Translations under genes and position numbers: made by a program
In this document: one piece after another, positions 1 to 32,000 of the stretch
Numbering within the stretch: the first letter of the stretch is position 1
Layout: the number at the start of each line of letters is the position of its first letter
Notes under the pieces: model-generated
What the model was told of the DNA's origin: nothing
Databases searched by the model: none
What the model saw: the letters and a program-made list of their open reading frames with translations, nothing else
Source: Acinetobacter bereziniae
Lineage (GTDB): Bacteria > Pseudomonadota > Gammaproteobacteria > Pseudomonadales > Moraxellaceae
Length of the DNA stretch: 32,000 nucleotides
Assembly (NCBI GenBank): GCA_009912575.1
Contig: WNDP01000005.1
Coordinates: 30,500 to 62,499 of the forward strand
Direction: 5' to 3'

Positions 1-243
1 GTCTGTAACCCTTGGCCGGGTATTTCTGCAAATGCACCTGCAGGGCGTGGCTATAGTGATGGTTTTGCCACGCAATTGATGCTGAAAGATCTTGGTCTAG
101 CCATAGAAGCAGCAGGACAAGTCAAACAACCTGTACTTTTAGGTGGTTTAGTCCAGCAGTTGTATCAACAACTGTGTATGCAAGGAAATGCCCAACTCGA
201 TTTTTCTAGCATTATCCAACAATACTTAGTGCAAGAAGCTTAA
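1..243 (+). CDS. mmsB: 3-hydroxyisobutyrate dehydrogenase, C-terminal fragment (5' end outside window)
   Basis: Frame 1 is open from base 1 to TAA at 241-243. The translation ...GFATQLMLKDLGLAIEAAGQVKQPVLLGGLVQQLYQQL... resembles the C-terminal domain of beta-hydroxyacid dehydrogenases. It lies directly upstream of valine-catabolic acyl-CoA genes. It is absent from the ORF track because it has no start in the window. Confidence 0.65.
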   Translation, partial: VCNPWPGISANAPAGRGYSDGFATQLMLKDLGLAIEAAGQVKQPVLLGGLVQQLYQQLCMQGNAQLDFSSIIQQYLVQEA

Positions 244-258
244 TCCAAACATCAGCCA

Positions 259-282
259 TTTCACCATCAAAGGATGGTGAAA
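259..282 (+). terminator. stem-loop after mmsB (TTTCACCATC-aaag-GATGGTGAAA)
   Basis: Perfect 10-bp inverted repeat 16 nt after the stop codon. There is no clear U-tract, so terminator function is uncertain. Confidence 0.35.
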
Positions 283-337
283 GCTATAGATTCACTCATG
301 TCATGAATAACAATAAATCCAGGCTGGAGTAAATAAT

Positions 338-1297
338 ATGTTGAATTATCATCAAGTTGCTAAGTCATTTGTGCTTGCATTAGAAGAAATTGCAGCAGCG
401 GATGGTGCAACTTCAACCATTATGAGTGTACATAATTCTGTGGGTTGTGTGCCGATCGCTAAATTTGGAACGGATGAACAAAAACAAAAATATTTAATGC
501 CCTTAGCGCAAGGGGAAATGATTGGCGCATTTGCTTTGACTGAACCGCATACTGGATCTGATGCCGCTGCATTGAAAACTCGCGCAGTGAAAGATGGTGA
601 TGATTGGGTAATTAACGGTGCTAAACAGTTCATTACGTCTGGTCATAATGCAGGTGTCATTATTGTCTTTGCTGTAACTGATCCTCAAGCTGGTAAAAAA
701 GGGATCAGTGCCTTTATTGTACCGCGTGAAACACCCGGTTATGAAGTCATTCGTACGGAAGAAAAACTGGGTTTACATGCCTCAGATACTTGCCAAATTG
801 CATTGACAGATGTTCGTGTACACCAAAGCTTGATGTTGGGTAAAGAGGGCGAAGGCTTAAAGATTGCCTTGTCTAATCTTGAAGGTGGGCGTATTGGAAT
901 CGCAGCGCAAGCAGTAGGTTTAGCCCGTGCAGCGTTAGAAGAAGCGAGCAAGTATGCCAAAGAACGTATTACCTTTGGAAAACCTATTTTTGAACATCAA
1001 GCGATTGCATTTCGTTTAGCCAGTATGGCGACAGAAATTGAAGCTGCACGACAGTTGGTTCATCATGCTGCACGGTTGAAAGAGGCTGGTAAACCCTGTT
1101 TGAACGAAGCATCTATGGCAAAACTGTTTTCGTCAGAAATGGCTGAACGAGTTTGTTCTTCAGCCTTACAAGTATTTGGTGGTTACGGTTATTTAAAAGA
1201 TTTTCCTATTGAGCGTATTTATCGTGATGCTCGTATTTGTCAAATTTATGAAGGCACCAGTGACATCCAACGTTTGGTCATTGCACGTAGTTTATAA
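338..1297 (+). CDS. acyl-CoA dehydrogenase (isobutyryl/short-branched-chain type), N-terminally short
   Basis: 319 aa with ACAD hallmarks: [15 protein letters not shown], and C-terminal [17 protein letters not shown] containing the catalytic Glu. GGAG lies 8 nt before the ATG. About 55 N-terminal residues expected for the family are missing. Confidence 0.85.
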
Positions 1298-1342
1298 GTC
1301 CTACCACAAGACACAGTGTAGCTACAGATTAGGAATTGAAAT

Positions 1343-2116
1343 ATGCAATTTGAAACGATTTTATTGGAAAAGCAAAACGGTGTAGGTTTGATTACGCTTA
1401 ACCGTCCCAAAGCATTAAATGCATTGAATTCTATGTTAATTGATGAATTGAATTTAGCTTTGGACGATTTAGAAAAAGATCAAAATATTGGTTGTATGGT
1501 ACTTGCTGGCTCAGAAAAAGCCTTTGCGGCAGGTGCTGATATTAAAGAAATGGCAGGATTAAACTTTCCCAATATCTATTTTGATGATTTCTTTAACCTT
1601 GCTGATCGAATTGCTCAGCGCCGTAAACCTTTAATTGCCGCAGTCAGTGGCTACGCATTAGGTGGTGGATGTGAATTGGCATTGATGTGTGATTTTATCT
1701 ACTGTGCTGACAATGCCAAGTTTGGATTACCTGAAGTAACGCTAGGGGTTATTCCCGGTATAGGCGGAACACAGCGCTTGACTATGGCAGTAGGTAAAGC
1801 CAAAGCGATGGAAATGTGTCTGACTGCTCGACAAATGGAGGCAATTGAAGCTGAACACAGTGGTTTAGTCGCCCGTGTTTTCCCTAAAGATCAACTTTTA
1901 GCTGAAACCTTACAAGCCGCTGAAAAGATCGCTGAAAAATCTTTAGTGGCCACAATGATGATCAAAGAGTCGATTAACCGTGCTTTTGAAGTAAGTTTAA
2001 CAGAAGGTTTACGCTTTGAGCGTCGTAGTTTTCACTCAATATTTGCGACTTTGGATCAAAAAGAAGGTATGCAAGCCTTTGTAGAAAAGCGCCAAGCGCA
2101 ATTTAAAAATCAATAA
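1343..2116 (+). CDS. enoyl-CoA hydratase (crotonase family)
   Basis: 257 aa. Crotonase signatures FAAGADIKEM and GYALGGGCELALMCD. Operon context. Confidence 0.9.
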   Translation: MQFETILLEKQNGVGLITLNRPKALNALNSMLIDELNLALDDLEKDQNIGCMVLAGSEKAFAAGADIKEMAGLNFPNIYFDDFFNLADRIAQRRKPLIAAVSGYALGGGCELALMCDFIYCADNAKFGLPEVTLGVIPGIGGTQRLTMAVGKAKAMEMCLTARQMEAIEAEHSGLVARVFPKDQLLAETLQAAEKIAEKSLVATMMIKESINRAFEVSLTEGLRFERRSFHSIFATLDQKEGMQAFVEKRQAQFKNQ

Positions 2117-2131
2117 TAAAAGGATTAAATC

Positions 2132-3157
2132 ATGGACAACGAAAATCATTTAATCATTGAACAAAAAGGTGCTATAGGCATCATTGTATTAAATCGTGTA
2201 TCGAGTCTGAATGCGCTGACCTTAGACATGATCAATGGTATTCATCAGCAAATCGAAACTTGGCAAGACGATACAACTATTCAGGCGATATTGATTAAAT
2301 CCAACAGTCCAAAAGCTTTTTGTGCGGGTGGTGATATTCGTTACCTCTATGATCATTTTAAAAATGGCACAGCGGGTCATAAAGGTTACTTCATTGCTGA
2401 ATATGCCATGCTGAACTGTATACGTGCCTCACAAAAAACGGTTGTGGTATTACTTGATGGCTATGTTTTGGGTGGCGGTTTTGGCTTGGCTCAGGCATGC
2501 CATATTATTGTCAGCAGTGAAAAATCACGTTTTGCGATGCCCGAAACTGCGATTGGCTTCTTTCCAGATGTCGCAGCCACACATTTCTTATCACGGCTGG
2601 ATGATATTGGCGTTTATCTGGCGACTACAGGTGATCAGATCACGAGTAGCGACGCCTTATATCTAGATTTGATAGACTACCATGTACCCAGTCAACAGTT
2701 TCCTGCACTAGAAGAGGCTTTAAGCCAAACAGATCATTTAAGCAAAGATCATATTGATCAGATCATTTCAAAATTTATCACTCGACCTGTAGAAAGTGAA
2801 CTCAGTGGATGGGTGGACAATATTCGTAAGCATTTTGGTTTTGAGAACTTAGATGAAATTGAACAAAGCCTTGCCAATGAGTCAGATCAACAACATCAAG
2901 CATGGGCAACTCAAGTTTTAAATACCTTGCAACAACGTTCCTTATTGGCCAAGCAGACCAGTTTAAGACTGCAATATTTAGGTCGAGGGCTTTCTTTACA
3001 GCAATGTATGCAACTTGAACGAGATTTGCAGGATATTTGGTTTGAGCATGGTGATATTTTAGAAGGTGTTCGTGCCCTAATCATTGATAAAGATAAGCAA
3101 CCAAAGTGGCAAAAAAGCAATCCTGCTTTAGAAAAAATATTGGCTGAATTGGGTTAG
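2132..3157 (+). CDS. 3-hydroxyisobutyryl-CoA hydrolase (enoyl-CoA hydratase/isomerase family)
   Basis: 341 aa. Crotonase fold with FCAGGDIR, GYVLGGGFGL and MPETAIGFFPDV, plus the long C-terminal extension typical of HIBCH enzymes. Follows the hydratase. Confidence 0.85.
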   Translation: MDNENHLIIEQKGAIGIIVLNRVSSLNALTLDMINGIHQQIETWQDDTTIQAILIKSNSPKAFCAGGDIRYLYDHFKNGTAGHKGYFIAEYAMLNCIRASQKTVVVLLDGYVLGGGFGLAQACHIIVSSEKSRFAMPETAIGFFPDVAATHFLSRLDDIGVYLATTGDQITSSDALYLDLIDYHVPSQQFPALEEALSQTDHLSKDHIDQIISKFITRPVESELSGWVDNIRKHFGFENLDEIEQSLANESDQQHQAWATQVLNTLQQRSLLAKQTSLRLQYLGRGLSLQQCMQLERDLQDIWFEHGDILEGVRALIIDKDKQPKWQKSNPALEKILAELG

Positions 3158-3304
3158 CCATAAAGCAACTTATGCCAAAACGATGTGTGAATGCACATCA
3201 ATAAAGGGAGAATGAGAAAAATTTCTAAGTGAATCCAAGGATCATACAAGATATATGGAAAATATCTCAATGGATGTAAAAAACGGTTAAGAAGGAATAG
3301 AGCA

Positions 3305-4642
3305 ATGAAGGATGTACAAGGAACAAATCCGAATAATAAAAAGTCATCACACCGCTTAGCAGGCATTTCGAGTATGGTGGGGACGACCATTGAATGGTAT
3401 GACTTTTTTATCTATGGCGCAGCAGCAGCACTGATTTTTAATAAGTTATTCTTTCCCAACTTAGACCCTTTGACAGGTGTTCTTGCAGCATTTGCAACCT
3501 ACGCTGTAGGTTTTATTGGACGGCCATTGGGTGGGATCGTATTCGGACATTTTGGTGACAAAATTGGTCGTAAATCAATGTTGTTGGTGACCTTAATGTT
3601 AATGGGTATTCCTACCGTCATGATCGGGCTATTACCCACATTTGAGTCGATTGGGTATTGGGCAACCATTTGCTTAATTATTTTACGCTTTATCCAAGGC
3701 ATGGCAATGGGTGGAGAATGGGGCGGAGCAGTGCTGATGGCGGTCGAGCATGCACCAGAAGGTAATAAAGGTTTTTGGGGAAGCTTACCGCAAGCCAGTA
3801 CTGGTGGTGGTTTAATGCTGGCTTCAATTGCTTTAGGGCTGGTTTCGATGTTGCCCGAAGAAGCACTATTTAGCTGGGGTTGGAGAATACCGTTTTTAGC
3901 CAGTATTGTGTTATTGGCAGTAGGTTGGTATATCCGAGTCAAAGTTCCAGAATCTCCTGACTTTGAGAAAGTTAAACAACAAGCTGAAGAAATTAAAGTC
4001 CCTGCATTACAAGTCTTTAAAAATCATCCTAAGGAATTACTGACCATTATATTGTCACGTGCAGCTGAAAATGCATGGTTCTATCTTGCTTCAACCTTTA
4101 CCTTGGCCTACACCACGACTCAGTTAGGTATCGCTCGACAAGAAATATTATTTGCGACGATTTGTGGTGCAGGGGTGATTATGGTCATGACCCCATTGTG
4201 CGGACATTTATCAGACAAAGTGGGTCAACGGAATATGTTTAGGTTTGGTCTATGCGTCTTAGCACTGTATAGCTATCCATTCTTTGCCATGTTAAATACC
4301 AAAGATCCTGTGCTGGTTTGGACTGCAATTGTATTGGCGATTGGTGTTGTATTCCCAATTATGTATGCACCACAATCTCAGCTTTTTGCACGTCAATTCC
4401 CTGCTGAAATTCGTTATAGCGGTATTTCGATCTCTGTACAGTTTGCGGGTGTATTAGGTGGAGGTCTAGCCCCTTTGATTGCGACAAAGCTTTTAAGTAT
4501 TGGTGGTGGCAGCACGCATTTGGTCATCACTTATATCGTCAGTTTTGCAATTGTTGCGATCATTGCTTCAGCATTCTTGAAGCCTGATGTATTTCCTAAC
4601 AAAGCAAAGTCTTTTGCACAAAAAGAAATTAAATCCTCTTAA
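3305..4642 (+). CDS. MFS transporter, metabolite:H+ symporter (MHS) family
   Basis: 445 aa, about 12 predicted TM segments. N-terminal TIEWYDFFIYG and GRPLGGIVFGHFGDKIGRK motifs are typical of KgtP/ProP/ShiA-type carriers. Confidence 0.85.
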   Translation: MKDVQGTNPNNKKSSHRLAGISSMVGTTIEWYDFFIYGAAAALIFNKLFFPNLDPLTGVLAAFATYAVGFIGRPLGGIVFGHFGDKIGRKSMLLVTLMLMGIPTVMIGLLPTFESIGYWATICLIILRFIQGMAMGGEWGGAVLMAVEHAPEGNKGFWGSLPQASTGGGLMLASIALGLVSMLPEEALFSWGWRIPFLASIVLLAVGWYIRVKVPESPDFEKVKQQAEEIKVPALQVFKNHPKELLTIILSRAAENAWFYLASTFTLAYTTTQLGIARQEILFATICGAGVIMVMTPLCGHLSDKVGQRNMFRFGLCVLALYSYPFFAMLNTKDPVLVWTAIVLAIGVVFPIMYAPQSQLFARQFPAEIRYSGISISVQFAGVLGGGLAPLIATKLLSIGGGSTHLVITYIVSFAIVAIIASAFLKPDVFPNKAKSFAQKEIKSS

Positions 4643-4655
4643 ATCTAAACTCATC

Positions 4656-4696
4656 AGCAACATGGAGAGCTTTCACTGTATTCATGTTGCTTTTTT
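4656..4696 (+). terminator. rho-independent terminator after the MFS gene
   Basis: AGCAACATG ... CATGTTGCT 9-bp stem followed by TTTTTT. It starts 14 nt after the stop codon. Confidence 0.5.
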
Positions 4697-4782
4697 GCCA
4701 ATAGCGATCTGTGAATTTTTAAATTTTGAATAATCCAAGCACTATTTCGTGATTCTTTATGATTTAAGATTAGGCAAGGCAT

Positions 4783-5853
4783 CTAGGTGTTTATGATTTT
4801 CAGTAAATTGACGCTTTTACGAAATGCCAGTGGGGTCATGCCACTCCACTTTTTAAAAGCTCGTGCAAAATTAGCTGGTTGAATATAGCCAAGATAGTTG
4901 GCTATATCTTGGATTTCCATATCACTTTCTAATAATAATTTTTCAGCTTGTTTATATTTTACTTCATCCAATAAATCTAAATAAGTCACATCAATTTTGT
5001 TGAGATGTCTTCTTAACGTTCGGCTCGACATATGTAAACGTGATGCAACATCGTCTAACGAAGGATAGCCTTGCTGGGGAATAAGCACCAATTCAGTTTT
5101 TACACGTAAGCAAATATCTTGGATATATTCAGAAAAGCGTATTTGTTCAGCTTCACATTGCGCCAAACTCTGCTTAAATGCACTTGGATCTGCCATTTTT
5201 GGAGAAAGTTTGAGTAGCGCAGAATTATAAACAATGTGATTATTCGCTTGATCAAAGTGAATTATCGGAAGTTGTTGTTGATATGCCTGATGATAGTCTG
5301 GTTCAGTCCAGTCAACATGAAGTTCAATTTCAGAAAAATCATGATCGATCAAAGCACATCCCGTTTGAACAATGCCAATCATTAAGCATTCATAGAAAAA
5401 TCGTCTTAAAACTGATATTTGCTCAGGATGCTTACTGATAACAGGATGAGTTTCTTGGATCTCAACCACAGACCATTGGTCTTTTTTATAAAAATCAATT
5501 CGATAATCTTTGAGCCGCATATTAAAAAACTGTGTGGCAAGTTCAAGTGCCTGTTGCAATGATGCACTACTCATTAAGGCATATCCCATTGGACCATGCG
5601 CAGTTAAACGGAGTTTTAAACCATATTGATACCCCAAAGCGAAGTCTTGAGACAAGCTTAAACAGGTCCATACTAATTTTGACCATTGCAAAGGTGTAAT
5701 ACGTGCATCTAAAGCATCAAATATAGATAAAGGAAGCTTACTTTTCTGCAAAATTTCAGCACTAGAGAATCCTTTTTCAGCCATTATTTCTAGTAATAAA
5801 TGAGCATAAGAAATCGGAATGCTGGCTTTGGAGAGTCCATATGGATCTTTCAT
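4783..5853 (-). CDS. AraC family transcriptional regulator
   Basis: 356 aa. C-terminal double HTH (LDDVASRLHMSSRTLRRHL ... IQDIANYLGYIQPANFARAFKKWSGMTP) after a long ligand-binding-type N-terminal domain. Divergent from the SDR cluster. Confidence 0.85.
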   Translation of the reverse strand: MKDPYGLSKASIPISYAHLLLEIMAEKGFSSAEILQKSKLPLSIFDALDARITPLQWSKLVWTCLSLSQDFALGYQYGLKLRLTAHGPMGYALMSSASLQQALELATQFFNMRLKDYRIDFYKKDQWSVVEIQETHPVISKHPEQISVLRRFFYECLMIGIVQTGCALIDHDFSEIELHVDWTEPDYHQAYQQQLPIIHFDQANNHIVYNSALLKLSPKMADPSAFKQSLAQCEAEQIRFSEYIQDICLRVKTELVLIPQQGYPSLDDVASRLHMSSRTLRRHLNKIDVTYLDLLDEVKYKQAEKLLLESDMEIQDIANYLGYIQPANFARAFKKWSGMTPLAFRKSVNLLKIINT

Positions 5854-5963
5854 TATTTTTTATATGCTGGCCGAAAATGATTAGTATTATGTCTTAACTG
5901 CATCTCACGCTCAAGTTTTGCATCTTAGATACTAAGATTCATCTGTTGTTCTGAGTATTTATA

Positions 5964-6767
5964 ATGAGCTTAGCACGTCCTCTCAATGAATCCCCTGTAG
6001 TCATTACCGGTGCTTCATCAGGTATTGGTAAAGAACTGGCTAAACAATTTGCCAAACAAGGTTATTCATTGATTCTTGTTGCACGACGAGTAGATAAATT
6101 AAACGAATTGGCATTGTTTTTACGCAAAAAATATCAGGTCGAAGTGAAATTAAGACCTTGTGATTTGGCTGATCGTCAGCAAAGAACACAATTTCGTCAA
6201 GAATTAGAAAACCTCGATGTTTCAATATTATGTAATAACGCTGGTTTCGCAACATTTGGTCGATTGCAAGACCTAGATGCCGAACGTGAACGTGAACAAA
6301 CCGAATTAAATGTGGTCGCTGTTCAAGATCTGACTTTAGCCCTACTTCCCAAGATGATCCAACGTAAAAGTGGGGCGATTTTGATTGTAGGTTCTACATC
6401 AGGACATCAGCCGACACCAGCCAATGCAACCTATGCAGCAACAAAAGCTTTTGCTAACTCCTTTGCCGAGTCTCTTCATAGCGAATTAAAGGGGACAGGA
6501 GTCAGCTGTACTTTGTTAGCACCCGGACCCACCATTACAGCATTTAATGAGGTGGCAGGTATCACAAAGATTGATGGAGTTGGTGGAAGTTTTGTTTGGG
6601 TAACTGCCGAACGGGTGGCTAAAGAAGCGATACAAGGGCTACGCGCTAATCGTCGAATCGTTATCCCAGGTTTTATTGCTCAAGCACAAACTTTAGGTGG
6701 GCGTTATACCCCACGTATTATTTTATTACCGATATTAAAACAGGTATTTTCGAGATTAAAAACATGA
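5964..6767 (+). CDS. SDR family oxidoreductase
   Basis: 267 aa. TGASSGIG cofactor motif, NNAG, catalytic YAATKAF. Confidence 0.9.
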   Translation: MSLARPLNESPVVITGASSGIGKELAKQFAKQGYSLILVARRVDKLNELALFLRKKYQVEVKLRPCDLADRQQRTQFRQELENLDVSILCNNAGFATFGRLQDLDAEREREQTELNVVAVQDLTLALLPKMIQRKSGAILIVGSTSGHQPTPANATYAATKAFANSFAESLHSELKGTGVSCTLLAPGPTITAFNEVAGITKIDGVGGSFVWVTAERVAKEAIQGLRANRRIVIPGFIAQAQTLGGRYTPRIILLPILKQVFSRLKT

Positions 6768-7510
6768 GACAGCTCATCAATGACTTAAGCATACCTATGG
6801 GTTTAGCAAAAATTGGTCATAAGCTTTATCACAATGCCCAATATTTAACGGCAGTGGTTGAAGTCGACGAAAAGGCCATCAAACGTTGGTTACCTACAGG
6901 AATGAAATTGGTCAAACCGGCGCGGGCTGATTTATTTTGTGCCTATTTTCCTGACAATGTTTATACAGGAGCGTATCACGAAGCGGGTTTATTTGTGCAT
7001 ATTCAGGTAGGGAATCGAACAGGAGTTTTCTGTCCATGGATGATTTTGGATGATGACCGAGCCATGATTATTGGACGTGAGTTACTCGGCTATCCAAAGA
7101 AAATGGGGGAAATCCTGTGGGAGAATGATGATGTTCATATCCACACTAAAGCATCACGCAGAGGCACAGTACTGATAGAAATGCAAGCCAAGCTCGGAGA
7201 AGTGATCACTGATGCTCCGCCTATTTTAGGTTTACCTCATCGTAATATTACTGGAGGATTAGGCCTAAGTTTACCACGTGAAGTTCGATTTACACCGCAA
7301 GAGCAGTCGGTCGAAGTTCGTCGTGTCGAAATGAATTTACGCTTTACTGGAACAGTCAATGATCCGCTCCATGAAATGGGCCTAGGTAAAGTCATTGAGG
7401 CACGTTTACATCGAGTAAATCTTTCTGCAGGTTTAATTCCCCCCATACAAATCCCACGTTTGCGTACACCGTTATTTCTAATACGGCAATTTAACCCACG
7501 TGTTTTATAA
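6764..7510 (+). CDS. acetoacetate decarboxylase (ADC) family protein
   Basis: 248 aa. GRELLGYPKK-type motif and overall beta-rich composition as in the ADC family. The ATGA overlap with the SDR stop suggests translational coupling. Confidence 0.7.
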   Translation: MRQLINDLSIPMGLAKIGHKLYHNAQYLTAVVEVDEKAIKRWLPTGMKLVKPARADLFCAYFPDNVYTGAYHEAGLFVHIQVGNRTGVFCPWMILDDDRAMIIGRELLGYPKKMGEILWENDDVHIHTKASRRGTVLIEMQAKLGEVITDAPPILGLPHRNITGGLGLSLPREVRFTPQEQSVEVRRVEMNLRFTGTVNDPLHEMGLGKVIEARLHRVNLSAGLIPPIQIPRLRTPLFLIRQFNPRVL

Positions 7511-7625
7511 AAAGGCAGGTTGAGATGCCTGTTGTTAATGCTCTGATTAAAAACTTCAGCATTAAAAGCTGAAAATTAAAAGACTGAAAACGGAAGCGTA
7601 TAGCGCGACTCATTGAGGAATCATC

Positions 7626-8846
7626 ATGATGGAACAAGTAAAAGATAAAATTTCACCATTAAATCAAAGTCTCACATTACCATGCGGTATAACTTTACCT
7701 AATCGTATTGCTAAATCTGCCATGAGTGAACAATTGGCTGATCGGCATGGCTCTCCGACTACAGATTTGCAACAACTCTATGCGGTATGGGAAAGAGGAG
7801 GTACAGGGCTTTTAATTACAGGAAATGTGATGATTGACCATCGTGCATTTGTTGAACCTAGAAATGTGGTTTTACAAGATGCTCAATTTTTACAAGCCCA
7901 TAGGCTCTGGGCACAAGCGGCTCATGCGAATGGTAGCAAAATAATTATGCAAATCAATCATCCTGGTCGTGTCGCTGTGTTGCCATTACTCAACAAACCT
8001 ATAGCACCATCAGCAGTAGGTTTAGATTTACCTGCAATGAACATTATACGTATTCCACGGGAGATGACTGAGACTGAAATATGCGAACAAATTCAACGCT
8101 TTGCGACGACTGCATCATTGGCTGTTGAAGCTGGATTTGACGGCGTACAAGTACATGCAGCGCATGGGTATTTGATCTCACAATTTTTATCACCATTGGC
8201 CAATACTCGTACAGATCAATGGGGTGGAAGTCCAGAAAATAGACGACGAATTTTGATTGAAACTGTTGCTGCAGTTCGCCAAGCGATCGGTAAAGATAAA
8301 ATCCTGAGTGTAAAGCTAAACTCTGCAGATTTTCAAAAGGATGGATTAAGTCAGGAGGAGTCATTGCAAATTGCTTTGGCTTTAGAGCGTCAAGAGATTG
8401 ATTTATTAGAAATATCAGGGGGAAATTACGAGTCTCCAGCCCAACTAGGATATGCACCTGATCGTCATGCCCAACGAGATGCCTATTTTTTAGATTACGC
8501 AACGGCTTTAGCTCAAATCAGTAAAATACCACTGATGTTGACGGGTGGACTACGTAATGTAGAACTTATGAATAATATCGTGGCAGATGGTACGGTTGAT
8601 TTGGTGGGATTGGCTCGACCATTTGCTTTACAGCCAGATTTAGCTCAACAACTGTTGGCTGGAAATCTGTGTCCATTACAACAACAATCCCCAGCATTGG
8701 ATATAAACCGATTGATGCTTATTTACAGCTTGCATGGCATGCAACTCAGTTTCGCCGTATCAGTCGTGGTCAGCAACCTAAACTCATTAAGGGCTTGCTT
8801 CATACGCTGGTCGCATTTGCGCCACGTATGGGATTTAATCTTTTAA
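7626..8846 (+). CDS. NADH:flavin oxidoreductase (Old Yellow Enzyme family), probably frameshifted near 8660-8670
   Basis: OYE motifs: IMQINHPGR, GFDGVQVHAAHGYLISQFLSP, RTDQWGGS, GLARPF. After ...QLLAGN the frame turns low-quality. The overlapping same-strand ORF 8669-8866 (…AYLQLAWHATQFRRISRGQQPK…) looks like the true C-terminus. The intact gene would span 7626-8866. Confidence 0.75.
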   Translation: MMEQVKDKISPLNQSLTLPCGITLPNRIAKSAMSEQLADRHGSPTTDLQQLYAVWERGGTGLLITGNVMIDHRAFVEPRNVVLQDAQFLQAHRLWAQAAHANGSKIIMQINHPGRVAVLPLLNKPIAPSAVGLDLPAMNIIRIPREMTETEICEQIQRFATTASLAVEAGFDGVQVHAAHGYLISQFLSPLANTRTDQWGGSPENRRRILIETVAAVRQAIGKDKILSVKLNSADFQKDGLSQEESLQIALALERQEIDLLEISGGNYESPAQLGYAPDRHAQRDAYFLDYATALAQISKIPLMLTGGLRNVELMNNIVADGTVDLVGLARPFALQPDLAQQLLAGNLCPLQQQSPALDINRLMLIYSLHGMQLSFAVSVVVSNLNSLRACFIRWSHLRHVWDLIF

Positions 8847-8885
8847 CTCAAGACTCGTCTCAGTGACATTGATGATTTAAGGATA

Positions 8886-9785
8886 ATGATCATGCATCGT
8901 TTAATTCAAAGTGGGCATACAATTGTTCCAAGACGATTAGTATTTGATTTTACAGAAACACCAATACATTGGATTTATGATGATCCCATGGTGACCCAAA
9001 TTCTAAATTCAATTCACCCAATTACACCTGCACCTGAACGTTGGTTTTGCGAAACTTTTCGTGAAGCACTCCCATTTATTCAAGATGAACAATTAAAAGA
9101 TGCTGCCGTTGCATTTATTCAACAAGAAGGTGCTCATAGTTATGGGCATACCTTGGGTACTCGACATATTGAGGCTTTAGGTATTGATTTGAGTGCTTAT
9201 AGCAAAATGATGAATTGGATATTTAAAGACATGATCGGTGCTCAACCTTTAGGTTACTCACTCAAAAATCCACGTCTAAAATTAGTTTGGTTGAAAACAC
9301 GGCTTGCTATGGTTGCGGCTGCAGAGCATCTAACTGGGGTATTAGGTCATTGGGTTTTAAACGCTGAAGGACTACACAAAGCGCCTGTAGATGCTCAGAT
9401 GTTAGCTCTATTGCTGTGGCATGGCGCTGAAGAGGTTGAACACCGTGAAGTTGCAGATGCGATGTTTAGACATTTGAGTAATAACTTATGGTTAAGGGCA
9501 GGTACGGCAGTTTTTATATTCCCATTATTTATTCTATTGGCTTATATAGCGGTCGAAAGTCTAGTCAAAAAAGATTTGCAATTATCACATCGCTTTTATT
9601 TTAAAGATTATTTCCGTGCAGCCAGACAGAATCGTGTTCCAAAAGTGCGCTATATGGTTGAGGCTTGTTTACGTTATTTTCACCCAAATCATCGTCCTTT
9701 CAATGAAGGCTCAACCGAACAAGCTTTAGCTTATTTGGCACATATGCCTGAGCCTAAGCAAAAGTCGCTGAAAATTAGTTTGTGA
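8886..9785 (+). CDS. metal-dependent hydrolase family protein (PF10118-like, from memory)
   Basis: 299 aa. His/Glu-rich motifs QQEGAHS, AAAEHLT, HGAEEVEHREVA. AAGGA precedes the second ATG at 8892 with better spacing, so the start may be 8892. Confidence 0.7.
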   Translation: MIMHRLIQSGHTIVPRRLVFDFTETPIHWIYDDPMVTQILNSIHPITPAPERWFCETFREALPFIQDEQLKDAAVAFIQQEGAHSYGHTLGTRHIEALGIDLSAYSKMMNWIFKDMIGAQPLGYSLKNPRLKLVWLKTRLAMVAAAEHLTGVLGHWVLNAEGLHKAPVDAQMLALLLWHGAEEVEHREVADAMFRHLSNNLWLRAGTAVFIFPLFILLAYIAVESLVKKDLQLSHRFYFKDYFRAARQNRVPKVRYMVEACLRYFHPNHRPFNEGSTEQALAYLAHMPEPKQKSLKISL

Positions 9786-9937
9786 TTTTGTCAATGCACC
9801 TTATCTGATCGCATATGTGCAAAAATATTGCAAAATTTTCTTTAAGACTGGCGATAACGCTGTTTTAGCGTGGCATGAAATTTGCTGTACTTAGACGCAC
9901 AATATTATCTATTTTTCAATGATTAAGGGTATGTTGT

Positions 9938-11179
9938 ATGTTTAAGCACACGGTTCTGTCTTTATTTATTTTTGCCACTGTTGGTTCTTCAGTCGCCCAT
10001 GCGGATAATTTTAATGTTCTTAAACAACTTTCCAATAAACCAGTTCAACTGAAAGACGGTGAATATAAAGGTAACTATTATGTGCCTTCGACTTTGAGCA
10101 CCATTACGTGGGGCTATCTACCGAATAAGGATGCAAAACCTGTACTTTCAGTTCCATCAGGCAGTACTGTGACGTTCGATACGGTTTCACATGAAGGTTT
10201 GCTTGAAGATCAAGGACGGGATGCAGAAAAATTCTTTAAGTCTAAAGGTGTTCAAGATGAATATATTTTAGATGAAGCCAAAATCATTACCAAATCTAAG
10301 CTAAAGCATGATTTTCATAAAGATGGACCACACATCGTGACAGGTCCAATTGCTATTCAAGGCGCACAACCTGGTGATATTTTAAAAGTAGAAGTGATTA
10401 ACGTTGAACCACGTGTACCTTATGGTGTGATTTCGAATCGACACGGCAAAGGCGCTTTAGTTGGTGAGTTTCCTAAAAAACCACAACAGGCAGATGCGTC
10501 AGCCGAACATCCTGAACGCTATGGCAATGTTTCAGTATTTACCCCCATCGAAAAAAATGCCAAAGGTGAATATGAAGGCGTATTAAAAACGGAATCAGGT
10601 AAGTCAATTCGATTCCCGTTGAGCCCGTTCATGGGCATCATGGGGGTAGCACCGAATACCTCAGAACCCGTTCATTCAGTTCCACCTGCAATGTATGGTG
10701 GCAATATTGATATTAATGAATTAGGCGCTGGGTCTACAGCTTACTATCCCGTTCAAGTTGCGGGTGCTTTGTTTTACACAGGTGATAGTCATTTTGCGCA
10801 AGGTGATGGTGAAGTCGCTTTAACTGCTTTAGAGGCTTCTGCTCGTGCGACCTTGAAGTTTACTTTGTTAAAAGCAGGTAAGGATAAGATTCCGGGGCAA
10901 GAGATTGTGCAACCTTTAGCAGAAAATGCTGAGTTTTGGATTACACCTGGGTTAGACCCTGACCTTGACGAAGCGATGAAAAAGTCTACACGAGAAGCGA
11001 TTCGTTTCTTAAATAAAGAATATGGCATTGATGAAGCAATTGCTTATGCTTACTTAAGTGCTGCAACTGATTTTGAAGTGTCTCAAGTCGTCGATAAAAC
11101 CAAAGGTATTCACGCTAAAATTCGAAAGGCTGATTTTAGAGAATTTGCTGAAGACGCAAGTAAGGCAACAACACCTTAA
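9938..11179 (+). CDS. acetamidase/formamidase family protein with signal peptide
   Basis: 413 aa. N-terminal signal peptide MFKHTVLSLFIFATVGSSVAHA. GPIAIQGAQPGD, GGNIDINEL and DSHFAQGDGEV are typical of the FmdA/AmdA family. Confidence 0.8.
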   Translation: MFKHTVLSLFIFATVGSSVAHADNFNVLKQLSNKPVQLKDGEYKGNYYVPSTLSTITWGYLPNKDAKPVLSVPSGSTVTFDTVSHEGLLEDQGRDAEKFFKSKGVQDEYILDEAKIITKSKLKHDFHKDGPHIVTGPIAIQGAQPGDILKVEVINVEPRVPYGVISNRHGKGALVGEFPKKPQQADASAEHPERYGNVSVFTPIEKNAKGEYEGVLKTESGKSIRFPLSPFMGIMGVAPNTSEPVHSVPPAMYGGNIDINELGAGSTAYYPVQVAGALFYTGDSHFAQGDGEVALTALEASARATLKFTLLKAGKDKIPGQEIVQPLAENAEFWITPGLDPDLDEAMKKSTREAIRFLNKEYGIDEAIAYAYLSAATDFEVSQVVDKTKGIHAKIRKADFREFAEDASKATTP

Positions 11180-11201
11180 ATTGGTATCGCTATATCGTTC
11201 A

Positions 11202-11233
11202 AAACAGCCTGTTCAATGAATAACAGGCTGTTT
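11202..11233. terminator. bidirectional rho-independent terminator
   Basis: Perfect 12-bp stem AAACAGCCTGTT / AACAGGCTGTTT with an 8-nt loop, flanked by A/T runs, between convergent genes. Confidence 0.7.
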
Positions 11234-11317
11234 GGGTTCTATGAAACATTTAAAACAAAAAAATTGAGAGACTGAATCTTTACAACTTGCTTAAGTCGTT
11301 ATCGTATTGGTTCAGCC

Positions 11318-12238
11318 TTAATTGAAAGCTAACTCAATTTTTTGATAAATTTTTCGGGTTTCTGGGGTGATTGCTGTCATATGAATTGCTCCATGAATCA
11401 TTCCAGTTAACAGATGTAATTTTACATCAATGCCTGCATTTTTTAATCTTTCGGCATATCGCTCAGCATCATCTCTGACTGGGTCATATTCACATGCAAA
11501 AATAGTTGCAGCAGGTAAGCCGTGTAATGATTTTGCAAGCAAAGGATTGGCTCGTTCATCATTTCGCTCAGATTCGTTATTGAGATACTGATCCCAACAA
11601 TAAGCCATGGTTGCGGTGGTTAAACCAAAGTTCTCTGCATATGTTGTATAGGATGGACTATTCATTGTGGCATCAAGTGCAGGGTAAAAGAGCAATTGAT
11701 GGCTGATTTGAATTTCAGGATGTTGTTTGGCGAGTAGACAAGTTACTGCTGCGAGATTTGCACCCGCACTATCACCTCCGACAGCAATACGATTCGGATC
11801 AATGCCCAAGGTTAAGGCATTGTGATAAATATGACGAAATGCACAAAAAAAATCTGTGAGTGGTATGGGAAATTTAAACTCAGGTGCTAAACGATAATCT
11901 ACTGAAAACACGACAAGTTGAGTTGAGTCAGCCAGCAAACGACATGCACGATCCCAAGCATCCAAGCTCCCTAAACACCAACCACCACCATGAGCAAAAA
12001 CCAATGCGGGGCGTTGTTGTTGATGTCGCAATTGATCAGGAATATAGCGCCGAACCTCAATCTCTGTTTGATCAGCAACTTTAACTTGGAAGCTGCTTTG
12101 ATAACCTGCATCTTGTTCAATGCCTTGTTGTTGGATAATGTCATGATTGACCTGTAGACGTAATTCTGACAATGACTGAGGAATTGGTGCAACAGATCTA
12201 GACTTTAACCAATTTTTAATCTCGTGATTTACCGTCAT
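11318..12238 (-). CDS. alpha/beta hydrolase, hormone-sensitive-lipase-type esterase
   Basis: 306 aa. HGGGW oxyanion motif and GDSAGAN nucleophile elbow. Confidence 0.85.
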   Translation of the reverse strand: MTVNHEIKNWLKSRSVAPIPQSLSELRLQVNHDIIQQQGIEQDAGYQSSFQVKVADQTEIEVRRYIPDQLRHQQQRPALVFAHGGGWCLGSLDAWDRACRLLADSTQLVVFSVDYRLAPEFKFPIPLTDFFCAFRHIYHNALTLGIDPNRIAVGGDSAGANLAAVTCLLAKQHPEIQISHQLLFYPALDATMNSPSYTTYAENFGLTTATMAYCWDQYLNNESERNDERANPLLAKSLHGLPAATIFACEYDPVRDDAERYAERLKNAGIDVKLHLLTGMIHGAIHMTAITPETRKIYQKIELAFN

Positions 12239-12242
12239 TTTA

Positions 12243-13121
12243 CTAATCCTGTTGTAAAAAATTTAGAATGAGGCTACAAAATGCTTCTGGTTGTTCTTCC
12301 ATAATAAAATGACCACAGTCATCAACGATTGCACTCGACAATTGATTACATACTTTTTTCATCGTTTCATAAGGTGCATCATGGGTGGCATGTTCAGCAC
12401 CTATAGCCAATACTGGCATATTCAAACGTTTATTTTCCCTCACTTTATTTTGCCGAATGGTTTCAGGGATCGAACGATAATAGTTAAATCCTGCGGTTAA
12501 ACGTCCTGCAACTTGATATGCTTCAATATAGATTTCAGTGGCAACTTTGTCTCTGTGCCAAGACCATTGATCAAAAATATAATTTAAATACAAGGCTTCA
12601 CGTCCTGTAATTAAAGCTTCAGGCAAATCATGAATTTGGTTGAACATAAAGTGCCAAAGAAAAATATTTTCTTCAGCTTTGACAAAAATCGGCGGTGCTG
12701 GGGCTAAGCCTGGGATAACTGCTTCTGTGACAGCAAGGCGTTTTACAGATTCAGGAAAGTCAGAGGCAAGGGCATAGGCAACCCACATCCCAATATCATG
12801 TCCAATCACTGAATATTGACGATGTCCCAGTGCTAACATAAAGTCTGATAAAATCGTTGCAATCCGTCCTGTGTCATAACTGCCGTCAAGTGGAACTGAA
12901 TATCCTGTTCCAGGTGGGTCTACCGCAATAGCCTGATAACCGTTGTTTGCTAAGGCAGTCATAACATGTCGCCATGCATACCATGTTTGAGGCCACCCTG
13001 AGATCAGTAAAACTGCAGGCCCCGTACCTGTTGTGACATAGTGCAATTTTTTTCCATGGATACTGATGTAATGATGTTGAAATTGTTGTAATGAATGGTT
13101 TGCTAACGCGAATGTACTCAT
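12243..13121 (-). CDS. alpha/beta hydrolase, epoxide hydrolase / haloacid dehalogenase-like (Asp nucleophile)
   Basis: 292 aa. SGWPQTWYAWRHV (variant of the HGXP...W motif), GHDIGMW nucleophile elbow with Asp, C-terminal DCGHFIMEEQPE catalytic His. Confidence 0.8.
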   Translation of the reverse strand: MSTFALANHSLQQFQHHYISIHGKKLHYVTTGTGPAVLLISGWPQTWYAWRHVMTALANNGYQAIAVDPPGTGYSVPLDGSYDTGRIATILSDFMLALGHRQYSVIGHDIGMWVAYALASDFPESVKRLAVTEAVIPGLAPAPPIFVKAEENIFLWHFMFNQIHDLPEALITGREALYLNYIFDQWSWHRDKVATEIYIEAYQVAGRLTAGFNYYRSIPETIRQNKVRENKRLNMPVLAIGAEHATHDAPYETMKKVCNQLSSAIVDDCGHFIMEEQPEAFCSLILNFLQQD

Positions 13122-13142
13122 GATGGATTCTCTATTGTGACC

Positions 13143-14195
13143 TTAAATACCCAAAAGTTGATTAATCTGCAACTGATTCACTGGCGCAGCGGCAAAATCA
13201 TCAAAGGTTTTATCTGTCACGGGAATAATATGTTGTTGAATAAATTCGGCACCTTCACGTGCACCATCCTCTTTATTTTTTAAACAACATTCCCACTCTA
13301 AAGTCGCCCAGCCCTGATAATCGTAATGTGCTAATTTTGAGAAAATTGATTTAAAATCAACTTGTCCATCACCTGTAGAACGGAATCTACCTGCACGATC
13401 GCCCCAATTTTGATAACCGCCATACATCCCTTGGCGACCTGTGGGCGTAAATTCAGCATCTTTGACATGGAACATTCGAATAAAATCTTTATAAATGTCG
13501 ATGTAATCTAGATAATTAAGTTGTTGAAGAACAAAATGACTCGGATCAAAAAGAATGTGGCAACGAGGATGCTGTTGAGTCCGTTCCAAGAACATTTCAA
13601 ATGAAATACCATCATGTAGATCTTCACTTGGATGGATTTCATAGCACCAGTTTACATTATGCTCATCACAAGCATTTAAAATCGGCATCCAACGGCGAGC
13701 AAGTTCATCAAAAGCTGTTTCGATCAACCCTTGAGGACGTTGAGGAAAGGGGAAAACATAAGGCCATGCAAGTGAGCCTGAAAATGTTCCCATATCAGCT
13801 AAACCCAGTCGTGCAGAGGCTTGGACAGCAGCAAGCATTTGTTGTTCAGCCCATTGTGTTCTCTCAATCGGTTTACCATGTAAGTGTACAGGCGCAAAAG
13901 CATCGCATAAATTATCATATGCAGGATGGACTGCCATAAGTTGACCAAAAATATGCGTGGTCAACTCACTAATTTGTAAATCCTTTTGCTGTAAAACACC
14001 CTTTATTTCATCACAATAGTCTTGGCTTTTTGCTGCTAAATTCACATCAAATAAACGCTTGTCCCATGCAGGAAGTTGCACTGCCTTGAAACCTTTATCT
14101 GCAACCCAAGACGCAATACTCTCTAAATCATTGAATGGAAAAATTTCATCACTAAATTGTGCGAGGTGAATGCTCGGGCCTTTAATTGTTTGCAT
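13143..14195 (-). CDS. sugar phosphate isomerase/epimerase (xylose isomerase-like TIM barrel)
   Basis: The ORF track gives 13143-14207 from a TTG start. The in-frame ATG at 14195 (MQTIKGP...) is the likelier start. Composition and length fit the AP-endonuclease-2/xylose-isomerase-like TIM family. First gene of a three-gene minus-strand operon. Confidence 0.75.
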   Translation of the reverse strand: MQTIKGPSIHLAQFSDEIFPFNDLESIASWVADKGFKAVQLPAWDKRLFDVNLAAKSQDYCDEIKGVLQQKDLQISELTTHIFGQLMAVHPAYDNLCDAFAPVHLHGKPIERTQWAEQQMLAAVQASARLGLADMGTFSGSLAWPYVFPFPQRPQGLIETAFDELARRWMPILNACDEHNVNWCYEIHPSEDLHDGISFEMFLERTQQHPRCHILFDPSHFVLQQLNYLDYIDIYKDFIRMFHVKDAEFTPTGRQGMYGGYQNWGDRAGRFRSTGDGQVDFKSIFSKLAHYDYQGWATLEWECCLKNKEDGAREGAEFIQQHIIPVTDKTFDDFAAAPVNQLQINQLLGI

Positions 14196-14211
14196 AGCTA
14201 AACTCAATTAG

Positions 14212-14225
14212 TTGTCGATCGACAA
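14212..14225. promoter_or_regulatory. candidate TetR operator, perfect palindrome TTGTCGATCGACAA
   Basis: 14-bp perfect palindrome 17 nt upstream of the isomerase start, in the divergent intergenic region shared with the TetR gene. Confidence 0.45.
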
Positions 14226-14373
14226 ACAATAGGTGTTATCTACACTAAAAACAACACATTTTTTTATAAGCGATGAAAAAATAAGCTTGGTTTAGGCAAA
14301 TCATATTGATTTATTTGCGAAAATTTTTTTTTAGAATGATAATAAAAGAACTAAATCTAAATGAACTGAGATT

Positions 14374-14973
14374 ATGGCTGGCAGACCAAGAGAATTTGAT
14401 CGAGAAAAAGCATTGATTCAAGCACGTGATTTTTTCTGGCAGCATGGCTATGAAGGGACTTCTATGTCGGATTTGGTTGAAGTTTTAGGTATTGCTTCAG
14501 CCCGAATTTATAAAGCTTTTGGGTCAAAAGAAGCTTTATTTAGAGAAGCGGTGCAACATTATGAAAAAAACGAAGGTGGTTTTGCGCTTGATGCTTTGAA
14601 ACAGCAAAATATCAAAGATGCTATGACTCAGTTATTTCAAGATGCAGTTAAACTTTATACCCAAATTAATCATTCATTTGGGTGTATGGTTGTCTCTTCT
14701 GCAAGTATATTAAGTGAGGAAAATCAGAACCTTTTAGAGTGGATGACGCAACAGCGGATTGAACGAGGGCAAAGCCTAGTTCAACGTTTTGAGCAAGCTA
14801 AATCGGATGGACAATTATTGGCTGATGCTGATCCTGAAATATTAGGTCAATATTATGGTTTGATTTTGCATGGCTTGTCTGTTCAAGCAAGAGATGGTTA
14901 TTCAGAAACGATGCTTTTATCCGTCACCAATTTTGCCCTACAAAATTTAGATCAATATCTTGTATTACAATAA
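14374..14973 (+). CDS. TetR/AcrR family transcriptional regulator
   Basis: 199 aa. N-terminal HTH (FWQHGYEGTSMSDLVEVLGIASARIYKAFGSKEALF). Confidence 0.9.
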   Translation: MAGRPREFDREKALIQARDFFWQHGYEGTSMSDLVEVLGIASARIYKAFGSKEALFREAVQHYEKNEGGFALDALKQQNIKDAMTQLFQDAVKLYTQINHSFGCMVVSSASILSEENQNLLEWMTQQRIERGQSLVQRFEQAKSDGQLLADADPEILGQYYGLILHGLSVQARDGYSETMLLSVTNFALQNLDQYLVLQ

Positions 14974-15369
14974 ATCATTTAAAAATAAAGTTTTAAATTC
15001 ATATTTAAAATCTATCAAGAAATTAATCTTTACCATTGAGATGAGTATGACTTGGTGAGTTGACTTCATTGGCTCACAAATTTTATGAGGACTACTTATT
15101 TATACTGTCTTTAAAAACACTTAATTCAATAAAACTGTGTACTGAAAATATCAACTCTTAAAGTTTAAATTAAAAAGTGACTGAAAAATAACGCAAACAG
15201 AATGATGGCTTATCGTAATATACATAAATAAATTATGGATTTCTTGCACAATAAAAGCATGAATTATTCTTAAATATGGTATAGAAATGCTTGTTCAATC
15301 AGAAAAAATTGTGAATACTCATGCGCTAAAATTTAGCTTGTAAAATTATCTTGGGGTTAGGCAATTATT

Positions 15370-17308
15370 GTGAAAAGGTATCCATTTTCTCGTTTACAAA
15401 AAGCGTTGCTGGCAGTTGGTTCATTTTCATGTTTAGCATTGAGTCCAGTACTGCTACATGCAGAAACGGAAAAAAATACACAGCAGCTTAAAACGATTAA
15501 GGTCAACGTCCAAACCGAAGCAGCACAAACGGTTTATTATCAACCCAAGATCAATTTATCAGGTTTTAGTCAGTCTAATATTGCTAAAATTCCGGCTTCA
15601 ATACAAACCATCACTGCAGATCGTTTAGCAGATCAGCATGCAAAAACACTGTCTGATGTGGTTAAGAATGATGCAGCTATTGGCGATGGCTATGCACCTA
15701 TTGGTTATTATTCTAATTTTATGATGCGTGGTTTTGGGCTAAATCTTGGATCAAGCTATTTACTGAATGACAACTTAGTCCGTGGCGAACAAAATATTGC
15801 GCTTGAGAATAAAGCTCAGGTCGAGATTTTAAAAGGCATCAGTGCCATTCAAAGTGGAATGTCAACACCGGGTGGTGTGATCAATTATGTCACCAAACGA
15901 CCTGAAGATATTCGTTCAATGACATTAGAAACCGACCGTTATGGTGGTTTTCGCGTGGCAACGGATTTCGGTGGATTGCTTGGAGACACCCAACAGTTTG
16001 GTTATCGCATCAATCTTGCGACAGAAGATATTCATTCCTACGTTGAACATGCCGATGGTAAGCGCTTATTTGGTTCTATGGCACTAGATTGGAATATTTC
16101 TGAACGTTCAAAGTTAGAATTTGATCTAGAATCACAGCGACAACGTCAACGTTCAGTGGCTGGATATCAGTTACTGGATGGAACGACACTTCCACAAAAT
16201 GTGAAATGGGATCGTTTACTTGCGTATCAAAGCTGGAGTAAACCCGTAACCAACGACAGTTTAAATGCCAGTTTAAAATATTTATTTCAGTTCAATGATC
16301 ACTGGAAAGCAAATTTTACAGCATCACAAAGTCGTGTGGTGATAGATGATTACTCTGCATTTCCTTGGGGATGTTATAGCAGTATTTGTCAAACAACGGG
16401 TCTAGGGAATGGCTTTGATCAAAATGGCAACTACGATATTTATGATTTTCGCAGTCCAGATGATAGCTACTTAACCAACCAATTTAAAATCGGATTGAAT
16501 GGGGCATTCAGCACTGGTTTTTTGCAGCATCAGTTAAGTTTACAATTATCTCAAACTGCTAAACGTCATACACAATATGATGCAATTAATTTACCTGTAG
16601 TTGACGGGGCTGAGTCTACAGGAAATATAGGTGAAGACCCGCAAAACTACATCCCCACAGATAAGCATTTGGGTAAACACTATAAATCATTAGATAGTCA
16701 ACAAACAGCATTGAATATCGTTGATTTAATTGCTTTTAATCCAGATTGGTCTGTCTCTTTGGGTGGTAAACTGATTCATCTCAATGAGGGAGCCTACAAT
16801 GTTGAGTCAAATAAGATTCGAGACACCAATTTTAATCGTTTCTTACCCCAATTTGCGCTGATGTATCAACCTTGGGAACATACCAACATTTATGCTTCTT
16901 ATGCCAAAGGCATAAGTGATGGTGGACAAGCTCCGTGGTTTGCCAACAATCCAAGTTGCTGAATATCAAGGGCATCAGACCCAAAATATACCATCAGTTC
17001 GTTTTGCAAACTATCTCTCTTATCAAGTTGCACAAATAGAGGGGTTGCGCTTATTGGCAGGTATGCAATACAGCAGCAGTAAATATGCCAATAAAATGGG
17101 TACAGTCAAAGTGCCGAGTTATACTGTATTTAATCTAGGCACAGCATATAATTTCAGAGCTTATGGCTATGACAATACACTTCGATTCAATATCGACAAT
17201 CTGTTCAATAAACAGTATTGGAGAGATGCAGGTAATTTCTTAGGCGATGATTATTTATTTCTTGGCGCACCACGGACAGCGCAACTTGCTTGGACTGTAA
17301 ATTTCTAG
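15370..17308 (+). pseudogene. TonB-dependent receptor, disrupted (internal deletion plus frame change near 16945-16960)
   Basis: ORF 15370-16962 (GTG start) has a signal peptide, plug domain and barrel up to ...YASYAKGISDGGQAPWFANN. ORF 16916-17308 in another frame carries the last barrel strands ending ...AQLAWTVNF. Roughly 80 aa of barrel are missing between them. Confidence 0.85.
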
Positions 17309-17354
17309 GATGTGTCTTTTCCTAATTTGTATTTATTTAAACTGATCATCAGAT

Positions 17355-17389
17355 TGACCTGTATCACTCAAAATGAGTGATACAGGTCA
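17355..17389. terminator. strong stem-loop after the receptor pseudogene
   Basis: Perfect 15-bp stem TGACCTGTATCACTC / GAGTGATACAGGTCA with a 5-nt loop. AT-rich flanks but no long U-tract. Confidence 0.55.
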
Positions 17390-17657
17390 GTAATAAAAAT
17401 CTTATTACTTTGCGTTAAGCGCATAAATTAAGTTATTCAGCAATTTTTCAAAATTATTAGCCTTATATCACGATCCAATGAAATTTATTAGAAAATTGAT
17501 TTTATTAACTATAAATAAATAACAAAAGCAGATTTAAAAGCAGAGTCTAAACTAAATATCAAAAAAATAGATAGTATGAACCAAAAAATATAAATTGGAT
17601 TTATCTTAAAAAATAACCAATTATAGAATTCTAAGTAATTTAGTAAGGAATGCTAAA

Positions 17658-18944
17658 ATGGACAAAAAAATTAGAGTTGCTGTCATTGGTGGAGGTATTG
17701 CTGGATTAGCACTCATGACCCAATTGGTTAAAAATACAAACTTAGATGTACATTTATTTGAGTCTGCTGCTCAATTTTCAGAAATTGGTGCAGGAATCTC
17801 TTTTGGTGCAAATGCGGTAAAAGCAATCCAATTGTTAGGCTTAAGCCAAGAATATGAATCAATAGCAGATCAGGTCAAAGCGCCCTATACCGATATTTGG
17901 TTCCAATGGCGGAATGGCTACACCGACGAATATCTATCAGCATCTCTTGCTCCATCTGTTGGGCAGTCTTCAGTACATCGTGCAGATTTTCTTGATAGCT
18001 TAATTCCTTTAGTTCAATTCTCAAATGTTCACTTCAATAAGCGTGTACAAAATATTGAAGCAGATGAAGATCAAGTGACGGTGTGCTTCATTGATGGTCA
18101 AGCGACAACCTTTGATTATGTGATTGGTTGTGATGGTATTCGTTCCGTTGTTCGAAATCATGTGCTGGATTCATATCAATTGCCACGTAGTGAACCTCAA
18201 TTTTCTGGAACTTGGGCATATCGGGGGATCATCAAGTATCAAGACTATAAACAAGCGATTGAAAAATTAGGGCACGATGTGGAAATCGCAGATGTTCCAC
18301 AAATGTTTTTAGGTAAAGATAAACACATTTTGACCTTCCCAATTCGACAGGGTGAGGAAATCAACATTGTGGCATTTAAGTCAGATCGTACACAAACGGT
18401 ATTGGCTGAAAATACACCTTGGACAATGGCTGTTTCAAAACAACAAATGTTGGCTGATTTTTCAGACTGGAGCGAAAGCTGTAAAGCCTTATTGGAGTTG
18501 ATTGACTCGCCAACAATCTGGGCTTTACATGAAATTAAACCTTTAGAGACTTATAAAAACATTAGCAATAATGTGATTTTGATAGGTGACGCTGCGCATG
18601 CGATGTTGCCACATCAAGGTGCAGGAGCTGGTCAAGGTCTTGAAGATGCTTTAATTCTAGCAAAATTATTAGAAAACCCTGAATTAACACGTGAATCTAT
18701 TCAGTTTGTTTCTGAAATATATGAGCAAATACGCTTAGAACGTGCGGTCAAAGTTCAAAACACATCACATGAGTCAGGTGAAATATACGAATTGTATTCA
18801 TCGAAATATTCAGATTTTGAATCTATCGGACAGCATTTAACACATCGTTTTGATTGGTTATGGCAGCATTCTCTTGAGCAAGATATTCAGCAAGCCCAAG
18901 CTACATTGTCCAATCAATTACAGCAAAGTGAAATATATAGCTAA
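17658..18944 (+). CDS. FAD-dependent aromatic monooxygenase (salicylate hydroxylase-like)
   Basis: 428 aa. GGGIAGL dinucleotide fold, DGIRS, and GDAAHAMLPHQGAGAGQGLEDA FAD motif. Confidence 0.85.
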   Translation: MDKKIRVAVIGGGIAGLALMTQLVKNTNLDVHLFESAAQFSEIGAGISFGANAVKAIQLLGLSQEYESIADQVKAPYTDIWFQWRNGYTDEYLSASLAPSVGQSSVHRADFLDSLIPLVQFSNVHFNKRVQNIEADEDQVTVCFIDGQATTFDYVIGCDGIRSVVRNHVLDSYQLPRSEPQFSGTWAYRGIIKYQDYKQAIEKLGHDVEIADVPQMFLGKDKHILTFPIRQGEEINIVAFKSDRTQTVLAENTPWTMAVSKQQMLADFSDWSESCKALLELIDSPTIWALHEIKPLETYKNISNNVILIGDAAHAMLPHQGAGAGQGLEDALILAKLLENPELTRESIQFVSEIYEQIRLERAVKVQNTSHESGEIYELYSSKYSDFESIGQHLTHRFDWLWQHSLEQDIQQAQATLSNQLQQSEIYS

Positions 18945-18991
18945 ATAAAAAAATGAGATAAAACAAAATAATGTGACCAGGGAGGTCTATT

Positions 18992-20343
18992 ATGCAAACG
19001 ATAAATGCAAATGAAGTCATTGATCATGCCAAATTGAAGGCGATTCATTGGCGTGTGATTTTACTTAGCGCACTGATCATTATTTTTGATGGCTATGATT
19101 TAGTGATTTATTGAGTTGCGCTGCCTAAACTGATGGCAGAATGGAAAATTGACAGTATCACAGCAGGATTTTTAGGAAGTGTTGCCTTATTTGGCATGAT
19201 GTTTGGTGCGATTCTTTTTGGAAGTTTGAGTGATAAATTAGAGCGTTATGGCTTTAGCCGTAAAAAATTAATCAATTTTGCATCTGTTTATTCAGTGGTT
19301 TTACTTTGCTTTGTGGCTATGCGGGTGATCCGCAAAGTTTTGGAATATTTAGATTTTTAGCAGGTTTGGGCTTGGGTGGCGTGATGCCAAACATCATTGC
19401 ACTTATGACTGAATATGCACCAAAAAAATTACGCTCAACTTTAGTATCACTCATGTTTAGCGGTTATGCAGTTGGTGGAATGTGCTCAGCTTTATTGGGA
19501 ATGTGGTTGGTCCCTCAATTTGGTTGGAAAATTATGTTTATTCTAGGAGGGATACCACTGTTATTGATACCTATCATTTGGCTGTTATTACCTGAGTCAA
19601 TTGATTATTTGGTTCGCAGAAACAAAACTGAAAAAGCAGCAGACATTCTTAAACAAATTAATAGCGATATTAATTACACTGCTCAAACTAAAATTTGTCT
19701 GGATCAAGACAATCAATCTTCCTCTCAATCTCCAATCAAAGATTTATTTGCAGACAATCGAGCCACGATTACACTTTTATTCTGGTTAAGTGTATTTATG
19801 GCATTGGTCTTGGTTTATGCCTTAGGTAACTGGTTACCGAAATTAATGTTAGAAGCAGGCTATGATCTGTCTACAAGTTTAGTCTTTCTGCTCGCCTTGA
19901 ACATCGGCGGAATGCTTGGTGCAATTTGCGGAGGCTATTTAGCGGATCGGTTCAATCTGGTCAAAGTATTGTGCACACTATTTTTGAGTGGCGCTGCTGC
20001 ATTCATATTACTCAGCTATCAATTACCGACCATCATTCTTTATTTTTGTATCGCTGTTGCTGGTGCTGCCTCCATTGGTGGGCAAATATTATTATTGGCT
20101 TATATGTCACAATTTTATTCATCAAATATCCGTGCAACGGGATTAGGAATGGCGTTGGGTGTAGGGCGTTTGGGGGCGATTTTAGGACCCATCTTATGTG
20201 GTTGGTTATTAAGCTTAAATTTACCGATTCATTATAATTTCATCGCGCTTTCAATCCCATGTATGATTGCTGTGGTGAGTATTTCAATGATTCATCTACG
20301 TTTGAAAAACACAAAATTGGCGGTTAAAACGGTACAAGTCTAA
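18992..20343 (+). pseudogene. MFS aromatic-acid:H+ symporter (AAHS-like), inactivated by nonsense codon and frameshift
   Basis: GGAGG RBS then ATG at 18992 (MQTINANEV...DGYDLVIY). In-frame TGA at 19112-19114 where relatives have Gly. Frame change around 19262-19278 (A6 run) joins ORF 19133-19360 to ORF 19306-20343. Confidence 0.85.
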
Positions 20344-20352
20344 AGCTAGATT

Positions 20353-20373
20353 GAGGAAGGCAAAACCTTCCTC
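20353..20373 (+). terminator. stem-loop GAGGAAGG-caaaa-CCTTCCTC after the transporter
   Basis: Perfect 8-bp GC-rich stem 10 nt after the stop codon. Weak U-tract. Confidence 0.35.
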
Positions 20374-20393
20374 ATTGAATCGAGAGATTAAAA

Positions 20394-21287
20394 TTGATTG
20401 ATCTAAGTCTTATCAAAGTGTTTGTCATTATTTTTGAAACCAAAAATATCAGTCATGCGGCTGAACGACTGAATTTGAGTCAGCCTTCAGTCACCTATAA
20501 TTTGAACCGTTTACGAAAATCTTTAAACGATCCACTCTTTGAGCGAGATAAATTTGGAGTAAAACCCACCAAACTTGCGCAAAGTTTATATCCCAGTTTT
20601 AGGCAGGCGATTTCTGATATTGAAATGGCAATTATCGCTTCACAACGATTTGATCCCAAAACATCCACGCGAGTCTTTCGTTTAGGATTATCAGACTTGG
20701 GCGAAATATGTTTATTACCATCATTGATTCAACATCTGGCACAAGAAGCACCATTTATTAAAATAGAAATTGAAGAAATTCAATCTGATAAAGTCGAGGA
20801 GTGGCTAGTTGAGGGTTTTTTAGATGCGGCTGTATTTAATAGTAGCTATACCGTCATGCCGAAAATAGAATCTCGCAACTTATTTGAAGAACGCTATATG
20901 TGCATTGCTGGCAAAAAACATCCACGGGTTAGAGAGCAACTGAGTTTAGAACAATATTTACAAGAAAAACATGCAGCTATTAAATCTTCGACAGGGCATA
21001 TTGAAATTGATCAAAAGCTTAAGGAGTCGGGGCTGAAAAGAAAAATTATGCTAGAACTTCCTCATTTTAGTGTATTGCAAGATGTGGTGAACAGTTCTGA
21101 ATTATTGGTGACTTTGCCTTCACGTGCTGCAAAAGTGTATGAGCGAAATAGTGATGTAAATAGTTTTGAATTACCATTTTCAGTCAAACCCTTTAATGTC
21201 AGCGTAAATTGGTACAATCATCGAGATGATTTAGATGCACGAACTTGGTTTATCCAAACGCTACAACAGCTTTTTCAATCACTCTAA
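20394..21287 (+). CDS. LysR family transcriptional regulator
   Basis: 297 aa from a TTG start. N-terminal wHTH (HAAERLNLSQPSVTYNLNRLRK) plus a substrate-binding domain. Confidence 0.9.
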   Translation: MIDLSLIKVFVIIFETKNISHAAERLNLSQPSVTYNLNRLRKSLNDPLFERDKFGVKPTKLAQSLYPSFRQAISDIEMAIIASQRFDPKTSTRVFRLGLSDLGEICLLPSLIQHLAQEAPFIKIEIEEIQSDKVEEWLVEGFLDAAVFNSSYTVMPKIESRNLFEERYMCIAGKKHPRVREQLSLEQYLQEKHAAIKSSTGHIEIDQKLKESGLKRKIMLELPHFSVLQDVVNSSELLVTLPSRAAKVYERNSDVNSFELPFSVKPFNVSVNWYNHRDDLDARTWFIQTLQQLFQSL

Positions 21288-21387
21288 AGCACAGATCAGA
21301 CGATTTGCTGAATGGGGGTTTCAACAAGGTGACTATATAGTGGCTTTTAAAGAGTCTATACATAACTATTAAGTCATTTAAAATGAT

Positions 21388-21417
21388 AAAAACCCTCTAA
21401 ACGATTAGAAGGTTTTT
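21388..21417. terminator. terminator hairpin between convergent LysR and receptor genes
   Basis: AAAAACCCTCTAA-acga-TTAGAAGGTTTTT, one mismatch, with A-run/T-run flanks suited to both directions. Confidence 0.5.
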
Positions 21418-21443
21418 AAAAAGAAAATTAAATATGAGTGGGA

Positions 21444-23588
21444 TTAGAAATTATAACGAACACTTAGCGTTGCATTTCTTGGTGTTCCCCAGTTCATAGA
21501 ATTAGCACCAATACCTTCATAATATTTTTTGTCAAAAATATTTTCAACATTCAGCTGAAGTTTAATATTTTTATCGACTTGATAGCCCAGCATTGCACCC
21601 GCGAGTACGAAAGCATCTTGATCTATACGTGTGCTTCCAGTGCCAGTGTAGTATTTGCTTTTGTAATTTAAGCCAAGTCCAGCGCTCCACTGATCTAATT
21701 TATATTTTACAAATAGATTCGAGGTCGTACGTGAATTTGTAGTGTTTACTTTAACGCCTTTAGCATCTTTTGCTTCAAAATTAGCAATACCAAAGTTTAT
21801 TCCCCAATGATCATTAATTTCACCATCTGCTTCGAACTCAAAACCTTTACTTTCAACCCCATCTACACCACGATAAGCTTGTTCATTTGTAAGCTGGCCA
21901 TTACGTACAATAAATTGTCCTGTTATTTCTTCAGCAAAATTTGATTGTTGAATACGAAATAGTGATAAAGCGGTATTTAAACGACCTCCAAACCATTCAC
22001 TTTTTAAACCAGCTTCGTAATTCTTACCTTGGGCTGGGTCTAGGTACTGATCATTCACATCTTTACGACTTTGTGGTTTAAAAATGTCTGTATAGCTGAC
22101 ATAAACAGAGTGATCTTTGGCAAAATCATAAATAGCACCAATATAAGGTGTTACTTCGTTGTTAAATTCGCGATTGCCCACACCATTTGCAGATTCATAT
22201 TTCCAATTTGATAAACGCGTTCCTGCAATCACTTTTAGAGGATCAAGAATTTGAAATTTACCAGAAATATATGCTGAGCTTTGTGTGGTTTCATTCAGTA
22301 CATTGACTCCATTTAATACCACAGATCGGAGTAGGGGCTGTGCCATATTGTTATAGTTAAGTGGTCCACCTAAATATTTTTCGATTTCACTATTGGTATT
22401 TGAGCCACCAAAAATATCTTTAGTTTTCTCATTTTTGTTCCATGAACCACCGATAATAATTTCTTGTGGACGATTGAACAATGTAAAAGGTGCATTGATG
22501 AAAAGATCAATATTGTTTTCTTCATTTGTTGATTCAGAACCATATATAGACACATTATCTGTGATTTTACCTGTCTTTGGATCAGGCTTATTTTTCAATG
22601 GACTGGTGTTGGTTGCTTTATCGACTTGACCACCTGTATACAGTAGTTGGGTATTTGCATCTTCTTTACGGAAGGTATAAGCCACATTTAAATTCACATC
22701 GTTGAATAAATTTTGTTTTAAATTGGCAAATACAGCTGTGGTATTGACATCCCAAAAAGTCCAAGGCGCACTTACCGTCAAGCTTCGATCAAAATTAGTA
22801 CGACTTCCATCCGTATAAAATGCTGGAGTACCTCCCCAACGAATCCCATCACGCTGCAACTCTTGATAGGTTGCTCCCAGCGACATACTGGTTTTATCAC
22901 TTAAGTCATAATTAATTGCACCGTAAAATACATTACGCTCTTTTTCATAATAATCCATAAATGACTTTTCATCTGAATGTTTGACAAACATGCGTCCACG
23001 CAGTGAGCCATCATCATTTAGCGGGGTTGAAATGTCCGCAGAACTACTCCATGAGTTCCAAGATCCAAATGATGTATTCAGATTTCCAGTCAACTCTTTG
23101 GCATTGGCATGTTTACGTACCATATTGAGTCCCATTGCAGGGTTACCAGCACCTGTAGTCAGCCCATTTGCACCTTTAATCACTTCAACACGATCGTAAA
23201 TGTCTAAATCAAGATCACCAGCACCTAAGTTTGTAGTGCTTGGCATGCCATCTATTAAATAGTAATCCACCTGAAAACCACGAGCATAAACAGATTGGCG
23301 TTCATCAGTGCGAGAAGTGGAAACACCTGTAATGGTATTCATTAAGTCCTGAAATGAATCAATGTTTCGGTCATCTAAGTATTCCCGAGTCAATACTTTG
23401 ACTGATTGAGGCGTTTCACGTAGTGACAAATTTAATTTGGTTGCTGTACTTGTACTTTTGGCAGTGTAACTTTGAGTGCCTTCTGTGACCGAAGGGTGCT
23501 GGCTTTCCGCTTCTACTTTGATGGTTGGTAAAGCGACTGTTTCAGTATTTTCTTCAGCATAAACAAGTGTCGGAATAGTTAAAGCCAT
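21444..23588 (-). CDS. TonB-dependent siderophore receptor, 5'-truncated (start of signal peptide missing)
   Basis: 714 aa. Plug (ETPQSVKVLTREYLDD, RGF) and barrel ending ...ATLSVRYNF. The ORF opens with MALTIPTLVYA/EE, which is only the tail of a signal peptide, and an in-frame TGA lies immediately upstream. Confidence 0.85.
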   Translation of the reverse strand: MALTIPTLVYAEENTETVALPTIKVEAESQHPSVTEGTQSYTAKSTSTATKLNLSLRETPQSVKVLTREYLDDRNIDSFQDLMNTITGVSTSRTDERQSVYARGFQVDYYLIDGMPSTTNLGAGDLDLDIYDRVEVIKGANGLTTGAGNPAMGLNMVRKHANAKELTGNLNTSFGSWNSWSSSADISTPLNDDGSLRGRMFVKHSDEKSFMDYYEKERNVFYGAINYDLSDKTSMSLGATYQELQRDGIRWGGTPAFYTDGSRTNFDRSLTVSAPWTFWDVNTTAVFANLKQNLFNDVNLNVAYTFRKEDANTQLLYTGGQVDKATNTSPLKNKPDPKTGKITDNVSIYGSESTNEENNIDLFINAPFTLFNRPQEIIIGGSWNKNEKTKDIFGGSNTNSEIEKYLGGPLNYNNMAQPLLRSVVLNGVNVLNETTQSSAYISGKFQILDPLKVIAGTRLSNWKYESANGVGNREFNNEVTPYIGAIYDFAKDHSVYVSYTDIFKPQSRKDVNDQYLDPAQGKNYEAGLKSEWFGGRLNTALSLFRIQQSNFAEEITGQFIVRNGQLTNEQAYRGVDGVESKGFEFEADGEINDHWGINFGIANFEAKDAKGVKVNTTNSRTTSNLFVKYKLDQWSAGLGLNYKSKYYTGTGSTRIDQDAFVLAGAMLGYQVDKNIKLQLNVENIFDKKYYEGIGANSMNWGTPRNATLSVRYNF

Positions 23589-23663
23589 TCAAATTAATGT
23601 TTATCAGACTTGATCACCATATAGATAGGCTAAGGTAGTTCGTGATCCAAACGTGTTAATCAT

Positions 23664-23720
23664 GTGGACGTTAAAAAACTAACGTCCAAACTCAAATGGA
23701 CGTTAATAAATTAACTTCCA
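23664..23720. repeat. two adjacent palindromes built on TGGACGTTAA half-sites
   Basis: TGGACGTTA (23664-72) / TAACGTCCA (23680-88), and TGGACGTTAA (23697-706) / TTAACTTCCA (23711-20, one mismatch). Confidence 0.6.
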
Positions 23721-23731
23721 GTTAGCGCAGG

Positions 23732-23759
23732 ATTTTGCATAACGAATATTATGTTACTT
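23732..23759 (+). other. dif-like XerC/XerD site L1 (ATTTTGCATAA-CGAATA-TTATGTTACTT)
   Basis: 10/11 XerC-arm and 9/11 XerD-arm matches to ATTTCGCATAA-N6-TTATGTTAAAT. Confidence 0.7.
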
Positions 23760-23765
23760 AACTTG

Positions 23766-23846
23766 CTCTCCAGGACAAATTATCCTGGTCTAGATTTGTC
23801 CTGGAGAGTTGTACAAACATTTATTAATCCTGGCTGCGCCAGGATT
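23766..23846. repeat. left att spacer: two hairpins
   Basis: Perfect 15-bp stem CTCTCCAGGACAAAT (23766-80) / ATTTGTCCTGGAGAG (23794-808). Perfect 9-bp stem AATCCTGGC (23826-34) / GCCAGGATT (23838-46). Confidence 0.75.
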
Positions 23847-23872
23847 TTAGGGTGTGCAATCTCTGACGAGTT

Positions 23873-23901
23873 ATTTAACATAAAATGAAGTTATGCGACT
23901 T
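23873..23901 (-). other. dif-like site L2, inverted relative to L1
   Basis: Plus strand reads ATTTAACATAA-AATGAAG-TTATGCGACTT. The XerD arm is 11/11 canonical and the XerC arm 9/11, with a 7-nt centre instead of 6. Confidence 0.65.
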
Positions 23902-24150
23902 CAGAATGACATAAAGTTGAAAGTTATGATTGATTATAGATTTGAAGGAAAAAAAAGAGTTGGTGGGGCTACAATTGGTATTACAGCATCAAAGGGAAGA
24001 GATGGTCTTTATACGATTTATGGTGGAATGTATGATTTAGATGCTGTTCCAACATCTAAATTATTAGGATCTAATATAAAAACTATTGATCAAATTAAAT
24101 ATGAAGCAAAATTATTTTTTAATTTATCGAAAATAGAAGATATTTCTTAA
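23893..24150 (+). CDS. hypothetical protein (prophage left-end orphan)
   Basis: 85-aa ORF followed by a strong terminator. No recognisable motif. The start may be the internal ATG (MIDYRFEGKK...). The first ATG lies inside dif-like site L2. Confidence 0.45.
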   Translation: MRLQNDIKLKVMIDYRFEGKKRVGGATIGITASKGRDGLYTIYGGMYDLDAVPTSKLLGSNIKTIDQIKYEAKLFFNLSKIEDIS

Positions 24151-24156
24151 TTTAAA

Positions 24157-24187
24157 AAGAGTCCACGTTTTTTAATGGTGGACTCTT
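24157..24187. terminator. bidirectional terminator AAGAGTCCAC-N11-GTGGACTCTT
   Basis: Perfect 10-bp stem with a T-rich loop/flank, between convergent ORFs 23893-24150 and 24204-24473. Confidence 0.7.
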
Positions 24188-24203
24188 GTACCATAATGGT
24201 ATT

Positions 24204-24473
24204 TTATTCAACCTGACGTCCTTTATATTGTTCATTTGGATAAAGTTTTCGCCATGATTTGTCTGAGCGTTCCCAAATAGCATTTCCTTCAGTTAATTTA
24301 CGAAATTCTTTTAAAACACTTTTAGAAATTGCTAAATTTCCATTGTCATTTTGATAGACAAAAGTTTTTCCAAATAATTTAGCAATTGAGTACACTGCTT
24401 GTTCTTGATAAAGGCGACCTAATTTATCTAGTTGCTCCTTCATCCAATTCGCTACGTCTATTTCTGTTGTCAT
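24204..24473 (-). CDS. hypothetical protein, second gene of the repressor operon
   Basis: 89 aa, starting 24 nt downstream of the RHH gene on the same strand. Basic C-terminus. No motif recognised with confidence. Confidence 0.6.
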   Translation of the reverse strand: MTTEIDVANWMKEQLDKLGRLYQEQAVYSIAKLFGKTFVYQNDNGNLAISKSVLKEFRKLTEGNAIWERSDKSWRKLYPNEQYKGRQVE

Positions 24474-24497
24474 TTTATACCTGTTAAAAATGTTAAT

Positions 24498-24689
24498 TTA
24501 TTTGGGAATAATTACATTCCCACTTGCACCAACTTCAATAAATTCAATGCCTTGCTCAATTAGAATATGAACAAGTTCACTATCTCTAATTGGCTGTTGT
24601 CCTTTCTGAATAAGTATTTTATTCAATTCAACAGCCTTCTTTCTCAAGGCTTCTTGCTCTTGATCGTTCAGGCGAACACTTTGAACCAT
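24498..24689 (-). CDS. ribbon-helix-helix (CopG/Arc-like) putative phage repressor
   Basis: The ORF track extends to 24806, but GGAG sits 8 nt before the ATG at 24689. The 63-aa product MVQSVRLNDQEQEALRKKAVELNKIL...IRDSELVHILIEQG fits a beta-strand/helix/helix RHH pattern. Divergent from the replication module, like rstR in CTXphi. Confidence 0.6.
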   Translation of the reverse strand: MVQSVRLNDQEQEALRKKAVELNKILIQKGQQPIRDSELVHILIEQGIEFIEVGASGNVIIPK

Positions 24690-24704
24690 CTTTAAATCTC
24701 CATA

Positions 24705-24810
24705 GTCCACATGTGGACGTGTTTTCAATAATACTTGCATTTTTGCATGCAAATATTGTGCATGCATATATGCTTGTGGTAAATTGATAAAAATGCATTT
24801 ATGCATGCAT
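24705..24810. promoter_or_regulatory. divergent promoter/operator region with palindromes
   Basis: GTCCACATGTGGAC (24705-18), TTTGCATGCAAA (24742-53), TGCATGCA (24759-66), ATGCAT (24792-97), ATGCATGCAT (24801-10). Confidence 0.55.
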
Positions 24811-25096
24811 GTCTTCAGAGTCTCAAATTGGGCTGGAATTTATCATAATGAGCATAGTTACTTTTAAAAATAATCTTGATTTTATACAAGCCGCTTTCAA
24901 TCAGATTGCCAAAATAGTTGCCGAGCATGGTCATCCTTGCCTAGACGTATGCTGTCCTGCTGAATCAACAGAACAATGTCTTGAACATTTGGCTGTCGTC
25001 GCAAATGACTGGTCGTATGACTACTCACTCATTGATGCCCACCTAGAAACTTATAAAAAAGCCAATGCTGAAATTCGTGAATATTTAGGAGAGTAA
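24809..25096 (+). CDS. hypothetical protein upstream of the replication initiator
   Basis: 95 aa (or 82 aa from the ATG at 24848). His/Cys cluster HGHPCLDVCCPAESTEQCLEH. The stop lies 1-4 nt before the Rep start. Confidence 0.5.
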   Translation: MSSESQIGLEFIIMSIVTFKNNLDFIQAAFNQIAKIVAEHGHPCLDVCCPAESTEQCLEHLAVVANDWSYDYSLIDAHLETYKKANAEIREYLGE

Positions 25097-25097
25097 G

Positions 25098-26549
25098 GTG
25101 ATGGACAAGGCATGTGAACTGATTAATCAAATCCAAGACTTCGATATAAATATTAATCAACTTACAGAGGTCTATGAACACTCTAATTCCATCATGGATG
25201 AAATTGTCTTAGCTGCTACATACTCAGAAATTGATCTTCGTGTTTGTCAAAATCTTAAAGATTATTTGAATGGTATTGTTCAGAACAAATTGAACCATTG
25301 CCAACAGCTCATCGCTAAAAAACAGAAGCAACCTCAAGACAATTCAGTTATTCAAACCTTTGAACATAAAATAGCCAAAGTGTTGGTAAACACGGCAGAA
25401 TCAACTGCCAAGCATGATGTTCAACCCCCAATTTATAATATGGGGGTTACGGATTCACAACAGGCATCTGAACAATGGGCTTTTCCAAGATATTTAGATA
25501 ACCACAAGATTATCTCTACAGGGAAAGGCATTGTTCCAGTACCAATTGCTGCAAAGGTCGATAATGGTATAGCTGGTATAGATTGGGTGAGCTTCAGCAT
25601 TCCTTTATCACGTTTCCATGAAAAATATTCTTCTCTTAATCCTTTGGTTGAGGATGAGGCTCTAACTGAATTACTCGAATCTATTATAGATCAAGAACTC
25701 TTTGAGTTATTTGGATTTGGTCTAGGTCAAAAGCGTGATAAAGGCATGCACTTCAATAAATATGCCTACACATTACAGGATGACTTAGGCATGGTTCTGT
25801 ATGGCAATACTCAAAAATCTATTATTGTGCAAATCAATGGTTCAGGATGTGCGCTTGCCCGTAAAGGTTGGAATGAACAACTTTATAAATATTTAAAACA
25901 AATCAAAGGTTCAAAGCTTTCTCGTGTAGATATTTGCTTTGATGACTTTGAGGGTGAATACATCACCCTAGATGAAGCTGATCAATGGGATACGCAAGAA
26001 ATGTTTTGGGTTTCTGGTCGTGTTCCTGATTCAAGACATGCTGGTAATTGGAAACGTCCCAATGGAAAAGGACGTACTTTATATATCGGTGTTCGTGAAA
26101 GTGGTAAATCTTGCCGAATTTATGAAAAAGGTAAAGAAAAGGGTGATGCTTTAAGCGAATGGGTTCGTATTGAAGTCGAATTTAAAGCGAGTGACCGTTA
26201 CCTAGAATTAGAAATATTGCTCTCACCATCACAATATTTTATCGGTGCTTACCCTGTATTTAATGAGATCTTATTACCAAGATTAGGGCAATACATCATG
26301 CCTGAAAAGACTGAAATCATTAAAAAACAATCACAAATCGAATGGAAAAAAGCTATCGAAATTACCAAAAGCCAATTTGGTAAATACATTCGCCAGTTCC
26401 GAAAAGTCTATGACGATTCTGAATTACTTACCATGCTTTCATCTTCTAAAGATGAAGTACCAAAACGTCTGAAATTCTCTGCAATTGCAGCAATGCAAGC
26501 CGTTCGTATTAATCAACCAATTTATGAGGAATTAGCTCATGCAGTTTAA
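25098..26549 (+). CDS. rolling-circle replication initiator, Rep_trans / RstA-gpII-like
   Basis: 483 aa. RVDICFDDF, LYIGVRESGKSCRIYEKGKEKG and WVRIEVEFKA match the Rep_trans (PF02486) pattern seen in CTXphi RstA. AGGAG lies 8 nt before the ATG at 25101. Confidence 0.88.
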   Translation: MMDKACELINQIQDFDININQLTEVYEHSNSIMDEIVLAATYSEIDLRVCQNLKDYLNGIVQNKLNHCQQLIAKKQKQPQDNSVIQTFEHKIAKVLVNTAESTAKHDVQPPIYNMGVTDSQQASEQWAFPRYLDNHKIISTGKGIVPVPIAAKVDNGIAGIDWVSFSIPLSRFHEKYSSLNPLVEDEALTELLESIIDQELFELFGFGLGQKRDKGMHFNKYAYTLQDDLGMVLYGNTQKSIIVQINGSGCALARKGWNEQLYKYLKQIKGSKLSRVDICFDDFEGEYITLDEADQWDTQEMFWVSGRVPDSRHAGNWKRPNGKGRTLYIGVRESGKSCRIYEKGKEKGDALSEWVRIEVEFKASDRYLELEILLSPSQYFIGAYPVFNEILLPRLGQYIMPEKTEIIKKQSQIEWKKAIEITKSQFGKYIRQFRKVYDDSELLTMLSSSKDEVPKRLKFSAIAAMQAVRINQPIYEELAHAV

Positions 26550-26826
26550 AACAACTATTACCGTACTTGGAGCAAAGAGTTCAAAAGGTGAGTTCAACGG
26601 TAAACCGTATGATTCAACAACAATCTTTTTCCAAGCTGAATTACAAGATGGGGACAATTTTGTTGGTCAAGTGGGTGAACAAATCCGCTGGGGTACATCT
26701 GCCAATTTTGAAAAGTTAAAAACTTTGAAATTTCCATTGAATGCAGAAGCAACAATGGAGCAGGTGAGTAACGGTAAATCAATGGTCACAATCTTAAAAG
26801 ACCTTGTGCCGCAACTACAAAAATGA
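26539..26826 (+). CDS. putative ssDNA-binding protein (gene V / RstB analogue)
   Basis: 95 aa. Overlaps the Rep stop by 11 nt. Position, size and a KG..NGKPY...F beta-rich pattern resemble Pf3/Ff G5P OB-fold proteins. Confidence 0.55.
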   Translation: MQFKTTITVLGAKSSKGEFNGKPYDSTTIFFQAELQDGDNFVGQVGEQIRWGTSANFEKLKTLKFPLNAEATMEQVSNGKSMVTILKDLVPQLQK

Positions 26827-26915
26827 GTTGTTTAGTTTATAGCTGTAATAGATGTGGTGCGTATTTCTTTTATGAAAATGTACTGAAACATCATGAAAAA
26901 CAATGCAATGGATAG
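26823..26915 (+). CDS. 30-aa micro-ORF with C-X2-C-X12-H-X3-C zinc-finger spacing
   Basis: Its ATG overlaps the TGA of the upstream gene (ATGA). MSCLVYSCNRCGAYFFYENVLKHHEKQCNG. Below the ORF-track length cutoff. Confidence 0.4.
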   Translation: MSCLVYSCNRCGAYFFYENVLKHHEKQCNG

Positions 26916-26926
26916 GAATTTAAGAA

Positions 26927-27112
26927 ATGCACGTCTGCAAAACTTTATCACCGCAAAATGAGTCAGGTTTGCAAACGTGCTTGGAATGGCAGGAACAAAA
27001 ACCGTTCTTGCCAAATTTAACGGTACAGCAAGCCGACCAAATGTTAGTCGCAATCGTGGGCTGCTTTGCCGTTGTTTTCATCGTCAAGCAAGTTATCAGC
27101 TTGCTTAAATAA
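26927..27112 (+). CDS. small membrane protein (possible minor coat, pVII/pIX position)
   Basis: 61 aa. AGGA 10 nt upstream. C-terminal TM segment MLVAIVGCFAVVFIVKQVISLL. Lies between the ssDNA-binding and major coat genes. Confidence 0.4.
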   Translation: MHVCKTLSPQNESGLQTCLEWQEQKPFLPNLTVQQADQMLVAIVGCFAVVFIVKQVISLLK

Positions 27113-27122
27113 TGAGGTTTAT

Positions 27123-27344
27123 ATGGAAACTCAAGTTAAAGAAAAAAACAAGGCTCTACCTGTTGCTTTGGGTACAGCATTAATGGTTGCAACTGGCTCT
27201 GCCTTTGCTGAAGGTGATTTAGCAACTGGTGCAACAACTGCCATTAGTGGTGGTTCATCTACACTTCAAACAGTTGGTATTGCCATTATTGGTGTAGTTG
27301 CTGGTGTATGGGTCATTAAACGTGTGATTGCATTAATTCGTTGA
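27123..27344 (+). CDS. major coat protein precursor (pVIII-like)
   Basis: GAGG 5 nt before the ATG at 27123. The 73-aa precoat has a signal peptide ending GSAFA/EGD. The mature ~44 aa has an acidic N-terminus, hydrophobic core IAIIGVVAGVWVI and basic tail KRVIALIR. Confidence 0.8.
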   Translation: METQVKEKNKALPVALGTALMVATGSAFAEGDLATGATTAISGGSSTLQTVGIAIIGVVAGVWVIKRVIALIR

Positions 27345-27387
27345 TTCAACTTACCCCATTACAGCGATGTAGTGGGGCTTTAAACTT

Positions 27388-32000: not shown

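What the first reader, a model, noticed from the sequence alone, without database searches (positions are those of the whole stretch)
23732..23901. Second att module at the left end with the same architecture but an unrelated spacer
L1 (23732-59, plus) and L2 (23873-901, minus) are again inverted dif-like sites, 113 nt apart. The spacer again forms one long perfect hairpin (15 bp) and one short one (9 bp). The arms are conserved between modules. L1 and R1 share TGCATAAC..ATATTATGTT, and L2 and R2 share ATTTAACATAA and TTATGCGA. The spacers share no obvious sequence. Conserved structure with diverged sequence argues for function rather than a recent duplication, and suggests two related but distinct elements. 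L2 has a 7-nt rather than 6-nt centre, and the L1/L2 centres would be unpaired in a hairpin, like the bubble in CTXphi attP.
Basis: seen in the sequence. Interest (0 to 1): 0.75.

Follow-up and report, generated by a model that had tools for sequence, protein, structure and literature searches.

The report
Hybrid phage junction beside chromosomal dif
The left "att module" is real, but it is a junction: the leftover right end of an older, mostly deleted filamentous phage joined to the left end of the resident Acinetobacter filamentous prophage, and comparing it with relatives suggests these phages insert at the chromosome's dif site as a folded DNA hairpin that is cut on the XerD side, not the XerC side as in the cholera phage CTXphi.

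Summary
L1 (23732-59, +) and L2 (23873-901, -) are dif-like sites 113 nt apart. The spacer holds perfect 15-bp and 9-bp hairpins. Four such sites occur in the window against 0.03 expected.

The window is the dif/terminus region of an A. bereziniae/guillouiae-group chromosome with a 7.1-kb inovirus prophage (23884-30964). R2 is the true dif.

In relatives, the phage's intact attP is an R1-type (+) site, a forked spacer and a (-) site identical to L2. Single lysogens carry L2 alone at the left end. So L2's 7-nt centre and XerC arm belong to the resident phage.

L1 (centre CGAATA), its spacer and the XerD arm match the right end of a second inovirus lineage (Rep about 50% identical). Only about 290 nt of that element survive here, abutting a 5'-truncated TonB receptor gene. 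The module is therefore a mixed junction between two element types (CGA vs CTT centre halves), most likely a fossil and not an active attP.

Across 24 modules the forked structure is strongly supported by covariation (90% paired, 22 pairs with compensatory changes). The left spacer is an intact, otherwise unsampled variant.

At family level, all 16 dif-end junctions place the crossover at the XerD-arm/centre border, the mirror image of CTXphi.

The parts
23591..23731 (+). Relic of the right-end flank of an older CGA-class inovirus (element A). It abuts the truncated TonB receptor gene and contains an inserted pair of TGGACGTTAA hairpins at about 23642-23720.
   Evidence: blastn shows 23591-23641 and 23720-23760 matching the region just upstream of the (+) site in A-type phages L021, L024 and L018. 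The flank motif TAGCGCAGG is shared with 13 genomic loci. Synteny with strain L029 ends at 23596.
23732..23759 (+). L1: the (+) dif-like site of element A (XerC arm ATTTTGCATAA, centre CGAATA, XerD arm TTATGTTACTT).
   Evidence: The identical site lies at the right end of inoviruses with 47-51% Rep identity (L018/L013, L021, L024) and beside dif in L022, L023 and L028.
23760..23872 (+). Forked spacer of element A: base-stem extension (23760-65 with 23867-72), hairpin 1 (23766-23808), two-tier hairpin 2 (23809-23859).
   Evidence: z -6.5 to -7.9. Geometry is the same as in 22 other modules. The sequence was not found in IMG/VR, JGI metagenomes, phage or plasmid collections, nor in any of the 13 GTDB loci that carry an L1-type site.
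23873..23883 (+). XerD-arm complement (ATTTAACATAA) of L2. This is the crossover zone. It is identical in dif and in all phage (-) sites, so its origin (element A or dif) cannot be read from the sequence.
23884..23910 (+). Left end of the resident prophage: the 7-nt centre (AATGAAG), the XerC-arm complement (TTATGCGACTT) and the conserved flank CAGAATGAC of the phage's (-) att site.
   Evidence: The same sequence is present in the intact attP of L003, L009, L010, L078, L091 and L129, and at the left end of lysogens L001 and L007. It also occurs on 11 plasmids.
23884..30964 (+). Resident inovirus prophage (CTT class). Genes: small cargo/regulatory ORFs, Rep_trans 25098-26549, ssb-like 26539-26826, coat 27066-27344, pIII-like 27388-28614, DUF2523 28618-28899, Zot 28986-30011, o86, o68.
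30831..30858 (+). R1: the resident phage's (+) att site (TTTCTGCATAA CTTATA TTATGTTCATT).
30859..30953 (+). Resident phage's forked spacer (hairpin 1 at 30865-30907, hairpin 2 at 30908-30940).
30954..30981 (-). R2: the functional chromosomal dif (ATTTCGCATAA TGTATA TTATGTTAAAT on the - strand). Its XerD arm was donated by the phage. Its centre and XerC arm are chromosomal.
   Evidence: Phage-free relatives L036-L040 and L156-L164 carry the same dif and the same LysR-side flank. Cumulative GC skew peaks at about 27-31 kb.

Best explanation
The window holds the dif (replication terminus) locus of an Acinetobacter chromosome. Two filamentous-phage elements that use the host XerCD recombinases inserted there one after the other.

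Each phage of this family carries one att module downstream of its last gene. The module is a (+) dif-like site, a ~92-nt spacer that folds into two hairpins, and an inverted (-) site with a 7-8-nt centre. In the packaged (+) single strand the two sites pair into a forked hairpin.

Recombination with dif joins the strands at the border between the XerD arm and the centre. As a result:
- the (-) site's centre and XerC arm end up at the prophage's left end;
- the (+) site, spacer and XerD arm end up at the right end, directly against the centre and XerC arm of dif. That right-hand site remains a working dif and is the target for the next element.

In this window an older CGA-class element (A) inserted first and left L1 + spacer + XerD arm next to dif. 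The resident CTT-class phage (B) then inserted into that dif. The left module is therefore [A's (+) site + A's spacer + XerD arm] joined to [B's centre + XerC arm].

The body of element A was later, or possibly earlier, lost in a deletion that also removed the first ~16 codons of the neighbouring TonB receptor gene. The left module is therefore a fossil mixed-type junction. It has no replication gene and its centre halves do not match, so it should not work as an attP.

Shown: the anatomy, the homologies, the junction positions, the covariation and the truncation. Inferred: the order of events, single-stranded DNA as the active form, and XerD as the catalyst.
For: 1. Intact attP in relatives is an R1-type site + spacer + a site identical to L2 (L003 471-622, L009 5860-6011, L010 4396-4546).
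2. Lysogens L001 and L007 have L2 alone, preceded by unrelated DNA, and R1 + spacer + dif on the right.
3. L1-type sites with the same flank lie downstream of Zot in inoviruses with 47-51% Rep identity (L018/L013, L021, L024).
4. L013 shows the same kind of mixed junction inside a three-element array.
5. Of 42 distinct modules, 22 are same-type: the first 3 nt of the (+) centre equal the first 3 nt of the reverse-complemented (-) centre, in three classes (CTT, CGA, CGT). Sixteen end in dif and 4 are mixed-type, the window's left module among them.
6. Phage-free strains of the same species group carry complete, partly deleted or minimal scars of such modules next to dif.
7. Synteny with L029 stops at 23596, inside the receptor's signal peptide (733 aa in relatives, 714 aa here). 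Homology to A-type phage flanks starts at 23591.
8. Structure: 90.3% of cells pair against 27-39% in slid controls; 22 pairs show compensatory change, with 0 of 500 shuffles reaching the observed value. G.T outnumbers A.C 33 to 14 in the spacer helices, and 21 to 2 in helices 4 and 5, which favours folding of the gene-sense strand.
Against: - No strain was found that has L1 + this spacer + dif without phage B, and no intact phage carrying this spacer. The origin of the left spacer therefore rests on L1 and its flank alone.
- The spacer's hairpins are still perfect. That fits recent acquisition but would also fit continued function.
- The XerD arm is identical in all partners, so the crossover can only be placed at or within that arm.
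- The sequence collections are biased and the loci are partly related, so shuffle statistics overstate independence.
- No experiment on Xer catalysis with these sites exists in the literature searched.
Confidence: 0.8

Rival explanations
1. The left module is the working attP(+) of a second, distinct element (for example a miniature or satellite element) that still sits at the left end.
For: The fork is intact and very stable. Its spacer differs from the right module. L1 belongs to a different site class.
Against: - No genes lie between the truncated receptor gene (ATG at 23588; homology to the intact gene ends at 23596) and L1.
- L2's centre, XerC arm and flank are those of the resident phage.
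- The centre halves are mismatched (CGA vs CTT), unlike all 22 same-type attP modules.
- No Rep gene or origin is associated with it.
Confidence: 0.06
2. Both modules belong to the one resident phage: a second att copy that the phage carries, or a partial tandem duplication.
For: The architecture is the same on both sides of the prophage. The L041 contig also shows a phage flanked by modules with different spacers.
Against: - Relatives with 84-97% identical Rep have a single module per genome.
- Lysogens L001 and L007 lack any (+) site or spacer left of L2.
- L1 and its flank match another phage lineage.
- In L041 both modules are CGT-class array junctions, each followed by the same phage left end.
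Confidence: 0.04
3. It is a plasmid-style pdif mini-module: a short double-stranded segment bounded by inverted XerC/D and XerD/C sites, moved by Xer recombination between replicons, with no link to single-stranded phage DNA.
For: Inverted pairs of Xer sites are typical of Acinetobacter plasmids. The L2-type site with its flank occurs as a pdif-like site on 11 Acinetobacter plasmids.
Against: - The locus is the chromosomal dif.
- The 113-nt segment carries no gene.
- Covariation and the G.T bias point to a folded single strand.
- Only the L2 half is found on plasmids, never L1 + spacer.
- Excision of such cassettes by A. baumannii XerCD was not observed experimentally (bioRxiv 10.1101/2024.04.09.588662).
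Confidence: 0.04
4. The phage family integrates as double-stranded replicative form through its (-) site alone (VGJphi/TLCphi style). The (+) site and hairpins would then serve another role, such as packaging signal or minus-strand origin. The left module is still a junction relic under this reading.
For: The junction positions fit equally well with an XerD-first Holliday junction on double-stranded DNA resolved by replication. The loop of hairpin 1 starts with a -10-like hexamer in most modules.
Against: - The (-) site has a 7-8-bp centre in duplex form, which is unsuitable spacing for XerCD.
- The XerC-side half of the (+) centre co-varies with the (-) centre in three classes.
- The XerD-side half of the (+) centre is ATA, as in dif, in 40 of 42 modules (AGA in the other two).
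- All of these are expected only if the two sites pair.
Confidence: 0.2

Closest known systems
CTXphi attP(+) of Vibrio cholerae (CTX-type element integrating through host Xer recombination)
   Same: - A filamentous phage without an integrase.
- Two inverted XerC/XerD-binding sites about 90 nt apart, between the last gene and the regulatory module.
- The sites fold in the (+) strand into a forked (double) hairpin.
- One or both duplex sites have a non-6-bp centre and are therefore inactive as duplex DNA.
- The prophage sits at dif, and arrays of elements occur (PMC3442271, PMC4246890).
   Different: - In CTXphi, XerC makes the exchange and the homology with dif lies next to the XerC arm. Here every junction lies at the XerD-arm/centre border, the (+) centre shares ATA with dif next to the XerD arm, and the XerC-side halves (CTT, CGA, CGT) do not match dif's TGT.
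- The centre is almost fully paired with a 1-2-nt bulge, not a large bubble.
- The host is Acinetobacter.
TLCphi (XerD-first integrating element of V. cholerae)
   Same: The crossover is attributable to XerD and must be independent of the normal FtsK-at-septum control (PMC6744903, PMC9226527).
   Different: - TLCphi uses a double-stranded attP with a degenerate XerD arm and encodes the activator XafT (DUF3653).
- Here the XerD arm is perfect and the site is a hairpin.
- No DUF3653 protein was found among the 12 phage ORFs tested.
Hybrid junctions in element arrays at V. cholerae dif1 (TLC-RS1-CTX)
   Same: Successive integrations at the regenerated dif produce junctions made of the end of one element and the start of the next. 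The window's left module is such a junction.
   Different: Here the upstream element survives only as about 290 nt, and the junction keeps a complete foldable fork.
Acinetobacter plasmid pdif (xrs) modules
   Same: Pairs of inverted XerC/D and XerD/C sites. The phage's (-) site itself occurs on plasmids as such a site.
   Different: pdif modules enclose genes, sit on plasmids and act as duplex DNA. This unit is chromosomal, has no gene and is structure-constrained.

Membership tests
CTX-type attP(+) (folded single-strand att site of a Xer-dependent filamentous phage) | Two dif-like XerC/XerD sites in inverted orientation, about 90 nt apart, in an integrase-less filamentous phage | tested here: met
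   Four sites in two inverted pairs, 113 and 95 nt apart. Inovirus genes are present and no integrase was found.
CTX-type attP(+) (folded single-strand att site of a Xer-dependent filamentous phage) | The module folds into a forked hairpin of the (+) strand | tested here: met
   Fold z-scores of -7.3 and -9.4. Covariation on 24 modules. G.T to A.C ratio of 33:14 favours the gene-sense strand. No physical evidence.
CTX-type attP(+) (folded single-strand att site of a Xer-dependent filamentous phage) | The two sites of a module belong to the same element and pair in the centre | tested here: not met
   This row concerns the left module. The L1 centre is CGAATA and the reverse-complemented L2 centre is CTTCATT, a mixed-type pair. 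It is 1 of 4 such cases against 22 same-type modules. The reconstructed R1+L2 attP does meet the feature (CTT/CTT).
CTX-type attP(+) (folded single-strand att site of a Xer-dependent filamentous phage) | Exchange by XerC, with homology to dif next to the XerC arm | tested here: not met
   All 16 dif-end modules keep dif's centre and XerC arm. All phage left ends keep the phage centre and XerC arm. Homology to dif (ATA) lies next to the XerD arm. The catalysis itself is not testable here.
TLC-type element (XerD-first integration) | Encodes a Xer activation factor (XafT, DUF3653) | tested here: not met
   Pfam scans of 12 phage ORFs gave no DUF3653 hit. A non-homologous factor cannot be excluded.
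TLC-type element (XerD-first integration) | Double-stranded attP with a degenerate XerD arm | tested here: not met
   The XerD arm ATTTAACATAA is identical to that of dif. The duplex centre is 7-8 bp.
Acinetobacter pdif module | Gene(s) bounded by inverted XerC/D and XerD/C sites on a plasmid | tested here: not met
   The only ORF of 40 aa or more in the 113-nt spacer is a 45-aa one (23751-23888) that starts inside L1 and ends inside L2, and is not credited as a gene. The locus is the chromosomal dif, syntenic with A. bereziniae chromosomes. Only the L2 half is found on plasmids.
Chromosomal dif | 28-bp site with a 6-bp centre, conserved at the same locus in phage-free relatives | tested here: not met
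   Only R2 (30954-81) meets this. Neither L1 (centre CGAATA) nor L2 (7-nt centre) is found at the dif locus of the 14 phage-free relatives examined; L1-type sites do stand about 93 nt from dif in other Acinetobacter species.

The most novel reading that the evidence does not exclude
These Acinetobacter inoviruses would be a fourth way of exploiting Xer recombination. The att site is a CTXphi-like forked hairpin of the packaged single strand. It would be integrated by one XerD-catalysed strand exchange at dif that does not depend on FtsK, the mirror image of CTXphi's XerC exchange, with replication resolving the intermediate. The 1-2-nt bulge in the centre would make the integrated duplex site inert. 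The hairpin-1 stem, which varies while always staying paired, would be a lineage-specific determinant (packaging or priming signal). Under this reading the window's left module records a lineage with a spacer not yet sampled anywhere.
Probability: 0.4. Interest if true: 0.8.

Novelty: new variant of a known kind. Interest (0 to 1): 0.55.

Why it matters
By itself the left module is a relic. It does show how the DNA beside dif in Acinetobacter is built up from successive phage insertions and deletions, one of which disabled a siderophore receptor gene here.

The comparison it prompted matters more.
- A widespread family of Acinetobacter filamentous phages carries a CTXphi-like folded att site, and its junctions all lie on the XerD side.
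- If XerD really makes the exchange on a single-stranded hairpin, that extends the known ways mobile elements use the chromosome-dimer resolution machinery.
- It also raises the question of how XerD is activated away from FtsK. A. baumannii XerD does not cleave dif without FtsK-gamma (bioRxiv 10.1101/2024.04.09.588662).
- The same (-) site turns up among plasmid pdif sites. This links these phages to the Xer-site cassettes that spread resistance genes in Acinetobacter.

Tried and rejected
- Exact-protein look-ups of the window's TonB receptor, its Rep and P0131 found nothing.
- Megablast and blastn of the prophage and of the left module against the phage collection gave no match.
- The left-spacer hairpin pattern gave no hit in IMG/VR. 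It gave five hits in JGI metagenomes, all unrelated palindromes with different GC content and no dif-like sites.
- The plasmid search matched only L2 plus its flank, not the spacer.
- No Rfam family matches either module.
- The promoter/terminator scan gave nothing in the module. The only nearby terminator-like site lies in the inserted hairpins at 23678-23707.
- Folding each strand separately does not distinguish the strands by energy. The G.T/A.C count was used instead.
- No XafT/DUF3653 or other named domain was found in the small phage ORFs o85, o95, o86 and o68.
- None of the contigs with an intact attP (L003, L009, L010) showed a terminal overlap, so circularity is unproven. They may be tandem junctions, which carry the same information.
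- Considered and rejected: the spacer as an RNA element or a terminator; the left module as ordinary chromosome; the left module as the resident phage's own second site.

Full report
**What is in the window.** GC content is about 32-43%. The nearest proteins place the window in the Acinetobacter bereziniae/guillouiae group.

Positions 23884-30964 hold a 7.1-kb filamentous prophage:
- Rep_trans initiator, 25098-26549
- ssb-like gene
- Inovirus coat B, 27066-27344
- TspB-like adsorption protein, 27388-28614
- DUF2523, 28618-28899
- Zot, 28986-30011

No integrase is present.

The core GCATAA-N6-7-TTATGTT occurs four times in the window against 0.03 expected by chance: L1 (23732-59, +), L2 (23873-901, -), R1 (30831-58, +) and R2 (30954-81, -). 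On the minus strand R2 reads ATTTCGCATAA TGTATA TTATGTTAAAT. By my own knowledge, its 6-nt centre and XerD arm are identical to those of E. coli dif. It is the chromosomal dif of phage-free relatives at the same locus next to the same LysR gene (L036-L040, L156-L164). Cumulative GC skew peaks at about 27-31 kb, as expected at a replication terminus.

**The observation.**
- a 113-nt gap between L1 and L2;
- a perfect 15-bp hairpin with a 13-nt loop (23766-23808);
- a perfect 9-bp hairpin (23826-23846);
- a 7-nt centre in L2;
- the shared strings with R1 and R2.

As single-stranded DNA both modules fold into a three-way fork: -36.2 kcal/mol (z -7.3) for the left and -37.0 (z -9.4) for the right.

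**What L2 is.** Fifteen IMG/VR contigs encode Rep proteins 51-100% identical to the window's.
- In L003, L009 and L010 an R1-type (+) site and an R-type spacer are followed directly by a (-) site identical to L2, ATTTAACATAA|AATGAAG|TTATGCGACTT, plus the flank CAGAATGA. Phage early genes follow. This is the intact att module of the free or tandem phage.
- In lysogens L001 and L007, L2 stands alone at the left end, preceded by unrelated DNA. The right end is R1 + spacer + dif.

So L2's centre, XerC arm and flank are phage sequence, and R2's centre and XerC arm are chromosomal. The join lies at or within the shared XerD arm.

**What L1 and the left spacer are.** A scan of one genome per species found L1's core with centre CGAATA at 13 loci, all in Acinetobacter.
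- In A. gerneri (L018, the same as L013), A. bereziniae CIP 70.12 (L021) and A. rongchengensis (L024) it lies downstream of Zot in inoviruses whose Rep is 47-51% identical to the window's. It is preceded by the same flank (..TAGCGCAGG) as in the window.
- In L016, L022, L023, L026 and L028 the L1-type site, a spacer and dif stand together with no phage genes nearby. Only 55-400 nt of phage-like flank remains.
- In the window, homology to these phage flanks covers 23591-23641 and 23720-23760.
- Synteny with a related strain (L029, 94% identity) stops at 23596. That position is inside the signal-peptide codons of the TonB receptor, which is 733 aa in relatives and 714 aa here.

So about 290 nt of an older element remain, joined by a deletion to a truncated receptor gene.

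**A rule that classifies the module.** I tabulated 42 distinct modules from all loci.
- In 22, the first three bases of the (+) centre equal the first three of the reverse-complemented (-) centre. There are three classes: CTT, CGA and CGT. These are native att modules or same-type tandem junctions.
- Sixteen end in dif (TGTATA or TATATA).
- Four are mixed-type: two in the three-element array of L013, one in L048, and the window's left module (CGA against CTT).

The left module is therefore a junction between two element types. In native modules the centre pairs almost fully, with one or two bulged bases on the (-) strand: CTTATA with CTTCATT, and CGAATA with CGAATCTA.

**Is the architecture functional?** I aligned 24 modules (A1) and counted pairs against the fork predicted for the right module.
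- 90.3% of cells pair, against 27-39% when the 3' partners are slid by 1-3 columns.
- 22 pairs carry changes on both sides, and none of 500 shuffles reaches the observed values.
- Hairpin 1 has 11 of 15 pairs with compensatory change and is 97.7% paired.
- Hairpin 1 starts 7 nt after the (+) site in 22 of the 24 modules (8 nt in one; one is decayed). Its stem is 15 bp, with 14-15 pairs formed in 23 of 24, and its loop is usually 12-13 nt.

The window's left hairpin 1 matches the consensus arm at 8 of 15 positions, and all seven differences are compensated. It is a strongly diverged homologue, not an unrelated sequence.

G.T pairs outnumber A.C pairs 33 to 14 in the spacer helices, and 21 to 2 in helices 4 and 5. 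This favours folding of the strand that has the sense of the phage genes, which by established inovirus biology is the packaged strand. The sequences are related to each other, so these statistics overstate independence.

**Other spacer types and scars.**
- Another well-folding alternative spacer occurs in L041 and L069 (z -6.4).
- A decayed spacer (z -2.5) lies beside dif in eight phage-free A. bereziniae/guillouiae loci, L157-L164.
- Other phage-free strains keep only the 3' half of hairpin 2 next to dif (L038, L040) or show internal deletions (L036, L156).

Relics of module right ends on the XerD side of dif are thus the rule in this group. The window's left spacer itself was found nowhere else. 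Its perfect stems indicate either a recent relic or retained function.

**Mechanism.**

Shown: the exchanged site is the (-) site, and in all 16 dif-end modules and all phage left ends the join is at the XerD-arm/centre border.

From established Xer chemistry, XerD cleaves the bottom strand at exactly that border, and XerC cleaves the top strand at the other border. Ligation needs pairing next to the cut (PMC4246890).

The sequences fit an exchange on the XerD side:
- The (+) centre ends in ATA in 40 of 42 modules, as does dif (TGTATA). dif's incoming bottom strand (TAT...) would therefore pair perfectly with it.
- The XerC-side halves (CTT, CGA, CGT) do not match dif's TGT.

In CTXphi the reverse holds: XerC catalyses the exchange and homology lies next to the XerC arm (PMC3442271, PMC4246890).

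Inferred: a single XerD-mediated strand exchange between the folded (+) strand and dif, completed by replication. The 7-8-bp duplex centre then leaves the integrated left site inert.

A double-stranded, XerD-first route through the (-) site alone would give the same junctions. I rate it less likely because the (+) and (-) centres co-vary.

One caveat remains. A. baumannii XerD does not cleave dif without FtsK-gamma, although two plasmid sites are cleaved without it (bioRxiv 10.1101/2024.04.09.588662). No XafT-like (DUF3653) protein was found in the phage.

**Literature.** Five full-text searches found no description of folded att sites or XerD-side junctions for Acinetobacter filamentous phages. 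One paper suggests in passing that some A. baumannii filamentous prophages probably use host integration machinery, comparing them to the dif/XerCD-dependent CTXphi and Ypfphi, and occur in tandem (PMC11209303). Another does not mention dif (PMC12285184). The held library is incomplete, so prior description cannot be excluded.

**Verdict.**
- The left module is best read as a fossil mixed-type junction in an array of phage elements at dif. It is a new variant of a known kind and of moderate interest in itself.
- The family-level inference, a CTXphi-like hairpin crossed over on the XerD side, is the part worth following up experimentally.

Noticed in passing
window 21444-23597 (- strand): The TonB-dependent siderophore receptor gene lacks its first ~16 codons, which include the start and half of the signal peptide, compared with 733-aa relatives. 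Homology to strain L029 ends at 23596, where the phage relic begins. The gene is probably a pseudogene created by the deletion that removed the older phage.
   Followed up: partly
window 23642-23720: Two tandem copies of a hairpin (TGGACGTTAA..TTAACGTCCA; 29-nt units, 83% alike) are inserted in the relic flank between motifs that are contiguous in other genomes. The region scores as terminator-like on the minus strand.
   Followed up: no
L035 9002-9030 (A. baumannii plasmid NZ_CP033769.1) and 10 other plasmids: The phage's (-) att site with its 7-nt centre and the flank CTTCAGAATGAC occurs on Acinetobacter plasmids as one of the pdif-like sites, next to a DUF4145 gene. A DUF4145/HEPN gene also lies beside the dif scar in A. 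bereziniae L038-L040. This suggests traffic between phage left ends and plasmid Xer-site cassettes.
   Followed up: partly
window 23781-23786 and 30880-30885; same position in modules of L001-L028 and L041-L153: The loop of hairpin 1 begins with a -10-like hexamer, sometimes using the last T of the stem. It is TATAAT, TATGAT or TAAAAT in most modules and TATCCT in the left module. It could mark a priming or promoter signal on single-stranded DNA.
   Followed up: no
L001 8689-10046; L005 9316-9948: On the XerC-arm side of dif in two relatives there is a second inovirus in inverted orientation (Rep 39% identical in L001; Zot 27% in L005). Different phage families may colonise the two sides of dif.
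   Followed up: no
L041 1300-1475; L069; L157-L164 next to dif: Further spacer types exist. One is a well-folding alternative (stem ACTTCACTGGAGAGA) at one end of a phage whose other end has the standard spacer. Another is a poorly folding, apparently decayed type beside dif in eight phage-free A. bereziniae/guillouiae loci.
   Followed up: partly
L013 1116-10354; L147 (four modules): Arrays of three or four modules occur. L013 includes a 2.3-kb mini-element carrying only small ORFs and the first ~121 codons of Rep between two modules, reminiscent of satellite or defective elements.
   Followed up: no
window 23770-23846: The hexamer CCAGGA/TCCTGG occurs five times in the left spacer: in both arms and the loop of hairpin 1 and in both arms of hairpin 2. 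This allows alternative pairings, or it may be a repeated protein-binding motif.
   Followed up: no
window 24736-24815: Repeated TGCAT(N)ATGCATGCA motifs lie between the divergent 102-aa regulator-like gene and the o95-Rep operon. They look like operators of the phage's lysogeny switch.
   Followed up: no

Follow-up and report, generated by a model that had tools for sequence, protein, structure and literature searches.

A thirty-codon accessory gene of Acinetobacter filamentous prophages encodes a predicted single zinc finger of the classical type

Small proteins that control superinfection and induction are encoded at a comparable position in other elements. PfsE (PA0721) of the Pseudomonas filamentous phage Pf4, a protein of only 30 residues whose gene lies beside the single-stranded DNA (ssDNA)-binding gene PA0720, acts by using conserved aromatic residues to bind the host protein PilC (PMC8764522). 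RstC, encoded immediately after rstB in the RS1 satellite of Vibrio cholerae, binds the repressor RstR and inactivates it (PMC3545932). Zinc-finger micro-proteins with C(P)XCG motifs are known from the archaeon Haloferax volcanii (PMC6562870, PMC11241148), and the two published descriptions of Acinetobacter filamentous phages make no mention of zinc. Here we describe a 30-codon gene in a 32,000-nucleotide stretch of the Acinetobacter bereziniae contig WNDP01000005.1, the whole of which is referred to below as the window. Its product, MSCLVYSCNRCGAYFFYENVLKHHEKQCNG, terminated by a TAG codon, has the appearance of one complete zinc finger. The features of the locus are collected in Table 1.

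Table 1. Features of the finger gene and its neighbours, in window coordinates
Feature	Position	Strand	Basis
OB-fold gene, 95 aa, at the ssDNA-binding-protein position	26539..26826	+	phrog_4994, E 2.8e-37
ATGA start/stop overlap, presumed termination-reinitiation site	26823..26826	+	Sequence
Finger gene, 30 codons, one CCHC finger of classical type	26823..26915	+	Sequence, alignment, dN/dS, AF2, Foldseek
Zinc knuckle C8-N-R-C11 (codons TGT AAT AGA TGT), predicted ligands 1 and 2	26844..26855	+	Invariant in 25/25
H24-E-K-Q-C28 on the helix, predicted ligands 3 and 4	26892..26906	+	Conservation, synonymous codons
Conserved C-terminal Gly30	26910..26912	+	Nearly invariant across the family
AGGAA, Shine-Dalgarno-like for p61, overlapping the finger TAG	26914..26918	+	Sequence
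p61, 61-aa protein with C-terminal membrane segment	26927..27112	+	phrog_13391, E 9e-32
Major coat protein precursor	27123..27344	+	PF05356 (Phage_Coat_B) above cut-off; phrog_18198, E 3.6e-45

The spacing of the peptide, Y6-x-C8-x2-C11-x3-F15-x5-L21-x2-H24-x3-C28, is exact at every residue. It conforms to the C2H2 pattern (F/Y)-x-C-x2-5-C-x3-(F/Y)-x5-hydrophobic-x2-H-x3-5-H save that its final ligand is Cys instead of His, and the family to which it belongs conforms to the CCHC pattern C-x2-C-x11-12-H-x3-C. Matches to the corresponding Pfam profiles all lie below the gathering cut-offs: at E <= 0.1, 6 of 25 members match zf-C2H2 (PF00096; best E 0.0019), 9 of 25 match zf-C2H2_4 (PF13894; best E 0.0029) and 6 of 25 match zf-MYST (PF17772; best E 0.028), the window peptide itself scoring 14.9 bits against zf-C2H2_4, for which the cut-off is 27. 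The commonest Pfam match is to DUF7128 (PF23447), found for 12 of 25 members at E <= 0.1 (best E 3.9e-5), with no member reaching the cut-off of 25.7 bits and the window peptide scoring 17.3. This profile also has matches in the control genomes of Haloferax volcanii, Methanocaldococcus jannaschii and E. coli, above the cut-off in one of them, and its name is absent from the literature searched. Among PHROGs no match was better than E 0.007, and among NCBIfam models none was better than E 0.001, the sub-threshold matches in these two collections being spread over unrelated zinc-ribbon models.

Structural comparison points to the same type of fold. The AF2 model of the peptide (pLDDT 85.8) is a beta-beta-alpha unit with strands at residues 6-7 and 14-15 and a helix at 18-27, a result to be read with the caution that AF2 has seen thousands of fingers in training and could impose the finger fold on any sequence with a matching pattern. 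Every top Foldseek match in the PDB is a classical C2H2 or C2HC finger, superposing at 0.5-0.7 Å over 22-27 residues. Searched against the PDB, the family profile matches fingers of Aart, ZBTB17, BCL6 and optineurin (the last with E 0.03-0.17), and over profile and fold searches together the best matches are ZNF32, CTCF, Aart, the C2HC finger of KAT6A, KKT2 and optineurin, with KAT6A and optineurin among the closest by fold. The finger also presumably resembles those of the UBZ4 type; no UBZ family appears among the Pfam families listed. The initial annotation had recognised the spacing of a classical beta-beta-alpha finger in which Cys supplies the fourth ligand, a description that the sub-threshold Pfam and PDB profile matches, the AF2 model and Foldseek all bear out. 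Its further remark, that a free-standing single finger would be unusual for a phage, needs tempering: there is a viral precedent in R4TFX2 of Halorubrum tailed virus 4 (HRTV-4), a C2H2 protein of 39 aa that ranks with the top matches by fold.

Homologues occupy the same slot in about half of some 85 related Acinetobacter inovirus loci; in the non-redundant set of 57 the gene is present in 27 and missing from 30. The family counts 33 different peptide cores and, at the DNA level, 34 different versions. Like the two knuckle cysteines, C28 is invariant in the 25 aligned members, and H24 is present in 23 of them; Tyr has taken its place in two independent lineages (L026; L051/L052). One prophage (L004/L013) carries a premature stop; together with the H24Y alleles, this nonsense allele implies that some settings allow the phage to do without the ligand set, or even without the gene. 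The ligand codons are exchanged synonymously among relatives (TGT/TGC for Cys, CAT/CAC for His), as are those of Leu21, Ala13 and Phe16. That H24 rather than the adjacent H23 is the ligand follows from the replacement of the latter by Gln or Asn in relatives. Gly30 is the final residue in every member but one paralogue, with all four GGN codons in use, and it stands where classical fingers have the Gly of their H-T-G linker cap, known from the TGEKP linker. Within the close group, variation falls at helix positions 17-20, 22, 23, 27 and 29 and at hairpin positions 5, 7, 9 and 10, and residues 11-16 are fixed; by eye, the helix variants show no clean correlation with the downstream p61/coat module. 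Further afield, most subfamilies retain a Y-[FL]-[FH] strand (L033, L044 and L059 are among the exceptions), groups B and C have 11 residues between the second Cys and the His instead of 12, and some group B members have a Pro in the helix region.

Is so short a reading frame a genuine gene? The idea that it is a chance occurrence, or that the true gene is a 73-aa ORF on the opposite strand (26832-27053), could appeal to its extreme brevity, to the lack of a Shine-Dalgarno motif and to its having escaped gene callers. The exact sequences of all ten family members tested are missing from a collection of 15 billion proteins, in line with the earlier remark that the ORF falls below a 60-aa cut-off. 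Yet the strict finger motif arose in none of 300 block-shuffles of the window, and frame and ligands have been kept across the 33 distinct sequences. The NG86 dN/dS is 0.14 in frame, far below the 0.76-1.3 of four of five control frames; the fifth, the codon-antisense frame, is also low (0.27), as its mirrored third positions would lead one to expect. Over the whole family the ratio is 0.18-0.28. The minus-strand ORF has a TTG start, spans two plus-strand genes and has the dN/dS evidence against it, and we rejected it. A chance origin is thus extremely improbable, and we conclude that the ORF is a genuine, conserved gene under purifying selection in relatives. The initial annotation had proposed that loss of frame or ligands in related phages would speak against it, and the relatives retain both. 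The only other strict match to the motif in the window (24706-24867) was set aside, being a motif without a preceding start codon that derives from TGCATGCA-type repeats. The repeats around it form part of a divergent promoter region.

The upstream gene encodes a protein whose AF2 model (pLDDT 89) finds its best Foldseek matches among the OB folds of bacterial SSB and PriB (prob 0.99-1.0, E ~5e-3), and within the close group it evolves with a dN/dS of 0.038. It would be the functional analogue of Ff gene V and of CTXphi rstB, with ssDNA binding as its expected activity. Of the label 'G5P-like' given to it at first, the fold-level likeness to SSB and PriB stands, but homology to Ff gene V is not demonstrable. 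The finger gene always lies directly 3' of the gene at this position, behind at least five types of upstream gene (the upstream-gene/Rep backgrounds are the A1 type, the MKFTTESVITGAK type, the L083/L088 type, the L087 type and the second element of L100). In relatives, the place between the OB-fold gene and the gene for the small membrane protein is vacant or taken up by different cargo, and on the tree of the upstream protein the finger gene requires at least nine gains or losses. It is an accessory, dispensable extra in the prophage. No promoter or terminator flanks the ORF, which places it inside the Rep-to-coat operon. A dif-like site is absent from the slot in the window and in the other finger-bearing loci, and was seen there only at L029, a locus without the finger. 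A blastn search with the 3.5-kb module found no match among 50,697 GenBank phage records, and a degenerate DNA pattern scanned against all of IMG/VR matched in only 21 inovirus-sized contigs. The family is unannotated and accessory, and has been found only in Acinetobacter filamentous phages.

The start codon of the finger gene (26823-26825) overlaps the stop codon TGA of the upstream gene (26824-26826), as the initial annotation had pointed out, and the overlap recurs in two further subfamilies: the same -3 arrangement is found among the group A, group C and L044 relatives, and also in L098 behind a divergent upstream gene. No Shine-Dalgarno-like motif was found in the 22 nt upstream of the finger ATG, and most homologues without the overlap carry AGG or AGGA there. 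From the arrangement of these signals, the finger gene is probably translationally coupled to its neighbour. Might the ORF then be a mere relay, which carries ribosomes to p61 or unmasks the p61 ribosome-binding site, its peptide being without function? The ATGA coupling at the 5' end is what such a device would have, as is the overlap of the TAG with the AGGAA element, 11 nt from the p61 ATG (9 nt lie between AGGA and the ATG at 26927). A relay, however, would leave unexplained why codons change synonymously while Cys, His, Gly and the core residues stay the same, and why dN/dS is as low as 0.14-0.28; p61 directly follows the upstream gene in many relatives, with a gap of 13 nt, and extra genes intervene between the finger gene and p61 in L018, L022 and L059. 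We regard this explanation as very improbable. A structural RNA or DNA element was likewise rejected as the cause of conservation, the predicted RNA fold of 26790-26940 being of no unusual stability (z = -1.2). Still less credible, and on a level with a chance origin, is a role as minor virion protein at the filament tip, the counterpart of Ff pVII/pIX, even though the peptide has the size and the map position of gVII/gIX products, between the ssDNA-binding and major coat genes. No family member contains a hydrophobic run of 12 or more residues, and the finger is absent from about half of the relatives. The p61 protein, by contrast, has a hydrophobic segment and a homologue 5' of the coat gene in nearly all the related loci among those listed; with a second profile match to phrog_4644 ('tail protein', E 3.7e-7), it is likely to be the psh or pVII/pIX-type small virion or assembly protein. 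The cytoplasm, moreover, is a better setting for a reduced Cys/His zinc site than is the periplasmic face of the assembly machinery. The original observation that the ORF is not hydrophobic therefore stands, the membrane segment lying in the next gene; of the suggestion that it fills the pVII/pIX slot, the position before the coat gene is right but the role suits p61 better.

What, then, does the finger bind? We tentatively see it as an accessory finger of a CTXphi-like, dif-integrated Acinetobacter filamentous prophage, serving as a binding module whose partner is most likely a protein. The 30-residue micro-protein, presumably cytoplasmic, would fold around one Zn2+ ion held, presumably in tetrahedral geometry, by C8, C11, H24 and C28; the conservation of these residues supports this indirectly, and the H24Y variants call for caution. 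Having no ribosome-binding site of its own, it would be made by ribosomes that end translation of the OB-fold gene and restart at the ATGA, so that its output would follow that of the upstream protein while the phage replicates. A single finger without basic flanks suggests a small binding module, which may use the invariant aromatic strand G12-A-Y-F-F16 together with the variable helix face. Its target would most probably be a host or phage protein whose activity it modulates, in the manner of PfsE with PilC and RstC with RstR. The analogy with these two is one of position; both are unrelated to the finger in sequence and fold.

The competing idea, that the finger binds single-stranded nucleic acid, or ssDNA complexed with the upstream OB-fold protein, seems to us rather unlikely. 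Bases would stack against its exposed aromatics (Y14, F16 or H16, Y17), in the way known from the CCHC nucleocapsid knuckles of retroviruses, and the process tuned by the finger would be replication, translational repression, integration of the folded ssDNA attachment site, or packaging. The phage genome is itself ssDNA; the gene sits directly behind that at the SSB position in all five or more backgrounds and appears to be coupled to it in three subfamilies; aromatic content is high (17-29%), and most subfamilies keep the Y-[FL]-[FH] strand. Against this, the gene is dispensable, missing as it is from more than half of the non-redundant relatives, and the slot accepts unrelated cargo, so that the position may just mark a permissive module junction. 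No conserved RNA or DNA structure was seen in the surrounding sequence, and the members are not basic, some being acidic. It is the net charge of -1 to +3 (pI 4.8-9.0), the absence of basic tails and the pattern of variation in the close group that lead us to favour somewhat a protein partner over single-stranded nucleic acid. The invariable place after the SSB-position gene fits a link with ssDNA at least as well as it fits a protein partner. A broader view, which we hold to be quite unlikely, is that these are lineage-specific, fast-diversifying free-standing fingers working in trans, either together with the phage's ssDNA-binding protein or against a target in the host; the candidates include the machinery of the type IV pilus, the repressor of the prophage and a defence sensor. 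If true, the finger would govern superinfection, induction or the handling of ssDNA. It would also be the first described case of a lone classical finger with a function in a bacterial virus, and a minimal natural zinc finger, of 28-30 residues, with a biology of its own.

A fold regarded as typically eukaryotic is found here as the complete, selected product of a gene in bacterial ssDNA phages, located at a junction of module swapping and cargo, and proteins of 30 residues are systematically overlooked by gene callers. A function similar to those of PfsE and RstC, if present, would bear on the influence of prophages over Acinetobacter behaviour. The peptide is short enough for synthesis, and its folding, metal binding and partners are directly testable.

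Finally, the comparison with described systems brings out what is peculiar to this family. PfsE is likewise a 30-residue inovirus accessory protein encoded beside an ssDNA-binding gene, the likeness being one of size and map position only; it is hydrophobic, sits in the inner membrane, carries a conserved YxWGW motif and lacks Cys/His ligands, the finger sequence has neither that motif nor that hydrophobicity, and the two share no kinship of sequence or fold. RstC, too, is a small accessory protein encoded right after the ssDNA-binding gene of a CTXphi-type, dif-integrating element, but it is unrelated in sequence, larger and without a zinc finger. The Ff proteins pVII and pIX resemble the finger in length (about 30 residues), in the place of their genes between the ssDNA-binding and major coat genes and in overlapping start and stop signals, whereas they are hydrophobic, reside in membrane and virion and are essential, the finger peptide being hydrophilic and dispensable. 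The haloarchaeal micro-proteins are similarly free-standing single zinc-binding domains of less than 70 aa, often with a CPxCG knuckle. Those of Haloferax are mostly Cys4 zinc ribbons with two CPxCG motifs, in contrast to the C2HC beta-beta-alpha fingers of the phage family, and the haloarchaeal setting is one of another host domain and another virus type. With classical C2H2 fingers the phage family shares the spacing, the CxxCG knuckle, the Gly two residues past the last ligand and the predicted beta-beta-alpha fold. It differs from them in being encoded by a bacterial ssDNA phage, in having Cys as fourth ligand, with neither a TGEKP linker nor basic flanks, and in that one finger, of 28-40 residues and outside any array, makes up the whole protein.

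We conclude that the 30-codon ORF at 26823-26915 (+), which encodes MSCLVYSCNRCGAYFFYENVLKHHEKQCNG, is a genuine accessory gene that has escaped annotation, and that its product is a single predicted zinc finger of the classical type with CCHC ligands. The spacing Y6-x-C8-x2-C11-x3-F15-x5-L21-x2-H24-x3-C28 is an exact match to the classical pattern, as the initial annotation had stated, and 300 block-shuffled versions of the window yielded no instance of the strict motif. The overlap described at the start of the gene is likewise present, its ATG (26823-26825) and the TGA of the upstream 95-codon gene (26824-26826) having three bases in common. No Shine-Dalgarno-like motif was found before this ATG, and no promoter-like or terminator-like sites were found adjoining the ORF; an AGGAA motif overlaps its TAG, 9 nt before the next ATG at 26927. 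One other strict motif match occurs in the window, at 24706-24867 (+) (CKYCACIYACGKLIKMHLCMH), and was rejected as coding, the frame being without a start codon ahead of the motif. This match is a by-product of dense TGCATGCA/ATGCAT-type palindromic repeats between divergent regulatory genes, and these repeats are probably operator sites rather than coding sequence.

A filamentous (inovirus) prophage occupies the surrounding 7 kb; its genes are listed below.

Genes of the filamentous prophage around the finger ORF
Feature	Position	Strand	Family match or source
Rep_trans initiator	25098-26549		PF02486, phrog_453
95-aa upstream protein	26539-26826		phrog_4994
Finger ORF	26823-26915	+	present analysis
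61-aa membrane protein (p61)	26927-27112		phrog_13391; phrog_4644 'tail protein'
Major coat protein	27123-27344		PF05356
TspB-like adsorption protein	27388-28614		PF05616
DUF2523 protein	28618-28899		PF10734
Zot	28986-30011		PF05707

The upstream protein has no match by sequence among solved proteins. Its predicted structure is an OB fold (pLDDT 89), and because the best matches of this model to solved structures are bacterial SSB and PriB (probability 0.99-1.0, E about 5e-3), it is likely to be the single-stranded DNA-binding (SSB) protein of the phage. It cannot be called a homologue of the Ff gene V protein.

Relatives were fetched with the upstream protein, giving 3 loci from genomes of the same genus, 11 from species-representative genomes and 63 from IMG/VR. 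The species-representative loci are all from Acinetobacter but one, labelled Brevundimonas; this 6.2-kb contig carries an Acinetobacter-type inovirus module with an upstream protein 63% identical and the finger gene absent, and its label may reflect contamination or a wider host range. About half of the fetched loci have, in the same slot, a small ORF with C-x2-C, H-x3-C-x-G and a stop. All 25 distinct peptides of the family alignment have C8, C11 and C28, 23 have H24 and 24 end in Gly; with loci added later the count rises to 33 different peptide cores and 34 DNA variants. In the nearest relatives (the close group, upstream protein 93-99% identical) the structural residues are kept through synonymous codons: TGT (7) and TGC (5) for C11, TGC (7) and TGT (5) for C28, CAT and CAC for H24, four different codons for L21, three for A13, and TTT and TTC in equal number for F16. 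All four GGN codons are used for the terminal Gly across the family.

Pairwise Nei-Gojobori comparison gives an in-frame dN/dS of 0.14 for the finger ORF (dN 0.104, dS 0.739), and 0.76-1.31 in four of the five control frames; the codon-antisense frame gives 0.27. The upstream gene has 0.038 at the same loci, and the whole finger family 0.18 and 0.28 for its two spacing classes. The ORF is thus under purifying selection at the protein level, and the conservation of its ligands in related prophages, which had been proposed as a check, is borne out. Because selection acts on the peptide, in the finger frame, three alternatives are rejected: that the ORF arose by chance, that the real coding frame is the ORF overlapping it on the minus strand, and that it serves purely as a 'relay ORF' with an irrelevant peptide.

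By curated thresholds the finger belongs to no named family. Against a cut-off of 25.7 bits for DUF7128 the window peptide reaches 17.3, and its scores with three C2H2/C2HC models are 14-15 bits; among the 25 members the matches to DUF7128 (12, best E 3.9e-5), zf-C2H2_4 (9), zf-C2H2 (6) and zf-MYST (6) are all below cut-off; PHROGs and NCBIfam gave no coherent match. In the PDB the family profile finds classical fingers (Aart, ZBTB17, BCL6, a consensus finger and CTCF) at per-finger E values of about 0.02-1, the small overall values arising because many fingers are summed per protein, and also the optineurin CCHC finger. Against 1.84 billion representative proteins it finds mainly multi-finger proteins, again because finger scores sum, together with three short proteins (35-46 aa) that are true members, one of them occupying the equivalent slot on a different contig with Zot.

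AlphaFold2, given the 25-sequence alignment, predicts two strands (residues 6-7 and 14-15) and one helix (18-27) at pLDDT 85.8, although it is biased toward the beta-beta-alpha finger, a very common fold. The best 50 Foldseek matches of the model in the PDB are beta-beta-alpha fingers nearly throughout, including ZNF32, CTCF, Aart, the KAT6A/MOF C2HC finger, KKT2 and optineurin, with rmsd 0.5-0.7 Å over 22-27 residues, probabilities mostly of 0.8-0.99 and E values of 0.2-1, as expected for so short a query. In a viral structure library, C2H2 proteins from giant viruses and from haloarchaeal tailed viruses matched best; one of these, from Halorubrum tailed virus 4, is free-standing and 39 aa long. 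Like classical fingers, the family has a CxxCG knuckle (CPxCG in subfamilies B and C) and a Gly two residues past the last ligand, the helix-cap position of H-T-G, which belongs to the canonical linker of classical fingers. A further caveat on the fold is that subfamilies B and C have one residue fewer ahead of the His, and that a Pro falls within the helix region of some group B members. Its pattern and the fold predicted for it place the peptide among classical-type fingers, as a CCHC variant, and the original interpretation is supported.

Two other small finger-like proteins were seen. A 28.5-kb metagenome contig (L080, 5001-5186) has, between AAA_15/AAA_21 ATPase genes and a gene for a 1212-aa protein kinase, a gene whose 61-aa product carries two CCHC fingers in this style (YSCGNCGAEF…HMKRC; YECGKCGATF…HKKKCEGN); this is not an inovirus context. 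In another Acinetobacter-type inovirus, the Rep module is preceded by an ORF of 66 aa (L085, 388-588 (+)) that ends in FITCSICGKTITKNSMVRHFFTFH, with C-x2-C-x12-H-x5-H, a second, C2H2-type finger-like small protein in a regulatory position.

The finger gene is accessory and dispensable. Nearly all relatives with downstream sequence listed have p61 and the coat gene, and the slot between the upstream gene and p61 varies. It may be empty, with a 13-nt gap (e.g. L012, L014, L067-L078), or hold a single finger gene, two in tandem joined by ATGA (L006 3096-3310 = L002 1845-2059), or a finger gene with other small genes (L005, L018, L022, L033, L059); in L005 the tandem pair appears to have been fused or deleted into one gene, with the MANMKY N-terminus of the first and the body of the second. 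Unrelated cargo comprises a conserved 70-aa protein (MTWRRSAYGYQTL…NEHRCFR; L037, L041, L048, L058, L060, L061, L064), ATGA-joined to the upstream gene and followed by a short ORF, MNIDVLDEDGASNI…, proteins of 104-145 aa (L005/L030, L031, L028) and a 59-63-aa membrane protein (L018, L059, L063). The finger-less slot of L029 has a dif-like site 105 nt past the upstream stop, GTTTCGTATAA-TGTATA-ATATGTTAAAA, with 4 arm mismatches to the dif of the window; none was found in the slot of the window or of finger-bearing loci.

On a tree of 57 non-redundant upstream proteins the finger is present in 27 and absent in 30, which requires 9 changes, at least 5 of them forced by well-supported branches. 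Compared with the window, DNA of the close group is 83-94% identical in the upstream gene and 75-97% in the finger gene, and over the next 100 nt the identity is 23-32% in some phages and 67-81% in others; the drop places the finger gene at a recombination boundary. Decayed or variant alleles also occur: a mid-gene Gln-to-stop change with later codons still recognisable (L004 1800-1902 and L013, A. rongchengensis), and His-ligand-to-Tyr alleles in two unrelated lineages (L026 3285-3377, which also has C3F, and L051 3031-3129 / L052).

A degenerate DNA pattern (C-x2-C-G-x-Y-F ... H-x3-C-x-G-stop, two spacings) matched only 9 + 12 of all 2.9 million IMG/VR contigs, each 4.6-15.8 kb long; by a rough estimate (17 fixed and 8 two-fold positions, an assumed ~1e11 bases) about 0.05 chance matches are expected. 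The newly found contigs have different Reps and different or very divergent SSB-position genes, and in each the finger gene directly follows the SSB-position gene and precedes a p61-type gene. One group A finger (L098) keeps its ATGA overlap behind an upstream protein only ~33% identical to that of the window, and a divergent member (…ECPICYTIIYQGTLFKHISLCKG; L100 523-639 (+), 15.8-kb IMG/VR contig) in a second, unrelated inovirus overlaps the end of yet another SSB-position gene, of 107 aa. The order SSB-position gene, finger, p61 therefore persists even where both neighbours have been replaced. None of ten member sequences had an exact match among ~15 billion predicted proteins, confirming that the gene escapes annotation.

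What role might such a peptide play? The product is conserved, selected and dispensable, has 28-40 residues and four conserved metal-ligand positions, and is encoded directly after the SSB-position gene; its predicted fold is that of a classical finger, and it would be expected to bind zinc. Translation would proceed by termination-reinitiation at the ATGA, since overlapping members have no SD-like motifs, and AGG or AGGA precedes most of the separated ones. Lacking a signal or membrane segment, the peptide is presumably cytoplasmic.

Our first, tentative choice of partner is a protein. The main rival, a single-stranded nucleic acid, is favoured by the constant linkage to an SSB-position gene, across at least 5 gene types, and by the aromatic content of the peptide (17-29%). 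A lone finger without basic flanks is a poor binder of duplex DNA, and most of the CCHC variants of this fold studied so far bind proteins or have a structural role. The finger members have net charges of only -1 to +3 and pI values of 4.8-9.0, and the residues that vary within the close group map to the helix face (17-20, 22, 23, 27, 29) and hairpin (5, 7, 9, 10), beside an invariant aromatic strand. A protein partner is somewhat preferred because of this low charge, the missing basic flanks, the CCHC precedents and the helix and hairpin variability, and because two characterised small accessory proteins at the same map position in other filamentous phages bind proteins: PfsE of Pf4, of 30 residues, binds PilC (PMC8764522), and RstC of RS1 binds RstR (PMC3545932).

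No description of this finger family was found in the searchable literature, and zinc is unmentioned in two papers on Acinetobacter filamentous phages (PMC11209303, PMC12285184). The initial annotation regarded a free-standing single finger as unusual, which holds only in part. Micro-proteins that consist of one free-standing zinc-finger domain are known from haloarchaea (PMC6562870, PMC11241148) and from haloarchaeal viruses, so that the kind is not new; what is new is that filamentous phages of bacteria have a family of these fingers, fixed in position after the SSB-position gene and invisible to annotation.
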